In this document: piece by piece, positions 1 to 64,000 of the stretch | Layout of the letters: each line of letters opens with the position of its first letter | Numbering within the stretch: the first letter of the stretch is position 1 | DNA from: Rhodoferax sp. OV413 | GTDB lineage: Bacteria > Pseudomonadota > Gammaproteobacteria > Burkholderiales > Burkholderiaceae_C | DNA: 64,000 nt | Assembly: GCA_945861785.1 (NCBI GenBank) | Contig: CAMAWD010000007.1 | Span: 13,730 to 77,729 of the forward strand | Direction: 5' to 3' | Position numbers and translations under genes: made by a program | Notes under the pieces: model-generated | The model's input: only the letters and a program-made list of their open reading frames with translations | Told to the model about the DNA's origin: nothing | The model's database searches: none

Positions 1-1160
1 ACCACATCGGCGTAGTGCAGCGAGCCATCGGCAGCCACCACATCGGGCAGCACGCCAAATCCATGCTTCAGATTGTTGGCTGCAATCGCGGCCACACGCA
101 GCTCGCGCCGGCCATCTCCAAGGTCGTGCCCGAGCAGACCATCGAGTACGTCGCCTGCATCACCGGTGATGGCCAGATCCACCGGATAGACCCAGCCGGC
201 GTGACGGGCGTCGACGTCCACGTGGGCGATGCGTTGCCGGTTCGGGTCGATCAGGGACTCGTTGCGAAAACTCAGGTAGTCCGGGCCGAGGCTGGCACCG
301 AGTGCCACCACCACGTCGGCCTGACCCAGCATGCGGTTGGCGCTCTTGCTGCCCCAGGTCCCCAGCATGCCCACGGCCACCGGGCTGGTCTCGTCCACGG
401 CACCCTTGCCGTTGTAGCTGGTAGCCACCGCGATGCCGGCGCGCTGGGCCACCTTGGCGAGAAGCGCACGTGTCGCGTCATTCTGCACACCTTGCCCAAC
501 CACCAGCACCGGGTTCGTCGCCGCTGCAAGCATGGCGGCAAGCTGTGCCACGCCATCGGCGTCCGGGCGTGCCGGAGTGTGGCGCAGGTAACCCTTCGTG
601 CCGTAGAGCTTGACACGCGGGTTGTCGACCATCTCACGCCGGATGATCGGCGTCTTCAGTACCAGGGCGGCGGGGCCCATACGCGGAAGTTGGGCATGCT
701 TGAACGCCAATTGCAGGCCGTATATGGCCTCATGCGGCTCGGTGGCGTAGGCGCAATACTTGGTCATGGTGCCCAGGACCGTGCGTACGTCGGCGGCGCC
801 GTAGTCACCCGTCATGGTCTGGTAGACACCGTACATACCGAATCCGTCGTAACACGAGGTATCGGTCAGCACCACCATCGGCGAGCCCGCAAACTGCGCC
901 TCCAGGATGCCGAACGCTCCGGTGGTACTGGCAAACGGCCCCTGCCCCATGAAGACGCCCGGGCGACCGGTGAGTTTGCCGTAGGTTTGTGCCATCACGG
1001 ATGCAATCTGCTCGCTGCGCGTGAGTACCAGGCGGAACTTGTCCTGCACTTCGTAGAACTCGTCGAGCATCCAGGTGATGCCCAGTCCAGGCAGAGTGAA
1101 AGCCGTATCGGCGCCACATTCCAGCAATGTGCGCACCAGGGCGTTCTTGGTCGTTGGCAA
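1..1160 (-). CDS. Thiamine pyrophosphate-dependent enzyme (acetolactate synthase-like family); 3' end runs off the window
   Basis: Hand translation from TTG at 1160 (AAGGAG RBS upstream): MPTTKNALVRTLLECGADTAFTLPGLGITW...LTRSEQIASVMAQTYGKLTGRPGV..., then a central domain PVLVVGQG...TSYNGKGAVDE...ADVVVALGASL...IAHVDVD. Open to position 1. Absent from the ORF track because it has no stop in the window. Confidence 0.88.
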   Translation of the reverse strand, partial: MPTTKNALVRTLLECGADTAFTLPGLGITWMLDEFYEVQDKFRLVLTRSEQIASVMAQTYGKLTGRPGVFMGQGPFASTTGAFGILEAQFAGSPMVVLTDTSCYDGFGMYGVYQTMTGDYGAADVRTVLGTMTKYCAYATEPHEAIYGLQLAFKHAQLPRMGPAALVLKTPIIRREMVDNPRVKLYGTKGYLRHTPARPDADGVAQLAAMLAAATNPVLVVGQGVQNDATRALLAKVAQRAGIAVATSYNGKGAVDETSPVAVGMLGTWGSKSANRMLGQADVVVALGASLGPDYLSFRNESLIDPNRQRIAHVDVDARHAGWVYPVDLAITGDAGDVLDGLLGHDLGDGRRELRVAAIAANNLKHGFGVLPDVVAADGSLHYADV

Positions 1161-1211
1161 ATTGGCTCTCCTTATCGACTGGCTGGCAGATCGGCGAGAC
1201 ACTCGCATTCA

Positions 1212-1225
1212 TGCAAGCGCTTGCA
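1212..1225. promoter_or_regulatory. LacI-family operator (perfect palindrome TGCAAGCGCTTGCA)
   Basis: 14-bp perfect palindrome with central CG, about 50 bp upstream of the TPP gene; near-identical copy at 1749-1762. Confidence 0.75.
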
Positions 1226-1291
1226 CAGTACTTTATGCGAAGTTCCGGGCAAGGTGAATCAGGGTAAACACCGAGACGGATCGGGCGTGCA

Positions 1292-1693
1292 TCAGTTGGC
1301 GTGGGCCGCGCGACGGACGGAGAAGCTCCCGATCGCACTGGCGACCAGTTTGCCCTCGGCGTCGGTCACGTCGCTTGCGCAGAACAGGATCGAGCGTCCG
1401 TTCTGGCGCACCTTGCCGCGGGCCACCAAGCGCCCGCGAACCGGCGCGCGCAGGAAGTTCGTCGTCAGGCTGACAGTGGCCACTCCCAACGCATCAGGAT
1501 GCAGGCTGCGCCCCGCCGACGACATCGCCACATCGAGCATCGTGGCGATGACGCCGCCATGCACGGTATTGAAATGGTTGGTCAGGTCGTCGCGCAGATC
1601 CAGCCAGAGTTCGCTCTCGCCTTGCACCAGGCGCTCACCATGCACACCCAGGAGTGCGAGGAACGGTACTTCCAGGCCAAAGAACTTTTCCAT
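1292..1693 (-). CDS. PaaI-family hotdog-fold thioesterase
   Basis: N-x-x-x-x-V-HGG-x-x-ATMLD motif (NHFNTVHGGVIATMLD); ATG at 1693 with GGAG upstream; 133 aa. Confidence 0.9.
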   Translation of the reverse strand: MEKFFGLEVPFLALLGVHGERLVQGESELWLDLRDDLTNHFNTVHGGVIATMLDVAMSSAGRSLHPDALGVATVSLTTNFLRAPVRGRLVARGKVRQNGRSILFCASDVTDAEGKLVASAIGSFSVRRAAHAN

Positions 1694-1748
1694 CGGTTGC
1701 TCCTTTGCACAGGCCAGCGTTGCGCCAACCCGATTCACGGTATGATAA

Positions 1749-1762
1749 TGCAAGCGATTGCA
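1749..1762. promoter_or_regulatory. LacI-family operator (TGCAAGCGATTGCA) next to a TATGATAAT -10-like element
   Basis: 13/14 match to the 1212 palindrome, in the divergent paaI/lacI gap. Confidence 0.72.
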
Positions 1763-1778
1763 TGCCGCACCAGACCCC

Positions 1779-2846
1779 ATGACTCGAACGCAACAGGAAC
1801 CCGCCAAGACAGGGAGCACCAGCGCCAAGCCGACGCTGCGCCCCAGTTCGTTGAGCGACGTGGCGATGCTGGCGTGCGTCTCCACCGGCACAGTGTCCAG
1901 GGTACTGTCTCGCCCGGAGATGATCAGCGAAGCGACGCGGACCCGTGTCATGGAGGCGGTGCAGCGCCTTGGCTACGTAACCAATGGCGCGGCGCGGGCA
2001 CTGGTGGCCCGGCGCACGCACACGGTCGGCGCGCTGGTGCCACGTTTTGGCAGTTCTTCATTCCCCACTCTGGTGCAGGCATTGGAGAGCACCTTGGCCG
2101 CGCGGCGCTACACGCTGCTGCTCTCGGCACCCGAACACGCCCGTGCCCAGGATCCGTCGCTCGTGCGCACATTGCTTGAGCGCGGCGTCGACGCCGTGGC
2201 ACTGCTCGGCACAGAGCACCCACCACAGACCTTTGCCATGCTCAAAGCCCACGGAGTGCCCTTCGTGTTGATGTGGGCCACCCAAAGCCAGGATGGCGCA
2301 TGCGTGGGCTTCGATGAACACAGTGCCGCTGAACTGGTGGTGGAGCACCTGGCCGGCCTGGGCCACCGGCAGATTGGATTCATTGGCGGGCGCACGGGCG
2401 ACAACGAGCGCGCTCGGCGCCGCTTGCGTGGATTGCACGAGGCGGTAGCAGGCCGGGGGATGATGCTAGGCACCAACGCCGTCGTCGAGGTCGAGTACGG
2501 TTTTCGGCAAGGTTTCACGGCGATGACCGAGTTGCTGCAGCGCAGGTTGCCGATCACTGCTGTGATCTGTGGCAACGATTACCTCGCGGCCGGCGCATTG
2601 TCGGCGCTGTCACGCGGCGGCATCGATGTGCCAAGGCAGATGTCCGTGGCCAGTTTCAACGACAACGACTTTGCCGAATTCCTGCACCCTCCCTTGACGA
2701 CCGTGCATGTGCCGATTTCCGAGATCGGCGAGCAGGCTGGTCTTTACCTGTTGGCGCGCCTGCATGGCGAAGCGCCGGTACCCATACCTGCCAGCCTGCC
2801 GGTGCATCTGGTCGTTCGCCAGAGTACGGGGCCGGTCGCCGGCTGA
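1779..2846 (+). CDS. LacI-family transcriptional regulator
   Basis: HTH SLSDVAMLACVSTGTVSRVL, hinge NGAARAL, C-terminal PTAVICGND and PPLTTV motifs. Start ATG 1779 chosen over TTG 1758. Confidence 0.95.
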   Translation: MTRTQQEPAKTGSTSAKPTLRPSSLSDVAMLACVSTGTVSRVLSRPEMISEATRTRVMEAVQRLGYVTNGAARALVARRTHTVGALVPRFGSSSFPTLVQALESTLAARRYTLLLSAPEHARAQDPSLVRTLLERGVDAVALLGTEHPPQTFAMLKAHGVPFVLMWATQSQDGACVGFDEHSAAELVVEHLAGLGHRQIGFIGGRTGDNERARRRLRGLHEAVAGRGMMLGTNAVVEVEYGFRQGFTAMTELLQRRLPITAVICGNDYLAAGALSALSRGGIDVPRQMSVASFNDNDFAEFLHPPLTTVHVPISEIGEQAGLYLLARLHGEAPVPIPASLPVHLVVRQSTGPVAG

Positions 2847-2932
2847 GCGGCACGATTGAAGGACAAGATCATGGATTTCGCCTTTCCTGCGGACCAGAAA
2901 GCACTCAGGGACTGATAAAGGAGTAAGGATTC

Positions 2933-3946
2933 ATGCGACAAATTGGCGACCTGCTGATCGGCTGCACCGCCGGTGGTGCGACCCACCAGGACACGAACAT
3001 TCCGGACATCACGACCAAGGTACAGATGGTCAAGGAAGCCGGTGTGTTCGATTACATCGACCGCACGCCGCCGGACGAGGAGTTTTCCGACCTGATGAAG
3101 GCTTCGGAGCGATTCGACCTCCCGGTGCTGGCTGGCGGCTGGTTCTATGCGCTGGGGCGGGACGAAGCCTTGTTTGAGGCGAACATCCACAAGGCGCGAC
3201 TGCTCGGCACCAAGGTGCACAACGTTCAGGTGTTGACGCGTCATGTGGATGGCCACGTGGCGACCAACCAGGAGGTCGCCGACTTCTACCTGCGGGCAAA
3301 TGATTTCGGTTGCCGCAACGGCGTGGTGCCCTGCTTTGAAGTGCACGTGAACATGTGGTCGGAGCATCTCGGCCGGGTAGAACAGGTCGCCGCACTGGTC
3401 ATGCAACGCGGCATACCCTTTTACATGACGCTGGACCACAGCCACGTGATCTTCAAGATTGACAATCCCAAGGAGCAACTGGTCCAGGACATGAAGGCTG
3501 ACATCGATGTCGGCCACCTGATACTGGACCCGTCTGTGCCGGGCAACGTCACGAAGAAGTGGATCGATGCGAACTTCGTGCATCACGCACATGCGCGTTG
3601 CGCCGTGCCGGCGAACCCGGTGAACACCTGGGCCAGGCATCCGGATGGCAGCTTCGGGCGTGGCATTCAGTATCCATTTGTCCGGCCCAGACCCGGTGAA
3701 TATGTGCAAGACGATTGGGACGAGCAGCGGATCGATCCGTGGAAGCGGGTCGTTCGCGATCTGCTGGCCCATCATGCCACGCACGACGAGAGTCCGATCC
3801 GGCAGATTTCCTGCGAGCATATTCCGGCCGTGGACTACGGCGCGGGCCACAAGTACTCGATCTTCGAGCAGAACGTGGCCTGTGCCCAGTGGATCCGCGC
3901 ACAGTGGTGCCAGTCATTTGCGTCAGCGGCAATGCCCCAGCGATGA
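2933..3946 (+). CDS. Xylose-isomerase-like / sugar-phosphate isomerase-epimerase TIM-barrel protein of unknown function
   Basis: Metal-ligand-like motifs FEVH, TLDHSH, HAHAR, SCEH; strong RBS (AAGGAG...AAGGA). Confidence 0.7.
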   Translation: MRQIGDLLIGCTAGGATHQDTNIPDITTKVQMVKEAGVFDYIDRTPPDEEFSDLMKASERFDLPVLAGGWFYALGRDEALFEANIHKARLLGTKVHNVQVLTRHVDGHVATNQEVADFYLRANDFGCRNGVVPCFEVHVNMWSEHLGRVEQVAALVMQRGIPFYMTLDHSHVIFKIDNPKEQLVQDMKADIDVGHLILDPSVPGNVTKKWIDANFVHHAHARCAVPANPVNTWARHPDGSFGRGIQYPFVRPRPGEYVQDDWDEQRIDPWKRVVRDLLAHHATHDESPIRQISCEHIPAVDYGAGHKYSIFEQNVACAQWIRAQWCQSFASAAMPQR

Positions 3947-3974
3947 ACGGATGGAAGCGCGACTACTCCAAAGA

Positions 3975-4008
3975 GTGAGACAACCCGGAACGGATCCGGT
4001 TCGCTCAC
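3975..4008 (+). terminator. Imperfect hairpin after the TIM-barrel gene, possible terminator
   Basis: GTGAG..AACCCGGA / TCCGGTT..CTCAC inverted repeat; no clear U-tract. Confidence 0.3.
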
Positions 4009-4247
4009 ACCGGCGGTAACGATTGTGCGCCTTGTCGTTGTTGACTTGGCAAGTGCGACTGGCACGTCCCAAGCACGCACGGCAAGTGTTTCGTGGTCCA
4101 TGCCGCGTAGCGGGCAAGCAGTTCCGATACCTGTAAACCCGCTTTCAGTCTGACACGGACCTCCCGCGCAATACTTACAAATCTTCTCTTGGCCGACTGC
4201 GGTGGGCTCAACAACAAATGCAGCGAAGCGGCCGTCCTGAGCGGTTC

Positions 4248-5342
4248 TCAGGTTCCCGGTCCGTCCGCGAGTCCAGTGACCCCGGCCAATCCTGGCGATT
4301 GCCCCCCAACCACCCCAAACAAATGGCAAGCCACCACCGCCCCCCGCTGCAACCCTGGCACCCGGCGCGGCACCAGCGAAGGAACGCTTTCCTGGCACCT
4401 TGCCATGGCATTCGGGCAACGCGCCGCAAACGCGCAACCTTTCGGCGGGTTGGCCGGGTCCGGCAGTTCCGAACCCGCTACTTCGTTCTCCGCCGCGATG
4501 TGTGCCGCACCCCCAGTCTTGTTGCGGCTGGGGATCGATGACAACAACAGCCGCGTGTAGGGGTGCACCGGCTGCTCGAAGATGTCGCGCGCCGGCGCCA
4601 GCTCGACGATGCTGCCGAAATACATCACCGCCACGTCGTCGCTGATATGCCGCACCACCGAGAGGTCGTGCGAGATGAAGACCATCGCCATGTTGTGCTG
4701 GCGGCGCAATTGCATCAGCAGGTTCAGGATCTGCGACTGGATCGACACGTCCAGCGCCGACACCGGCTCGTCGGCCACCAGCAGGCGCGGCTCCAGCGCC
4801 AGGGCGCGGGCAATCGCGATGCGCTGGCGCTGCCCGCCCGAAAATTCGTGCGGGTACTTGTCGGCGTCGCTGTCGGTCAGTCCCACGGTTACCAGCAGTT
4901 CATGCACGCGCTGCATGCGTTGCGCGCGGGTCTTGTCGGTCCAGTGAATATCCAGCGGCTCGCGCACGATCTCGCCGATCGTGTGTTTCGGGTCGAGCGA
5001 TGAAAACGGATCCTGGAACACCATCTGCATCCAGCGCCGGTGCGTGCGGCCTGGTTTTGCCGTGGGGGAGATCCAGTCGACACCGGCGAATTCGACCTTG
5101 CCGGCCGTCGCGTCGATCAGGCGCATAAGCGTGCGCGCCAGCGTCGACTTGCCGCATCCCGACTCGCCGACGATGCCCAGCGTGCGGCCATCGTACAGCT
5201 CGAAGCTCACCGCGTTGAGCGCCTTGAACTGCTTGTTGCCGGGCAGCATGAAGTGTTTGCTCAACCCATGTACCCGCAATAGCGACGCCGCTGGGGGCGA
5301 CGCGGGATTGCCGCCGGCCGGGCGGCTTGTGTCAGCGTGCAT
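4248..5342 (-). CDS. Dipeptide/oligopeptide ABC transporter ATP-binding subunit (OppF/DppF-like)
   Basis: Walker [17 protein letters not shown] signature, ADEPVSALD, C-terminal HPYT and Cys motif. Confidence 0.95.
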   Translation of the reverse strand: MHADTSRPAGGNPASPPAASLLRVHGLSKHFMLPGNKQFKALNAVSFELYDGRTLGIVGESGCGKSTLARTLMRLIDATAGKVEFAGVDWISPTAKPGRTHRRWMQMVFQDPFSSLDPKHTIGEIVREPLDIHWTDKTRAQRMQRVHELLVTVGLTDSDADKYPHEFSGGQRQRIAIARALALEPRLLVADEPVSALDVSIQSQILNLLMQLRRQHNMAMVFISHDLSVVRHISDDVAVMYFGSIVELAPARDIFEQPVHPYTRLLLSSIPSRNKTGGAAHIAAENEVAGSELPDPANPPKGCAFAARCPNAMARCQESVPSLVPRRVPGLQRGAVVACHLFGVVGGQSPGLAGVTGLADGPGT

Positions 5343-6318
5343 CGGCGTACCAGCAGGCAGCTTGTTCTTCGGGCTTGCCGCCCAGCACCGTCATCGGGGC
5401 GGCCTTTTCGCAGCGCGCATCAGCCCGGCTGCAACGGGACGCGAAAAGGCAGTTCTCGCCGCGCGCGCCCAGCGGCGGCACCGTGCCCGCAATCGTCGGC
5501 AGCAGTTCGCCCGGTGGGTGCCGCGCAGGAGCTGTCTGCAGCAGGGCACGGGTGTAGGGGTGTGCTGGATGGTCGAACAGCGCGGCCACACTGCGCTTCT
5601 CCGCGATGCGCCCGGCGTACATGACGGCAACCGAATCGCAGTGGTCGGCCACCAGCGCCAGATCGTGGGTGATCCACAACATGGCCATGTTGAATTCCCG
5701 GCGCAGGTCGGCCAGCAGCCGCAGAATCTGCGCCTGCACCGTCACGTCGAGTGCCGTGGTGGGTTCGTCGGCGATCAGCAGCTTGGGCTGGCAAGCCAGC
5801 GCCATCGCGATCATCACGCGCTGGCGCTGCCCGCCGGACAACTCGTGGGCGTAGGCGTGCACCCGTTTGGCCGCGGTGGCGATGCCCACCATGTCGAGCA
5901 GCTTCACTACCTGCGCCGCAGCGGCCTGCGCGTCCATGCCGCGGTGCAGACGCAGGCCCTCTGCCACCTGGTCGCCCACGGTCAGCACCGGGTTCAGGCT
6001 GGTCATCGGCTCCTGGAAGATCATCGCGATCTGGCTGCCACGCAGCTGGCGCATGGCCTTTTCGGGCAGCGCCAGCAGATCCTGGCCCTCGAACAGGATG
6101 CGGCCGCCGGCATAGACCGTCTGCGCGCGGGGCAACAGCCGCATCACCGCCATCGCGGTCACGCTCTTGCCGCAGCCCGACTCACCCACCAGCCCCAGTG
6201 TCTGGCCTGCGTGCAGCTGCAACGAGACATGGTCGAGAACGGTGTGGGTGCCGCGCGCAGTGCGCAGGCGCACGCTCAGGTCCTGGATGTCGAGCAGGGG
6301 AGGCGGCGGGTTGTACAT
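5332..6318 (-). CDS. Dipeptide/oligopeptide ABC transporter ATP-binding subunit (OppD/DppD-like)
   Basis: [41 protein letters not shown]. Confidence 0.95.
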
Positions 6319-6325
6319 TTACGAA

Positions 6326-7375
6326 ATGATGACTCGATCGAGCCGGGAAAGGGACTTGGCGCCGCGCATCGAAGCGGCCATCGCCGATGTTACCCCGGGC
6401 GTGGTGCTGCGCGCCTTCAGCGGCGGTGCGCTGGTGTGCGACCTGCGGGTCGGCGATACCCGGCGCTTTTACGACCTGGCGTCGCTGACCAAGATCGTCT
6501 TCACCCAGCAGGCGCTGGTGCAGGCTTTCGACGCAGGGCTGTGGACACTTGACACGACCGTGGGCGACGTTTTGCCCGACTTCACCCATCCACAGACCCA
6601 TATCACCGAGCTGCTGACGCACACTTCCGGCATCGAGTGGTGGATGCCGTTTTACGAGTCGGTGGACATGGACCTGTCCTGGATGGATCGGCGGCGCTGG
6701 TTGTATGCGCAGTTGCAGGCCGCACCCTGCAACAAGACCGGCCGAGCGGTGTATTCCGATCTCGGATTCATGCTGCTGGGTTTCGTGCTGGAGGCGATGC
6801 ACGGGAAGAACCTGTTGCAAATCTGGCAGAGTCTGAAAGCACACAGCTACGCGGGCAGCAGCCTGGACTTTCACGCCGACAACCTGCCGCTGCACCCGCG
6901 CGACCAGTACGCGGCCACCGAGTTGTGCCCCTGGCGCCGCAAGCGCCTGCAGGGCGAGGTGCACGACGACAACACCTGGTCGTTCGGCGGAGTGTCCACC
7001 CATGCGGGGTTGTTCGGCAGCATCGATGACCTGGCGGCTTATGGCCTGCAGTTGCGCACGCAGTTGCTGGGTTTGCCCGGCGCCGTGGTGCAACACGCCA
7101 CTGCGCTTCAATTTTCCCGGCGCGCCATTCCGGTCGAGGCCGGCGACTGGGCGCTGGGTTTCATGCTGCCCTCGCCGCATGGCGCCAGTTGCGGCCGGTA
7201 CTTTTCGCCACGTTCTGTCGGCCACACCGGTTTCACCGGCACCTCGTTGTGGTTCGACCCCGAGCGCGACCTGCTGGTCACGATCCTTAGCAACCGGGTG
7301 TACGGGGGGCGCGAGAACAAGGCCTTCCTGGCGCTGCGCCCGCAGCTGCACGATTGGGTGGTGGAGTCTTTGTGA
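6326..7375 (+). CDS. Beta-lactamase-family serine hydrolase (AmiE/AmpH/YfeW-like)
   Basis: SxxK (ASLTK), LLTHTSG, YSDLGF and HTGFTG motifs; no signal peptide. Confidence 0.9.
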   Translation: MMTRSSRERDLAPRIEAAIADVTPGVVLRAFSGGALVCDLRVGDTRRFYDLASLTKIVFTQQALVQAFDAGLWTLDTTVGDVLPDFTHPQTHITELLTHTSGIEWWMPFYESVDMDLSWMDRRRWLYAQLQAAPCNKTGRAVYSDLGFMLLGFVLEAMHGKNLLQIWQSLKAHSYAGSSLDFHADNLPLHPRDQYAATELCPWRRKRLQGEVHDDNTWSFGGVSTHAGLFGSIDDLAAYGLQLRTQLLGLPGAVVQHATALQFSRRAIPVEAGDWALGFMLPSPHGASCGRYFSPRSVGHTGFTGTSLWFDPERDLLVTILSNRVYGGRENKAFLALRPQLHDWVVESL

Positions 7376-7866
7376 ACGACCCGCAGCCCACATCCGACTT
7401 GCAGGTCACGCCGCTCGAGGGCGAGGCCCTGGAGCGCGACTGCGCGGCACTGATGGCGGCATCCGACCCGTGGTTGACCCTCGGCTACGGCTTCGACGAT
7501 CTGTTGCGTACAGTGCGCCTGCCGGGTCGCGAGCGGTATGCGGCACATGTCGACGGGGAGTTCGCCGGCTTCCTGCTGCTCAACCTGCACGGCACCTTCG
7601 CCGGTTATATCCAGACCATCGGCCTGGCACCCCAGTTTCGCGGCAGTGGCCATGGCGCGGAGCTGCTGGCGTTTGCGGAGCAGCGGATATTGCGCGAGCA
7701 CCAGAACGTGTTTCTCTGCGTGTCCTCGTTCAACCATGCTGCGCGGCGGTTCTACGAGCGGCTGGGGTACAGCCAGGTTGGCGAACTGGTGGACTTTCTG
7801 GTGCAGGGGCATTCCGAGCTGCTGCTGCGCAAGACCATCGGGCCCTTGCGCCAGCGCAAACCATAG
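7372..7866 (+). CDS. GNAT-family N-acetyltransferase
   Basis: Acetyl-CoA motif FRGSGHG and N-x-x-A-x-x-FYERLGY; GTG start overlaps the hydrolase stop (GTGA). Confidence 0.9.
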   Translation: MNDPQPTSDLQVTPLEGEALERDCAALMAASDPWLTLGYGFDDLLRTVRLPGRERYAAHVDGEFAGFLLLNLHGTFAGYIQTIGLAPQFRGSGHGAELLAFAEQRILREHQNVFLCVSSFNHAARRFYERLGYSQVGELVDFLVQGHSELLLRKTIGPLRQRKP

Positions 7867-7891
7867 GAGTGTGGGCGGCAGGCGTCTGCCA
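7865..7891 (+). repeat. Direct repeat, left copy (AGGAGTGTGGGCGGCAG-gcg-TCTGCCA)
   Basis: 24/27 identical to 17044-17070, first 17 bp identical; contains a GGCAG/CTGCC hairpin; begins at the GNAT stop codon. Confidence 0.85.
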
Positions 7892-8084
7892 CACGGCAGA
7901 CATCCGCACACGCCAGCATACGCGTCACGCAACCATCCTTTGCTCGCGACATCATTGGCCGGGACTGGTTTCGCCGGCCATGCCGCCGAGGGGACACGGG
8001 ATCGCCGTCGCTTGCGATAACCTCGGCCCGGTAGGGCACGCGGGCCCCACGTTCCTACCGGACATACCTACAAGGAGACTTCCT

Positions 8085-9242
8085 ATGCTTTCCCAGATGA
8101 CCTTTCCAATCCTCGCGCTGCCGCAGATGGAATTCGGCGTGGATGTATCGCTGAACCTGGCGGCCCACGTGAAGGCGCTCGGGCGCAGCACGGCACTGAT
8201 CGTCACCGACGCCGGCCTGGTGGCCAGTGGAGCCATTGCCCCGCTGCTGGCCAAACTGCGGGCCGACGGCATCACCGTCGAGGTGTACGACGGGGTCGAG
8301 GCCAACCCGACCGACCTCAACGTGATGGCCGGCGCCGAACGCCTGCGTGCGCTCGACAAGCCCGTGCTGGTCGCCATCGGTGGCGGTTCGGCCATGGACT
8401 GCGGCAAGGCGATCGCGCTGCTGGCGCCCAATGGCGGCACGGTGGCCGAGCTGCAGGCGGCCCCGCCGCGGCACCCCGGCGTGCCCGTGATTGCGGTGCC
8501 CACCACCTCGGGCACCGGCTCAGAGACCAACCATGCCTGCGTGATCACAAACACGACGCTGGGCCGCAAGACCGTGCTGATTGACCTGAGCATCCGGCCC
8601 ATGGTCGCGCTGCTCGATCCCCGTCTGACGCTGGGCCTGCCGAAGTACCCGACCGCGACCTGCGGGTTCGACGTACTCACGCACGCCGTCGAGGCCTTCA
8701 CGTCGGTGCGCTGCACGCCGTACTCGGATGCGCTCGCGCTGGGCGCGATCCGAATCGTGGCGCGCCACCTGCGCGCGGTCGTCGCCGATGGGTCCGACCT
8801 CGAGGCGCGTTCGCAGTTGCTGCTGGCCTCCACCATGGCGGCGGCGGCGTTCCTGGTGTCGGGCCTGGGCAGCACGCACGGCACGGGCCATGCGTTGTCG
8901 GCGCGGCTGAATGCGGCCCATGGCCAGACGCTGGCCACCATGTTGCCGCATGTCATGGACTACAACATGCCAGTGCGCGCGGCCAAGTACGCCGAGGTGG
9001 CGCAGGCGCTGGGCGTGGCCTCGGCCACCGAGAGCGAGCAGCACAATGCGCGGGCGGCGATCCACGAGGTGCTCGCATTGCGCGCCGCCATCGGAATCGA
9101 GCGCTCGATACGGGAGCTCGGCGGCACCGATGCGCTGCTGCCCTTGCTGGTCGCCGATGCCCTGGCGGATCGCGCGAACCTGGCCAATCCGCGTCCACTG
9201 GACGCGGCCGCCTTCGAAGCCCTTTACCGGGCCGCCTGGTAA
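8085..9242 (+). CDS. Iron-containing alcohol dehydrogenase
   Basis: GGGSAMDCGK, PTTSGTGSE, DVLTHAVEA, H-x-x-x-H and HG metal ligands; AAGGAG RBS. Confidence 0.93.
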   Translation: MLSQMTFPILALPQMEFGVDVSLNLAAHVKALGRSTALIVTDAGLVASGAIAPLLAKLRADGITVEVYDGVEANPTDLNVMAGAERLRALDKPVLVAIGGGSAMDCGKAIALLAPNGGTVAELQAAPPRHPGVPVIAVPTTSGTGSETNHACVITNTTLGRKTVLIDLSIRPMVALLDPRLTLGLPKYPTATCGFDVLTHAVEAFTSVRCTPYSDALALGAIRIVARHLRAVVADGSDLEARSQLLLASTMAAAAFLVSGLGSTHGTGHALSARLNAAHGQTLATMLPHVMDYNMPVRAAKYAEVAQALGVASATESEQHNARAAIHEVLALRAAIGIERSIRELGGTDALLPLLVADALADRANLANPRPLDAAAFEALYRAAW

Positions 9243-9441
9243 GACCGCTCGGGCGTGTCAGCGCCCGGCCGAAGGCGGGACAGCTTTTGCTGCCGGGTGC
9301 GATCGTGCGCTTCGACCCGGCCGCCCACCTGCTTCACTGTTGCCGTCGCGGAAGGAACACAGAAGCTGGGGCGCCAGCGCGCCCGGCAGGGTCACCATCT
9401 TCTGCCCGGTGCGCGGGGCGCATGCTGCACGCGTCGAACTG

Positions 9442-10425
9442 TCAGGACTTCAAATCCAGACCCTTGGCGGCCTCAGTCATCCATGCAATTTCTGACATGA
9501 TGAACTGGCGAAAATCATCGGGCGACTTGCTGACAACGGCATTTTGACCGGATGCAACCATCTTCTCCAGCACCGAAGGGTCTAATGCTGCAGCGCTTAC
9601 CTCTCGGTGGAGGTGCTGCACGATCTCGGGCGGGACACCTGCGCGGGCCACGAGGCCACTCCAATAGGTCATGGGCGGTAGATTCACACCCGCCTCGGCA
9701 AAAGTTGGAACGTTCGGCATGTCCTTCCAGCGCACACCATCCATCATCGCAAGGACCTTTACCTTCCCGGAGGGCGCGAATTGCTTGGCGAAGAACCCTG
9801 GGGCCATTAAGAAGCTGACGGTACCGCTCATCAGCGCCTGGACCGCGTCGGGGCCACCGCGGAAAGGCACTGCCAGGCCTTTGAAGCCGGCGATGCGCTC
9901 AAACTGGGTTAGCTTGAGGTGCTCAGCCGTGCCGACGCCGGTGGTTCCGTAGCTGAGCTTGTCGGGGTTGGCGCGTCCGTAAGCGGCCATTTCGCCCAGG
10001 GTCTTGAATGGAGAGTCACCGTTAACAATCAGTGCGATGGGGCTGGTAGATGTCACCGAGATGTGCGCGACTTGCTTTTCCATGTCGAACTGCTTCTGTA
10101 CGGCATGCAACGCCGCGAAAGAGTTGGTGGTATGCATCAGCGTATGCCCGTCTGCTGGCGCCGCCTGCAGTGCTTGCCAGGCGATCATGAAACCGCCTCC
10201 CGTGCGGTTTTCCACGATCACCGTTTGTTTGAGGTTCTTTTCGAGCACTGCGGCCAGCGCCCGCATGCCAACATCGGCGGCGCCACCGGCTGGAACACCG
10301 ACGATGATGCGCAGGGGCCCGCTCGGAAACCCGGACTGCGCACGAAGCGGCAGGGCCAAACTGGCGGCGGCCGCGGCTGCGACCTGAAGGACCCGGCGGC
10401 GGGGATGGTTGGTAGTGTCTGGCAT
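9442..10425 (-). CDS. Bug/TctC-family (tripartite tricarboxylate transporter) periplasmic binding protein
   Basis: Tat-like RRRVL leader, PAGGAAD, VENRTGGG, YGTTGVGT, PNVPT motifs. Confidence 0.92.
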   Translation of the reverse strand: MPDTTNHPRRRVLQVAAAAAASLALPLRAQSGFPSGPLRIIVGVPAGGAADVGMRALAAVLEKNLKQTVIVENRTGGGFMIAWQALQAAPADGHTLMHTTNSFAALHAVQKQFDMEKQVAHISVTSTSPIALIVNGDSPFKTLGEMAAYGRANPDKLSYGTTGVGTAEHLKLTQFERIAGFKGLAVPFRGGPDAVQALMSGTVSFLMAPGFFAKQFAPSGKVKVLAMMDGVRWKDMPNVPTFAEAGVNLPPMTYWSGLVARAGVPPEIVQHLHREVSAAALDPSVLEKMVASGQNAVVSKSPDDFRQFIMSEIAWMTEAAKGLDLKS

Positions 10426-10798
10426 GTCTGTCTCCTGGTCTAGGGTTGGTTCGTCGGGCTGCGGAATCATCATATTCGCAGAACCGGAATACACAATACG
10501 GTCAACTTATCAGCGTGAGCTCTTGGCGACAGTACAGGCTTCCGGGAAGACTCGAGCGCGTCCGTCAACTCCGGCTTGCAGTTGGCTTGCCCGGGGCATT
10601 GCGGCACCAACAAGGGCCGCCATTTGCACCAGCATAAGAGGGGCCACATGCCCGAGCAGATGCCTGGCGGTCCGCGCAATGTCAAGCGAGCGTCGTGAAG
10701 TCGCAGACTCAGTCTTTGGCGGAAATCATGCAAGTTCGGGTTCGTCAATTATGCTTGTCGGGTCAGAACCGAACACAACCCATCCGTGAGCATCCACC

Positions 10799-11851
10799 AT
10801 GCCTGAACACTACCGACTCCTCGGCGGCCCCGGGTCGCCCTATTCACTCAAGCTTCGTGCCATCCTGCGTTATCGGCAACTGCCGCATCGTTGGATCGTT
10901 CCGCGCGGCTATCTCGCCACCGAAGGTGAGCTGGCACGGGCCGGCAAGCAGATCATTCCGGTCCTGCAGTACCCGGATGGCAGCTACTGGGCCGACTCCA
11001 CCCCGCTGGCCTATGCACTGGAGGTACGCCACCCCGGTCAGCGCTCGATCATCCCGGGCGATCCGGGGATGGCTTTCCTCTCCCACCTCATCGAGGACCT
11101 GGCCGACGAGGTGCTGCCGGTGGCCCTATTCGACATGCGCTGGGGCAGCGAGGAAGACCTGACGTTCTGCGCCCGTCGCCAGATCTCAGGCTGGCTCTCA
11201 CCCATGCCTGCCAGCGAGTTCGATCCACTGGTGGCGAAGTTCATCGAACGACAGGTGGCCAATCGGGCCCTCTGGGTCGCAGCCGACAACCACGGCATAT
11301 TGGCCGACTTCTACCTGCGCTTGCTGGCGGCAATGGAACAACTGCCCGAAACATCGTCCTGGTTGTTCGGGTCGCGTCCCTCATTGGGGGATTTCGGACT
11401 GTACGGGCAGCTGAGCCAATGCGCCATCGACCCCACGGCCTCCGGCCTGATGCGCCGGCACGCGCCGCGCGCCTACCAATGGACCCAGACGCTCGATGAT
11501 GCCTGCGGCGTCGACGGCGAGTGGGCGGCCCCCGCGTCGCTGCCGCCGACGGTCGGCCTGCTGCTCGATCTGGTCGGCGAATTCCACTTGCCGCTTCTGC
11601 TGGCGCATTCCCGCGCATGCGCCTCGGGCGACCCCGGTTGGGAAGCGGCCATAACCGGGCGTCGATGGGTTGCGCGAAAGACCGAACCCTACAAGCTCAA
11701 ATGCCTGACGTGGCTGCGCGATGACCTTACGCGCGTGCCCGAGGCTTCGCTCCAATGGCTGCGACCTTTGCTGCAGCAGCATGGCTGCTGGGATGCGCTT
11801 CAGCGCGACGACCTCGACGCGCGCTTTTTCAAGCCGATGGCGCCGGTCTGA
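10799..11851 (+). CDS. Glutathione S-transferase-family protein
   Basis: N-terminal GSPYSLKLRAILRYR, IPVL...DST; C-terminal WLFGSRPSLGDFGLYGQL. Confidence 0.85.
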   Translation: MPEHYRLLGGPGSPYSLKLRAILRYRQLPHRWIVPRGYLATEGELARAGKQIIPVLQYPDGSYWADSTPLAYALEVRHPGQRSIIPGDPGMAFLSHLIEDLADEVLPVALFDMRWGSEEDLTFCARRQISGWLSPMPASEFDPLVAKFIERQVANRALWVAADNHGILADFYLRLLAAMEQLPETSSWLFGSRPSLGDFGLYGQLSQCAIDPTASGLMRRHAPRAYQWTQTLDDACGVDGEWAAPASLPPTVGLLLDLVGEFHLPLLLAHSRACASGDPGWEAAITGRRWVARKTEPYKLKCLTWLRDDLTRVPEASLQWLRPLLQQHGCWDALQRDDLDARFFKPMAPV

Positions 11852-12588
11852 TGGCGTCGGCCGCGCGCGGCGCGCCGGTCGGCACGCCGCTGTTCGCCCG
11901 GCTGCGTGACCGGCTGCGTGCCCACATCGTCAGCGGCGCTCTGGCGGCCGGCAGCAAGCTCCCCTCCGAGGCCCAGCTGGAGGCCGAGTATGGCGTCAGC
12001 CGCATAACGGTGCGCCAGGCGCTGGCCGAACTGCAGGCCGCCGGCCTGATCGAAAAGGTGAATGGCAAGGGCAGCTTCGTCAAAAGGCCGGAGCCACCGC
12101 CGGGACTGAGGCCGCTGACCGGGTTCAACGAGACCATGCGCCAGCGTGGCCACAAGGCCATGGGCACGGTCACGGCACCACGCGCGCTGCAGGCGGACGC
12201 CCGCGTGGCGGCGGCGCTGCGCGTGCCACCGCGGTCGCCCGTGAGCGCCATCACCATCCTGCGGCTGGTGGACGGCGAGGCGTTCGCCAGGCACACCATC
12301 TGGGGCAGGCGCAGCCTGATCGCGCGTCTGGCGGCCGAAGACTTGCAGACCAATGACGTGATCACGATCGCGCAGGATCGGCTCGGCCACCGGCTGGACC
12401 ACAGTGAAATGGAAATCAGCGCACTCAACGCGGGCGCCCAGCTGGCCCGCGCCCTGGGCATCGCCCGGGGCGCCGCCGTGATGTGCCTGGCCATCGTGGG
12501 TTTCGACGCCAATGGCAAGCCGCTGCTGTTCAGCGATTTCCTGGCGCGCGGCGACCGGTTCCGCTATCCGATCACGATGGGGCGCTGA
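11851..12588 (+). CDS. GntR-family regulator, HutC/UTRA subfamily
   Basis: LPSEAQLEAEYGVSRITVRQAL...GKGSFV wHTH plus UTRA-like C-terminus; TGATG coupling to the GST gene. Confidence 0.93.
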   Translation: MASAARGAPVGTPLFARLRDRLRAHIVSGALAAGSKLPSEAQLEAEYGVSRITVRQALAELQAAGLIEKVNGKGSFVKRPEPPPGLRPLTGFNETMRQRGHKAMGTVTAPRALQADARVAAALRVPPRSPVSAITILRLVDGEAFARHTIWGRRSLIARLAAEDLQTNDVITIAQDRLGHRLDHSEMEISALNAGAQLARALGIARGAAVMCLAIVGFDANGKPLLFSDFLARGDRFRYPITMGR

Positions 12589-12712
12589 CCGCGCCCAGGA
12601 CGACCAGCGCCGGCAATTCGGGCTGCGCAGCCGATGCACGCAGCGTGACCGGCCCGAAGTAGCCGCACGCCGGGCTGCGCATGCAATGCCCCGGACCCGG
12701 CCCGCACAGCCC

Positions 12713-13969
12713 TCAGGCTGGGATGCGGACCAGCAGCTGTGTGATGCCGCGTACCAGGCAATGGCGTGTGCGCACCGGTTCACCCACGACTTCGATCGTC
12801 GGGAAACGGCGCAGGATTTCCTCCCAGAGGATGCGCAACTGCAGTTCCGCCAGTCGGTTGCCGACGCAACGGTGAATACCGAACCCGAAGGACAGGTGCT
12901 GCCGCGGACGCGCGCGGTCGACGATGAAACGATCGGCGTTTTCGATCGCGCGCTCGTCCCGGTTGCCCGACAGGTACCACATCACCACCTTGTCGCCCCG
13001 GCGTATCGGTTTGCCGCCGATTTCCGTGTCCATGGTGGCTGTGCGCCGCATATGCGCCAGCGGGGTCTGCCAGCGGATGATCTCGGGCACCAGGCTCTCA
13101 ACCAGCCGCGGGTCGGCGCGCAGCTTGGCGAACTGCTCCGGATTCTGGTGCAACGCCAGCAGGCCGCCCGACATGGAGTTGCGCGTCGTGTCGTTGCCCC
13201 CGACGATGAGCAACGACAGGTTGCCCATCAACTGCTGCGGTGGCATGTTGCGCGTGGCCGGGTTGTGCGCCAGCATGGAGATCAGGTCGGGGCGCGGCGG
13301 CGCATTGACGCGTTCGTTCCACAGCCGGGTGAAGTACTCGACCATCTTCATGACCTCGACGAAACGAGCCTCCTCGGTCGCAAACATCCCATCGACGCCT
13401 GGCACCGCGGTCATCACGTCGGACCACCACGGCAGCAGACGGCGTTCCTCGAGGGGAAAATCGAACAGCGTCGCAAGCATCAGCGTGGTCAGTTCGATCG
13501 AGACCCGGTCCACCCAGTCGAAGGTCTCGTCGCGCGGCAGCCCGTCGAGGACGGTGCAGGTGCGCTGGCGAATCAGCGGCTCGAGATTTGCCAGGTTTCC
13601 CGGCGCGACGATCGGACTGACCGCCTTGCGTTGTTCATCGTGCACCGGTGGATCGGCCGCGATGAACGAGTGGGCGCGGTACTGCACCGGCCGCTCGATG
13701 ATCGATATGCCTCCCAGGTTGATGTCTGACGAAAACGCCGCGTGGTTGGAATCCACGGCCATGATGTCCTGGTAGCGCGTGACCGACCAGAAATCGCCGT
13801 ACAGCGGGCTGTGGCTGCGATGGACCGGGTCTTCGGCACGCAGCCGCTCGAAATAGTGGTGGATGGTGTCGTCCTCGAACAGCGTGGCATCGCTTGGATC
13901 GATCGCGTCGAGCGGCATGCCGCGGATTCTTTCGCGGATTTCATCGGCGGCCTGGCTGGCATCGGACAT
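12713..13969 (-). CDS. Cytochrome P450, CYP153-like (alkane/fatty-acid terminal hydroxylase family)
   Basis: LLIVGGNDTTRNS I-helix, EIIRWQTPLAHMRR, heme motif FGFGIHRCVGNRLAELQLRILWEEIL; these strings match CYP153 as recalled. Confidence 0.9.
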   Translation of the reverse strand: MSDASQAADEIRERIRGMPLDAIDPSDATLFEDDTIHHYFERLRAEDPVHRSHSPLYGDFWSVTRYQDIMAVDSNHAAFSSDINLGGISIIERPVQYRAHSFIAADPPVHDEQRKAVSPIVAPGNLANLEPLIRQRTCTVLDGLPRDETFDWVDRVSIELTTLMLATLFDFPLEERRLLPWWSDVMTAVPGVDGMFATEEARFVEVMKMVEYFTRLWNERVNAPPRPDLISMLAHNPATRNMPPQQLMGNLSLLIVGGNDTTRNSMSGGLLALHQNPEQFAKLRADPRLVESLVPEIIRWQTPLAHMRRTATMDTEIGGKPIRRGDKVVMWYLSGNRDERAIENADRFIVDRARPRQHLSFGFGIHRCVGNRLAELQLRILWEEILRRFPTIEVVGEPVRTRHCLVRGITQLLVRIPA

Positions 13970-13999
13970 ATTGATTCTCCTCTCAAGGGTGTTTGGGGC

Positions 14000-14320
14000 T
14001 CAGTGCTGCCCCATTGGCAGCGCCACGATCAAGCCGTCCAGCGCATCGGTGACGGGAATCTGGCACGACAGGCGCGAGTTCTCCCTGCGCTCCGCCGTGA
14101 AGTTGAGCATCTCTTCCTCGGTCGGCGAGATCGGCGGCAGCTGGGATGCCCAATGCGGATCGACGAATACGTGGCAGGTGGCGCAGGCGCATTGGCCACC
14201 GCAATCGGCGTCGATGCCGGGGACCAGGTTGTTGACGGCGGCGAGCATCAGGGACTCGCCGCTGCTGGCCTGGACTTCGCGGCGCGAGCCGTCGTGGGCG
14301 ACAAAGGTGATCTTGGGCAT
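14000..14320 (-). CDS. [2Fe-2S] ferredoxin, putidaredoxin/adrenodoxin type
   Basis: CGGQCACATCH...SRLSCQ; directly upstream of the P450. Confidence 0.95.
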   Translation of the reverse strand: MPKITFVAHDGSRREVQASSGESLMLAAVNNLVPGIDADCGGQCACATCHVFVDPHWASQLPPISPTEEEMLNFTAERRENSRLSCQIPVTDALDGLIVALPMGQH

Positions 14321-14836
14321 TCTCAGTTTCCTCCGGGTCTCATTGCCAATTCAGCAGGGTCTTCTCCAGCCGCGTCTACCCCGCCGGGCATCGCCGGACG
14401 GTATGAGGCATCCTTGTCGGGAAAGCGGAAGCAGACGGATCCGACCGGACAGCCCGACTTGAGCGCGAACACGCCAGCCCTGCGATGGTGGTGCCCTCAA
14501 ACACGCCACGGTCCGGCAGGCGGCGCCTGACGACCAGCCGGCGGTCGGGCGTCTGGCGGAGAGGACCAGCAGCTTCGTGGCCGGAAAACGCGGATTGGAG
14601 TGCATCACGGGAAGTATGAATATGCGTTCATGTTAGAGAGCAATCCAGTCCCGTGTCAACATGGGGGATTCCCGCATTGCCCCGAGCTTCCCTTTGGAAA
14701 AGTGTTCCTGAGGTGTCATAACAGGTATTGCCAACCGAGTCGAGACGGAGGTATAAAGCAGAACCTGGCTTCGGGTCGAGTGTTGCCCGCGCATCGACGC
14801 CCACAGTCAGATTCCAAACCCGAACCCCCTCACACC

Positions 14837-16936
14837 ATGGCCCACCCGCTCGACAGCCTCTTCAACCCGTCGTCCATCGCAGTGGTCGGCGCCTCCAACT
14901 CGCTGGGAAAGATCGGCGCGGCACCGATGAGCTTCCTGCTGAACTTCGGCTATCAGGGGGAGATCGTCCCGATTCATCCGAGCGACACCGTTGTGCAGGG
15001 GCGGCAGGCCTGGCCCAGCCTGCTTGCCGCGGTGCAAGGCGGTGGCCGGTCGATCGACCTGGCCATCGTAGCCGTACCCGCGGAACGGGTGGCAGAGACG
15101 GTCGCCGATGCAGGCCGCGCCGGTGTGGGCAACCTGGTGATCTTTTCCTCGGGTTTCAGCGAGACCGGCGAGGACGGCGCACGCGCGCAGCGCGAGCTGG
15201 TGGCGCAGGCGGCCCGCCTGGGCATCCGCATGCTCGGCCCGAACTGCCTTGGTTTCATGAACGTGGGGCAGAACATCTATGCAACATTTTCCCCGGTGAT
15301 AAAGACGGGGCGTGCCGTGCGTGGACCGATCGCGCTGGTCAGCCAGAGTGGTGCCTTCGGCGCCTACGCCTATTCGCTCGCGCGCGGGCGCGGCGTCGGC
15401 CTGTCGCACTGGATTACGACCGGAAACGAGGCCGGACTTGGCGTGTCCGACTGCATCGAATGGCTGATTCAGGACGAGCACACACGGGTCATCATGGTTT
15501 ACATCGAAGGCGTGCGTGAGGGTGAGCGCTTCAAGCGGGCGCTGGCCGGGGCGCGTGCCGCTGGAAAGCTGGTGGTAGCGGTCAAGGTCGGGCGCTCCGA
15601 GCTTGGCGCGCAGGCCGCGGCCTCGCACACCGCGTCGCTGGCTGGTGACGACGCCGCGTACGAAGCCCTGTTCCGACAGTATGGCGTGTGGCGCGCGCAT
15701 GGCATCGACGAGTTCTTCCAGGTTGCCCATGCGCTGGTCGTGTCGGGCTCGCCGCGGCGCTCCGGCCTGGGAGTGATGACGGTCTCGGGCGGCGTGGGCG
15801 TTTTGCTGGCCGACGAGGCACAGGCTCGCGGCCTGGCAATGCCGCCGCTACCCGAGGCAGCGCAACAACGCGTCCTGCAATGGGTGCCGTTTGCCGGGCC
15901 GCGCAATCCGGTGGACATCACCGGCATGGCGGCGGCCCAGCCGGAGCTGATCGAGAAGGCCATGCGCCTGATGCTCGACGAAGGCGGCTACGGAACATTG
16001 CTGCTGTTCATTGCTGCCGCAGGCCTGGCCCCGGCAGGCTGGGAGACGCTGCACCAGTTGGCCGTCCACCTGCGCCGCGATTACCCGGACGTCGTGCTGG
16101 CCTACTGCTGCCTGATCACACGGGAGCGGCAGCAGGCGCTGCAGGACATCGGCTGCCTGAGTTACGACGAACCGACCTACGCGGTGCGGACACTGGCGGC
16201 GCTGGAGTACTTCCGCGCGGCCGCTGCGCAACCTGTGCGCACGCTGACCATGCCGGCCGCGGTGGCAAAGCCCGATCTCCCTATGACCGAGGCGCGCGCT
16301 CTGGCCTGGCTGGACGCGCAGGGACTTCCGGCCATGCACCACCAGGTCGCCACCAGTGCCGCGGAGGCGGAGCAAGCCGCACAGGCACTCGGCTTTCCGG
16401 TGGTGCTGAAGGTGTCGTCGCCGGATATTCTGCACAAGAGCGAGCTGGGCGGCGTGGCGCTGGGTCTGTCCGGCGCCGTTGAAGTGCGCCAGGCGTTCGA
16501 CCGCATCATGCAATCCTGCCGCGGCGCAGCGCCGCTCTCCCGCATCGAAGGCGTGCTTGTCGCGCCCATGGTGGGCGGCGGCGTGGAGTGCATCCTGGGC
16601 GTGCGTCACGATCCGGCGCTGGGCGCACTGGTGATGCTGGGCATCGGCGGGGTGGACGTGGAGTTGTTGCGCGACGTCAGCGTGCGCGTGGCCCCGGTGG
16701 ACACGGCCCAGGCGCAGACCATGGTTGACGAGCTGAAACTGGCCCCACTGCTGCGCGGGCATCGGGGCCGGCCGCTGGCTGACGAGGCCGCCCTGGTGGC
16801 AAGCTTGGTGCGGCTGTCCGAACTGGGCGCCGCATGTGACAGTTGGATGGACGCGATCGAGATCAACCCGTTGAAGGTGCTTGCCAAGGGCCAGGGGGTG
16901 GTCGCACTGGACGCGGTGGTGACCGCAAGGAGCTGA
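14837..16936 (+). CDS. Acetate--CoA ligase family (ADP-forming acyl-CoA synthetase, fused alpha/beta)
   Basis: LDSLFNPSSIAVVGAS, GPNCLG, SQSGA, SHT phospho-His motif, C-terminal ATP-grasp (LKVSSPDILHKSE, EINPL). Confidence 0.93.
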   Translation: MAHPLDSLFNPSSIAVVGASNSLGKIGAAPMSFLLNFGYQGEIVPIHPSDTVVQGRQAWPSLLAAVQGGGRSIDLAIVAVPAERVAETVADAGRAGVGNLVIFSSGFSETGEDGARAQRELVAQAARLGIRMLGPNCLGFMNVGQNIYATFSPVIKTGRAVRGPIALVSQSGAFGAYAYSLARGRGVGLSHWITTGNEAGLGVSDCIEWLIQDEHTRVIMVYIEGVREGERFKRALAGARAAGKLVVAVKVGRSELGAQAAASHTASLAGDDAAYEALFRQYGVWRAHGIDEFFQVAHALVVSGSPRRSGLGVMTVSGGVGVLLADEAQARGLAMPPLPEAAQQRVLQWVPFAGPRNPVDITGMAAAQPELIEKAMRLMLDEGGYGTLLLFIAAAGLAPAGWETLHQLAVHLRRDYPDVVLAYCCLITRERQQALQDIGCLSYDEPTYAVRTLAALEYFRAAAAQPVRTLTMPAAVAKPDLPMTEARALAWLDAQGLPAMHHQVATSAAEAEQAAQALGFPVVLKVSSPDILHKSELGGVALGLSGAVEVRQAFDRIMQSCRGAAPLSRIEGVLVAPMVGGGVECILGVRHDPALGALVMLGIGGVDVELLRDVSVRVAPVDTAQAQTMVDELKLAPLLRGHRGRPLADEAALVASLVRLSELGAACDSWMDAIEINPLKVLAKGQGVVALDAVVTARS

Positions 16937-16961
16937 AACTTTCGACCGGCCACGGGTAGAT

Positions 16962-17043
16962 ATGACCATGCAACACAAAATCAACCAGCGCCAGTTTGGC
17001 GTCGCGCCCGCGGCGGCGGGGATGACGCCTTCCGCCATCGACG
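16962..17043 (+). pseudogene. Possible 5' remnant of a secreted (Bug-like) protein truncated at the cassette boundary
   Basis: MTMQHKINQRQFGVAPAAAG resembles a degenerate twin-Arg signal; the frame then runs into the direct repeat and loses recognisable character. Confidence 0.3.
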
Positions 17044-17070
17044 AGGAGTGTGGGCGGCAGAGATCTGCCA
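17044..17070 (+). repeat. Direct repeat, right copy (AGGAGTGTGGGCGGCAG-aga-TCTGCCA)
   Basis: 24/27 identical to 7865-7891; the copies are 9179 bp apart. Confidence 0.85.
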
Positions 17071-17229
17071 AACCCTGCACAACGCGCATAGAACGCCCTG
17101 AGGTCCAGGGCATCCACCGTGTCGCCAATGAAGTCCGCCAAGTGTCCCTTGGGCAGCCTGTCACGGATGCTAAGATGATTTTTTGACTGCGGGAAGCCGT
17201 TCCGCACCGCCACAACAAGGAGATTGCCC

Positions 17230-18753
17230 ATGACCACCCCCATTGCCACCGCCACCCGTCGCCCGCTGACCCTGCGCCTGGCCGCGCTTGCTGCTGGCCT
17301 CGCATTTGCCGGAATCGCCAGCGCCCAGGTGCTGGAGATCGCCGCCGACGGTTCGCCGGCCGGGCTCGACCCGCATGTGGTGCCAGCCTTCAACACGGTG
17401 CTGATCAACAAGAACATTTATGAAGGGCTGACCGCGATCGACAAGGACCTCAAGATCGTGCCCTCGCTGGCCACCTCCTGGACCATCTCCAAGGACGGCC
17501 TGAGTTACCGCTTCAAGCTCAAGCCCGGCGTCAAGTTCCACAACGGCAAACCGATGGGCGCCGCCGACGTGGTGGCCTCGCTGTCGCGTGTACGCGACAC
17601 CAAGACCGGCTCTCCCTATGCCGCACGGCTGTCGATGGTCAAGGAGATCGTGGCCGACAAGGGTGACGTGGTCATCAACCTGAACACCGCCTCGCTGCCG
17701 CTGGTGGGCCAGCTCGAAGCCGTCGCCATCGTGCCGGCCGAGTCCCTGGCCAACCCGGCCGACCTGCAGAAGGTGCCGGTTGGCACCGGGCCGTTCAAGT
17801 TTGACAAGTGGGTGACCGATGCCCACGTCAGCCTGGTCAAGAACCCCAGCTACCACGTGGCCGGGCTGCCCAAGCTCTCCGGCCTCAAGTTCAACATCGT
17901 GCCCGAGGCCAGCACGCGCCAGGCCGGCATGGCCAGTGGCGCCTACCAGTTCTTTCCGTCGGTCGATGCAGTCACCATCAACGCGCTGGCGCGTATTCCC
18001 GGCGTGGTCACCACCAAGGTGCCAGACCTCGGTTACAGCCTGGTCGGCATGAACGTGAGCAAGCCGCCGTTCGACAACCCCAAGGTGCGCGAGGCCCTGA
18101 ACTACGCCCTGAACCGCCATGAAATCGTGCGTGGCGTGTACCTGGGTCGCGCCTCGATCGCCGCCCCGTTGCCAGCGGTGCTGACCGAGTGGGCGGTTCC
18201 GTACACCGATTTCCCGTGTTACCAGTCCAACCCCGAGAAGGCGAAGGCCCTGCTGAAGGAAGCCGGCGTGGCGATGCCACTGGCCATCACGCTCAATGTG
18301 CTGCCCAACCCGGTGGCCAAGGACACGGCCGAGATCGTGCAGGCGCAGCTGGACAAGGGTGGCTTCAAGGTCACCTTGCTGGCCCAGGAGATCGGTAAAT
18401 TCGTCGCCGACTGGCGCGCGTCGAACTTCACCGCCTTCGTGTCGCTCAACGGCGGCGGTGTGGACCCGGACGACTACTTCTACCGCACCTTCTACACCGG
18501 TTCGTCGACCAACGTCTTCAAGTACTCGAACACCGCGCTCGACAAGCAGCTCGACGCCGGCCGCGCCGCCACCAACAAGGTCGAGCGCAAGAAAATTTAC
18601 GACGATGTGCAGAAGACACTCGCCTGCCAGGGCCCGATCGCCTTCCTGGCCAACGGCGACCTGTTCACCGCCATGCGCGCCAACGTGAAGGACTTCGCCC
18701 CGATCAGCACCCGCTCGCTGGTGTACCTGCGCCAGGCGACCCTCGAGAAATAG
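17230..18753 (+). CDS. ABC transporter substrate-binding protein, family 5 (peptide/oligosaccharide)
   Basis: Signal peptide; LDP...IYEGL, PSLATSW, GVKFHNG, VGTGPFKF, PFDNPKVREAL; AAGGAG RBS. Confidence 0.95.
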   Translation: MTTPIATATRRPLTLRLAALAAGLAFAGIASAQVLEIAADGSPAGLDPHVVPAFNTVLINKNIYEGLTAIDKDLKIVPSLATSWTISKDGLSYRFKLKPGVKFHNGKPMGAADVVASLSRVRDTKTGSPYAARLSMVKEIVADKGDVVINLNTASLPLVGQLEAVAIVPAESLANPADLQKVPVGTGPFKFDKWVTDAHVSLVKNPSYHVAGLPKLSGLKFNIVPEASTRQAGMASGAYQFFPSVDAVTINALARIPGVVTTKVPDLGYSLVGMNVSKPPFDNPKVREALNYALNRHEIVRGVYLGRASIAAPLPAVLTEWAVPYTDFPCYQSNPEKAKALLKEAGVAMPLAITLNVLPNPVAKDTAEIVQAQLDKGGFKVTLLAQEIGKFVADWRASNFTAFVSLNGGGVDPDDYFYRTFYTGSSTNVFKYSNTALDKQLDAGRAATNKVERKKIYDDVQKTLACQGPIAFLANGDLFTAMRANVKDFAPISTRSLVYLRQATLEK

Positions 18754-18794
18754 GGCGTGATGGGGGAAAGGGTGGCGTTGGCCATGCAGGGCCC

Positions 18795-19751
18795 ATGCGC
18801 GGCCTGATCTTCAAGCGCCTGCTCGACCTGGCCGGCGTGTTGCTGGGCGTGTCGATCCTGGTGTTCCTGATGATCCGGCTGATCCCTGGCGATGCCGCGC
18901 AGGTGATGCTCGGCGCCAGCGGCGACGCCAGCGAAGAGCAGGTGCAGCAGCTGCGCCTGAAGCTGGGCCTGAACGACCCGGTGCCGGTGCAGTACCTGCG
19001 CTGGATCGGCAACATGGCGCAAGGCGATTTCGGCGTCAGCATCTGGACCGGCAAACCGGTGATGGACGACATCGCACAACGCATCGGTGTCACGGCCGAA
19101 CTTACCTTCCTCTCCCTGCTGCTGGCGGTGGTCTTCTCGATCCCGGCGGGGGCCCTGATGGCGTATTTCCGGGGCAGCGTGTCGGACGTGCTGATGCGCA
19201 TCATCACCATCACCGGCGTGACCATGCCGGCCTTCTGGCTCGGTGCGCTGTTGATCTTCGGCTGGGCGATCTGGTTTCCCAACTGGCAGACCCTGGGCTC
19301 GATTCCGCCTTTTTCCGAAGACCCCTGGTCGCACCTGCAGCGCATGTTCCTGCCCACGCTGACCTGCGCCCTGCCGGTGATCGCCTCGCTGGCGCGCATC
19401 ATGCGGTCGGCCATGATCGATGCGCTGGGGCAGGACTACATCCGCACGGCGCGCTCCAAGGGCCTGGACGAGTGGACGGTCACCTTCAAACACGCGCTGC
19501 GCAACTCGCTGATCCCGTTTGTCACTGCGCTGGGCATCATGGCGGGGTACCTTTTCAGCGGTGCGATCGTGGTCGAACAGGTGTATGCCATACCAGGTCT
19601 GGGGCGCCTGATGCTCGGCGCCATCGCAGACCGCAATTACCCGCTGATCCAGACTTCGATCCTGGTGGTGACCTGCGCCTTCGTGGTCATCAATGCCGTG
19701 ATCGACCTGTTGTACCGGGTGATCGACAAACGCGCGGGGGCTGCGTCATGA
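18795..19751 (+). CDS. ABC permease (OppB/DppB-like)
   Basis: IPGDAA, GDFGVSI, EAA-loop DYIRTARSKGL, IPGLGRL. Confidence 0.95.
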   Translation: MRGLIFKRLLDLAGVLLGVSILVFLMIRLIPGDAAQVMLGASGDASEEQVQQLRLKLGLNDPVPVQYLRWIGNMAQGDFGVSIWTGKPVMDDIAQRIGVTAELTFLSLLLAVVFSIPAGALMAYFRGSVSDVLMRIITITGVTMPAFWLGALLIFGWAIWFPNWQTLGSIPPFSEDPWSHLQRMFLPTLTCALPVIASLARIMRSAMIDALGQDYIRTARSKGLDEWTVTFKHALRNSLIPFVTALGIMAGYLFSGAIVVEQVYAIPGLGRLMLGAIADRNYPLIQTSILVVTCAFVVINAVIDLLYRVIDKRAGAAS

Positions 19752-20599
19752 TCAGCCGCTGGTTCAACCACGTGGGGCGCGACTTCGTGCGCAACCCGAT
19801 CCTGATGCTGGCGCTGACCCTGGTGCTGCTGCAGGTGCTGATTTCAGTGTTTGCCAGCCTGATCGCGCCCTACGACCCGGTGGCGCAGGCGGTGGAGGCG
19901 CGCATGGCGCCGCCGAGTGGCGAGTTCCTGCTGGGCACCGACAAGCTCGGGCGCGACGTGTTGTCGCGCATCATCCACGGCTACCGGTCCTCGCTGGGCA
20001 TTGCGTTCTCGGCGGTGTTCGTGGCGCTGCTCTTGGGCGGCAGCCTGGGCATCTGGGCCGGCTACAAGGGCGGCTGGATCGACCGCGTGGTGATGCGCCT
20101 GGCCGACGTGTTGTTCGCCTTCCCGATCATCCTGCTGGCCATCGGCGTGATCGCCATCCTGGGCACCAACACCGCCTCCACCGTGGTCGCGATCGCGGTC
20201 GTGTATTCGCCCATCTTCGCGCGGCTGATGCGTGCACCCACGCTGGTGCTGCGCAGTGCAGACTACGTACACGCGGCCCGCAGTTTCGGCGCCGGCGACC
20301 TGCGCATCGTCGTGCAGCACATCATGCCCAACCTGATGAGTGTGATCCTGGTGCAGGCCAGCCTCTCGTTGTCCACGGCCATCCTGCTGGAGGCCAGCCT
20401 GTCGTTCCTGGGCATTGGCGCACAACCGCCGGCGCCGTCGCTGGGGCGCATGTTGTCGGAAGGGCGCGACTACATGTTCATGGCACCCTGGGCGAGTTTA
20501 TTTTCCGGTCTGGCTATCCTCCTGGCGTCGCTGGGTTTCAACCTGCTGGGCGATGGCCTGCGCGACCGGCTGGATCCGCGCCTGCGCGGGATCGACTGA
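19748..20599 (+). CDS. ABC permease (OppC/DppC-like)
   Basis: LGTDKLGRDVLSRII, DYVHAARSFGA, HIMPN, NLLGDGLRDRLDP; ATGA overlap. Confidence 0.95.
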   Translation: MISRWFNHVGRDFVRNPILMLALTLVLLQVLISVFASLIAPYDPVAQAVEARMAPPSGEFLLGTDKLGRDVLSRIIHGYRSSLGIAFSAVFVALLLGGSLGIWAGYKGGWIDRVVMRLADVLFAFPIILLAIGVIAILGTNTASTVVAIAVVYSPIFARLMRAPTLVLRSADYVHAARSFGAGDLRIVVQHIMPNLMSVILVQASLSLSTAILLEASLSFLGIGAQPPAPSLGRMLSEGRDYMFMAPWASLFSGLAILLASLGFNLLGDGLRDRLDPRLRGID

Positions 20600-20633
20600 A
20601 GTAATTCACGCGTCCGTCGCGGGAAAGGTGGGC

Positions 20634-21767
20634 ATGGCGGTAGAGATTTATGGCGGTGCAATGTCAGGCACCAGCCTCGATGGCGTGGATGTGGTGCTGG
20701 CTGGTTTCGAAGGCGCGGACGGCGGCCTGTCGGATGCCAACGTCAAGGTGCTGGCGCATGTCTACACGCCGTACCCGGTGGCTTTGCGCGAAGAGATCCT
20801 GGGCATATGCCATGGCCAGCCGTTGACGCTGCCGCACTTGGGTGTGGTCGACCTGGCCATTGCCCGCAAATATGTCGAGGCGATCCGTGCGGCATTGTCC
20901 GCAGCCGGCCTGACCCCGTCGGAGGTGAAGGCAGTCGGTGTGCATGGCCAGACGGTCTACCACCAGCCGCTGGGCCCCGACCGTTTCACGATGCAGATCG
21001 GCGACCCGAACACCATCGCCGTGGGCACCGGCGTGCCGGTGGTGGCCGATTTCCGCCGGCGCGACATGGCACTGGGCGGGCAGGGCGCGCCACTCGCCCC
21101 GGCTTTCCACGACCATTGGTTCCGCCACGCCAGCCGCACGCGCGTGGTGCTCAATGGCGGGGGCATCGCCAACATCACGGCCCTGCGGCCTGGTCAGGAC
21201 ACCTATGGTTTCGATACCGGCCCGGCGAATGTGCTGATGGACGGCTGGTGCACTGCAAAGACCGGCCGGCCGTACGACGACAAGGGGCAGTGGGCGCGCA
21301 GCGGCAAGGTGCTCGACCGCTTGCTCGCCACGATGCTGCAGGAGCCCTATCTGAAGTTGCCCCATCCAAAGAGCACCGGGCGCGAGCTTTTCCACATGCA
21401 GTGGTTGCAGGCGTGTACCACCGGCAGTGCTTGTCAGCACGCGGCGGATGCCGACGTGATGCGCACACTGCTGGAGTTCACCGTGCGCACGGTGTCCGAC
21501 GCCGTGGCGCCGGTGGACGCGACCGGCGGCGAGTTGTTTGTCTGCGGTGGCGCCGCGATGAACGACTTTTTCATGCAGTGCCTGGCCGATGCCCTGCCGC
21601 AGTGGGCCGTGCAGAGCACCGCGGCGCGCGGCATTGCCCCCGACCAGGTAGAGGCGATCGCCTTTGCGAGTTTTGCGCGCCGCACCGTGCTGGGCCTGCC
21701 GGGCAACCTGCCGTCGGTCACCGGCGCCAGCCGCCCATGTGTTCTGGGGGCTCTGTATGCCGTCTGA
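20634..21767 (+). CDS. anmK: Anhydro-N-acetylmuramic acid kinase
   Basis: MSGTSLDGVD, HGQT, DFRRRDMALGGQGAPL, GGIANIT, FDTGPAN, KSTGRELF, EAIAFA. Confidence 0.93.
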   Translation: MAVEIYGGAMSGTSLDGVDVVLAGFEGADGGLSDANVKVLAHVYTPYPVALREEILGICHGQPLTLPHLGVVDLAIARKYVEAIRAALSAAGLTPSEVKAVGVHGQTVYHQPLGPDRFTMQIGDPNTIAVGTGVPVVADFRRRDMALGGQGAPLAPAFHDHWFRHASRTRVVLNGGGIANITALRPGQDTYGFDTGPANVLMDGWCTAKTGRPYDDKGQWARSGKVLDRLLATMLQEPYLKLPHPKSTGRELFHMQWLQACTTGSACQHAADADVMRTLLEFTVRTVSDAVAPVDATGGELFVCGGAAMNDFFMQCLADALPQWAVQSTAARGIAPDQVEAIAFASFARRTVLGLPGNLPSVTGASRPCVLGALYAV

Positions 21768-22449
21768 CACCGCCACCGAGGCCCATGAGCAGCAGATCCT
21801 CGACTGCTGGCACCAGAACGCCGACCCCTGGGTCGATGCCATCCGCAATCAGGAGATCGCCAGCCGTGTGCTGGCGACCAACCAGGCGATAGAAAATGCG
21901 ATTCTCGCGACCCAGCCTTCCAGCGTGATCGATGCGGGCTGTGGCGAAGGCTGGCTGGTGCGCCGGCTCGTCGCCTGCGGCATCGCGGCGCGCGGGCTGG
22001 ACGTTGTGCCCGCGCTGATCGGGTCGGCGAAGCGCCAGGGGGGCGAGTTTGCCGTGGCCAGCTACGACGACATCGCGCGTGGCGCCGTCGCATGGCGCGC
22101 CGACACGGTCAGTTGCAACTTTGCCCTGATCGGCAAGGAGTCGACCGAACAACTGCTGCGCGGTGTGGCCACCTTGCTGAACCCCGGCGGGCACTTCATC
22201 GTGCAGACACTGCACCCGGTGGAGGCCTGCGGCACCCAGCCCTGTGAGGACGGCTGGCGCCAGGGAACGTGGGACGGTTTCAACCAGCGTTTCGTGAATG
22301 CCGCACCCTGGTATTTCCGCACGCTGGAGAGCTGGCGCGCATTGTTCGTGACCTGCGGCCTGCGGCTGGTGAGCGAGCACTGGCCGGTCCATCCGCGCAC
22401 GGGGCGGCCGGCGTCGGTGGTGTTTGTGGCGGTGGTGGCTGCGGTTTAG
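21757..22449 (+). CDS. Class I SAM-dependent methyltransferase
   Basis: VIDAGCGEGW motif I; overlaps the anmK stop. Confidence 0.88.
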   Translation: MPSDTATEAHEQQILDCWHQNADPWVDAIRNQEIASRVLATNQAIENAILATQPSSVIDAGCGEGWLVRRLVACGIAARGLDVVPALIGSAKRQGGEFAVASYDDIARGAVAWRADTVSCNFALIGKESTEQLLRGVATLLNPGGHFIVQTLHPVEACGTQPCEDGWRQGTWDGFNQRFVNAAPWYFRTLESWRALFVTCGLRLVSEHWPVHPRTGRPASVVFVAVVAAV

Positions 22450-22533
22450 CGGCAGCCAGGATGGCGACTCGTCACTGGATCACCTCGTTGGCCAGCAGCA
22501 GCGACAGCGGAGACTCAGGCCCCAGGGCCTGGT

Positions 22534-23427
22534 TCAATCCACCGGCGGGAAGTTGACCCTCTCGTCGCGCAGCCGGAACTGCCATGCCAGGTGAAGTACC
22601 AGCGCCAGGATCACCACGCCGCCGCCGACCAGCGTGCGATTGCCCGGCACTTCGCCGTGCACCAGCCAGACCCAGACCGGCCCCAGCACGGGTTCGACAG
22701 TGCCGATCAGCGCGGCGAGCGCGGCGGGCAGCAGGCGCACCCCGGTCACGAACAGCGCCATGCCCAGGCCGAGGTTGAGTGCGCCGAAGACGAACAGCAG
22801 CGCGGCATCCGCCGGGCTGACCTGCAACTGCCCGGCCATCGTCCCGCCTACCGTCGCCGCGATGACCGTGCCAAGAAAGACGGCCGGCATCATGCCCACC
22901 TGCGCATGGCGGCGTGTGAGCACCGTGGCCCCAGCCACCGCCACCGACATCAGCAGCGCCAGGCCGTCGCCGACGGGCGAGACGCGCCCGGCCACCGAAT
23001 TCGACACCATGATGCCCACGCCGGCAATCACGGCCGCGATGGCCAACCAGGTGGCCAATCCGATGCGTTCGCGAAAAAGCACTGCGCCAGCCAGCGCGGC
23101 AAACAGCGGCGCCCCCGCCTGCATGAGCAGGATATTGGCGACCGTGGTGTAACCCAGCGCCACCACGAAGCAGGTCGATGCAGTTGCAAAACACACGCCG
23201 ACCGCGACCCCGGCCCAGCCCATCGAGCGGAACAGCTGCAGCGTGCCGGCACGGCCTTCACGCCACAGCATGAAACCCAGCAGGAACAGCGCCGCACACA
23301 CCGAGCGCCAGAAAATGGCCGTCCAGCTGTCGGTGACGCTCAGGTAGCGTGCAATGGCGCCGCCAAAACTCCAGACTGCCGCCGACCCGAAAACCAGCAG
23401 CGCCCCGCGCCGCTCGATGCCGACCAT
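22534..23427 (-). CDS. DMT/EamA-family transporter
   Basis: About 10 hydrophobic segments, LFRERI and EPVLG repeats. Confidence 0.9.
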   Translation of the reverse strand: MVGIERRGALLVFGSAAVWSFGGAIARYLSVTDSWTAIFWRSVCAALFLLGFMLWREGRAGTLQLFRSMGWAGVAVGVCFATASTCFVVALGYTTVANILLMQAGAPLFAALAGAVLFRERIGLATWLAIAAVIAGVGIMVSNSVAGRVSPVGDGLALLMSVAVAGATVLTRRHAQVGMMPAVFLGTVIAATVGGTMAGQLQVSPADAALLFVFGALNLGLGMALFVTGVRLLPAALAALIGTVEPVLGPVWVWLVHGEVPGNRTLVGGGVVILALVLHLAWQFRLRDERVNFPPVD

Positions 23428-23432
23428 CGCGC

Positions 23433-23813
23433 TCAGCGTTGGATCAGTTCGATCTTGTAGCCGTCCGGGTCGGTCACGAAAGCAATCACGGTGCTGCCGC
23501 CCTTGACCGGACCGGGCTCACGCGTGATGTTCCCGCCCGCCGCACGGATTTTCTCGCAGGCGGCATAGGCGTCGGGGACACCCAGCGCCACATGGCCGAA
23601 TGCGGTGCCCATGTCGTAGCTGTCGGTGCCCCAGTTGTAGGTGAGTTCCAGTTCGGCGTGGTCCGGGTTGGATCCGTAACCGACAAAGGCCAGGGTGTAT
23701 TTGTACTGCGGGTTCTCGGACTTGCGCAGCAACTGCATGCCCAGCACCTTGGTGTAGAAATCGATCGAGCGCTGCAGGTCGCCGACGCGCAGCATGGTGT
23801 GGAGAATTCGCAT
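23433..23813 (-). CDS. gloA: Lactoylglutathione lyase (glyoxalase I)
   Basis: [20 protein letters not shown]...ELTYNWG...[10 protein letters not shown]. Confidence 0.97.
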
Positions 23814-23891
23814 GGGCAATGGGTTTCAGTGGGGAGGTGGTGTGGATTCTCCCACGGGCCCGGCGCGCTCCACGCGCTGGTCATGGCCGCG

Positions 23892-24326
23892 CTATATGGA
23901 TTGACCGCTGTCGGCCACCAGCACGCAACCTGCGATGCGCCAGGACTTGTCCTTTTGCTGTTGCACCCGGTACACCGCGAGCCAGGAACCGCCCTGGTCG
24001 TCGGTCATGTGCACGGGTTGGACGATGGTTTTCCCGTCGGCCTTGGGCGCCAGAAAACGAACCGAAGCCGGGCGGTAGACAACCGGGTAACTGGAGCGCA
24101 CCATCTGCATGAACTGGTCCGGGTTGCCGAACATCTGCTGGATGCTGGCTGCCGCATAAGAGAAGGCGCGCGGAGCGTCGTCGCCCGCGAACGCGGCAAG
24201 TTGGGCCCGGACCACAAGCTGCACCTGTTTTGTCTGGGAGGGGCCGACAGCCGCAGCTGCTGCCGGCACAAGACCCAGGCCCCATAAACCGAGCCACAGT
24301 ACCAGCACACGAACGAGTTTTTGCAT
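23892..24326 (-). CDS. Secreted protein, DUF4864-like
   Basis: Signal peptide, then VVRAQLAAFAGDDAPRAFSYA...FMQMVRSSYP. Confidence 0.75.
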   Translation of the reverse strand: MQKLVRVLVLWLGLWGLGLVPAAAAAVGPSQTKQVQLVVRAQLAAFAGDDAPRAFSYAAASIQQMFGNPDQFMQMVRSSYPVVYRPASVRFLAPKADGKTIVQPVHMTDDQGGSWLAVYRVQQQKDKSWRIAGCVLVADSGQSI

Positions 24327-24601
24327 CACGACACCCCGCTTGGCCAAGACGATACCCGGATGATGCCTGAAAAGTCAGCTCAGCGTGGCCAATATCAGCC
24401 TGGCGCTCGCGTTTGGACAGTTGTGGTGGGGCCTGACTCAGCCGTTTTCCGGTGCGATGGCCGATCGGGTCGGTGCCGCGCTGGTTCATTTGCCGATCCG
24501 TGAGGCGCACTTGACGCCACGCAGCGCCTGACGGTAATTGCCCCCTGATAATCGGCGGGCCGGCGCGCTTGCCGGTGCCATGCACCTTGAAGGAGAGCCG
24601 C

Positions 24602-25291
24602 ATGATCAAGGCCGGGATCGATCAGGATGCCCTCATCACGCTTTTTTCACAGGCCGGCGCGCGCCAGGGCGAAGTGGTTCGCAAGGCCGTATTCGAGGCT
24701 ACGCTGAAGGCCTTGCAAGGGCGTGAACTGACCCTCGAGAACATCCGCCGGGTGCTCAAGTCGGCGACCCTGGCCAGCTCCATGGGGGCGGCCAGCAACC
24801 AAGGCTCCCAGGAGGAAGTCGAGGCCCTGCTGGCCAAGGCCATCGCGGGCATGGACGCAGCCCTGCTCAAGGCGGTGCAGGCCAACCGTACCGCGTTGCA
24901 GCAGTTCATGGATCTTGGTGTCGGCCTGCAGGACGAGCACATGAAGACCGCTCTGGCCAACCTGGCCCGGCTGGAGGAGGTGTTCATCGCCGCAGTTGGC
25001 AAAGTGGCCGAGGTGGCTGCGGCGCCGCTGCAGGCGCCTTGGCACCATGTGATAGACCACATGAAGGACCATGGCACGTCGAGCGGCCTGCAGGCCACCC
25101 AGGTGGTCGCGCAATTGATGGAGCAGTCGCACATTGCCTTGCGCAGTGGCCGTGCCGCCAGTGTTCGCGCGGCGCAGTCGATGATGGAGAGTTATGCCTC
25201 GCTGGTCAGCGGGGTGTTGCTGGGAATGTCCGAGGGCATGGGCAAGGCGGCGTCCGGGGGCCACACGGAAAAACGTGCCGCGCGCAAGTAG
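24602..25291 (+). CDS. Helical hypothetical protein (DUF6781-like)
   Basis: Ala/Leu-rich amphipathic sequence, GGAG RBS; family name from recall only. Confidence 0.6.
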   Translation: MIKAGIDQDALITLFSQAGARQGEVVRKAVFEATLKALQGRELTLENIRRVLKSATLASSMGAASNQGSQEEVEALLAKAIAGMDAALLKAVQANRTALQQFMDLGVGLQDEHMKTALANLARLEEVFIAAVGKVAEVAAAPLQAPWHHVIDHMKDHGTSSGLQATQVVAQLMEQSHIALRSGRAASVRAAQSMMESYASLVSGVLLGMSEGMGKAASGGHTEKRAARK

Positions 25292-26024
25292 GACCTGGCC
25301 TGGCCGGGGGCAGTTGGCCGCGGTGCTGTGCTGGGCTGCGTTGGCGCTGTCCGCCCGTGCCGGCGCGCGGTTCGAGGATTCAATCGCCCAGCGCACCTTG
25401 CCGTGTGCCACCTGCCACGGCAAGCAGGGGCGGGCGGCGCCCGACGGCTACTACCCGCGCATCGCCGGCAAACCGGCCGGTTACCTGCTCAACCAGTTGC
25501 GCAACTTCCGTGATGGCCGGCGTCACTACGGTCTGATGGCCGCCATGGTCGATCCACTTTCCGACGCCTATCTGCAGGAGATCGCCAACCACTTCGCAGC
25601 GCTGGAATTGCCCTACCCGGCACCGCAGCCACCACAGGTTTCCGGCGCCGACCTGGTGCGCGGCGAGGCACTGGTGCGCCGGGGTGACACCGCGCGGCAA
25701 CTGCCCGCCTGCGTGTCCTGCCACGGCGACCGGTTGACCGGTGTGTTGCCCCATGTCCCCGGTTTGCTCGGTTTGCCGCGTGATTACCTCAACAGCCAGC
25801 TTGGCGCCTGGAAAACCGGCCAGCGCCGCGCCCATGCGCCGGACTGCATGGCCCAGCTTGTGCGTCGCCTGAGTGATGGCGACATTTCCGCCATCACAGG
25901 CTGGCTGGCCGCGCAACCTGTACCCACAGATGCGCGCCCTTCGGCCAAGCTGCCGTTGCGCCAGGCCGGCCCGGGAGCCATGTCCTGCGGGAGCGCGCCG
26001 GAACTGGGGGGTGGCCCGCCATGA
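25275..26024 (+). CDS. Di-heme cytochrome c4-like protein
   Basis: Two CxxCH motifs (CATCH, CVSCH) and YPRIAG; start uncertain (GTG 25275 or TTG 25314). Confidence 0.85.
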   Translation: MPRASRTWPGRGQLAAVLCWAALALSARAGARFEDSIAQRTLPCATCHGKQGRAAPDGYYPRIAGKPAGYLLNQLRNFRDGRRHYGLMAAMVDPLSDAYLQEIANHFAALELPYPAPQPPQVSGADLVRGEALVRRGDTARQLPACVSCHGDRLTGVLPHVPGLLGLPRDYLNSQLGAWKTGQRRAHAPDCMAQLVRRLSDGDISAITGWLAAQPVPTDARPSAKLPLRQAGPGAMSCGSAPELGGGPP

Positions 26025-27301
26025 GGCGATGGGCGTGGCCGTTTGCCACCGCCGTTGTCGTGGTGTGTGGCGCTGCGCTGCTGGTGTGGCAACTGGGCAT
26101 GCGCGTACCGCCCGTCGCCGACACGCTTCCAGAGGTCGCGGCGGCTGGCACACACCAGATCGCCCGGGGCGCCTACCTGGCCCGCGCCGGCAACTGCATG
26201 GCTTGCCATACCCGCCGTGGCGGGGCACCCTATGCCGGCGGGCGCCAGATCGAGACGCCATTTGGTGCGGTGTTCACCAGCAATCTCACACCCGACCCGC
26301 AGACCGGCCTGGGTGCGTGGTCGGCCGCGGACTTCTGGCGTGCAATGCACCACGGCCGCGCGCGCGACGGTGGTTTGTTGCTGCCTGTCTTCCCGTACAC
26401 CAACTACACGCAGGTCACGCGGGAAGACGCGGATGCGCTGTTCGCCTACCTGAAGAGCTTGCCTGCGGTCACGCAAGCCAACCCGCGGCACGACCTGCGC
26501 TGGCCTTACAACAGCCAGTGGGCGCTCGCGGTCTGGCGTGCGCTCTATTTTCGGCCTGGCAGTTTGGAGGTGCAGCCGGCGCAGAGTGCCGCATGGAACC
26601 GCGGTGCCTATCTGGTGCGCGGGTTGGGCCACTGCAACGCCTGCCACGCCGCGCGCAACATACTGGGTGCCAGCGGCGATGCGCTGAATCTGGAGGGCGG
26701 GCAGATGCCCATGCAAGGCTGGTATGCGCCGTCCCTGCTGCGGGCGGACGAAGCCGCAGTGGCAGACTGGGACATCGCCGATGTGGTTCAGCTGCTCCAG
26801 ACCGGTGTGTCTGCGCGAGGTTCGGCCCTGGGCCCCATGGCCGAAGTGGTGCTGCACAGCACCCAGTACCTGACTGGCGAGGACCTTCAGGCGATGGCGG
26901 TTTACCTGCGGGCCTTGCCGGGTGCCACAGCCGGCGTGGCCGAGCCACGTCCGGGACCGGATCGAAGCCCTGAAGCGGGTGCCAGGTTGTACGGCCGGCA
27001 CTGCGCGGACTGCCACGGCGACAAGGGCGAGGGTTTCGGCACGGCCTACCCGGCATTGGCCGGCAACCGCGCGGTGCGGATGGCCCATGTGGCCAATCTG
27101 GTTCAGGTGGTGCTGCGCGGCGGGTTCGCGCCGTCGACGGCTGGCAACCCACGGCCGTTTGGCATGCCACCGTTCCAGATGGTGTTGGGTGACAAGGAAG
27201 TAGCGGCTGTCATCACCCACATCCGCAGTGCCTGGGGCAACCAGGCCGGGGAAGTCACGGAGCTCGACGTCGCACGCCTGCGCGGCGGCGCGCAACGCTG
27301 A
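26021..27301 (+). CDS. Membrane-anchored tri-heme cytochrome c (dehydrogenase cytochrome-subunit-like)
   Basis: Three CxxCH motifs (CMACH, CNACH, CADCH), NLTPDPQTGLG, N-terminal TM; ATGA overlap. Confidence 0.92.
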   Translation: MRRWAWPFATAVVVVCGAALLVWQLGMRVPPVADTLPEVAAAGTHQIARGAYLARAGNCMACHTRRGGAPYAGGRQIETPFGAVFTSNLTPDPQTGLGAWSAADFWRAMHHGRARDGGLLLPVFPYTNYTQVTREDADALFAYLKSLPAVTQANPRHDLRWPYNSQWALAVWRALYFRPGSLEVQPAQSAAWNRGAYLVRGLGHCNACHAARNILGASGDALNLEGGQMPMQGWYAPSLLRADEAAVADWDIADVVQLLQTGVSARGSALGPMAEVVLHSTQYLTGEDLQAMAVYLRALPGATAGVAEPRPGPDRSPEAGARLYGRHCADCHGDKGEGFGTAYPALAGNRAVRMAHVANLVQVVLRGGFAPSTAGNPRPFGMPPFQMVLGDKEVAAVITHIRSAWGNQAGEVTELDVARLRGGAQR

Positions 27302-27320
27302 GCAGCAAAATACGCCGCGC

Positions 27321-27653
27321 TCAGCGTGGCTGCCCGCGCAACAGGTCGGCCACAAAGGCGGGAACAAGCCCGCGCAGGCTGCGCCAGGTGCGCCAAGCCA
27401 GCAGGCCGCGCAGCGTCCAGCGCCACACGAAACGCGGCTTGAACACAAGGACGGCAGCCACCGCGGTGCCAACAAGGTAAGGGTGTTCGCGGACAAAGGC
27501 CCGTGTTTCGTCGAGCAGGGCAGCCAGCCTGGCCGGCATCGCCAGAGGGGCAATCAGTGGTTCGATCTCGCGTGCCAGCGCCTGGCGCTGGTGCGTTATG
27601 CGTTCCAGCAGCCGACCGCGCTGCGTGTGGAGTTTAATCAGGCGTGCCTGCAT
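27321..27653 (-). CDS. yqjK: YqjK-like protein
   Basis: Third gene of an elaB/yqjE/yqjK-type triad; basic N-terminus, hydrophobic segment, WR-rich end. Confidence 0.7.
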   Translation of the reverse strand: MQARLIKLHTQRGRLLERITHQRQALAREIEPLIAPLAMPARLAALLDETRAFVREHPYLVGTAVAAVLVFKPRFVWRWTLRGLLAWRTWRSLRGLVPAFVADLLRGQPR

Positions 27654-28038
27654 GGCCACTGGCCGCCTTCAGGTTGCGGATGTCTTCACGGAGCTCGGCC
27701 AGCGTGGCCGAAAAAGCCGGTTCCGGTGTGTTGATGGCGCGCATCAGTGCACGGTAGAACAGGCCTGCGGCACCGACGAAAACCGCCGCCAGCGCCCCCA
27801 CGACAAGCAGGCGTTGCTCCCAGGCCAGCATGGCCAGCAGCAGGGCCAGCAGCAACACGCCGACCCCGGCGCAGAACATCAGGGCCAGCCCCAGCAGCAG
27901 CATGCGCAAGGCATGGAGCTTCTGGGCTTCGATTTCGTTGCCGAGCAATTCCAGCCGCGTCTGGCCCATCGCCAGCAGGCTGGCGGCAACGGCTTTGATC
28001 GACGCGAAGAGACCTTCGGGCGGCCGTGCGGCGCTCAT
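27634..28038 (-). CDS. yqjE: YqjE / phage-holin-family membrane protein
   Basis: QTRLELLGNE, two TM segments, FSATLAELRED. Confidence 0.8.
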   Translation of the reverse strand: MSAARPPEGLFASIKAVAASLLAMGQTRLELLGNEIEAQKLHALRMLLLGLALMFCAGVGVLLLALLLAMLAWEQRLLVVGALAAVFVGAAGLFYRALMRAINTPEPAFSATLAELREDIRNLKAASGHAGTPD

Positions 28039-28080
28039 TCTATTCGCCGCACCCACCGGCCGGCGGGTGCCGGTTGGCGA

Positions 28081-28401
28081 TCAGCGACGGCCAAGAATCA
28101 GCCCGAGCAGCAGACCGACGCCGGCCGCGATGCCAACGGCGGCCCAGGGAGACTCGTGCACGTAGGCGTCGGTGGCGCGGGCTGCGGCCCGGGACTTGGT
28201 GACCAATGCGGCCTCGGCGTCGAGCAGGCGAACACGGGCACCCTTGAGGCGCTCCTGGATGCGAGCGCGCATGCCTGCCACCTTTTCGCCGGCCTGGTCG
28301 GCGGTTGCGTGCAGCATGTCTTCGGCGTCGGCGATGGCCGACTTCATGTCGCTGACGAGTTGTTGCTGGTTGCTGATGTTGGATGCAAGTGTTTCAGACA
28401 T
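28081..28401 (-). CDS. yqjD: ElaB/YqjD/DUF883 tail-anchored protein
   Basis: C-terminal YVHESPWAAVGIAAGVGLLLGLILGRR. Confidence 0.9.
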   Translation of the reverse strand: MSETLASNISNQQQLVSDMKSAIADAEDMLHATADQAGEKVAGMRARIQERLKGARVRLLDAEAALVTKSRAAARATDAYVHESPWAAVGIAAGVGLLLGLILGRR

Positions 28402-28516
28402 GGAAAGTCCCTTCTGGATGGTTGATGCCGGCGTCGGGAGGTTATCAGATTGGACGTCAGGGAACCGAGGCCAAGCCCCCAACAATTGATCAGCATCACA
28501 GAAGCTCGCCAGCGCG

Positions 28517-29644
28517 TCAAATTCTGGCCCGCAACAGGCTGAGGCCTCCCAGAAACGCGAACCCTGCGCCTGCCCATGCCAGCGTCGCGAAACCGAATGC
28601 GGAGCTCGAAACACCCCCCAATGCCGCACCCAGGGCGGTGGCGACATACATCATCGACGCATTCAGGCTGAAAAGGATGGGCGCCTGCCGGGGCGCCGCT
28701 GTGGCCAGGCGCGCCTGCGTGGGAGACATCATGCCAAAACCCGCGATGCCCCAGACAAAGAAGACCGCGACCATCGGCAGGTAGTGGCCCTGCGTCAGGG
28801 GGACAAGCAGCATCATGGTCGCAAGCATTGCCAGTTGCATGCGCAAGGTGAGGATGGGGCCGAAGCGGTCACTCGCCCAGCCGCCGGTGAGAGTGCCTGT
28901 CGCCCCCGCCAAGCCGAACACCATCAGTGTCAGAGAAAGGGTTTCTGCTGACATGGGGTTGAGCGCCTGCAGCACCGGCCCGATGTAAGAAAAAACCGTG
29001 AAGATCGCGCAAAAATAGGCCAATGTCAGGGCCAGTGTGCGGAACACATCGCCTTGCCGAAGCAGCGCCCCCAGTCCGCGAAAGCTCGCCACCTGCGTCC
29101 GGATGTTCGCCGGGACCCAGGCGCCGACCAGCGCGATCATCAGCGTACAGATTGCGGCCAGACCGAGCACCGGAACCCGCCAGCCAAAACGCAGGCCGAG
29201 CCAAGCCCCAAGTGGCAGGCCCACGACGTAACTCAAACTCATGCCCAGAAAGTTCAGGGACAAGGCCTTGCCCTGGCGCTCCGGCGCGACCATGGCCACC
29301 GCAAGGCTGGCCGAGATCGGCGTGAACACAGCGCCAGCCCCCATCAGCACCCGGCCCGCCAACAGCGACGTCAGATTCCCGGAGAGTCCGCAGACCAACA
29401 TGCCACCGGCAAACAGCAACAGCGCGGCCTGCAGCGCCCTCTTGCGGGACCACCTGGCCGTGGCCACCAAAAGCATGGGTGCCAGCACGGCCGCGGCGAT
29501 GGCATAAACAGTCATGGTCTGCCCCACGGCAGCGACGCTGGTGCCCAGCGAAGTGGCGACCGGCTGCAGCACGCCGGTCAGCAGGAACGCGCTGGTGCCG
29601 ATGACCAGGTTGCAGGCCGCCAGAAGGTACAGCAGTGCAGGCAC
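28517..29644 (-). CDS. MFS transporter (DHA1/PbuE-NepI-like)
   Basis: About 12 TM segments; GRVLMG, GLPLGAWLG..FGWR and GGWASDRFG motifs. Confidence 0.9.
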   Translation of the reverse strand: MPALLYLLAACNLVIGTSAFLLTGVLQPVATSLGTSVAAVGQTMTVYAIAAAVLAPMLLVATARWSRKRALQAALLLFAGGMLVCGLSGNLTSLLAGRVLMGAGAVFTPISASLAVAMVAPERQGKALSLNFLGMSLSYVVGLPLGAWLGLRFGWRVPVLGLAAICTLMIALVGAWVPANIRTQVASFRGLGALLRQGDVFRTLALTLAYFCAIFTVFSYIGPVLQALNPMSAETLSLTLMVFGLAGATGTLTGGWASDRFGPILTLRMQLAMLATMMLLVPLTQGHYLPMVAVFFVWGIAGFGMMSPTQARLATAAPRQAPILFSLNASMMYVATALGAALGGVSSSAFGFATLAWAGAGFAFLGGLSLLRARI

Positions 29645-29648
29645 CGGC

Positions 29649-30392
29649 TCAATGGCCGAGGATCTTCGACAGGAAGTCCTTGCTGCGTTCGTTCTGCGGG
29701 TTGCTGAAAAAGTCGTGCGGGTTGTTCTGCTCGACGATCTGCCCCTGGTCCATGAAGATCACGCGGTCGGCCACGGCCTTGGCAAAACCCATTTCGTGGG
29801 TGACGCACAACATGGTGATGCCCTGGCTGGCCATTTCGACCATCACGTCGAGAACCTCCTTGATCATCTCCGGGTCGAGGGCCGAGGTGGGCTCGTCGAA
29901 CAGCATGATCTTGGGCGTGAGGCACAAGGCGCGCGCAATCGCCACGCGTTGCTGCTGCCCGCCGGAGAGTTGCAGCGGGTACTTGCCGGCCTGCTCGGCG
30001 ATACGCACGCGCTTGAGCTGGGCCATGGCCTTTTCTTCGGCCTCTTTCTTGGGCATCTTGCCGACCCACATCGGCGACAGCGTCAGGTTTTCCAGCACGG
30101 TCAGGTGCGGGAAGAGATTGAACTGCTGGAACACCATGCCGACCTTCTTGCGCGTCTCGTCGATGGCCTTGACGTCGTCGGTGAGTTCGATGCCGTCCAC
30201 ATACAGATGGCCCTGCTGGTGCTCTTCGAGCCGGTTGATGCAGCGGATCAGTGTCGACTTGCCGGAGCCCGAGGGGCCGCAGATGACGATGCGTTCACCG
30301 GGTGCGACGTTCAGGTCGATATCGCGCAGCACGTGGAAGTTGTTGCCATACCACTTGTTGAGCTTGTCGAATTTGATGATGGGTTCAGCCAT
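29649..30392 (-). CDS. aapP: General L-amino acid ABC ATP-binding protein
   Basis: [28 protein letters not shown]. Confidence 0.93.
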
Positions 30393-30445
30393 GGTGGGTC
30401 GGTTGGAAAGTGTATTCGGTGAGAAACCTGCGAAGACGTTGCCGT

Positions 30446-31549
30446 TCAGCGGGCTTTGCCCTTGTTGACCTGTTTTTCAACCCAGATGCTGTAGCGCGAC
30501 ATGGAAAAACAGAATGCGAAATAGATCATGGTGATGAACAGGTACCCCTCGATCTTGAAGGGCCGCCAGTTGGCGTCGGAGTTCAGCGCCAGCGACAACG
30601 CGCCGGTGAGTTCGTACAGGCTGACAATGGTGACGAGCGATGTGTCCTTGAACAACCCGATGAAGTTGTTCATGATGCTGGGAACCACCATCGCCAGCGC
30701 CTGCGGCAGGACGATCTTGCGCTGCGTCTGCCAGTACGACAGGCCCAGCGTGGCGGCGGCTTCGAGTTGCCCCTTCGGTATGGCCTGCAGGCCGCCACGG
30801 ATCACCTCGGCCATGTAGGCTGCCGCAAACAGGGTGATGCCGACCAGCACGCGGATCAGCACGTCGATGGAGAAACCCTGCGGCATGAACAGTGGGAACA
30901 TGAACGACGCCATGAACAGCACCGACACCAGCGGCACGCCGCGGATCAGCTCTACATAGATGGTGCAGACCGTGCGGATTGCCGGCAGGTCGGAGCGACG
31001 CCCGAGCGCCACCACCATGGCGATCGGGAAAGCCAGCGTCAGGGACAACGATGCCAGCAGAATGGTCAACGGCAACCCGCCCCAGCGATCGGTCTCGACC
31101 TTGGACAGGCCCATCACGTTGCCATACATCAACATGAAGAACGCGCTCAGGATCACGGCCCAGACCAGCACCAGCCAGGAGCGCCAGAAGGCACGGGTGC
31201 AGCTGGCCACCAGCAGGCCCAGCATCAGGGCGGTGGCGATAAACGGGCGCCATTGCTCTTCGTACGGATAGCGGCCGAACAGGATGAAGCGGTACTTCTC
31301 CGCCACCACGCCCCAGCATGCCCCGACACCTTCGACCCGGCAGGCTTCGAAGTTGGGTCGCCAGGATGCACGGAACACCGCCCAGTCCAGAAGCTGCGGA
31401 AGGAAGTAGATCAGCGCACCTCCCACCACGACCGTCATTAGGCCGGTGATCCAGTCGCTGAAAAGGTTGGTGCGAATCCAGGCGACCGGGCCTTCGGTCT
31501 TGACTGGGGCCGGTCGCGCATCGATCGGTTGAAAGGTATATGCAGTCAT
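30446..31549 (-). CDS. aapM: General L-amino acid ABC permease
   Basis: [29 protein letters not shown]. Confidence 0.92.
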
Positions 31550-31565
31550 GGTGGCGGCCGTTGTT

Positions 31566-32741
31566 TCAGCGCTCCTTGATCGCCGATCGGGCGTTGTACC
31601 AGTTCATCAGCAGCGATGTCGTCAGCGATGTCGTCAGGTAGACCAGCATGACGATTGCGATACATTCCACCGCGCGCCCGGTCTGGTTGAGTGCGGTGTT
31701 GGCTATCGACACCACGTCCGGGTAACCGATGGCCACCGCCAGTGAGGAGTTCTTGGTCAGGTTCAGGAACTGGTTGGTCATCGGCGGGATGATCACGCGC
31801 AGCGCCTGCGGCAGCTCCACCAACTGCATCGACTGTCCCTGGTTCAGGCCCAGCGCCGCGGCGGCTTCACCCTGCCCGCGCGCCACCGACTGGATGCCCG
31901 AGCGCACCACCTCGGCCACGAACGCCGCCGTGTAGATGGTCAGCCCGAGCAGCAAGGACAGAAACTCCGGCGTCAGTGAACCGCCGTTTTCGATCGCGAA
32001 CTCGCCCTTGATCGGGGAATTGAATTCCCCTGGCGCACCGCCGGCCGCCCAACCGAGCACTCCCGTCACCAGGAACAGCGCCAGCGGCACCCAGAACATG
32101 CTGCGCAGCTCTCCGGTCGCCTCGAACTTCCGGAACGCCCAGCTGCGGTAGACGAAGGCGAGGGCGACACCGGCCAGCAGGCCGATCGTCCCCCACAGAT
32201 GGCCGCTCTCCCAGACCGGGATCGGAAAACTCAGGCCGCCCTTGCTCAGGAACATCGGGCCCAGTGTCCAGGCTTCCGACGTGGCCGGCAATACCTCGGT
32301 AAAAAACAGGTACCACATCAGCAACTGCAGCAGCACCGGCACATTGCGAAAGAGCTCGACGTAGGCGTAACACAGGCCGCGTACCAGCGCATTGCGCGAA
32401 AACCGGCCCACACCGAGCAGCGTGCCCAGCATGGTGGTCAGGATGATGCCGATGACTGCCACCCGCAGCGTGTTGGTCAGGCCGATCAGGAACGCCTGCC
32501 AATATGGGTGGCTGGAGTCGAACGTGTACAGGCTCTCACCGATGTCGAAGCCGGATGGACTGGTCAGGAAGTCGAAGCCGCTCTGGATACCACGCACTTT
32601 CATGTTCAGCATGGTGTTGCTGGCCAACCACCAGACGGCCAGCGCCACCGCCGCAATCGCGATGATCTGGTAGATGAGTCCTCGGAAGGCCTGACTGCGC
32701 CAGGACCAGTTCTTCTTCTTGGGCGGGGATTGCTGGTTCAT
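31566..32741 (-). CDS. aapQ: General L-amino acid ABC permease
   Basis: GFDIGES, GLTNTLRV, FRNVPVLLQL, NLTKNSSLA. Confidence 0.92.
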   Translation of the reverse strand: MNQQSPPKKKNWSWRSQAFRGLIYQIIAIAAVALAVWWLASNTMLNMKVRGIQSGFDFLTSPSGFDIGESLYTFDSSHPYWQAFLIGLTNTLRVAVIGIILTTMLGTLLGVGRFSRNALVRGLCYAYVELFRNVPVLLQLLMWYLFFTEVLPATSEAWTLGPMFLSKGGLSFPIPVWESGHLWGTIGLLAGVALAFVYRSWAFRKFEATGELRSMFWVPLALFLVTGVLGWAAGGAPGEFNSPIKGEFAIENGGSLTPEFLSLLLGLTIYTAAFVAEVVRSGIQSVARGQGEAAAALGLNQGQSMQLVELPQALRVIIPPMTNQFLNLTKNSSLAVAIGYPDVVSIANTALNQTGRAVECIAIVMLVYLTTSLTTSLLMNWYNARSAIKER

Positions 32742-32780
32742 GGAGCGTAGTCGCGATGGTGGCCGGCTACGACCTGGGCG

Positions 32781-32826
32781 AAAAGAAAAGCCGCTGCCGG
32801 CGCACGCGAGGTGTTCCGGCAACCGC
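32781..32826 (-). terminator. Rho-independent terminator-like hairpin between aapJ and aapQ
   Basis: Minus strand: GCGGTTGCCGG...CCGGCAGCGGC followed by TTTTCTTTT. Confidence 0.7.
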
Positions 32827-32847
32827 TCATTTCACTGTCGCTCGCGC

Positions 32848-33885
32848 CTAGCGAATTGGATAGGCGTACATCAGGCCGCCCTTGTTCCACAGGTTATTGA
32901 CACCACGTGGCAGGTTGACCGGCGACTTGGATCCGACATTTCGCTCGAAGCTTTCGCCGTAGTTGCCAACCGCCTTGACGGCGCGCCCCAGCCAGTCCTT
33001 GTCCAGGCCCAGCAACTTGCCGGTGTCTTCGTTGCCGCCACCGAGCATGCGCTGCACCACCGGGTCGGTGCTAGTGGCCTTCATCTGGTCGACGTTGGCC
33101 TGCGTGACACCGTATTCCTCGGCCTCCAGCATGCCATACATCACCCATTTGACCATCGCGTACCACTCGTCGTCGCCGCGACGCACCATCGGGCCCAGTG
33201 GTTCCTTGGAGATCAGGTCTGGCAGGATCACGTGTTCATTGGGCTTGGGCGCCTCCTTGGACCGGATCGACGCCAGGCCCGATGCGTCCGTGGTGTAGGC
33301 GATGCAACGTCCGGAGAAGTAGGCGGCGTTGGTGGCCTCGAGCTTTTCGAACACCACCGGCTTGATGTTCAGGTTGTTGGCCTTGGAGAAGTCCGCGAGA
33401 TTCTTCTCGGTGGTGGTGCCGGACTGCACACACACGGTCTGCCCCTTGAGTTGCTTGGCGCTCTTGATCTTGCTCTTGACCGTCACCATGAAGCCCTGGC
33501 CGTCGTAGTAGTTGACCACGGTGGCGCTCAGGCCCAGGGAGGCGTCGCGCGTCAGCGTGAAGGTGGTATTGCGCGGCAACACATCGACTTCACCCGACTG
33601 CAGTGCCGTGAAGCGCTGCGGCGCCGACAGGGGAACGTATTTCACCTTTTCCGGGTCGCTCAGGAGAGTCGCGGCAAGCGCGCGGCAGACATCGACGTCC
33701 AGGCCGGACCACTTGCCGCTCGAGTCGGCCTGGGAAAAACCGGCCAGACCGGTGCTGACACCGCAAACGATCGAGCCACGGGCCTTGATGGCGTCCACCG
33801 TTTTGCCCGCATGGGCCGGGGCTGCGAGTAGTGCACTGGCGGTGGCGACGGCCGCAGCCGCAAGTTGTACTTTGGAAAATTTCAC
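32848..33885 (-). CDS. aapJ: General L-amino acid ABC substrate-binding protein
   Basis: GLDVDVCRA, RFTALQSGEVD, ISKEPLGP, GNYGESFERN, GGLMYAYPIR. GTG 33885 (GGAG 7 nt upstream) preferred over ATG 33897. Confidence 0.93.
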   Translation of the reverse strand: MKFSKVQLAAAAVATASALLAAPAHAGKTVDAIKARGSIVCGVSTGLAGFSQADSSGKWSGLDVDVCRALAATLLSDPEKVKYVPLSAPQRFTALQSGEVDVLPRNTTFTLTRDASLGLSATVVNYYDGQGFMVTVKSKIKSAKQLKGQTVCVQSGTTTEKNLADFSKANNLNIKPVVFEKLEATNAAYFSGRCIAYTTDASGLASIRSKEAPKPNEHVILPDLISKEPLGPMVRRGDDEWYAMVKWVMYGMLEAEEYGVTQANVDQMKATSTDPVVQRMLGGGNEDTGKLLGLDKDWLGRAVKAVGNYGESFERNVGSKSPVNLPRGVNNLWNKGGLMYAYPIR

Positions 33886-34111
33886 TGAGAGCTCCATTTG
33901 AAAAAAAAAACAAGAACCCAAAAAACCGGATGCAACGAAATGTTTCAACGTTTCTTCACATTTTGTTTGAGTTTGTCCATTGGGAACTGTAGCGACTTCG
34001 TCTGCGGACGGCATCGGGGTTTACTCGGACACGATATGCGAAATTTGCATGAGTTAATCTGGCCCATGACGGTGCGAGTTCGAACCATCGATGCATGCTT
34101 CATGCCAAACC

Positions 34112-34150
34112 CCCGCCTTGGTTTGACGGCACATTTCCGTCAAGGGCGGG
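34112..34150. promoter_or_regulatory. Long inverted repeat in the aapJ / acyl-CoA ligase divergent region
   Basis: TTGACGG-N7-CCGTCAA (34123-34143) with outer CCCGCC / GGCGGG arms. Confidence 0.5.
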
Positions 34151-34295
34151 ACAGTTTTGGCCGGCCGGGGCGCAAGGAAGCCCGAAACCGACTCGTCCCG
34201 CACGTGACAAGCCGCACCGTTGTGGTGCAGCAGCGCCCCGTATGCTGGCGCTGCAAAATACGCAACGGACGCAATCCGTTCATGGAGACAACCCG

Positions 34296-36026
34296 ATGGA
34301 CCCCTTGGTTTCCCCTTCCGCAGCCCCCGCTTCGGCGACACCACGGCACTACAAGTTCTGGCCCAAACGGGCACCACGCAGCATCACGCCGCCGGCCACC
34401 TCGCTGTGGCACAACCTGGCCATCAGCGCCTTGCGTTATCCCGACAAGGTGGCCACGGTTTTTTTTGGTTCCACCATCACCTATGCGCAGTTGATGCAGC
34501 AGGCAGAGAGGCTGGCGGCGTGCCTGCACGGGTTGGGTGTGCGCGCCGGTGACAGGGTGGTACTGAGCATGCAGAATTGCCCGCAACTCGTGGTGGCGCA
34601 CTGGGCCATCCTGCGCGCCAACGCGGTGGTGGTTCCAGTGAACCCGATGAACCGCGCCGAGGAACTCAAGCACTACATCACCGACCCGGATGCCTGCGTC
34701 GCCATCACCACGGCCGACCTCGCCGGCGAGATGGCACAGGCCAGCAATGCGCTGGAGGCCAAAGACCGCCTGGCGCACCTGGTCGTGACGCATTTTACCG
34801 ATGCGTTTGATCCGGCGGTATCTGCGCCCAATGCCCCGCCGGCAGCATGGATGCCGTGGCTGACCACACCGCATGATCTTCCGGAACTGCTGGGCGGGCA
34901 GGTGTTGCGCTGGACGGACGCGTTGGCGAATACCGGCGCTGCACCGGTGCACACAGCCAACCCGGACGACCTTGCCGTGTTGCCGTACACGAGCGGAACC
35001 ACCGGGCTGCCCAAGGGTTGCATGCACCCGCATGCGACCCTCATGCACCAGGTGGTGGCTGCCGGCATTCTCGGTGGCGGTTCGGCCGAGACGGTGGCAC
35101 TGGCGGTGGTGCCGATGTTCCACGCCACCGGCATGATCAGCGTGATGCACAGCTGCGTCTACCAGGGCGCGACGATGGTCATGATGCCGCGCTGGGACCG
35201 CGACCTCGCAGGCAGGCTGATCTCCACCTGGCGTGTCACCCACTGGGCCAACATCCCCACGATGGTGATCGACCTGCTGGCCAGCCCCAATTTCGCCCAG
35301 TACGACCTGTCCTCGCTGGTGTCCATTGGCGGCGGCGGTGCGGCCATGCCGCAGGCGGTGGCGCAGCGCTTGTTCGAGCACTACGGGTTGCGTTACGCCG
35401 AGGGTTACGGACTGACCGAAACCGCCGCGCCTTCGCATTTCAACCCGTCCGACGCGACCAAGCAGCAGTGCCTGGGCATCCCCTTCATGGGCACAGAAGC
35501 CCGGGTGGTCGACCCGGACACGCTGCAGGAGATGGCGCAGGGTGAGCAGGGCGAGATTATCATGTGCGGCCCACAGAATTTCCGCGGCTACTGGAAACGG
35601 CCGGACGCGACCGAGGCGGCCTTTGTCGTGCTGGATGGCAAACGCTTCTTCCGCTCCGGTGACCTGGGCCGGGTGGACGAGGACGGTTACTACTTTCTCA
35701 CCGACCGCCTCAAGCGCATGATCAATGCGTCCGGATTCAAGGTCTGGCCGGCCGAGGTGGAGGCGCTGATGTACCGCCACCCGGCGATCCAGGAGGCCTG
35801 CATCATCTCGGCACGCGACGCCTACCGCGGCGAGACCGTCAAGGCGGTGGTGGTGTTGCGTCCGGGCCATCGCGGGCAGGTCAGTGAACAGGACATCGTC
35901 GCCTGGTGCCACGAGCACATGGCCGTCTACAAGGCCCCGCGCATTGTGGAGTTTGTGGACGCCCTGCCCAAGAGCGGCAGCGGCAAGGTGATGTGGCGCT
36001 TGCTGCAGGAGGCGCAATCGACCTGA
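34296..36026 (+). CDS. Long-chain fatty-acid--CoA ligase (ANL/AMP-binding)
   Basis: YTSGTTGLPKG, EGYGLTET, RSGDLG, KSGSGKV. Confidence 0.95.
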   Translation: MDPLVSPSAAPASATPRHYKFWPKRAPRSITPPATSLWHNLAISALRYPDKVATVFFGSTITYAQLMQQAERLAACLHGLGVRAGDRVVLSMQNCPQLVVAHWAILRANAVVVPVNPMNRAEELKHYITDPDACVAITTADLAGEMAQASNALEAKDRLAHLVVTHFTDAFDPAVSAPNAPPAAWMPWLTTPHDLPELLGGQVLRWTDALANTGAAPVHTANPDDLAVLPYTSGTTGLPKGCMHPHATLMHQVVAAGILGGGSAETVALAVVPMFHATGMISVMHSCVYQGATMVMMPRWDRDLAGRLISTWRVTHWANIPTMVIDLLASPNFAQYDLSSLVSIGGGGAAMPQAVAQRLFEHYGLRYAEGYGLTETAAPSHFNPSDATKQQCLGIPFMGTEARVVDPDTLQEMAQGEQGEIIMCGPQNFRGYWKRPDATEAAFVVLDGKRFFRSGDLGRVDEDGYYFLTDRLKRMINASGFKVWPAEVEALMYRHPAIQEACIISARDAYRGETVKAVVVLRPGHRGQVSEQDIVAWCHEHMAVYKAPRIVEFVDALPKSGSGKVMWRLLQEAQST

Positions 36027-36044
36027 TGCGCGGTTGCGTTGCGC

Positions 36045-36593
36045 TCAGACGTATCCGACCACCGGCCGCCGGTGGCGCATGTGCAGGGACATGCCCAAGG
36101 CCGCCATGTGGTTGGAGTTGCGCCCCAGGATGTGTTGTGCCAGGGGCAGGAACTCAGCCTCTTCGAAGGCGGCATGGGCCCGGTATTCGCCAACGAGCTG
36201 CTGCAGGGCGACCAGGTCCAGCGGCGTTTCATGCCCTTTTGCAATCTGTTTGAGTTGCGGCTTGATGCGTGCCCACCAGGCCTCGATCTGTCGGTGCTCG
36301 GTGGTCAGCCGTTCGGCCATGATGGTCACCCGCGTGTGCTCTTCGCCGTGGGTCGCGCTCGCCAGCACCGCAGGAAACAGCTCCTGCTCCTCCTGTGCAT
36401 GGTGCTCGGCGATCACCGCATCGAAAAAGGCGAGGGTGTCGGCGGCGATCGTGCGTGCGCGTTTTGCCGGCTCCAGCAGTGCGGGCAGCTCACCCAGCCG
36501 GTCGAGGTGCGCCACGATGCCCACATGGCAATCCGAGAAGTTGGCAATCGGCGCATCCGGGTCGGGTGCCGGAGTCGGGTTGGGAGTGTTCAT
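36045..36593 (-). CDS. Hemerythrin (HHE) domain protein
   Basis: CH..., HHAQEE.ELFP, EHRQIE, HAAFEE.EFLP ligand pattern. Confidence 0.88.
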   Translation of the reverse strand: MNTPNPTPAPDPDAPIANFSDCHVGIVAHLDRLGELPALLEPAKRARTIAADTLAFFDAVIAEHHAQEEQELFPAVLASATHGEEHTRVTIMAERLTTEHRQIEAWWARIKPQLKQIAKGHETPLDLVALQQLVGEYRAHAAFEEAEFLPLAQHILGRNSNHMAALGMSLHMRHRRPVVGYV

Positions 36594-36661
36594 GGGGGAT
36601 TCCTGTTGCGGGTACGAGGTCGATCACCGGAGCATTCTGGGCGGCACCCTGCGGAGGCAGT

Positions 36662-36675
36662 TTGATACCGGTCAA
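36662..36675 (-). promoter_or_regulatory. FNR/DNR box upstream of the hemerythrin gene
   Basis: TTGAT-ACCG-GTCAA (9/10 to TTGAT-N4-ATCAA); CAGAAT -10-like hexamer at 36639-36634, consistent with class II spacing. Confidence 0.75.
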
Positions 36676-37442
36676 TTGCGCTCCAGATCTGGTGTGGGTG
36701 CCGGCACGGTCGTTCCCGCCGGATCGGGGGCGCGTCGGGCAAGCTGCTGCCCGTAACTCGCGTCGATCTCGTTGAACAACGGGTCATCGATGTCGCCATG
36801 AACCGGGTGGTAGGGCCCGGTGCCGCTGTGCGTGGCGTCCGACGCTGGCACGAAAGCGCCGCTCTGCACATCGAACACATGCACCTCGCCGTCCTCGATC
36901 ACGTAGTGCCAGCCGTGCAGCGCAAGTTGGCCGGCTTCAACCTGCTGTCGCACCATGGGGTATTCCATCAGGCGCTCCAGTTGCAGCACCACGGCGCGTT
37001 GTTCGGTGCGGCGCAGCGCTTCTGGCGAGACTTGTACCGGCAGCACAGCCTCGCGCCCCAGTTCCAGCCAAGCGGCCAGGTTTCTGGCCAGGGGATGTAT
37101 TTCCTCGTACAAGGCGCGGATGCCTCCGCAATGGCTGTGGCCGCAGACCACGATGCGCGAAACCTTCAGGCTGAGCACCGCGAATTCGATCGCCGCCGAT
37201 GTGCCGTGGTACCCGGCCGAACCATCGTAGGGCGGCACGAACGCGCCCACGTTGCGCACCAGGAACAAGTCGCCAGGGCCGGTGCCGGTCAGCAGGTAAG
37301 GGACCAGGCGCGAGTCCGAACAGCCGATGAACAGGATCGTCGGGTGCTGCCCGTCGCGCACCAGATTCTGGAACTGCTCTTGCACTCCGGGGAAGGTGTG
37401 GCTGTGAAAGCGGCGCAGGCGTTGCAGCAGTTCATCGGGCAC
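36672..37442 (-). CDS. Beta-class carbonic anhydrase
   Basis: CSDSR and HSHCGG zinc motifs, RNVGAFVPPY, HGWHY. Confidence 0.93.
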   Translation of the reverse strand: MPDELLQRLRRFHSHTFPGVQEQFQNLVRDGQHPTILFIGCSDSRLVPYLLTGTGPGDLFLVRNVGAFVPPYDGSAGYHGTSAAIEFAVLSLKVSRIVVCGHSHCGGIRALYEEIHPLARNLAAWLELGREAVLPVQVSPEALRRTEQRAVVLQLERLMEYPMVRQQVEAGQLALHGWHYVIEDGEVHVFDVQSGAFVPASDATHSGTGPYHPVHGDIDDPLFNEIDASYGQQLARRAPDPAGTTVPAPTPDLERN

Positions 37443-37471
37443 GGTGGGCGTCCAGTGCGGCCGGCACAGGC

Positions 37472-38287
37472 CTATTGAACCAGCGGCGTGTCTGCGGCTT
37501 CGAGGTCCACGCCTTCGACCAGCGCTGAGCCGGCCAGGATCCGCAGGTATTGCTGCAGCGCGCTGACAAAGGCCTTTTGTTGCAGCGACATGGTCACCGC
37601 GCCGCGCACCGCCTCGAACGCCTGCTGAATGCCGGGTTCGCGCGCCAGTACTTCCACCACGTGCAGGCCGAAGCGGCTGTGCACCAGGCGCGGCAACACG
37701 CCCACTTCGGCCTGGCCGAAAAGCGCGCGGGCGAACTCGGGCGCGCAGTCGCCGGGCACCAGCCAGCCGAGTTCGCCATCTTGCTCGGCACTCGGGCAGT
37801 TGGACAACTCGCGGGCGGCGCGGGCAAAGTTGTCTGCGCCGTTACCGTCATGGCAGCGTACGTCGAGCAGGCAGGTCTCGGCACGGTTGCGCAGGGCAAC
37901 CACGTCCGTGCCGGGGGTCACGGCAAACAGGATGTGCCGCGCATGGACCCGTTCGCCTGTCTGGTACTGGACCAGGTGGGCTTGGTAGTGGCGCCGGCAG
38001 GCATCGGTGGACGGCTCGGGCATGCTGAGTTGGCGCTCCAGCAAGGCGTCGATCGCCGCGCTGGCGGCTTCGCTGACGATGCCGTCGGCACTGGTGGAAT
38101 CGTTGGCATCCAGCAGCCCGGCGGCCTGCGCGGCCTGGCGCAGCAGCTCGGTGCAGGCGCGCTGGCGCAGGGCCTGGGTGGCGATGGTTTCCGCGGGCCC
38201 ATGCAGTGGCACCCGGTTGATGCGGGCGACCGGTGGTGCGGTCGGGGCGGCCGTGCCGGCGGCGGCAAAGATGTCGTGAACTTGCAT
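37472..38287 (-). CDS. PpiC/parvulin-type peptidyl-prolyl isomerase (nar-associated)
   Basis: ARHILF, FARAARELSNCPS..GELG, SRFGLHVV; GGAGG RBS. Confidence 0.9.
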   Translation of the reverse strand: MQVHDIFAAAGTAAPTAPPVARINRVPLHGPAETIATQALRQRACTELLRQAAQAAGLLDANDSTSADGIVSEAASAAIDALLERQLSMPEPSTDACRRHYQAHLVQYQTGERVHARHILFAVTPGTDVVALRNRAETCLLDVRCHDGNGADNFARAARELSNCPSAEQDGELGWLVPGDCAPEFARALFGQAEVGVLPRLVHSRFGLHVVEVLAREPGIQQAFEAVRGAVTMSLQQKAFVSALQQYLRILAGSALVEGVDLEAADTPLVQ

Positions 38288-38306
38288 GGGTGTGCCTCCG
38301 TGGTGG

Positions 38307-39050
38307 TCAGACGCCTGCGCCGGGCTGGCGCGGCTGGTTGTGGCCGGCCGGTACGTTGAGCCGGCGACTGCGCACCACCTGGTGCGGGCGGAACAGGAAG
38401 GCAACCGTGGCGAACCCGCTCCATACATGCACCAGACGGCTGAACGGGAACAGCAGGAAGATCGTCATGCCCAGCACCAGGTGCAGTTTGTAGGGCCAGT
38501 CCAGGCCCACGATTCCGTCCGCACTGGGCCGAAGAGTGACGATGCGTTGTGCCCAGTCACCCAGCGCCATCATCACTCCGCCGTCCGAATGGCCGAGCGA
38601 AAACGGCAATGTGACCAGACCAATCACCAATTGCACCCACAGGATCAGCAGGATGGCGATGTCGGTGCGGTGGCTGGTGAGCCGGATGCGCGGGTCGACC
38701 AGGCGCCGGTGCAGCAGCAGGCTCAGCCCGATGAAACAGATGAACCCGGCGGTGCCGCCGGAGACCACGGCGAACAGTTGCTTTTGGGGCGCGGTGATGA
38801 AGTGCTCGTACAGCCAGTGCGGGGTGAGCAGGCCGACGAAGTGGCCGAAGAAGAGGAACAGGATGCCGATGTGGAACAGGTTGCTGCCCCATCGCAGGCT
38901 GCCGGTGCGCAGCATCTGCGACGAGTCGCTCTTCCACGTGTACTGGTCGCGGTCGAAACGCACCAGGCTGCCCATCAGGAATACCGTCAGGCAGATGTAG
39001 GGGTAGACCGTGAACAAGAAATTGTGGACGGACGCTTGGACGCTGTTCAT
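38307..39050 (-). CDS. narI: Respiratory nitrate reductase gamma subunit (cytochrome b)
   Basis: YTWKSDSSQ, FHIGIL..GH, HLVLG..FPFSRLVH. Confidence 0.97.
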   Translation of the reverse strand: MNSVQASVHNFLFTVYPYICLTVFLMGSLVRFDRDQYTWKSDSSQMLRTGSLRWGSNLFHIGILFLFFGHFVGLLTPHWLYEHFITAPQKQLFAVVSGGTAGFICFIGLSLLLHRRLVDPRIRLTSHRTDIAILLILWVQLVIGLVTLPFSLGHSDGGVMMALGDWAQRIVTLRPSADGIVGLDWPYKLHLVLGMTIFLLFPFSRLVHVWSGFATVAFLFRPHQVVRSRRLNVPAGHNQPRQPGAGV

Positions 39051-39757
39051 GCTGATGCTCCTGAACCGGCTTGCGGGGTTGTGGCGCGGGCCCGCCGCAC
39101 CAGGTGAATGGGTTGGGGCGTTCCGGGCTTGGCCTGGCCTTGTGTGGAGCAACCGTCGAACACGACCGGCTCGGCCCAGGCCTCGTCCAATGGGGCTTCC
39201 TTGACCGGCGGGGTGGCCTGGGCCTTTTCACCGGCCAGTTCCAGCATTGCGGCCAGGATGGCGACGTACGGTGTGCCGCGCCGTTGCAGGGCGCCAAAGA
39301 TGGCGTTGAAGATGTGCGCCATTTCCGCCAGGAAGGCCCGGGCCTCGGCCGGTGGTTGCGTGGAGACGAACTCCAGCACCACGGGCAGGTAGTCGGGCAA
39401 CTGGCCTTCGCCGAGGTACAGGCCGGCCTTTTCGTAAGTTTGTGCCAGGTCGATCATGGCCGGGCCGCGCTCGCGAGAGTCACCATGCACATGTTCGAAC
39501 AGGTGCAGCGAGGTGGCGCGGCCGCAGTCGAACAGGTCGACGTAGGCGGCTTCGATGGCCAGGCCATCACCCAGTGTCAGGTGTGTGATCAGGGCGTCGA
39601 TCTCGGCGAGTCGCCCGGCACCCAGCGCGTGTTCGTCCGCCAGGACCGCGCCGATCTGGGGCAGAAAAACACGCATGCCGGCGTCGGGGTAGGCGAGCAG
39701 CGCAGCCAGGGCGCGCAGGGTGCCGGAGGCGCTGGCGGGTTTCGCTTGTTTGAACAT
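39047..39757 (-). CDS. narJ: Nitrate reductase molybdenum cofactor assembly chaperone
   Basis: YVDLFD..RATSLHLFEHVHGDSRERG, LPDYLP. Confidence 0.96.
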   Translation of the reverse strand: MFKQAKPASASGTLRALAALLAYPDAGMRVFLPQIGAVLADEHALGAGRLAEIDALITHLTLGDGLAIEAAYVDLFDCGRATSLHLFEHVHGDSRERGPAMIDLAQTYEKAGLYLGEGQLPDYLPVVLEFVSTQPPAEARAFLAEMAHIFNAIFGALQRRGTPYVAILAAMLELAGEKAQATPPVKEAPLDEAWAEPVVFDGCSTQGQAKPGTPQPIHLVRRARATTPQAGSGASA

Positions 39758-39759
39758 GT

Positions 39760-41292
39760 TCAGACCTCCGCCCGGATCGGGATGGTGCGTTTCTTCTCAC
39801 TGCCAAACAGGCTGGTTTCCGACGTGCCCTCGGAGCAGCCATTGCCGAAGCTGAAGCCGCAGCCGCCACGCACGTTGAAGGTGTTCTCGGCGTATTCACG
39901 GTGCGTGCTGGGGATCACAAAGCGGTCCTCGTAGTTGGCGATGGCCATGACGTGGTACATCTCCTCGACCACTTCCTGGCTGATGCCCACCTGGTCGAGC
40001 ACGGCCTTGTTGATGCGCTGGTCGACATGTTTCTCGCGCTGGTAGGCGCGCATGGCCAGCATGCGTTCCAGGGCGCGGACCACGGGTGCGGTGTCGCCAG
40101 CCGTCAGCAGGTTGGCCAGGTACTTGACCGGTATGCGCAGCTGGTTCACATCCGGGATCTGGCCGTTGCTGCCGACGTGGCCGGCGTTGGCGGCAGCCGA
40201 GATCGGCGACAGCGGCGGCACATACCAGACCATCGGCAGGGTGCGGTATTCCGGGTGCAGCGGCAGGGCCACTTTCCACTCCACGGCCATCTTGTAGACC
40301 GGGCTGTTGCGCGCGGCCTCCATCCACTTGTCGGGGATGCCGTCAACACCTGCCTGCGCGATCACCGCCGGGTCGTTCGGGTCCAGGAAGATGTCGAGCT
40401 GTGCCTGGTACAGGTCGCGGTCGTGTTCGACGCTGGCGGCCTGCTGGATGCGGTCTGCGTCATACAGCAACACACCGAGGTAACGGATGCGCCCGACGCA
40501 GGTCTCGGAGCACACGGTGGGCTGGCCGGCCTCGATGCGCGGGTAGCAGAAGATGCACTTCTCGGCCTTGCCGCTCTTCCAGTTGTAGTAGATCTTCTTG
40601 TAGGGGCAACCGCTCACGCACATGCGCCAGCCGCGGCACTTGTCCTGGTCGATCAGCACGATGCCGTCTTCCTCGCGCTTGTAGATCGAGCCCGACGGGC
40701 AACTCGCCACGCAGGCCGGGTTCAGGCAGTGCTCGCACAACCGGGGCAGGTACATCATGAAGGTGTTCTCGAACTGGCCGAGCATCTCCTTTTGCATCTG
40801 CTCGAAGCCGTCGAGGTTCTTGTCCTTGCTGCGCTTGGAGAACTCGCCGCCCAGAATTTCCTCCCAGTTCGGGCCCCAGACGATCTTGTCCATCTGTTTG
40901 CCGGTGATCAGGCTGCGTGGGCGCGCTGTGGGCGTGGCCTTCATCTCGGGCGCCGACTGCAGGTGTGCGTAGTCGAAGGTGAAGGGCTCGTAGTAGTCGT
41001 CGATCTCGGGCAGGTTGGGGTTGGCGAAGATGCGCATCAGGAGTTTCCACTTGGCGCCCTGGCGCGGCTCGATCGCGCCGCTGGCCAGGCGTTGCCACCC
41101 GCCGTTCCATTTGTCCTGGTTCTCCCACTCCTTGGGGTAACCGATGCCGGGTTTGGTCTCGACGTTGTTGAACCATGCGTATTCCATGCCGGGGCGGCTG
41201 GTCCAGACGTTCTTGCAGGTCACGCTGCAGGTGTGGCAGCCGATGCATTTGTCCAGGTTCAGAACCATGCCGATCTGTGCGCGGACTTTCAT
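39760..41292 (-). CDS. narH: Respiratory nitrate reductase beta subunit
   Basis: MKVRAQIGMVLNLDKCIGCHTCSVTCK plus three further Fe-S motifs. Confidence 0.98.
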   Translation of the reverse strand: MKVRAQIGMVLNLDKCIGCHTCSVTCKNVWTSRPGMEYAWFNNVETKPGIGYPKEWENQDKWNGGWQRLASGAIEPRQGAKWKLLMRIFANPNLPEIDDYYEPFTFDYAHLQSAPEMKATPTARPRSLITGKQMDKIVWGPNWEEILGGEFSKRSKDKNLDGFEQMQKEMLGQFENTFMMYLPRLCEHCLNPACVASCPSGSIYKREEDGIVLIDQDKCRGWRMCVSGCPYKKIYYNWKSGKAEKCIFCYPRIEAGQPTVCSETCVGRIRYLGVLLYDADRIQQAASVEHDRDLYQAQLDIFLDPNDPAVIAQAGVDGIPDKWMEAARNSPVYKMAVEWKVALPLHPEYRTLPMVWYVPPLSPISAAANAGHVGSNGQIPDVNQLRIPVKYLANLLTAGDTAPVVRALERMLAMRAYQREKHVDQRINKAVLDQVGISQEVVEEMYHVMAIANYEDRFVIPSTHREYAENTFNVRGGCGFSFGNGCSEGTSETSLFGSEKKRTIPIRAEV

Positions 41293-44200
41293 GCGTTTTC
41301 TCCTTGCGCCTGGGTGGGCCGGACCAGTTCTTCACCCACTGGTGTGTCGAGCCAGTCGATCTTGACCATCTTGCGCACCACCACGAACTCGTCGCGGTTG
41401 GTGCCAATGGTCCCGTAGTAGTTGAAGCCGTAACTGAACTGCGCGTAACCGCCGATCATGTGTGTGGGCTTGAGCACGATGCGCGTCACCGAGTTGTGGA
41501 TGCCGCCGCGCGCACCGGTGATCTCCGAGCCCGGGGTGTTGACGATCTTTTCCTGGGCGTGGTACATCATGACCATGCCGGGGTTGACGCGCTGGCTCAC
41601 CACCGCCCGTGCCGCGATGGCACCGTTGATGTTGAACAGTTCGACCCAGTCGTTGTCCTCGATGCCGGCGATCTTGGCGTCGTCCTCGCTGAGCCACACG
41701 CAGGGCCCGCCGCGGCTCAGCGTGAGCATCAGCAGGTTGTCGGTGTAGGTCGAGTGGATGCCCCACTTCTGGTGCGGTGTGATGAAGTTGAGCAATATCT
41801 CCTTGTTGCCGTTGGAGCGGATGCCATGGATGCCGGCGGTGGTCTTGAGGTCCACCGGCGGGCGGTAGCTGCTGAAACCTTCGCCGAAGGCGATCATCCA
41901 GGGGTGGTCCATGTAGAACTGCTGGCGCCCGGTCAGCGTGCGCCAGGGGATCATCTCGTGCACATTGGTGTAGCCGGCGTTGTACGACACCGTCTCACTC
42001 TCGATGCCGCTCCAGGTGGGTGAGCTGATGATCTTGCGCGGCTGCGCCTGGATGTCGCGAAAGCGGATTTTCTCGTCCTCGCGGTGGATTGCCAGGTGCC
42101 TGTGGTCACGCCCGGTGATCTTGCCCAACGCCTCCCAGGCCTTCACCGCCACATGGCCGTTGGTCTCTGGCGCCAGCATCAGCACCACCTCGGCGGCGTC
42201 GATGTCGGTCTCGATCTTCGGCATGCCCCGGGTTACACCCTCGGCGGTGACCACGCCGCTGAGTTCGGCCAGTTGCCTGACTTCGGTCTGGGTGTTCCAG
42301 GCAATGCCCTTGCCGCCGTTGCCTGCCTTGTTCATCAGCGGACCCAGGGCCGTGAAGCGCTTGAACACGTTGGGGTAGTCGCGCTCCACCACCGCCATCT
42401 GCGGCGCGGTCTTGCCGGGGATCAGTTCGCACTCGCCGCGTTTCCAGTCCTTGACCTCGAACGGCTGCGCCAGTTCACCCGGGGTGTCGTGCATCAGCGG
42501 CGTGAGAACGAGTTCCTTCTCCATACCCAGATGGCCGACGCAGACTTCGCTGAACTTTTTTGCGAACCCCTTGTAGATGTCCCAGTCGCTGCGTGACTGC
42601 CAGGCCGGGTCGACCGCGGTGGAGAGCGGGTGGATGAAGGGGTGCATGTCGCTGGTGTTGAGGTCGTTCTTCTCGTACCAGGTGGCGGTGGGCAACACGA
42701 TGTCGCTGTACAGGCAGGTGGTGCTCATGCGGAAGTCGAGCGTGACCAGCAGGTCGAGCTTGCCTTCAGGGGCTTTGTCATGCCAGACCACCTCGGTCGG
42801 TTTGGCCTCCTGGCTGGCGCCGGGCCGCCCCAAGCCGGCCGCCCCCTGGGGGGAGGCGCGCAGCGCTTCGGGGGGAAATTGTTCTCCCAGGTCCTTGCCT
42901 TGCACGCCATTGCTGGTGCCCAGCAGGTGCTTGAGGAAATACTCGTGGCCCTTGCCGGACGAACCCAGCAGGTTGGAGCGCCACACGAACATGTTGCGCG
43001 GCCAGTTGGCGGGGTGGTCGGGGTCGGTGCAGCTCATCGTGAGCGAACCGTCCTTGAGCGACTTCACCGCGTAGTCCTTCGGGTCCACGCCCGCCTTGAT
43101 CGCGTCCTTGACCACCTGCAGCGGGTTGGTCTGCAGCTGCGGTGCCGACGGCAGCCAGCCCATGCGTTCGGCGCGCACGTTGTAGTCGATCATGCTGCCG
43201 GCATACATTTTTTTGTCGGCCAGTGGCGAAATGACTTCCTCCATGCCTAGCTTTTCGTAGCGCCACTGGTCGGTGTGCGCATAGAAGAAGCTGGTGCTGT
43301 TCATCTGCCGCGGCGGGCGGATCCAGTCGAGCGCAAAGGCGAGTGCAGTCCAGCCAGTCTGCGGGCGGAGTTTTTCCTGGCCGACGTAGTGCGCCCAGCC
43401 GCCGCCGCTCTTGCCGATGCAGCCGCACATCATCAGCATGTTGATGATGCCGCGGTAGTTCATGTCGCTGTGGTACCAGTGGTTCATCGCCGCGCCGATG
43501 ATGACCATCGAGCGCCCCTGGGTCTTGTCGGCGTTCTCGGCGAACTGACGCGCCACCGTGATCAGCTGCGCGCGTGGCGTACCGGTGATGCTCTCCTGCC
43601 AGGCCGGTGTGTAGGGGGTGTCGTCGTCGAAACTTTTTGCCGCCATTTCTCCCGGCAGACCGCGGGCGATGCCGTAGTTGGCCACCTGCAGGTCGAATAC
43701 GGTGGCCACCAGGGCTTCGCGCTGGTCGCCCTCCTTGCCCAGGCTGATGCGCTGTACGGGGACAGTGCGGACCAACACGTCATTGGCACTGTCGCCGTTG
43801 GTGTTGTGCTTGAAGTTCGGGGTGGCGATACCGCCGAAGTAGGGGAAACCGACTTTCGCGGTTTCCGGGTTCGGTGTTTCAGCCTCGAGCACCGACAGGC
43901 GCAGCTTGACCTCGTTGCCGTGGCGCGCTTCCTTGGCCTCCAGGTTCCACTGGCCCTGGTCGGCGCGGCCGTCCGGGCCCCAGCGGAAGCCGATGGCGCC
44001 ATTCGGCAGCACGACCTTGCCCGCGCTGTCGAACGCGACGGTCTTCCACTCCGGGTTGTTGGCCTGTCCGAGCTTGCCGTTGAAGTCGGACGCACGCACA
44101 TAGCGGTCCGGCACCATGATTTTCTCGCCGCCGGGCAGCTCGTGCTCCTTGAGCATCACCAGCATCGGCATGTCGGTGTAGCGGCGCACGTAGTCGTCGA

Positions 44201-45263
44201 AGTAGGCGCTGCGCGTGGTGCGGGCCCCCACGCCGCCTGCTGGCGGCTGCCCCCCGAGGGGGCTGGAAGAACTTGGGGCGGCCCGGCGTTCTTCCCCACC
44301 ATCAGGGAAGTAGAACTCCTTGAGGATCACATGGCCCATGGCCATGGCCACGGCGGCATCGGTGCCCTGCTTGGGGTGCATCCAGATGTCGGACAGTTTG
44401 GCCACCTCCGAGTAGTCGGGCGTGACCGCCACCGTCTTGGTGCCCTTGTAGCGCACCTCGGTGAAGAAGTGCGCGTCGGGCGTACGCGTCTGCGGCACGT
44501 TCGAACCCCAGGCGATGATGAAGCTGGAGTTGTACCAGTCGGCCGACTCCGGCACGTCGGTCTGTTCGCCCCAGACCTGCGGGCTGCTCGGTGGCAGGTC
44601 GCAGTACCAGTCGTAGAAGCTCATGCACACGCCGCCGATCAGGCTCAGGTAACGGCTGCCGGCGGCATAACTGACCATCGACATGGCCGGGATCGGCGAG
44701 AAGCCGATCACGCGGTCGGGACCGTATTTCTTGATCGTGTACACATTTGCCGCGGCGATGATCTCGTTGACTTCGTCCCAGCTCGAACGCACCATTCCGC
44801 CCAGTCCGCGGATCTTTTGGTAGTTGCGCCGCGTGGCCTCGTTCTCGACGATCGAGGCCCAGGCGTCGACCGGGTCGTGCGCCAAACGGGCTTCGCGCCA
44901 GCTCTTGAGCAGGCGACCGCGCACCATCGGGTACTTGACGCGGTTGGCGCTGTACAGGTACCAGCTGTAGCTGGCGCCGCGGGCGCAGCCGCGCGGCTCG
45001 TGGTTGGGCATGTCCCAGCGCGTGCGCGGGTAGTCGGTCTGCTGGGTTTCCCAGGTGACGATGCCGCCCTTGACGTAGATCTTCCAGGAGCAGGAGCCGG
45101 TGCAGTTCACACCGTGGGTGGAGCGCACGATTTTGTCGTGCGCCCAGCGGTTGCGGTAGGCGTCCTCCCAGGTGCGGTCTTCGCCGGTGGTGACGCCGTG
45201 GTCACCTGCGAAGCTTTCGCGGGGGGCAGAGAAGTAGTTCAGTCGATCAAGAAAGTGGCTCAT
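41289..45263 (-). CDS. narG: Respiratory nitrate reductase alpha subunit (1324 aa, with two repeat-derived in-frame insertions)
   Basis: HGVNCTGSC, PRGCARG, SFYDWYCDLPP, GGGWAHYVGQEK, TPHQKWGIHS. Confidence 0.98.
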   Translation of the reverse strand: MSHFLDRLNYFSAPRESFAGDHGVTTGEDRTWEDAYRNRWAHDKIVRSTHGVNCTGSCSWKIYVKGGIVTWETQQTDYPRTRWDMPNHEPRGCARGASYSWYLYSANRVKYPMVRGRLLKSWREARLAHDPVDAWASIVENEATRRNYQKIRGLGGMVRSSWDEVNEIIAAANVYTIKKYGPDRVIGFSPIPAMSMVSYAAGSRYLSLIGGVCMSFYDWYCDLPPSSPQVWGEQTDVPESADWYNSSFIIAWGSNVPQTRTPDAHFFTEVRYKGTKTVAVTPDYSEVAKLSDIWMHPKQGTDAAVAMAMGHVILKEFYFPDGGEERRAAPSSSSPLGGQPPAGGVGARTTRSAYFDDYVRRYTDMPMLVMLKEHELPGGEKIMVPDRYVRASDFNGKLGQANNPEWKTVAFDSAGKVVLPNGAIGFRWGPDGRADQGQWNLEAKEARHGNEVKLRLSVLEAETPNPETAKVGFPYFGGIATPNFKHNTNGDSANDVLVRTVPVQRISLGKEGDQREALVATVFDLQVANYGIARGLPGEMAAKSFDDDTPYTPAWQESITGTPRAQLITVARQFAENADKTQGRSMVIIGAAMNHWYHSDMNYRGIINMLMMCGCIGKSGGGWAHYVGQEKLRPQTGWTALAFALDWIRPPRQMNSTSFFYAHTDQWRYEKLGMEEVISPLADKKMYAGSMIDYNVRAERMGWLPSAPQLQTNPLQVVKDAIKAGVDPKDYAVKSLKDGSLTMSCTDPDHPANWPRNMFVWRSNLLGSSGKGHEYFLKHLLGTSNGVQGKDLGEQFPPEALRASPQGAAGLGRPGASQEAKPTEVVWHDKAPEGKLDLLVTLDFRMSTTCLYSDIVLPTATWYEKNDLNTSDMHPFIHPLSTAVDPAWQSRSDWDIYKGFAKKFSEVCVGHLGMEKELVLTPLMHDTPGELAQPFEVKDWKRGECELIPGKTAPQMAVVERDYPNVFKRFTALGPLMNKAGNGGKGIAWNTQTEVRQLAELSGVVTAEGVTRGMPKIETDIDAAEVVLMLAPETNGHVAVKAWEALGKITGRDHRHLAIHREDEKIRFRDIQAQPRKIISSPTWSGIESETVSYNAGYTNVHEMIPWRTLTGRQQFYMDHPWMIAFGEGFSSYRPPVDLKTTAGIHGIRSNGNKEILLNFITPHQKWGIHSTYTDNLLMLTLSRGGPCVWLSEDDAKIAGIEDNDWVELFNINGAIAARAVVSQRVNPGMVMMYHAQEKIVNTPGSEITGARGGIHNSVTRIVLKPTHMIGGYAQFSYGFNYYGTIGTNRDEFVVVRKMVKIDWLDTPVGEELVRPTQAQGENA
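42818..42876 (+). repeat. GC-rich palindromic element, copy A, antisense and in frame within narG
   Basis: CGCCGGGCCGCCCCAAG-CCGGCC-GCCCCCTGGGGGGA...TTCGGGGGG; encodes FPPEALRASPQGAAGLGRPG in NarG. Confidence 0.8.
44222..44288 (-). repeat. GC-rich palindromic element, copy B, sense and in frame within narG
   Basis: CGCCGGGCCGCCCCAAG-TTCTTCCA-GCCCCCTCGGGGGGC-A-GCCGCCAGCAGGCGGC-GTGGGGGCCC; the 63-bp core 44222-44284 equals 21 codons. Confidence 0.82.
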
Positions 45264-45296
45264 GGGTGTCCTCGTTGAAACTGTTTGATTCGGGTG

Positions 45297-46952
45297 TCAG
45301 GGGTTCTTGATTTCCGAGCCGGCGCGCAGGTAGAACCACCAGTTGAGAATCAGGCACAACGCATAGAACGCAGCGAAGCCGTACATCGACAACTGCGGGG
45401 TTCCGGCCTTGATCTGCGCACCGATGACCACCGGGGCGATGAAGGCACCATAAGCGGCCACCGCCGATGTCCAGCCCAGCACCGGGCCGGCCTGCTGGCG
45501 GTCGAATATCACGCCGATGGTGCGGAAGGTGGAGCCGTTGCCGATACCGCTGGCAGCGAACAGCAGCACGAACAACCACATGAAGGTCGAGAAGTACTGT
45601 TCCGGGGTGGCCGAGCCATAAGCCAGCATCATCATGTAGCCGACAGCGGCGGAGGCCACCACCATCACGGCCGAGATCACCTGGGTCACGATGGAGCCGC
45701 CGACCTTGTCGGAGATCCAGCCGCCGACAGGCCGGATCAACGCTCCCACGAATGGGCCGATCCATGCGTATGTCAACGCGGACGGCGCATTCGGGTTTTT
45801 CAGCGTGTGCTGCATCACGCCCGCCGCGTCGGGCAGATGGCTGATGCCGAAGATCACCGTGATCGACAACGGCAGGGCCATCGAGAACCCGATGAAGGAG
45901 CCGAAGGTCACGATGTACAGCAAGGTCAGCGACCAGGTGTGCTTGTTGCGAAAGATCTCGAACTGCTTGGCGATGTTGCCCTTCATCTCACCAAAGGCCG
46001 CCAGCTTCATGACTGCCAGGGTGGCGACGATGGTCAGGGGCAGCGCCACCCACATGTTGAGCAGGCCGAGGCCGGTGGGAGCGGGCAGGTACAGGTACAG
46101 GCCCAGCCCGCCAATCGCACACGTGATCACCCACAGATAGATGATCTTGGCGAAGGCGGCCAAGGTGCCGCCGTAGTTGGGCGACAGGGGCAGCAGGTTG
46201 TTCATGCCGAACCAGGCGGCGACCACCAGTGGCAGCAGGATGGCGGCCCATATGAAGCCCGCGTTCTGGATGAAGGTGGGTGTACCGGCCACGATCTTTC
46301 CCATGATCCAGCCGCTGTCCTTGATCAGCACCATCGATCCGCCGCCGGCCGCGCCGAACAGGCCGACCGTCATCACCAGCGGAATCAGCACCTGCATGGT
46401 GGTCACGCCGAAGTTGCCCAGGCCGGCGTTCAGCCCCAGCCCCGTACCCTGCAGCCGTTTCGGGAAGAAGCCGGTGATGTTGGACATGGAGCACGCGAAG
46501 TTGCCGCCACCAATGCCAGACAGGAAGGCGCAGGCCTGGAACACCCACAGCGGGGTGGACTTGTCCTGCAGCGCGATGCCGGTCCAGATGGCCGGAACCA
46601 TGAGCAGGGCCGAGGTCAGGAAGATGGTGTTGCGTCCGCCCGCCAGGCGGATGAAGAACGAGGCCGGGATGCGCATCGTGGCACCCATCAGACCGGCGAT
46701 GGCGGTCAGCGTGAACATGTCCGCCGGTTTGAACGGAAAGCCCAGGTTGAGCATCTGCACGGTGATGATGCCCCACATCGCCCATACGGCAAACCCGCAC
46801 AGCAGGTTGGGGATCGATATCCAGAGGTTGCGGTACGCGATGCCGCTGCCGCCTGTGTTCCAGAACGTGTTGTCTTCGGGGCGCCAGTCGGCGATGTCGG
46901 CACCGCTGTAGGTGCGGGGCGCATTGGTGCCAAGTGAAGCGGAGGTGCTCAT
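45297..46952 (-). CDS. narK: Nitrate/nitrite transporter (NarK2-like antiporter, long form)
   Basis: GGGNFACSMSNI, GLGNFG, GIGNGSTF. Confidence 0.93.
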   Translation of the reverse strand: MSTSASLGTNAPRTYSGADIADWRPEDNTFWNTGGSGIAYRNLWISIPNLLCGFAVWAMWGIITVQMLNLGFPFKPADMFTLTAIAGLMGATMRIPASFFIRLAGGRNTIFLTSALLMVPAIWTGIALQDKSTPLWVFQACAFLSGIGGGNFACSMSNITGFFPKRLQGTGLGLNAGLGNFGVTTMQVLIPLVMTVGLFGAAGGGSMVLIKDSGWIMGKIVAGTPTFIQNAGFIWAAILLPLVVAAWFGMNNLLPLSPNYGGTLAAFAKIIYLWVITCAIGGLGLYLYLPAPTGLGLLNMWVALPLTIVATLAVMKLAAFGEMKGNIAKQFEIFRNKHTWSLTLLYIVTFGSFIGFSMALPLSITVIFGISHLPDAAGVMQHTLKNPNAPSALTYAWIGPFVGALIRPVGGWISDKVGGSIVTQVISAVMVVASAAVGYMMMLAYGSATPEQYFSTFMWLFVLLFAASGIGNGSTFRTIGVIFDRQQAGPVLGWTSAVAAYGAFIAPVVIGAQIKAGTPQLSMYGFAAFYALCLILNWWFYLRAGSEIKNP

Positions 46953-46964
46953 GGTGTTTCCTGG

Positions 46965-48221
46965 TTAGCCATGGAGGGCGAATTTCTTGGCATGCGGGCC
47001 CATCAGTTCGGTGCCGCGGACTTCGGTCCAGTACATCCAGATCAGCGACACCCAGACCACGCCGTACATCAGCATGAAGGCGCTGGACCGGATGCCCGTG
47101 AGGTCCATCAGCGCGCCGAACATGATGGGAAGGACGAAACCGCCCAGTCCGCCGGCCAGGCCGACGATGCCGCTGACCGTGCCGATGTTGGTGGGGTAGT
47201 CGTCGCTGATGTACTTGAAGACACTCGCCTTGCCGAAGGCCCAGGCGATGCCGAGCAGGAACATCAGTGCGGTGAAAAGGTACACATTCAGGCCGATGTG
47301 GAAGGTCTTTGGGCCATTGATGGTGGTGATGGTGAAATCGGTTTGTGGGTAGCTCAGCAGGAACAGGCAGATCCAGCTCACCCACAACACCCACCACGTC
47401 ACGCTGTGCGCGCCGTATTTGTCGGAGAACCAGCCGCCGACCGCACGCAGCACCCCCCCAGGCAGCGAGAAGCAGGCGGCCAGCAACGCGGCGGCACGGA
47501 TGTCCAGCCCGAACTCGCCCACGTAGTACTGCACCATCCACAAGGACATCGCCACGTAGCCGCCGAACACGATCGAGTAGTACTGGCAGTACTTCAGGAC
47601 TTTGGGCTCGCGCAGCATCTTGAGCTGGTCGCTGAACCTGGTATTGGAGGGCGCCAGGTGGGCCGGGTTGCTGTAACTGAACATCCAGAACAGCACCACC
47701 GTGCCCAGCATGATCGCCGCGTAGATCTGCGGCACCATGGTCCAGCCGAACGCCACCAGCAAGGCGGGTGCGACGAACTTGTTGACTGCCGCGCCGGAGT
47801 TGCCAGCGCCGTACACCCCCATCGCGAAACCCTGGTTGTCCTTGGGGAACCAGCGCGCCACATAAGGCGTGCCGACCGAGAAGGAGCCCCCCGCGAGCCC
47901 CACAAACAGGCCGATCACCAGGAAGTGCCAGTAGGCGGTTGCGTAACCCATCATCCAGATCGCGGGCACGGTGATCGCCATCAGGATCGTCATCACGATG
48001 CGGCCGCCGTACTTGTCGGTCCAGATGCCGAGCGGAACCCGGATCAACGATCCGGTAAGCACCGGGGTCGCGGTCAGCAGGCCGAATTCGGTCGAGTTGA
48101 GGTTCAGTGCCTTCTTGATCGGGATGCCGATCACACCGAACATCATCCACACCATGAAGCAGACGGTGAATGCCAGCGTGCTGACGATCAGCACCGACAG
48201 CGCTTGTCCTTTTCGGGTCAT
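46965..48221 (-). CDS. narK: Nitrate/nitrite transporter (NarK1-like)
   Basis: GLAGGSFSVG, GVYGAGNSG, GLAGGLGGF. Confidence 0.93.
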   Translation of the reverse strand: MTRKGQALSVLIVSTLAFTVCFMVWMMFGVIGIPIKKALNLNSTEFGLLTATPVLTGSLIRVPLGIWTDKYGGRIVMTILMAITVPAIWMMGYATAYWHFLVIGLFVGLAGGSFSVGTPYVARWFPKDNQGFAMGVYGAGNSGAAVNKFVAPALLVAFGWTMVPQIYAAIMLGTVVLFWMFSYSNPAHLAPSNTRFSDQLKMLREPKVLKYCQYYSIVFGGYVAMSLWMVQYYVGEFGLDIRAAALLAACFSLPGGVLRAVGGWFSDKYGAHSVTWWVLWVSWICLFLLSYPQTDFTITTINGPKTFHIGLNVYLFTALMFLLGIAWAFGKASVFKYISDDYPTNIGTVSGIVGLAGGLGGFVLPIMFGALMDLTGIRSSAFMLMYGVVWVSLIWMYWTEVRGTELMGPHAKKFALHG

Positions 48222-48332
48222 GTCAAAGCTCCTTTTTGCATGACACGACTCTAGGTTTGCCGGCCGTTGCGCGCCATCCGCCAGTGGAGCTGGCGTGGGG
48301 ATGCAGAGGAACTACACCGCGCCGGTGGCGCG

Positions 48333-48348
48333 TAGTTCTGTGGAACTA
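48333..48348. promoter_or_regulatory. Candidate NarL 7-2-7 palindrome
   Basis: TAGTTCT-GT-GGAACTA, plus a half-site AGGAACTA at 48308-48315, upstream of narK. Confidence 0.5.
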
Positions 48349-48372
48349 GCGGTCGGCCTGGTTGGCGATTTG

Positions 48373-48386
48373 TTGCGCCAGGTCAA
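48373..48386 (-). promoter_or_regulatory. FNR-like box upstream of the narK-narG operon
   Basis: TTGAC-CTGG-CGCAA on the minus strand (partial match to consensus). Confidence 0.5.
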
Positions 48387-48458
48387 ATCGGTACAGCGTG
48401 CCAAAGGGGCCAATCGGTCTCCGGCCGCCGAACGCGTCGTCGGGTGGCCACAGGCAAC

Positions 48459-49148
48459 TCAGGCCAGCCCGTTTTCAGTGGCCATCACGGCCGCATGCAC
48501 GCGTGAACTCACGTCGAGTTTGCGCAAGATGTGCTGTACGTGGATCTTGACCGTGGTCTCGGCGATCAGCAGCTTGCGCGCGATTTCCTTGTTGCTGTCG
48601 CCCGCGGCGATGCCGCGCAGGATTTCCAGCTCGCGTGGAGACAGACTGGCCAAAGGTGATGCCGCCAAAGCCGGACCGGGCGCCATGGTCGGGGGCACGA
48701 GACCCGCGGCATTGCGGTAGGCGGTCACCAGTTTGCCGGTCATCTCCGGGGCAAGCACATGTTCGCCCCGCATCGCCCGGCGGATGGCCTGCGACAAAGC
48801 GTCACCTTCCATCGTTTTGAGCAGGTAACCACTGGCGCCGTTGCGCAGTGCAGTGGCCAGGTCGTCGGCATCTTCGCTCACAGTGAGCATCAGGATGCAC
48901 GCTCGCGGAGCTGCCTGGCGCAGGGCGGGCAGGGCGTCCACCCCTTTTACCCCCGGAAGGTGGTTGTCGAGCAGGATCACGTCGGGTTGCCATTCGAGGG
49001 CGCGGCGTTGCGCTTCGCCAGCGTCGGCGGCATCACCCACCACCACGAACTGCGGGTCACGCGCCAGCAGGGCCGTCAGGCCGCGCCGGAACAGGGTGTG
49101 GTCGTCGACGACAAGGATGCGGGTGACGGAAGGGGTGCTGTCAGGCAT
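48459..49148 (-). CDS. narL: Nitrate/nitrite response regulator (LuxR-type HTH)
   Basis: VVDDHTLFRRG receiver domain; LSPRELEIL...SNKEIARKL...TVKIHV. Confidence 0.93.
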   Translation of the reverse strand: MPDSTPSVTRILVVDDHTLFRRGLTALLARDPQFVVVGDAADAGEAQRRALEWQPDVILLDNHLPGVKGVDALPALRQAAPRACILMLTVSEDADDLATALRNGASGYLLKTMEGDALSQAIRRAMRGEHVLAPEMTGKLVTAYRNAAGLVPPTMAPGPALAASPLASLSPRELEILRGIAAGDSNKEIARKLLIAETTVKIHVQHILRKLDVSSRVHAAVMATENGLA

Positions 49149-51084
49149 GGGTCGGTTCGGCTCTCAGGGCGGTGGAGGCCTCGGCCGCCCGGTCGACCGG
49201 CATGGAGCCGCTTGCACCTGAGACGGTTTGCGACAGGGTCAGGATGACTGAGGTGCCGTGCCCCGGGCGTGCCAGCACCTCCAGCGCCGCGCCAACGCGT
49301 TGTGCGCGCTCGGCCATGATGCGCAGGCCGACATGGGTTTCGTCCTGGCCGTGTTGCATGTCGAAACCAGTGCCGTTGTCACGCACTTCGAAGCGCCACC
49401 GGGGCTGCTGCCGCACCTCGAGCCAGACTTGCGTTGCGCCGGCATGTTTGCGCACGTTGGACAGCGCCTCCTGCAGGATGTGCAGCACCTGGATCTGCAG
49501 GTCGGGCGCAAGGGGCAGGGCATTGCCCTGCATGTGGAGCGCGGCGGGAATGCCGGTCTGCTGTTCGAACTTGCGCAAGGTCGTTTGCAGGGCGGGCTCG
49601 ATGTCCTCGGCGCTGGTGCGGGTGCGGAAGTGGACCAGCAGTTCGCGCACGTCGGCATAACTCTCGCGCACACCGGCATCGATCTCCTGCAGCACGCTCT
49701 GGGCCTGTTGCGGATTGTGCTGGTCGAGCGCGTCCTGCATCAGCTGCACCTGGATCTTGAGGAAGGCCAGCGACTGTGCGATCGAATCGTGCAGTTCACG
49801 CGCAATGAAGCTGCGCTCCTGGGACACTGCCGCTTCCTTCTCCAGCGACAGCAGGCGGATGTTTTCCATGGCGGCTGCCAGGTGGGCGGTGAGTGCCTCC
49901 AGCAGGGAGCGCTCCGAAGCGGTGACATCGCACTGGGCATGGAAGAACAGGTCGACTTCGCCCATCAGCCGCTCGTGCAGCCGGATCGGGACCGAGACGA
50001 TCGTCTCGAAACCCGCGCGCCTGCAGTGTGGCAAGCGGGCCGGGTTGGCCTCGCGGATCGGTATGACGCGCACTGCGGTGCTGGTCCCGGATGTGCCGCA
50101 ATGGCAGTCGCCGGCGCGCACGCAATGTTCGGCTTCCAGCATGGACTGGGGCAGGCCCTCCGACGCCAGCATCAGGTAGCGTTCGTTGGTTTCGTCGGAC
50201 CATCGCAGTGCCGCCGCATCGGCTTTGGCGACCTCGCGCACCCGTTGCACGAACCCCTGCGTGAGGCCTTGCAAGGTCGTGGCGCTGCCCACCAGCGAGG
50301 TCACGCTGTACAGGGCCTCGAGGCGTTCGCGTTTTTCCTGGAGCTCGGAGGTCTTCTCGGCCACCCGGGCCTCCAGGTGCCGGTACATGGACTGCACGTG
50401 CCCGGCCATGCCGTTGAACCCTTCCGCCAGCATGCCGAATTCATCGGTGCTCACACGCTCGACGCGCGCCGAAAAGTCGCCGTCCTGCATGCGGCGGATG
50501 GCTTGTTTCAGCACACCGACCGGCTCCAGCACGAACAGGTAACCGGTGTAGACCAGCACCGAGGCACCGATCACGGCCAGCGCCATCGTGGCCAACTGCG
50601 CCAGGTGCAACAAGGCGGTCCAGCGCGACATGTGGGTTTCGATGGCCTGAACCAGCGCATCGATATGGGTGACGAACCCGGCCGTATCCTGGTTGAGCGA
50701 TGTGGTGTCAGGCGGATTCGCGCTTGTCCAGCGCTGCTGGAAGCCGCGCCAGTCGCTTTCCACCGAACCAAAGCGGGTGCGCACCGTGTCGTCCCAGGGC
50801 ACGAACAGCGGGCGATCCGGGTTGCCGTTGCGCAGTTGCTCCAGCGCGCCATTGAACTCTTCGACTTGCCGGGGCAGCCGATCGCGGCTGTCGGTGCCCA
50901 CCGAGAGCGCCATGCGGTAGGCCTGCATGCGCATGCGGCCGGCTTCGTTCACTGCTGCCGCGCCGCCCTCCAGCTGCCAGGACACCCACAATGTCATGGC
51001 GATGGAAAACAAGGCCAGCAACAGGAAAGGCGTAGCCACCAGCGCCAGCTTGGCGCCCAGACTCCAGTGTTTGCGCGGTGTCAT
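49141..51084 (-). CDS. narX: Nitrate/nitrite sensor histidine kinase
   Basis: P-box AVNEAGRMRMQAYR, HAMP, GAF-like region, ERSFIARELHDSIAQ. Confidence 0.95.
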   Translation of the reverse strand: MTPRKHWSLGAKLALVATPFLLLALFSIAMTLWVSWQLEGGAAAVNEAGRMRMQAYRMALSVGTDSRDRLPRQVEEFNGALEQLRNGNPDRPLFVPWDDTVRTRFGSVESDWRGFQQRWTSANPPDTTSLNQDTAGFVTHIDALVQAIETHMSRWTALLHLAQLATMALAVIGASVLVYTGYLFVLEPVGVLKQAIRRMQDGDFSARVERVSTDEFGMLAEGFNGMAGHVQSMYRHLEARVAEKTSELQEKRERLEALYSVTSLVGSATTLQGLTQGFVQRVREVAKADAAALRWSDETNERYLMLASEGLPQSMLEAEHCVRAGDCHCGTSGTSTAVRVIPIREANPARLPHCRRAGFETIVSVPIRLHERLMGEVDLFFHAQCDVTASERSLLEALTAHLAAAMENIRLLSLEKEAAVSQERSFIARELHDSIAQSLAFLKIQVQLMQDALDQHNPQQAQSVLQEIDAGVRESYADVRELLVHFRTRTSAEDIEPALQTTLRKFEQQTGIPAALHMQGNALPLAPDLQIQVLHILQEALSNVRKHAGATQVWLEVRQQPRWRFEVRDNGTGFDMQHGQDETHVGLRIMAERAQRVGAALEVLARPGHGTSVILTLSQTVSGASGSMPVDRAAEASTALRAEPTHA

Positions 51085-51109
51085 CGCCCCATTATGGAGC
51101 GCGCAAGAC

Positions 51110-52297
51110 TCAGGCCGTGCGCTCGAAGATGGCGGCGATGCCCTGGCCGCCGCCGATACACATCGTGACGAGGGCGTACCTGCCCTGGATACGCTGCAAC
51201 TCGTACAGCGCCTTGACGGTGATCAATGCGCCAGTGGCGCCGATCGGGTGACCAAGTGATATGCCGGATCCGTTGGGGTTGACCTTGGCCGGGTCGAGCC
51301 CGAGGTCCCGGGTGACGGCGCAGGCCTGGGCCGCAAAGGCTTCGTTGGCTTCGATGACGTCGAGGTCGTTGACGCTGAGCCCGAGCTTTTTCAGCAACTT
51401 CTGCGAGGCCGGCACCGGGCCGATGCCCATGTATTTGGGATCGACACCGGCGTGTGCGTAACCGACCAGGCGCGCCAGCGGCTGCAGGCCGCGTGCCTTG
51501 GCGGTGTCACTGTCCATCAGCACCACCGCAGCGGCGGCGTCGTTGATGCCGGATGCGTTGCCGGCAGTCACAGTGCCATTTTCCTTGAGGAAGGCCGGTT
51601 TGAGCTTGGCCATGTCCTCGAGCGAGCAGTTGGCGCGGAAATGCTCGTCGGTGTCAAACGCGATGTCGCCCTTGCGGCTCTTGAGAACGACCGGGACGAT
51701 CTGGCTTTTGAAGTAACCCGCCTTGATGGCGCGTTCCGCGCGGTTGTGGCTTTGCAGTGCCAACTGGTCCTGGTCGGCGCGGGTGATGCCCCACTTGGCG
51801 GCGATGTTTTCGGCCGTGATACCCATGTGGATGGTGTGGAACGGATCGTGCAGCGCGCCCATCATCATGTCGATCATCTTGGTGTCGCCCATGCGCGAGC
51901 CCCAGCGGCTGCTGAGGCTGGCGTACGGCGCGCGGCTCATGTTCTCGGCGCCGCCACCGATGGCGATGTCGCAATCACCCAGCGCGATCGATTGGGCCGC
52001 CGACACAATGGCCTGCAGGCCGGAGCCGCACAGGCGGTTGACGTTGAAGGCCGGTGTGCCCTCGCCACAGCCGCCGTTGATGGCCGCCACGCGTGACAGG
52101 TACATGTCTTTCGGTTCTGTGTTCACGACGTGGCCGAACACCACATGGCCGACGTCTTCACCGGCCACGCCTGCACGTTGCAGTGACTCACGCACCACCT
52201 GCGCACCGAGTTCGGTGGGCGGAACGTCCTTGAGGGCGCCTCCAAAGGTGCCGATGGCGGTACGGACGGCACTGACGACTACGATTTCACGGCGCAT
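51110..52297 (-). CDS. bktB: Beta-ketothiolase
   Basis: NRLCGSG, NEAFA, GHPIGATG, CIGGGQG; EPKDMYLSRVAA typical of BktB. Confidence 0.92.
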   Translation of the reverse strand: MRREIVVVSAVRTAIGTFGGALKDVPPTELGAQVVRESLQRAGVAGEDVGHVVFGHVVNTEPKDMYLSRVAAINGGCGEGTPAFNVNRLCGSGLQAIVSAAQSIALGDCDIAIGGGAENMSRAPYASLSSRWGSRMGDTKMIDMMMGALHDPFHTIHMGITAENIAAKWGITRADQDQLALQSHNRAERAIKAGYFKSQIVPVVLKSRKGDIAFDTDEHFRANCSLEDMAKLKPAFLKENGTVTAGNASGINDAAAAVVLMDSDTAKARGLQPLARLVGYAHAGVDPKYMGIGPVPASQKLLKKLGLSVNDLDVIEANEAFAAQACAVTRDLGLDPAKVNPNGSGISLGHPIGATGALITVKALYELQRIQGRYALVTMCIGGGQGIAAIFERTA

Positions 52298-52390
52298 GGG
52301 TTTTCCTTGGTGTTGCAGGGGGATGGGTGTCAAGTCTGACGCAAGTGCATCCATTTTACGGAGTGCCAGCCGGGCGTGGAACCGCTGCCA

Positions 52391-52415
52391 GGGAACATCG
52401 AAACAAACCGAAACA
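52391..52415 (+). promoter_or_regulatory. OmpR-family tandem direct-repeat site
   Basis: GAAAC-N5-GAAAC (52400-52414) plus degenerate GGAAC upstream, ahead of a cpxP-like gene. Confidence 0.5.
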
Positions 52416-52497
52416 CGCCGATACCGCGTTGAAAGCACCTGGCGGCCGGCCCACGGCACGATGGAGTCCTGTTCAACCACTTTTGAAAGTACCCACC

Positions 52498-52968
52498 ATG
52501 AAACTCTGGATCAAACGCTCCCTGATCGGCCTGTTCGGGGCCACCCTCGTTCTGGGCGGTCTGACTGCCTGCGGCCACCGCCACAGCGGTCATGGCATGG
52601 CCATCAGCGAGGAGGACTCAGCCAAATTCAAGGCCCGCATGGTCGAACGTGTGGGCAAGGAACTCGAACTCAACGAACCGCAGAAGCAACGCCTGGCCAT
52701 ATTGGGTGAGCGCCTGCGCGACCAGCGCCTGGCGCTGGTCGGCAAGACGACCGACCCGCGCGCCGAGGTGCAGGCACTGGTCGCCGGGCCGCAATTCGAC
52801 CGTGCCCGCGCTCAGGCTGTCATAGAGGAAAAGACCGCTGCGCTGCGCGGCAAGAGCCCGGAGGTGATCGCGGCCGCCGGTGACTTCTTTGACAGCCTGA
52901 CCCCGGTGCAGCAGCAAAAGGTGCGCGACTTCATGCAACGCCGGCATGGCTGGTTCAGCCGCAGCTGA
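52498..52968 (+). CDS. Spy/CpxP-family periplasmic lipoprotein
   Basis: LTAC lipobox, His-rich linker, two LTxxQ-like motifs (LNEPQ, LTPVQ). Confidence 0.85.
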   Translation: MKLWIKRSLIGLFGATLVLGGLTACGHRHSGHGMAISEEDSAKFKARMVERVGKELELNEPQKQRLAILGERLRDQRLALVGKTTDPRAEVQALVAGPQFDRARAQAVIEEKTAALRGKSPEVIAAAGDFFDSLTPVQQQKVRDFMQRRHGWFSRS

Positions 52969-52994
52969 GCGCAGGCGCGGTGGGACAATCGGCC

Positions 52995-53666
52995 ATGGTC
53001 AGGATTTTGTTGATCGATGACGACGCGCAATTGGGCCCACCGCTGGCTGTGTACTTCCAGCGTTTCGAGATGGTGCTGGAGTGCGCGACCCGCCCCAGCG
53101 AAGGGCTGGCCAGGTTGCGTGGCGGCAATTTCGACGCCGCGATCCTGGACGTGATGCTGCCCGAGATGGACGGTTTTGCCCTGTGCCGTGCAATTCGCCG
53201 CGACAGCGACATCCCGATCATCATGCTGACCGCCCGCGGAGAAGTGACCGACCGCGTGGTCGGGCTGGAACTCGGGGCTGACGACTACCTGCCCAAACCA
53301 TTCGAGCCACGCGAACTCGTCGCGCGCCTTCAGACGGTGCTGCGCCGCCGCCGCGCCAGTGGCACCGGGCAGCGCCTGGTATTCGAGGGGCTGGAACTGG
53401 ACCTCGACAAACGTACGGTGCACCGGCACGGGCTGGCCGTCGAGCTGACCGGCACGGAATTCGACCTGCTTGCCATGCTGGCGCGTGATCCGGGTCGGGT
53501 GTTCACACGGGACGACATCCTGAACCACCTGCGCGGACACGAGGCCGAGCTCTACACCCGCGCCGTGGACATCGTGGTGAGCCGCCTGCGCAAGAAGCTC
53601 GAGCCGCTGGACTGCATCAAGACACTGCGCAATGCCGGTTACGCACTGGCGGTCGGCCGTGCCTGA
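52995..53666 (+). CDS. OmpR-family response regulator (CpxR-like)
   Basis: LLIDDD, LDVMLP, LELGADDYLPKPF, wHTH ..TLRNAGY. Confidence 0.95.
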   Translation: MVRILLIDDDAQLGPPLAVYFQRFEMVLECATRPSEGLARLRGGNFDAAILDVMLPEMDGFALCRAIRRDSDIPIIMLTARGEVTDRVVGLELGADDYLPKPFEPRELVARLQTVLRRRRASGTGQRLVFEGLELDLDKRTVHRHGLAVELTGTEFDLLAMLARDPGRVFTRDDILNHLRGHEAELYTRAVDIVVSRLRKKLEPLDCIKTLRNAGYALAVGRA

Positions 53667-54987
53667 CGGCCTCCGCCAGCGCTGGCACCGGCGCGCGCGT
53701 TATGCGCTCAAGCGCTCGCTGCGGCTCAAGTTGTTGCTGGTGTTCCTCTTGCTGGCCATGGGTATGGCGCTCATCTTTCTGGTCGGGTCGCAGCGCGCAC
53801 TCGGCAGCGGCTGGCGCCAGGCGGTCGCGCCTTTGCTCGCCGACTACGTGGACCGGCTCGCCTCCGACATCGGGTCGCCGCCCAGCGTCGATCGGGCGCA
53901 GGCGCTGGCGCAACGGCTGCCGATCAAGATCCGGATCGAAGGGCCGGTGGTGCGCTGGCATTCGGCGGGAGCACCCGATGGTGTTGCGGAACCAGGTTAT
54001 GGGCAGCACTGGCGCGATGAAGACCGCCCGCGCCTGCTGGAGCGCACCACGCCGGATGGCCACCGCATCGTCTTCGGATTGGCCGATCTGCCCTGGAAAA
54101 ACCAGCCCAGGACGATCGGCTGGGCGACACTGGGCCTGTTGCTGCTGATCACCGGCTTGGCTTATGGCTACCTGAGCCGTCTGCTGCGCCCCCTGGATGA
54201 CATTCGTGCTGGCGCGCAGCGATTCGGTCGCGGCGAATTCGACCAGCCAATCAAGGTGCGCCGGCGCGATGAACTCGGTGATCTGGCCGGGCAGGTCAAT
54301 ACGATGGCGCGCGACATCCACAAGATGCTCGATGGACAAAGGGCCTTGTTGCTGGCCATCAGCCATGAACTTCGGTCGCCACTGACAAGGGCGCGGCTGA
54401 ATGCCGAGTTGTTGCCGGAAGGCCCCGCAACGGACGTGGCCCGCAGTGCGTTGCTGCGTGACCTTGCCGAGATGCGCGATCTGATCGCCGACCTGCTCGA
54501 GGGCGAACGCCTCTCGGGCGGCAAGGCCGCCATGCAGCTCGAGTCGACCGATCTCGCGGGGCTTCTCGCGGAGGTGGTCCAGGCGCGTGCCGACGCTGCC
54601 GCAGTGCGCCTTCAGCTTGCTGGCGTGTTGCCCCAAGTGGCAGTCGATCGTGTGCGTCTGCGCCTGGCGGTTCGCAACCTTTTGGACAACGCGGTGCGCC
54701 ATGGCGGCGCACAAGCCCCTGCGCCGGAATTGACGCTGAATGTTGTGGGCGGGCGGGTGCGTATCGTGGTGCGCGATTTCGGCCCCGGCGTGCAGGAGGC
54801 GCAGCTGGCGCACCTGGGCGAACCTTTCTACCGCACCGATGAGGCACGCCTGCGCAGCACGGGTGGTGTCGGCCTGGGCTTGTACCTGGCGCGGCTCGTG
54901 GCACAGGCGCACGGAGGCGAGTTGGCATTTCGCAATGCACATCCGGGCCTGGAGGCGACGCTGTCGCTGCCGGCGCGCAGTGGCTGA
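53659..54987 (+). CDS. HAMP sensor histidine kinase (CpxA-like)
   Basis: Two TM segments, HAMP, ISHELRSPL, NLLDNAVRH, GGVGLGL; start approximate. Confidence 0.93.
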   Translation: MPDGLRQRWHRRARYALKRSLRLKLLLVFLLLAMGMALIFLVGSQRALGSGWRQAVAPLLADYVDRLASDIGSPPSVDRAQALAQRLPIKIRIEGPVVRWHSAGAPDGVAEPGYGQHWRDEDRPRLLERTTPDGHRIVFGLADLPWKNQPRTIGWATLGLLLLITGLAYGYLSRLLRPLDDIRAGAQRFGRGEFDQPIKVRRRDELGDLAGQVNTMARDIHKMLDGQRALLLAISHELRSPLTRARLNAELLPEGPATDVARSALLRDLAEMRDLIADLLEGERLSGGKAAMQLESTDLAGLLAEVVQARADAAAVRLQLAGVLPQVAVDRVRLRLAVRNLLDNAVRHGGAQAPAPELTLNVVGGRVRIVVRDFGPGVQEAQLAHLGEPFYRTDEARLRSTGGVGLGLYLARLVAQAHGGELAFRNAHPGLEATLSLPARSG

Positions 54988-54997
54988 GGCCACTGCC

Positions 54998-55642
54998 TCA
55001 AAATGGCGGCGGACTGTTGAAATGCATTGTCTTGCCGGTCGCCGGGTGCGCGACGGAAAGCTGGCAGGCGTGCAGCAACAGGCGCGGTGCTGCGCTGGCG
55101 GAGTCGCCCAGGAAGTACAGCGCATCGCCCAGGATCGGGTGTCCGATGGCCAGCATGTGCACGCGCAGCTGGTGTGACCGGCCGGTTACCGGTTCAAGCT
55201 CTACCCGGGCGCGGGCAGGCTCGTCGTGTGCCAGCACCCGCCAGCGGGTCGTGCTGGGTTTTCCGGCTTCGGGAGAGACGACGCGCCGCGGCCGTTGTGG
55301 CCAGTCCAGCAGGATGGGTAATTCGATGACGCCCCAGCCTTGCGGCGGCGCGGCCAGGCGGCCCTGTACGACTGCCTGGTAGCTCTTGTGAACCTCTCTT
55401 TGCGCGAATGCGCGGCTGAGCGCCTGTTGTGCCGCCTTGCCACGCGCCATCAGCATCAGGCCGGAGGTGGCCATGTCCAGCCGGTGTACCACCAGCGCAT
55501 CCGCGTACAGTCGCTGGACCCGCGCGCTCAGGCAGTCCTGTTTGTCCGGTCCCCGTCCAGGTACCGCGAGCAGGCCAGCGGGTTTGTCGACAACCAGCAG
55601 GGCAGCGTCTGCATACAGGATGTCGGGCTCAGTGAAAGGCAC
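54998..55642 (-). CDS. RluA-family pseudouridine synthase
   Basis: DKPAGLL, VHRLDMATSG, TGRSHQLRVH. Confidence 0.93.
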   Translation of the reverse strand: MPFTEPDILYADAALLVVDKPAGLLAVPGRGPDKQDCLSARVQRLYADALVVHRLDMATSGLMLMARGKAAQQALSRAFAQREVHKSYQAVVQGRLAAPPQGWGVIELPILLDWPQRPRRVVSPEAGKPSTTRWRVLAHDEPARARVELEPVTGRSHQLRVHMLAIGHPILGDALYFLGDSASAAPRLLLHACQLSVAHPATGKTMHFNSPPPF

Positions 55643-57782
55643 TCTTGCCGCCGCGCACCAACTGCTGCACGATCTCGCAGAATTCCTCGACATCATTGGG
55701 CTTGTGGATCAACGCGCCGACGCCTTCTTCGAGGGCACGTTGCTCGATGTCCGCCGTGATATATCCCGATGCCAGTGCGACCGGCAAGTCGGGGCGCACG
55801 GCGCGCGCTTCCCGCAGCAGGTCGACGCCGCAAAATCCTGGCATGTTGTAGTCGGTGACCAGCAAATCGAAGTCCTGGGGGCGCGCACGAAGTGCTTCCG
55901 AGGCCAGACGCGGGTCGGTGAAGGAACTGACCCTGAAGCCTTTTCGGGTGAGCACGCGTTCGACCAGGAACACCAGGGCCTCATCGTCGTCGACGTACAT
56001 CACATGTTTGCCCATGCCGTGTACGTTGCTTGGGAAGGCAATCTCCATCTGGGCTGTCACCGCGGCTGCTTCGGCCGGCGGGAAATACAAAGTGAAGATA
56101 CTGCCCTTGCCTGGCGTACTCTTGACGCCCACCGAGCCTTGGTGGGTGCGCATGATCCCGTGCACGACCGCCAGCCCCAGACCGGTTCCATGGCCCACCG
56201 GCTTGGTGGTGAAAAACGGCTCGAAGATGCGCTCCATGGTGTCCGGCGTTATGCCTGTGCCGGTGTCGCGCACCGACAGAGTCACGTGGTGCCCGCGCGA
56301 CATCCCGCGGCGTTCTTCCTTGAGCGACTGCGAATAGGTGCTGCCCAGCCTGACTGTGATAACACCTCTTTCGGTGCCGATGGCGTGCATCGAGTTGGTG
56401 CACAAGTTCAGCAGCGCTTGCTCTACCTGGGTGGCATCGGCCATCACCGCAGGCACATGGGCGTCTATGCGCAACTGCAATTCGACCGAGGGTGGCAACG
56501 TGACCTTGAGCAGGCGGGCGGTTTCCTGCACCACTTCGCCCAGATGGATGGGACTGCGCTGGGGAGTCTCATTGCGGCTGAAGGTCAGGATCTGGCGCAC
56601 CAGGTCACGCGCACGCCGACCGGCCTTCTCAATTTCGAGCAGGCTGGTGAACGCGGGCGATTGCTCGCCGGCGTCTTGCTTGGCCAACTCGACGTTGCCC
56701 AGGATCGCACCCAGGATGTTGTTGAAGTCGTGGGCGATGCCACCGGCCATGGTGCCAACAGCCTGCATCTTCTGGGACTCGCGAAGCTGCGACTCCAGCA
56801 CGTTGCGTTGGGTCTCGATCTTCTTGCGCGCCGTCAGGTCGCGTGCGAACACGGTGATGATGTCTCCGTCGAGCCGGTGCTCGAAAGACACGCTGACCTC
56901 AACCGCCAGCGCCTTGCCCCCACTGGTGCGGCCCTCCATCTCACCGAGCTGGGCGTGGGTGGACAGCTGGTTGTAGGTCAGTGTCTCGACGGCGTCGGGC
57001 AGAAAGCGCTCAAGCCGGCTGCCAAGGGCCTGTGCTGATGGACACTGGAACAGCGCCGCTGCCGCGGGATTGAAGATCGTGATGTTGCGGCCAGCGTCGA
57101 CGCATATGATGGCGTCGAGCGAAGAGTTGATGATTGCAGCCAGGCGGTTTTCGCTCAGATGCAGCTCTTCGTTGCGCCGCAGCAGTGCAGTGGCACTCTC
57201 CTGCAGGGCACGCCGTTCGGCCAGCAACGGCCCCTGGTCGATGATGGCGCAGATGAAGTTCGCCAACTCATCCTGGGGGTTGTCGATGCGCGCAATGTGA
57301 AGGTCGCCCGCGAAGGTGTCGGCCGAGCCGACCAGGAATATCACCTCGCTCGATTCGCTGGTGCCATGGACCTTGGCGGTGGCGAATGCCTGCGTTACAT
57401 GGTCCGAATGGGTGGGGCTCACCAGCGGCAGCAGGAAGTTGAGCGGGGGGTCGGTTTCATGGGGGCGGAACAGCCGCAGCGCCATCGCGTTGCTCTCCAG
57501 CACCATGCAATGTTCGTCGACCACCATCAGCGCCAGTGGAACACTGGAAAACAGGGTCAGGAACCGCTCCGAGGCGCCTTCGGCAGCGCGCTGGCTGAAC
57601 CGCAGGGCCTTGTTCTGGATTTCGAGTTCGGCCTGGTACTTGCGCAGGTCTTCGATCATCTGGGGCAACGCGTAGCCCTGCTCGATCACGGAGGGCAATG
57701 AACTTTCGCCCTCGACCAGCGCAGAGACGTTGCGGAATATCTGGCCCGGCTTGCGGCGGTGCGGTGTTTTGCCCGTCGCCAT
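55629..57782 (-). CDS. Hybrid PAS-PAS-HisKA-HATPase-REC sensor kinase
   Basis: ELEIQN coiled coil, two PAS domains, GIAHDFNN, NLCTNS, GTGLGL, receiver VTDYNMP. Confidence 0.93.
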   Translation of the reverse strand: MATGKTPHRRKPGQIFRNVSALVEGESSLPSVIEQGYALPQMIEDLRKYQAELEIQNKALRFSQRAAEGASERFLTLFSSVPLALMVVDEHCMVLESNAMALRLFRPHETDPPLNFLLPLVSPTHSDHVTQAFATAKVHGTSESSEVIFLVGSADTFAGDLHIARIDNPQDELANFICAIIDQGPLLAERRALQESATALLRRNEELHLSENRLAAIINSSLDAIICVDAGRNITIFNPAAAALFQCPSAQALGSRLERFLPDAVETLTYNQLSTHAQLGEMEGRTSGGKALAVEVSVSFEHRLDGDIITVFARDLTARKKIETQRNVLESQLRESQKMQAVGTMAGGIAHDFNNILGAILGNVELAKQDAGEQSPAFTSLLEIEKAGRRARDLVRQILTFSRNETPQRSPIHLGEVVQETARLLKVTLPPSVELQLRIDAHVPAVMADATQVEQALLNLCTNSMHAIGTERGVITVRLGSTYSQSLKEERRGMSRGHHVTLSVRDTGTGITPDTMERIFEPFFTTKPVGHGTGLGLAVVHGIMRTHQGSVGVKSTPGKGSIFTLYFPPAEAAAVTAQMEIAFPSNVHGMGKHVMYVDDDEALVFLVERVLTRKGFRVSSFTDPRLASEALRARPQDFDLLVTDYNMPGFCGVDLLREARAVRPDLPVALASGYITADIEQRALEEGVGALIHKPNDVEEFCEIVQQLVRGGKSAFH

Positions 57783-57854
57783 GCTACCCCAAGCCTTCCC
57801 TGTGTGTTCGGGCCGATGCCCCGACCACCCTGTGCCACGCAGACATGCGGTCGA

Positions 57855-57995
57855 CTACTTCTTGAGCTTTCCGCGGACTGGCACGACCGTCGTGATGGTG
57901 GGGCGCACTGCGTCTGGCGATACCGGCTTCGGGGGCGAGGAGTCCTTCTTGGGTTTCTTGGATTCCTTGCTGCTCTTTTGTTGACCTTTGGCCAT
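57855..57995 (-). CDS. Small basic protein, 46 aa (MAKGQQKSSKESKKPKKDSSPPKPVSPDAVRPTITTVVPVRGKLKK)
   Basis: Hand-translated; AGGAG RBS 7 nt upstream, TAG stop; below the ORF-track length cutoff. Confidence 0.75.
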   Translation of the reverse strand: MAKGQQKSSKESKKPKKDSSPPKPVSPDAVRPTITTVVPVRGKLKK

Positions 57996-58031
57996 CGTAT
58001 GCTCCTGATTAAATGGGTAAACGGGGGTGGA

Positions 58032-59669
58032 TCACTTGCGCACTACCGCGTCGCCTGGCTGGTAGTCGGCGGCTTTCAGTGGGCTCTTGGCGGTAATGTA
58101 GGCACGCAACAGGTCGGCGTCCACAAAACCGGTGTCGACAAAACTCTTGTGCCCGGTCAGCCTGGGATAACCATCGCCACCGGCCGCAACAAAATTGTTG
58201 ATCACCATGCGGTAGGTTTTTGCCGGATCGACTGGCGCCCCCTTGATTTTGGCGCTGGTAACCGTGCCGCTGGTGATGACCAGATCGATACCCGCGAATT
58301 GGGCAAAGGCCCCAGAACCCACGCTCATTTTTGCGGCAGCGGTCAGGTAGGCCATGACTTCGGCGCCCGTCAGGTCCACCGTGACGGTGGTGTTGCCGAA
58401 GGGCTGCACCTTGAGCACATCCTTGTAGGTGAGTTTGCCCGCGGCAAAAGAGTCACGAACACCACCTGCGTTGACCACGGCAAAGTCAGCCTTTGTCTTG
58501 TCGATCAGCGCGCGGCCGATCAGCACACCCATCGATGCCGGCTTGGCGCGCACCACGGCGCGGTCACCTTCCAGGCGGCCGTCGGTTGCACCAATCTCGA
58601 TGTTCAGCTTTTGCTGGCCGAACTCCTGGAACGGCTTGAGGAGATCGAGCATTTCCTTGTTTTCGGCGATTTCTCCGGTGTACGTGACCATGGTCGTCTT
58701 GCCATCGGCGCCCTTGACGGGCTTTTTCAGGTTGACCGGAATCAGCGCATATTTGACCAGCTTGAATTCACCGTTTCGGTATTCGAAATCTGCCCGGCCG
58801 ACGTATTTGCCCCACTCATGCGCCTGCACGATCCAGGTGCCGTTCTGGCGCTCAGGGCGGCATTCCGTTCCAGGGACATATTCGCGGTCGAGGACGTTCT
58901 CGGCCTTCATGCAGACCGGGTTCTGGGAGTGGCCGCCCACCACCATGTCAATCCCCTTGACCGCGCGGGCCATTTCCACGTCGCCTGCGGACTGCGTCCC
59001 GCTGTTGCCGTTTTCGTAGTGCCCCATGTGGGTGGCCGCGATGACGATGTCGGCCTTGGCGCGCAACTCGGGAACGACCTTGGCCGCCTCCGCGATGACG
59101 CTGCGGAACTCGATGTTCTTGATGTTGTCCGGGCTCACCATCTTGAAGGTGTCTTCGGTGGTCAATCCCATCACGCCAACCCGCAGGCCGCCCAGGTTGA
59201 ACACCTTGTAGGGCTCGAACATCCGCTTGCCGCTGTCGTAGATGTTTGCCGACAACATGGGGAAGCGCGCCAGATCGCGTTGCATGCGCAGGATATTCAG
59301 GGGCTTGTCGAACTCATGGTTGCCAACTGCCATGGCGTCGTAACCGAGCAGGTTCATGCCGCGGAAATCCGGGACTGCATCCTGCAGGTCGGACTCCGGA
59401 ACACCGGTGTTGACGTCGCCGCCGTCGAGCAGCAGGCTTTGGCCGCCGGCCTGGCCCACTTCTGCCCGGATCTGGTCGATCAGCGTCTTGCGTGCAGCCA
59501 TGCCGTATTCGCCATCGCCGTTCTTCCAGAATCGGCCATGGTGGTCATTCGTGTGCAGGATGGTAAGGCGGTAGGTCTTGTCCTTGTCCGGGCCACCTGT
59601 AGGCATGCCCGAGCAGCCGAGCAAAAGCACAGCGGCCAGGACGGTGAGCAGAGGTTTGGTTGGATTCAT
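58032..59669 (-). CDS. ushA: Bifunctional UDP-sugar hydrolase / 5'-nucleotidase
   Basis: LLGC lipobox, LHTNDHHG, DGGDVNTG, GNHEFD, GGHSQ, NAGGVR, PFGN. Confidence 0.95.
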   Translation of the reverse strand: MNPTKPLLTVLAAVLLLGCSGMPTGGPDKDKTYRLTILHTNDHHGRFWKNGDGEYGMAARKTLIDQIRAEVGQAGGQSLLLDGGDVNTGVPESDLQDAVPDFRGMNLLGYDAMAVGNHEFDKPLNILRMQRDLARFPMLSANIYDSGKRMFEPYKVFNLGGLRVGVMGLTTEDTFKMVSPDNIKNIEFRSVIAEAAKVVPELRAKADIVIAATHMGHYENGNSGTQSAGDVEMARAVKGIDMVVGGHSQNPVCMKAENVLDREYVPGTECRPERQNGTWIVQAHEWGKYVGRADFEYRNGEFKLVKYALIPVNLKKPVKGADGKTTMVTYTGEIAENKEMLDLLKPFQEFGQQKLNIEIGATDGRLEGDRAVVRAKPASMGVLIGRALIDKTKADFAVVNAGGVRDSFAAGKLTYKDVLKVQPFGNTTVTVDLTGAEVMAYLTAAAKMSVGSGAFAQFAGIDLVITSGTVTSAKIKGAPVDPAKTYRMVINNFVAAGGDGYPRLTGHKSFVDTGFVDADLLRAYITAKSPLKAADYQPGDAVVRK

Positions 59670-59810
59670 GGTCAGTGGTTTCGGATCGGGTTCGAACGGG
59701 AGATGTCGCATTATGTCCGCAGCACGCACTGGACTCAACAGGCGGCGGCCGATCGGTTCCCGAGGCGACAATGGCAGCCGTTTTCGATCTTCATCCACAG
59801 GCACAGGCCC

Positions 59811-60326
59811 ATGACAAGTTTCACAGTTCGACCCGCATCACCCAAGGACGTCGCTGCGATCTCAGCGATCCACGCCAGCGCCAGTCGCGCTGCAGGTCTG
59901 CTGGCCCCACCCGGCGCGATGGCAGGCGTCAAGCGCCTGGACCAGCAGGATGCATATTGGCACGATGCCATCGACTATGCCGAGCCGCAATTGCTCGTCG
60001 CCTGTGACGTCGACACTGTGGTTGGCGTGGTGGGGTTCGACCGGTGCCGCGACCCGGGAACAGCGCCGACCGTAGGTGAACTATGGACCCTGCAGGTCGC
60101 GCCTGCCCACTGGGGCATGGGTGTCGGCCTGGCACTGTGGGACGCCGCCCGCGAAGGGCTTGCCGACGAGGGTTGCACCGAAGTGTCGGCGTGGGCAGAA
60201 CTGTCTGGCACCCGCGCGCTGCGGTTTCTCGAATTGGCCGGGTTCAAGCGGGTCATGTCGAGCGCGCAAACCGCGACGGTACTTGGCGTGCGGGTGGAGC
60301 AGGTCCGGCTCAAACGCAAGCTCTAG
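59811..60326 (+). CDS. GNAT-family acetyltransferase
   Basis: ELWTLQVAPAHWGMGVG..ALRFLELAGF. Confidence 0.85.
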   Translation: MTSFTVRPASPKDVAAISAIHASASRAAGLLAPPGAMAGVKRLDQQDAYWHDAIDYAEPQLLVACDVDTVVGVVGFDRCRDPGTAPTVGELWTLQVAPAHWGMGVGLALWDAAREGLADEGCTEVSAWAELSGTRALRFLELAGFKRVMSSAQTATVLGVRVEQVRLKRKL

Positions 60327-60341
60327 GAGCCGGCCGACCGG

Positions 60342-60812
60342 TCAGACCTCGCCGCCGAAGTGCTTGGTCAGGTTGTCGATGTATTTTTCGACCATCTTCT
60401 CGAACTCGGACTCCACCACCGGCGCCACGACCATTTTCATCAGGCCGGGCAACGGGACGGCCAGATCTCCCTGGATCGAGAGCACCAGATGGGTTGACTT
60501 CTTCTTGTCCGTGATCTTCCAGCTGCCCGACACCAGCGCGTTGCCTTCGCCTTTGACGGGCGTCCACACAACGGTGCCTTTCGCCTTGTTCGATACATAT
60601 TTGCTGGCGTAGATGGTCTGGAGATTGATCTGGGCGATGCCGATTTTTTGCATCTCCCAGCGGTAGGTGTTGCCGCCGAGATCGACCAGTTTGTCCACTT
60701 TGGGGAAGTGGCTGGCGGATGCCGGCACATCGGACAGGACTGCAAATACTTCGCTGGCCGGCGACTTGACTTCAAATTCGTAGCCGAGGTCGATCGAGAC
60801 GTTGATGGTCAT
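60342..60812 (-). CDS. SRPBCC/CoxG-family protein
   Basis: VFAVLSDV...FPKVDKL helix-grip pattern. Confidence 0.8.
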   Translation of the reverse strand: MTINVSIDLGYEFEVKSPASEVFAVLSDVPASASHFPKVDKLVDLGGNTYRWEMQKIGIAQINLQTIYASKYVSNKAKGTVVWTPVKGEGNALVSGSWKITDKKKSTHLVLSIQGDLAVPLPGLMKMVVAPVVESEFEKMVEKYIDNLTKHFGGEV

Positions 60813-60838
60813 GCGGGTGTTCCTGGGATTCTGGCGGG

Positions 60839-61594
60839 TCAGTGCTGGCTGCTGAAAGCGACTGCCAGAAGGGCCTGCTGCCGTTGCCGGGTGCGCGTCT
60901 GGATGCGGCGCAGCAGGCCACGGCCGTCGACCGCGTCGATGCCATTTTCCTTGGCGAACTGGAGCGCCTCGGGGGTGTAGGTCGACGTGGTTGTGTAGGT
61001 GCCATGCACCGATTTGAAGTTGGCCATCAGGCCCATGAACTCCTTCATTTCCTGCAAACCCACCGGTGTGTTCATCCAGTGCCTGCAGCGAACGATCGCC
61101 ACCGGGCCTGGCATTTTGGCGGCGTGCAGCCAGATGTCCACGCCTTCATTCGTCCGGTGGGCTTCAGACCGGGTTTCGAAGCCAGCCCAGGCAAACCAGG
61201 TTTCGCAAACTGCGGCGAAGCGCTGCGCGTCGATGGCCTGGAACACATCCAGCGTCCAGCGCCGACCGTTGAGTTGCGCCGAAAATTGTGGTATCTCCAG
61301 CGCGCCGTCAAGGCGGCGGGCATCCGGACGGCTGCCGCTGTTTCGGCTGCCCGGGGCTGGGTGCTTCTGCTCTTGCTGGCGCGCGGTCAAGGCGCTGGCA
61401 ATTCCATGTGCCATCAGGCCCACCACCAGTGTGACGAGGGACACTGCCAGGGCGACAGTGTGGTTGATATCGAACCACCAAGTGCACAACCAGGTAACAC
61501 CGAGCACTGCCGCTGTGATTGGCAGCGCCGTCTTGGACCGGCTACCCGACGCAGGGCCTGGGTCTGCCGGGAGTTTGGTGTCGGGCTGGTTCAT
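60839..61594 (-). CDS. Membrane-anchored Mrr-like (type IV restriction endonuclease fold) protein with degenerate catalytic motif
   Basis: Two N-terminal TM segments; EGVDI...IVRCRHW..PVG..EMKEFMG..G.YTTTSTYT..A..FAKENGI..VDG pattern of the Mrr catalytic domain. Confidence 0.75.
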   Translation of the reverse strand: MNQPDTKLPADPGPASGSRSKTALPITAAVLGVTWLCTWWFDINHTVALAVSLVTLVVGLMAHGIASALTARQQEQKHPAPGSRNSGSRPDARRLDGALEIPQFSAQLNGRRWTLDVFQAIDAQRFAAVCETWFAWAGFETRSEAHRTNEGVDIWLHAAKMPGPVAIVRCRHWMNTPVGLQEMKEFMGLMANFKSVHGTYTTTSTYTPEALQFAKENGIDAVDGRGLLRRIQTRTRQRQQALLAVAFSSQH

Positions 61595-61772
61595 GGTGAG
61601 GATTCCAGGTTCGATAGAGGGTGTTTCGTTCATTGACGGTGGCCAAAGTTTAGGTAGCCCATATGACAAACCCAAGGCATTTTTCCCGCTTTTTCGGCCA
61701 AATGCAGTTGGCCTCTGTCGAATGATTGCGGCAACGCATAATTGGTCCACCTGCACTTTCGAATCGGAACCC

Positions 61773-62681
61773 ATGGACGCTCCTTTGAACTTTTCCGATG
61801 GTGTCGGCTTCGTGCGCGGCGAATATGTGCCTATCGCCGATGCCGCCATCCCCATGACCGATTGGGGTTTCCTGCGGTCTGACGCCACCTACGATGTCGT
61901 CACGGTCTGGGACGGCGCCTTTTTCCGGCTCGAAGCCCACCTCGACCGTTTTGTGCGCAGTTGCGCGCGGTGGCGGCTCGACCCGCACCTCGACCGCGGA
62001 CAGATCACCGAGATCCTCTCACGTTGTGTGCGCCTCAGCGGACTGCGTTCTTCCTACGTCGAAATGATCTGCACGCGTGGCAAGCCGCCCTGGGGCTCAC
62101 GGGATCCGCGCCTGGCGGTCAACCAGTTCTACGCCTTCGCGGTGCCATTCATCTGGCTGGCGAACGCCGAACAACGCGAGAACGGATTGCATGTCATGGT
62201 GAGCGATGTGCAGCGCATACCCCCGAGTTCGGTTGATCCGAGTGCCAAGAACTACCACTGGAACGATTTGACGATGGGGCTTCTCGGGGCGCTGGATGCG
62301 GGCGCCGACAGTGTCCTGCTGGTGGATGGCGTGGGCAACGTCGTGGAAGGCCCTGGGTTCAACGTGTTTTGCGTGATTGACGGCGCGGTCGTCACGCCTG
62401 CCGAGGGCATGCTGGAGGGCGTCTCGCGCCGGACCGTGATCGAGATGGCGGGGTCGCTGGGGCTCCCGGTTCAGGTGCGGGCTTTGCCTGCGCATCAGCT
62501 GCGCTGCGCACACGAGGTGTTCTTGTCGACATCCGGGGGTGGGGTGCTCCCAGTGACCAAGGTTGACCAAAGCGTCATCGGGAACGGACGCCCCGGGCCG
62601 GTGACACAGTTGCTGGTGCAGACGTATTGGGCGTGGCACACCGACCCGGCTTACAGCCAGCCGATCGACTATTGCGCTTGA
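61773..62681 (+). CDS. PLP fold-type IV aminotransferase, (R)-amine-transaminase-like
   Basis: DWGFLRSDATYDV, HLDRF, YVEMICTRG, catalytic Lys in AKNYHWNDL, EGPGFN, EGVSRRT. Confidence 0.9.
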   Translation: MDAPLNFSDGVGFVRGEYVPIADAAIPMTDWGFLRSDATYDVVTVWDGAFFRLEAHLDRFVRSCARWRLDPHLDRGQITEILSRCVRLSGLRSSYVEMICTRGKPPWGSRDPRLAVNQFYAFAVPFIWLANAEQRENGLHVMVSDVQRIPPSSVDPSAKNYHWNDLTMGLLGALDAGADSVLLVDGVGNVVEGPGFNVFCVIDGAVVTPAEGMLEGVSRRTVIEMAGSLGLPVQVRALPAHQLRCAHEVFLSTSGGGVLPVTKVDQSVIGNGRPGPVTQLLVQTYWAWHTDPAYSQPIDYCA

Positions 62682-62734
62682 AGCGCCCAGTGGGCAGCCG
62701 CGTCGCTGCTGGCCCTTGCGCACCGCTGGGCGCC

Positions 62735-63637
62735 TCAGTCCTCCTCGAAAAAGCCGGGTGCGCGGTCAAACAGCGATTCGAAGCCCCTGGCCGGTTCAAA
62801 GCGTTTGTTGCGGTAGGTCAGGCGGGTCGGGCCCGGGAAGACACGCCCGGGCACCGGATGCCGTTCGTCCCCCGGGTAACAGACCACCCGCAGGCCCTCA
62901 TGCTGGAATGGCTCTGGCGCAATCACCGGGGGGCTCGTCAGGCGCGCCGTTCGCAGCACCTGTTCGACGTTTCGAAAATGTGAAAGGTAAGCCAGGCTCA
63001 TGATCTGTGGCGGTGCCATTTCGATGCTGCCGCTCCAGTAGCGCGCCAATGCGGCACGCGGTGTGAGCCAGGTGCTGTCCGTGGCTTCGTGGTTGTCGTG
63101 TGCGGCCACCTGGTGCAGTGGAACAGCCGCCACGAAGAACCGCGTATCAAATCTCTTGTTGCTCACCGTCGGCACCTTGGGCGTGATCCAGCGCGACCAC
63201 GGAACCACGCTCGCTGTGTCCATGCGCAGTGCCAGTTCGGCCAGCATCTCGTCGAAGGCCATGCCCTCGCGCAGGAGCGCACCGGCGCGTGTGACGGTCG
63301 CCGGGGTTGCGCCCTGTACAAACAGGATGCCTGACTCCTCGAAGGCCTCACGGATCGCCGCCACATAAAGACTTGCGGCGGTGACCGCGTCCAGCTCCGG
63401 CTCAGCGAGTTTGCCGTGCAGTTCGTCGGGATCGCGGTCCAGGTGTTGTCGCATGTCGGGTTCGGCGTCGCGCGGGTCCACCTTGCCACCGGGGAATACG
63501 TAGGCGCCGCCCATCACATCGGACAGCCCATGGCGTTTCAGCAAAAAAACTTCGACGCCTTCGGCGGTGTCGCGCAGCATGACCACGGTGGCGGCGGCGC
63601 GCGGCGGTGTGGTGACGGTTTCAGCGTTCAATTCCAT
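62735..63637 (-). CDS. NUDIX hydrolase (NUDT19-like)
   Basis: YVFPGGKVD, AAIREAFEESG, WITP..RFDTRFF. Confidence 0.88.
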   Translation of the reverse strand: MELNAETVTTPPRAAATVVMLRDTAEGVEVFLLKRHGLSDVMGGAYVFPGGKVDPRDAEPDMRQHLDRDPDELHGKLAEPELDAVTAASLYVAAIREAFEESGILFVQGATPATVTRAGALLREGMAFDEMLAELALRMDTASVVPWSRWITPKVPTVSNKRFDTRFFVAAVPLHQVAAHDNHEATDSTWLTPRAALARYWSGSIEMAPPQIMSLAYLSHFRNVEQVLRTARLTSPPVIAPEPFQHEGLRVVCYPGDERHPVPGRVFPGPTRLTYRNKRFEPARGFESLFDRAPGFFEED

Positions 63638-63815
63638 TGCGGTGCTTTCGAGCGAAATTTGCCGAACCATTTTGGACCGGTGTTGTCGCAGAGGCTACCA
63701 GAGCGCGGGAAGCACCCGGTTCGCCAATGGGACATTGCTGCAGCGTACCCGTCGCGTTTTGGTGCATCGGGTTGGAAGTCCGGGCCCGCAAAGGCCCGCG
63801 ACCTATAATCGCGCT

Positions 63816-63992
63816 TTGGCACACCGGGTGGGCATGTCGCCCCCGGTACCACGCAAGACACAGCTGTGCTTGCGTTGAGCGGCTTTGTCGCTGGTCTCCC
63901 GTGGAATTGCTGGATTTTCCAGTTCCCGCAGACTGGCGTGGCGTTCTGGCCGCAGCTCCCCTGAACAACGCAATCCCACTGGAGAAACGGCC
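63816..63992 (+). ncRNA. Candidate structured 5' leader (cis-regulatory RNA) of the gene starting at 63993
   Basis: TATAAT at 63804-63809, then several stems (63824-63846, 63852-63874, and 63890-63937 enclosing 63903-63926), GGAG RBS at 63981. Confidence 0.4.
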
Positions 63993-64000
63993 ATGGCCAA
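63993..64000 (+). CDS. Start of an unidentified CDS (MA[K/N]...) cut by the window edge
   Basis: GGAGAAACGGCC-ATG; only 8 nt visible. Confidence 0.5.

Follow-up and report, generated by a model that had tools for sequence, protein, structure and literature searches.

REP elements are, by definition, found outside genes and share a conserved stem bearing a 5' GTAG, and MITEs are defined by terminal inverted repeats together with target-site duplications. To our knowledge, in-frame palindromic repeats are a textbook matter only for Rickettsia. The Rickettsia palindromic elements (RPEs) form units of about 150 bp; nearly half of 44 copies lie in frame within unrelated genes, and families are defined by a conserved sequence together with a conserved peptide (PMC10969869). 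MITEs located inside genes have also been described, among them the RU/ERIC elements of enterobacteria (PMC2759123) and the QMITEs of Coxiella (PMC5896051), which are non-autonomous and carry open frames that can give in-frame fusion with the host gene.

The locus considered here is narG, encoding the alpha subunit of the respiratory nitrate reductase, in Rhodoferax sp. OV413. The window, that is the whole stretch of DNA analysed, comprises 64,000 nucleotides (contig CAMAWD010000007.1 of assembly GCA_945861785.1, positions 13,730 to 77,729). A first-pass annotation had proposed that a palindromic repeat, referred to below as insert B, has been inserted in frame into a loop of NarG that is short in homologues. 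Both the membership of insert B in a repeat family and the empty sites found in related genomes bear this proposal out.

Insert B and its place in NarG

The encoded NarG has the Pfam domains Nitr_red_alph_N, Molybdopterin and Molydop_binding. Its gene is followed downstream by narH, narJ, narI and a gene of the PpiC type and is preceded by two MFS (NarK-like) genes, and both the narGHJI operon and narG itself are intact. The minus-strand translation across the insertion site (site B) reads GHVILKEFYFPDGG-EERRAAPSSSSPLGGQPPAGGVGARTT-RSAYFDDY, in agreement with the peptide EFYFPDGG-EERRAAPSSSSPLGGQPPAGGVGARTT-RSAYFDDY of the first-pass annotation. Site B lies between a helix that ends GHVILKEFYF and a helix that starts YFDDYVRRY, and corresponds to D320-S323 of E. 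coli NarG. The E. coli protein (1Q16, 1R27 and others) can be aligned on either side of the site, with just two residues separating D320 from S323, so that its loop is indeed as short as had been claimed. Among NarG homologues this site is anything from 6 to 35 residues long. An AF2 model of residues 1-1196 has, locally, a helix at 301-318, coil at 319-352 and a second helix at 353-362, with pLDDT below 50 at 322-349; since this model is poor overall (pLDDT 47.9), we use it as weak local support only. Insert B adds a loop of 25 residues that is probably disordered and, as we infer, harmless to the enzyme.

The limits of the insert are best seen by comparison with the four closest relatives, in which the empty site reads GGCGGCAAACC directly followed by ACGCAGC and relative to which the narG studied here is longer by exactly 75 bases. 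Against these empty sites the insert thus measures 75 bp, or 25 codons, rather than the core of 63 bp (21 codons) originally suggested; the claim that its length is a multiple of three holds for the corrected size. The end of the originally proposed span, 44222-44288, cuts off one of the arms, at 44289-44295 (TTCTTCC on the plus strand). The features of the gene and of its two repeat units are collected in Table 1.

Table 1. Positions in the window of narG, of its two repeat inserts and of the parts of insert B
Feature	Position	Strand	Description
narG, respiratory nitrate reductase alpha subunit	41289-45263	minus	1324 aa, intact, host of inserts A and B; from ORF and translation
Insert B as indel	44215-44289, ±3 bases	minus	75 bp / 25 codons; from alignment, with L002, L003, L004 and L005 empty and L015 filled
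Insert B as repeat unit	44222-44295	minus	Gene strand: GGAAGAA, 17-mer, TTCTTCC, hairpin 2, hairpin 3, TGGGGGCC end
Hairpin 1, 5' arm, GGAAGAA (gene strand)	44289-44295	minus	Pairs with 44265-44271
Hairpin 1, loop, 17-mer CGCCGGGCCGCCCCAAG	44272-44288	minus	Exact match; reads R-R-A-A-P-S
Hairpin 1, 3' arm, TTCTTCC (gene strand)	44265-44271	minus	From folding, arm covariation and RNAalifold
Hairpin 2, GCCCCC-TCG-GGGGGC	44249-44263	minus	Reads P-L-G-G; conserved in the family; RNAalifold columns 40-44 with 48-52
Hairpin 3, GCCGCC-AGCA-GGCGGC	44232-44247	minus	Stem sequence varies between family copies
3' end motif TGGGGGCCC (gene strand)	44222-44230	minus	TGGGGGC near-invariant at the ends of family copies
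Insert A	42810-42876	plus	Same repeat family, orientation opposite to B; 69-bp indel (aligned about 42820-42888); reads FPPEALRASPQGAAGLGRPGASQ

Insert B has the parts by which the repeat family is recognised: the exact 17-mer flanked by the complementary arms GGAAGAA/TTCTTCC, a CCCCC-N2-3-GGGGG hairpin, a variable hairpin and a TGGGGGC end. It can be aligned over its full extent with 46 family copies from other genera. The two inner hairpins described by the first-pass annotation (hairpins 2 and 3 in Table 1) are both present. Its account of the stems omitted the one that is conserved in the family, GAAGAA/TTCTTC around the 17-mer, and gave an outer stem (GGGCC.CCCCA / TGGGGGCCC) that links two invariant motifs, in competition with the hairpin formed by the arms. 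In the family at large this terminal pairing, of GCCCCA inside the 17-mer with TGGGGC at the far end, is short and imperfect, and because both motifs are invariant no covariation signal is possible; the outer stem is therefore beyond the reach of covariation. RNA folding, which had been put forward as a check, finds the hairpins, but the folding energy taken by itself is unexceptional for DNA so rich in GC, and not significant against shuffled sequences (-55 kcal/mol, compared with -51 +/- 3.9; z = -1.0). The evidence for structure in insert B is the comparison of copies, not energy.

A second unit of the same family, insert A, lies in the same gene. The 17-mers of the two inserts form an exact inverted pair, at 42818-42834 and 44272-44288, for an expectation of 0.09 chance matches (with up to two mismatches) in the window. 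The peptides of inserts A and B differ, one element being read on opposite strands. Among the relatives insert A is shared only with the genome G005 (L003), in which 68 of its 69 bases are identical. Segments resembling it occur in at least six further NarGs in a database of 5.8 billion proteins, and in the NarG of P0007 site A is filled by a different repeat.

The repeat family

On the CGCC...AAG strand the order of the unit is an arm X of 6-9 nt, the 17-mer, the complementary arm X', (A/G)GCCCCCTCGGGGGGCAGCG, a third hairpin and (A)GCGTGGGGGC. The stem of the third hairpin differs between copies, and its triloop is often GAA, GCA or GTA. The arms of hairpin 1 likewise differ in nearly every copy, yet they almost always pair. 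When 53 copies are aligned without gaps, 78% of the cells in these arms are paired, compared with 44% in shuffles, and the arm covariation score is 0.775, compared with 0.188 in shuffles, none of 500 of which scored as high. Controls in which the partner was slid by one to three columns gave scores of 0.13-0.25, and double changes are seen in all eight pairs of the hairpin among the same 53 copies. RNAalifold recovered hairpins 1 and 2 independently. That the arms are different in every copy of the genome is a poor fit to recent copying from a single master element.

Two forms share the 17-mer in this genome, a long form of about 75-85 nt with approximately 15 copies and a short form of about 60-66 nt with approximately 71 copies; inserts A and B are both of the long form. 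Units of the family have on average 5.1 of the six frames free of stop codons, compared with 4.6 in shuffles. We do not regard this openness as peculiar to the repeat, since it is mostly a matter of base composition.

At least six of the approximately 15 long-form copies in this genome lie in frame inside conserved enzyme genes, as called by a codon-usage model trained on the long ORFs of the genome, together with Pfam checks. These are the two in narG, one in a topoisomerase gene (Topoisom_bac), two tandem units in the gene for an AMP-binding acyl-CoA synthetase and one in a molybdopterin oxidoreductase gene. The topoisomerase insert, of 84 bp, faces an empty site in the nine relatives aligned there, and the match is split at one identical place in all 12 relatives having the gene. 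Other long-form copies are found at gene junctions, several of them beginning 0-3 bases from a stop codon, and, taken as a whole, the unit turns up in non-coding DNA as well as in unrelated genes, in either orientation and in more than one frame. At three pairs of filled and empty sites (narG-B, narG-A and topoisomerase) there is no target-site duplication, nor is there a shared target motif or any sign of arms copied from the target.

The exact 17-mer is present in 27 copies in this genome (7.1 Mb) and in all 24 congeners, at 4-55 copies each, with none for the reversed control; none was found in 16 genomes from other families of the order. With one genome scanned per species, it was found in at least 119 genome stretches. 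Among the matches listed, those named to a taxon are nearly all betaproteobacteria (Burkholderiales, Rhodocyclaceae, Thiobacillus); the list includes Hydrogenophaga, Polaromonas, Rhodoferax, Variovorax, Acidovorax, Xenophilus, Ramlibacter, Roseateles, Ideonella, Methylibium, Caldimonas, Achromobacter, Pigmentiphaga, Castellaniella, Burkholderia, Zoogloea, Sulfurisoma and Thiobacillus, together with one MAG labelled Gammaproteobacteria. Rfam gave no match at E <= 1 for positions 42500-44600 of the window and none at E <= 0.1 for six tandem-copy loci, and a text search of the literature with parts of the 17-mer returned unrelated animal papers only. The repeat family thus appears to be undescribed, in-frame palindromic insertion itself being an already known kind of event.

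What moves the repeat? Two Y1 transposase-like (Y1_Tnp) genes are present in this genome, neither of them flanked by repeat copies, and no Y1 homologue lies near the repeat within 880 kb around 119 copies. A Y1 transposase-like gene is found, as a single copy, in 23 of the 24 congeners, and also in 10 of the 16 genomes that are without the 17-mer. A RAYT as the mobiliser thus finds little support, the Y1 genes being unflanked by the repeat and distributed among the genomes without regard to the 17-mer. The Y1 searches of the genome, of the surroundings of the copies and of the congeners yielded no mobilising gene for the repeat.

History of insert B and rival explanations

NarG loci were drawn from 40 related genomes, and 21 of them cover site B. 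In 19 of these 21 the loop is short (FPDGGKPRSA, FPDKGERSA, FDKRSA and similar), and the long loop is found only in this genome and in the congener G001; the short loop is likewise found in about 100 of 120 NarG proteins from databases. Among 5.8 billion proteins, about 13 other NarGs nevertheless have a B-like segment (RRAAPS..PLGG..GG.G) at this site. One close NarG, from Ramlibacter sp., has both inserts, and the NarG of Accumulibacter holds a half-remnant of B, FPGGQPPESGVKARTARSE. The first-pass annotation had named, as the finding that would speak against it, a loop that is ancestral protein sequence and that in relatives lacks the palindromic DNA. The prevalence of the short loop argues against such an ancestry, and the relatives with a long loop keep the three-hairpin DNA, as seen for B in four lineages (P0002, P0004, P0010 and P0012).

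The carriers of the insert do not form a single group. On a tree of 97 NarG sequences, built with the insert columns left out, at least eight changes of state are needed for B and at least nine for A, and the sister of the NarG studied here has neither. A single clade of B-carrying NarGs is rejected (AU p = 1.4e-6, delta lnL 542); the group was defined only once the tree was known, but the margin is large. At the DNA level, the B copies of P0002 and P0004 have the same arms (GAAGAA/TTCTTC) and the same hairpin-3 stem as this genome. Those of P0012 and P0010 have different arms that still pair, and the hairpin-3 stem of P0010 is compensated (AGCGCC/GGCGCT). In all, three types of arm occur at site B: GAAGAA/TTCTTC, ACGAC..GCGC/GCGC..GTCGT and GGAC/GTCC. 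Where the arms are shared, the copies appear to be identical by descent even though the NarG backbones that carry them are not sisters, which suggests that narG alleles have recombined or that the insert has been lost precisely more than once; copies with different arms may stem from independent insertions into a preferred site. When alleles having B were compared with alleles lacking it, by sliding window and by the identity of their flanks, no clear signal of a recombined patch around the site emerged, because this region is conserved in all alleles.

We consider insert B to be, most probably, a tolerated passenger repeat that sits in a loop of variable length in an RPE-like mode. A complete unit, of about 75 bp, of a GC-rich multi-hairpin repeat would have entered narG after the NarG family had formed, by a process in which the repeat spreads as DNA, seamlessly and without target duplication. 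The gene would have stayed open because the unit is a multiple of three, is, like most family copies, free of stop codons in most frames and codes for a Gly-, Pro-, Ser- and Ala-rich stretch. The scattered occurrence in NarG could then go back to a single old insertion or to a few, with subsequent recombination of narG alleles, precise loss or re-insertion at the favoured site. What counts against a pure passenger is that the inserts diverge below the neutral rate. Between this genome and G001, insert B has 9 differences in 75 bases, where third codon positions of the same gene pair differ by 30% (p = 1.7e-4); between this genome and G005, insert A has one difference in 69 bases, where third codon positions differ by 31% (p = 3e-10). 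Either the inserts postdate the separation of the species, through re-insertion or transfer, or their hairpins are constrained. Selection may in the latter case keep a nucleic-acid structure in narG, acting on mRNA stability, on a translational pause during cofactor loading or on a DNA site for protein binding or nicking. Such a role would agree with the sparing of the stems among the B copies of this genome, P0002 and P0004, where the 36 paired positions out of 78 contain only one of the 12 variable sites (p approximately 0.004), with the different but still pairing arms of the distant copies in P0010 and P0012, with the similarly compensated hairpin-3 stem of P0010 and with a 17-mer loop that is invariant across many genera. 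We think it unlikely nonetheless, since most NarG genes, including those of the two closest relatives, do without insert B, since the copy in G001, with five of its 10 changes in stems, appears to be decaying, and since recent insertion or transfer would yield an equally low divergence. The opposite orientation of insert A makes a single RNA-level role for both inserts unlikely, and no Rfam family matches.

Why, then, should the same codon position of NarG be filled in scattered lineages? It may have been colonised several times independently as a preferred, seamless target, a proposal that we hold only tentatively and with some doubt. The failure of the B-carrying NarGs to form one clade, the changes of state that B needs on the tree, the three arm types at site B and the different repeat at site A in P0007 all speak for it. 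On the other hand, all B copies share one orientation, one reading frame and a short form of hairpin 3, the common arms of the copies in this genome, G001, P0002 and P0004 point to identity by descent, and the three filled and empty pairs reveal neither a shared motif nor a duplication. A broader proposal, which we rate as somewhat unlikely, is that the repeat is a structure-specific element, either a folded single-stranded DNA site for an enzyme or a functional RNA hairpin, whose fixed loop of 17 bases and variable but always pairing stems are under selection even in coding sequence; seamless entry and exit at favoured positions would then bring it to the same NarG codon in unrelated lineages. 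That insert B is instead an ordinary, lineage-specific adaptive loop of the protein, with a coincidental or secondary likeness to the repeat, is highly improbable. In favour of this reading, the segment is translated, and about 13 NarGs have a similar peptide. Against it, the same DNA unit occurs outside coding sequence and in unrelated genes, with both orientations and several frames represented, conservation is at the level of DNA (the exact 17-mer and the pairing arms), and insert A makes a different peptide from the other strand of the same element. The genome is metagenome-assembled, with 202 contigs and an estimated contamination of 4.55%, and might be suspected of an error of assembly or binning. 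Such an artefact is very unlikely indeed, because independent assemblies (NCBI, JGI, ENA and Logan), in one of them on a contig of 3.46 Mb, carry the same insert at the same site, and the frame is intact.

Comparison with known repeats

The passenger repeat that we favour for insert B would extend an RPE-type process to GC-rich betaproteobacteria of free-living habit and to a central enzyme of respiration. The presence of filled and empty narG alleles within one genus offers a natural test of how far a large molybdoenzyme tolerates a foreign loop, and in-frame repeats of this kind may supply new segments of protein. In practice, they make proteins longer and can lead alignments, annotations and structure predictions astray. 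With its fixed loop and copy-specific stems, its spread over many genera and the lack of a match in Rfam or the literature, the family merits a proper description. Features to follow up are the arms unique to each copy, the low divergence inside genes and the recurrence at the same position of NarG.

The combination of a fixed, unpaired motif with freely varying stems resembles the nick-site hairpins of HUH enzymes and the attC sites of integrons, an analogy drawn from general knowledge; no HUH enzyme or integrase associated with the present family was identified. With the MITEs found inside genes it has in common that the repeats are small and have open frames able to fuse in frame with the host. 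It differs from MITEs in the absence of a duplication at three comparisons; the only terminal pairing is short, imperfect and formed between invariant motifs. The repeat resembles REPs and BIMEs in its GC-rich hairpins, which are often in tandem and usually lie just after stops or between the genes of operons, and the GNA type of the triloop hairpins suggests recognition as single-stranded DNA. In contrast to the REP/RAYT systems, however, it is the stem that varies and the loop that is fixed, there is no GTAG, at least six copies are inside genes and no Y1 gene is flanked by the repeat.

Finally, the closest parallel in kind remains that with the RPEs, which we take as analogues rather than as a group to which the family belongs and from which it is set apart by host and by size: it is betaproteobacterial, about 75-85 bp long and very GC-rich, and occurs in both orientations and in several frames. 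It further differs from them in combining an invariant loop with arms that are different in every copy. Like the RPEs, however, these are short palindromic repeats that lie in frame in unrelated housekeeping genes, here in at least six of about 15 cases, adding a peptide while leaving the gene unbroken.

Short form of the 17-mer repeat

The short form of the hairpin repeat, whose invariant 17-mer forms the loop of hairpin 1, is present in about 71 copies of 60-66 nt in the Rhodoferax genome, frequently in tandem; examples from outside the window are listed in the table. They are found either at the start of a gene or, within operons, at a stop/start junction. Of 58 copies, 49 have a flank that scored as coding; in all of these, element and gene are co-directional, and in none are they opposed. 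The layout, ATGAGC-(17-mer)-...-GGAGG/GAAGG-N5-8-ATG, comprises a start codon and a mini-ORF, then a motif resembling a Shine-Dalgarno sequence, and finally the start that follows. The mini-ORF reads MSAAPGRPKQARTAVRSTKVP followed by a stop, or, in an in-frame version, MSPPGRPKGEYRSAQHEGTL-M...

Repeat-associated features (17-mer distances are from the end of the narG match)
Feature	Genome	Location	Remarks
Short-form copies	Own	C8:37370-37498	
Short-form copies	Own	C28:19920-20057	
Short-form copies	Own	C177:176-315	
Short-form copies	Own	C10:106928-107044	
Two tandem long-form units	Own	C43:12144-12316	84 bp apart; in frame in acetoacetyl-CoA-synthetase-like AMP-binding gene
17-mer	G020	C186:798-814	<~150 bases
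17-mer	G013	C2:272054-272070	<~150 bases
17-mer	G001	C23:5786-5802	<~150 bases
narG (L015/P0005)	G001	C23:2134-5640	Shares insert B
Y1 transposase-like gene	Own	C92:3064-3381	~700 bases downstream repeat-bearing

Tandem units and array growth

An entire 375-nt contig of Achromobacter sp. ESBL13 consists of five or more units in tandem, repeating every 82-83 nt, with arms that are identical between units. Such arrays therefore enlarge by local duplication. Repeat arrays probably also break assemblies. For the AMP-binding gene with two tandem long-form units, the Pfam AMP-binding match ends at residue 432, ahead of both.

NarG insert sites and the nar locus in relatives

The 17-mer copies close to the end of the narG match in three congeners imply that extragenic units, too, are found at the nar locus of relatives. 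Within NarG itself, site A, which carries insert A in the Rhodoferax genome, is occupied by a different repeat-like segment, RPEPVEGHARQGASTSSVRSG, in a homologue from a JGI metagenome (P0007); the site thus appears open to repeats of different families. At site B, only the second half of an insert of type B, FPGGQPPESGVKARTARSE, is present in the homologue named Candidatus Accumulibacter sp. UW26 (P0013); the repeat element there appears to have undergone a partial internal deletion. The sole congener sharing insert B (G001) has a NarG that lacks about 155 residues (query 692-845), site A among them, with the frame still open; the residues are either truly deleted or were lost where the metagenome-assembled genome was joined during assembly.

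A separate repeat system at a Y1 gene

Downstream of one Y1 transposase-like gene, on contig C92, lie several direct repeats of GACCCC(A/C)GGCTGT(T)TGT, and the 3' end of the gene itself is also duplicated there. These repeats belong to a different system from the 17-mer hairpin repeat.

Follow-up and report, generated by a model that had tools for sequence, protein, structure and literature searches.

Whether a fold type IV transaminase gene of Rhodoferax sp. OV413 encodes an (R)-selective amine transaminase ((R)-ATA), as a sequence-only reading of the locus had proposed, or one of the better known enzymes of the same fold was the question raised by the gene at 61773-62681 (+ strand; P0001) of the window, the whole 64,000-nucleotide stretch of DNA that was analysed. 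(R)-ATAs are valued biocatalysts for the synthesis of chiral amines such as sitagliptin, and wild-type examples are fewer than those of (S)-selective enzymes. The proposal had set the (R)-ATAs against branched-chain amino acid aminotransferases (BCAT), D-amino acid aminotransferases (DAAT) and aminodeoxychorismate lyases (ADCL).

The gene is complete, its reading frame running for 302 codons without a break to the stop codon, and a comparison of orthologue starts showed the ATG at 61773 to be the one held in common. An additional in-frame ATG lies 51 nt upstream at 61722 (61722-61772, + strand) and is the start of the 319-aa gene calls that several database entries carry (P0002, P0127 and others). 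This longer form was rejected because the 25 in-frame codons 5' of the ATG at 61773 were not conserved in the orthologues and included stop codons in many relatives; the extension is probably a gene-calling artefact. The dN/dS of the gene was 0.10-0.18 against five orthologues and the gene is therefore real, constrained and under purifying selection. A search of the surrounding sequence gave neither a sigma-70-like promoter nor a convincing terminator.

Fold and motif pattern of the protein

Aminotran_4 (PF01063) was the only Pfam family matched by the window protein (148 bits against a cut-off of 28.5, E 3.6e-43). In a PDB sequence search the best 27 distinct entries were all (R)-ATAs or close relatives, some of the latter deposited under generic names, with scores of 194-280 bits and E-values of 3e-82 to 5e-56, and the top match was the (R)-ATA 8zm7 (3e-82). 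These entries included fungal enzymes from Aspergillus terreus (4ce5, 8xiy), A. fumigatus (4chi), Nectria (4cmd), Exophiala (6fte, 6snl) and Thermomyces (6xwb), and bacterial enzymes from Shinella (6xu3), Arthrobacter KNK168 (3wwh), Mycobacterium vanbaalenii (8isc, 8ivp) and a gamma-proteobacterium (7p3t). The first clearly different enzymes were archaeal BCATs at about 128 bits (4e-36), and verified BCAT and DAAT structures reached at most 128 bits.

An AlphaFold2 model made with 25 homologues as input had a mean pLDDT of 95.9 and a pTM of 0.91. Foldseek ranks 1 through 48 for this model were nearly all titled as (R)-selective transaminases, with TM scores of 0.91-0.95, mostly 0.94, and identities of 35-43%, while the few relatives without selectivity in the title were 7p3t and those from M. 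neoaurum and Pseudonocardia. The PF01063 match and the superposition of the model on (R)-ATA structures (TM 0.94) confirmed the fold type IV PLP-enzyme architecture.

The strings DWGFLRSDATYDV, YVEMICTRG, GSRDPR and KNYHWNDL, quoted in support of the (R)-ATA proposal, were all located in the translation exactly as given, and the A. terreus strings cited for comparison (DQGFMHSDLTYDV, FVELIVTRG and KNLQWGDL) were present in the alignment to structure 8xiy. The motif scheme of Höhne et al., which the proposal had named as its check, requires [HR]-x4-Y-x-[VT]-x-[HSAPT] at positions 31-40 (motif 1) and [YF]-V-[EAQN] at positions 95-97 (motif 2), and it excludes BCATs by YxR at 95, D-amino acid aminotransferases by YxQ and by RxH at 107, ADCLs by K/R at 97 together with RGY at 107, and K/R at position 40 (Telzerow et al. 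2020, PMC8048526). Applied to the window protein, the scheme was matched strictly: residues 35-44 (RSDATYDVVT, 61875-61904, + strand) fit motif 1 through R35, Y40, V42 and T44, and Y95-V96-E97 (62055-62063, + strand) fit motif 2 and not the Y-x-R of BCATs. None of the excluded signatures occurred, as positions 95-99 read YVEMI, scheme position 40 corresponds to T44, and the loop segment RGKPPWGSRDPRLAV contains neither RxH nor RGY. All seven Comamonadaceae sequences in the tree described below have this motif 1 unchanged.

The catalytic residues were likewise in place. Lys159, the Schiff-base lysine and first residue of KNYHWNDL (62247-62249, + strand), lies opposite the lysine of the A. terreus KNLQWGDL, and Glu192, first residue of EGPGFN (62346-62348, + strand), is the conserved glutamate of fold IV enzymes, which pairs with the PLP pyridine nitrogen. 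Arg59 (61947-61949, + strand), which we take to bind the PLP phosphate, aligned with A. terreus Arg79. All three residues were invariant columns in an alignment of 25 diverse relatives, and each aligned with its A. terreus counterpart.

Active-site loop and N-terminus

The active-site loop was assigned to residues 102-116 (62076-62120, + strand), which include G108-S109-R110-D111-P112-R113, with Arg110 and Arg113 as candidate carboxylate-binding residues. The Arg-containing loop after TRG to which the sequence-only reading had pointed (GSRDPR) was therefore present, but its arginine does not occupy the place of the fungal one. The position of the fungal carboxylate-binding arginine (Arg126/128, in LKGVRG) is taken by Trp107 or Gly108, according to the alignment used (8zm7/8xiy versus MvTA 8isc, the M. 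vanbaalenii transaminase). In a HMMER alignment, obtained from a PDB search with the loop segment alone in which Arthrobacter 3wwh was outside the best five matches, GSRD lay opposite the GERD of MvTA 8isc. Arg110 was also invariant in a 7-sequence alignment.

A loop arginine within G-x-R-D would thus be shared with the actinobacterial (R)-ATAs MvTA (8isc, 8ivp) and that of Arthrobacter sp. KNK168 (3wwh), the parent of the sitagliptin enzyme, in which the motif presumably reads G136-E137-R138-D139. This numbering agrees with that of Guan et al. (2015, PMC5377235), who described that the fungal arginine is not conserved in the Arthrobacter enzyme and that Arg138, on the loop 129-145, binds pyruvate in its place; the R138A change lowered kcat/Km for pyruvate about 350-fold. 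The GSRD/GERD alignment, the invariance of Arg110 and the precedent of Arg138 suggest that Arg110 is probably the carboxylate binder, with Arg113 as the alternative, as in the actinobacterial and not the fungal enzymes. In other respects the actinobacterial enzymes were more distant, with lower scores (1e-69 for MvTA and 2e-59 for Arthrobacter), identities of 36-39% and a longer N-terminus.

The window protein would act as a homodimer that holds PLP on Lys159 as the internal aldimine. The reaction would follow a ping-pong cycle of two halves. Transfer of the amino group from D-alanine or a primary amine of (R)-configuration would first yield PMP together with pyruvate or a ketone, and PMP would then pass the group on, either to pyruvate, forming D-alanine, or to a prochiral ketone, forming the (R)-amine. 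One pocket would have to accommodate hydrophobic groups and the pyruvate carboxylate alike. This dual recognition is predicted to combine a hydrophobic pocket (Arg35, Tyr40, Tyr95, Trp163) with the mobile-loop arginine of the partner subunit, Arg110 or alternatively Arg113, which would hold the carboxylate. The reaction scheme and its stereochemistry are established for the family and are predicted here for the window protein.

The fungal (R)-ATAs (A. terreus 4ce5 and 8xiy, A. fumigatus 4chi) share with the window protein the fold (TM 0.94), the catalytic Lys, Glu and Arg, and the motif classes, with HxxxxYxV and FVE in the fungal enzymes corresponding to RxxxxYxV and YVE here and with KNxxWxDL and EGxGFN in both. 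Identity to them was only 40-42%, however, and besides the loop arginine the fungal His55 is replaced by Arg35 and the small-pocket pair Thr275-Ala276 by Ser254-Gly255, as read from the alignment of the PDB search. The first conserved block of the window protein begins after just six residues, and the N-terminal helix of about 20 residues found in the fungal enzymes is therefore missing. As fungal (R)-ATAs need this helix for soluble expression, its absence counts against a reading of the window protein as an active (R)-ATA. The helix is, however, typical for the fungal members and does not define the family, and helix-less bacterial members are already known: the N-terminus varies among bacterial (R)-ATAs (Telzerow et al. 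2020, PMC8048526), and helix-less bacterial enzymes of the 2010 study were functionally expressed with low activity (per PMC8048526). The window protein may similarly show low activity on model amines. The gamma-proteobacterial 7p3t is comparable in having 302 aa, no N-terminal helix and a TMt of 0.95, with its residues 6-293 aligned in sequence with residues 11-298 here, although its identity was 35% and its score lower (5e-56). A search for an open paper on the activity of 7p3t found none.

Relatives, distribution and genomic context

The closest named protein was that of Rhodoferax (Albidiferax) ferrireducens T118 (ABD68213.1, WP_011462786.1, UniProt Q221U0; P0042), at 80% identity over the full length. 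It has 301 aa against 302, also lacks the N-terminal helix and is identical at RSDATYDVVT, YVE, PPWGSRDPR, KNYHWNDL and EGPGFN, and it differs by one residue in the loop, where Q104 replaces K104. T118 belongs to another GTDB genus, and among the genomes of the window's own genus no copy exceeded 84% identity to the T118 protein. Rhodoferax ferrireducens is among the sources of the 17 (R)-selective enzymes that Höhne et al. obtained in 2010 by a key-motif search (review PMC7228992), and we infer that ABD68213.1 is the enzyme of that set.

In a maximum-likelihood tree the window protein was sister to the T118 protein (SH-aLRT 99). The pair fell within a Comamonadaceae clade (98) with Variovorax, Caenimonas, Polaromonas, Simplicispira and Comamonas, and this was nested in an (R)-ATA-like clade of 33 rows (96), outside of which were placed the two IlvE proteins, the DAAT-like and the Lys-less paralogues of the same genome. 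The preference for an (R)-ATA over a BCAT, DAAT or ADCL was thus borne out by the PDB ranking, the fold match, the motif scheme with its exclusions and the tree. On sequence and model evidence, the product of the gene is likely to be a functional PLP enzyme of fold type IV, a homodimer belonging to the (R)-ATA subfamily, with a predicted preference for the (R)-configuration. Membership of the clade does not by itself fix the physiological substrate, since many sequences of the wider clade depart from the motifs and MvTA, a verified member, accepts the keto-sugar D-fructose (PMC10904899).

Orthologues were present in 31 of the 37 genomes of the window's genus with synteny kept. The sole closed genome sampled from the genus (G011, one contig, 100% complete) had no orthologue at 1e-20 with the window protein or at 1e-120 with the T118 protein as query, so that most but not all members of the genus carry the gene. 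In the wider family the gene was patchily distributed, with matches at E ≤ 1e-90 in only 20 of 201 sampled genomes. A search with the 7-sequence alignment recovered copies of 51-58% identity from Rubrobacter, Mesorhizobium, Burkholderia paludis and various Alphaproteobacteria. A contig labelled as a 'Synechococcus sp. UW140' MAG (L044, CALRQR020000020.1) also bore a copy with 72% identity to this Comamonadaceae gene. The contig has the appearance of betaproteobacterial sequence placed in the wrong bin, and not of a cyanobacterial source of the gene.

The neighbouring genes encode, in order, a hybrid histidine kinase, a 5'-nucleotidase, a GNAT acetyltransferase, an SRPBCC/CoxG-like protein, an Mrr_cat protein and a NUDIX-like protein, and this order was kept through the genus. 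The Mrr_cat gene (60839-61594, - strand; PF04471, 67 bits), which encodes a membrane-tethered restriction-endonuclease-like protein, is divergent from the transaminase gene and constant in position in the genus. The NUDIX-like gene (311 aa, 62735-63670, - strand) lies tail-to-tail with the transaminase gene, about 50 bp beyond its stop codon, and the convergent pair recurred at loci of Giesbergeria, Simplicispira, Acidovorax and Comamonas (L050, L052, L057, L061 and L064). The tail-to-tail arrangement makes co-transcription impossible and the pair was therefore not counted as functional linkage; it may be no more than synteny that has been kept, or it may mark a weak link in function. Clustering of the flanking ORFs of 80 related loci gave no conserved partner beyond the Comamonadaceae, and none of the neighbouring genes offered an amine pathway or a clue to the natural substrate.

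Competing identities and significance

The protein could belong to the (R)-ATA clade and nevertheless act in the cell on one particular metabolite (D-amino acids, keto-sugars and other oxo compounds are candidates), with (R)-amine turnover a weak in vitro side activity. Such a role would agree with the low activity of helix-less bacterial members on model amines (Telzerow 2020, PMC8048526), with the use of D-fructose by MvTA in the same clade (PMC10904899), and with the unusual loop PPWGSRDPR that is fixed in the examined Comamonadaceae rows, where Arg35 also stands in place of the His of several other clade members. The strong purifying selection on the gene and its patchy spread in the wider family, as expected of a specific accessory function, point the same way, although no conserved neighbour indicates such a pathway, at the pocket positions of the motif scheme the protein has the usual (R)-ATA residues and no tool result suggested another substrate; overall we consider this role unlikely. 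The missing helix, the fixed PPW-GSRDPR loop, Arg35 and strong purifying selection despite patchy spread leave a similarly small chance that the Comamonadaceae clade serves one specific physiological substrate, whether a natural (R)-amine, a D-amino compound or a keto-metabolite, and not generic amines.

The favoured assignment to the (R)-ATA subfamily was also compared with the names carried by database relatives. BCAT models were the highest-scoring NCBIfam models for the window protein, but none of the BCAT, DAAT or ADCL models reached its cut-off, the best being PRK08320 at 164 bits against 363. An identity as IlvE fails on this score, on TIGR01122 (149 bits against 245.55) and on the motif, which is YVE and not YxR. 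Identity as a D-amino acid aminotransferase fails on the absence of YxQ and RxH and on TIGR01121 (98.7 bits against 277.45), and identity as an aminodeoxychorismate lyase on Glu at position 97, the lack of RGY and ADCL model scores of at most 81 bits against cut-offs above 176. Three PDB entries deposited with a BCAT-type name (8isc, 8ivp and 8ioz) all represent MvTA, the transaminase of M. vanbaalenii, as shown by the entry titles and PMC10904899.

The genome has four further fold IV genes. A class I IlvE (485 bits) and a class II IlvE (429 bits) both scored above their NCBIfam cut-offs, and a DAAT-like paralogue on contig C23 carries the YxQ signature. The window protein is therefore not needed for the housekeeping transamination of branched-chain or D-amino acids. 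A divergent BCAT, DAAT or ADCL, as suggested by the top-ranking BCAT models and by homologues annotated 'branched-chain amino acid aminotransferase' or '2-keto-4-methylthiobutyrate aminotransferase', is highly improbable given the sub-cut-off models, the absence of YxR, YxQ, RxH and K/R97 with RGY, the gap between the verified BCAT and DAAT structures and the (R)-ATAs, the canonical genes elsewhere in the genome and the BCAT-named PDB matches that proved to be MvTA.

A fold IV paralogue outside the window (contig C19 of the same assembly, G000, 18370-19194; L022, 1354-2277, + strand) carries Asn at the position of the catalytic Lys (RLNSHSRLNL), and its PLP-binding Glu is replaced by Ser. This paralogue matched PDB 7z79 ('Aminotransferase, class 4') at E 1.4e-126, while in PDB 9j32 the same protein as 7z79 has Lys at the site. 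The paralogue is therefore a near match to a naturally Lys-less class IV protein that has already been studied structurally.

As a find, the window gene is an ordinary member of the (R)-ATA subfamily, since its product is 80% identical to a protein from a species on the 2010 discovery list, and bacterial members, a Rhodoferax one included, were part of that founding set. The subfamily was defined in 2010 with the Rhodoferax enzyme among its members and many crystal structures have followed, so the gene brings no conceptual change. It is of modest value, in that it represents a bacterial sub-clade without the N-terminal helix and with the GSRD loop, which is much less studied than the fungal enzymes. 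If the Comamonadaceae clade did serve one specific substrate, a tractable Rhodoferax or Variovorax would be a good system in which to pursue the natural role of bacterial (R)-ATAs.
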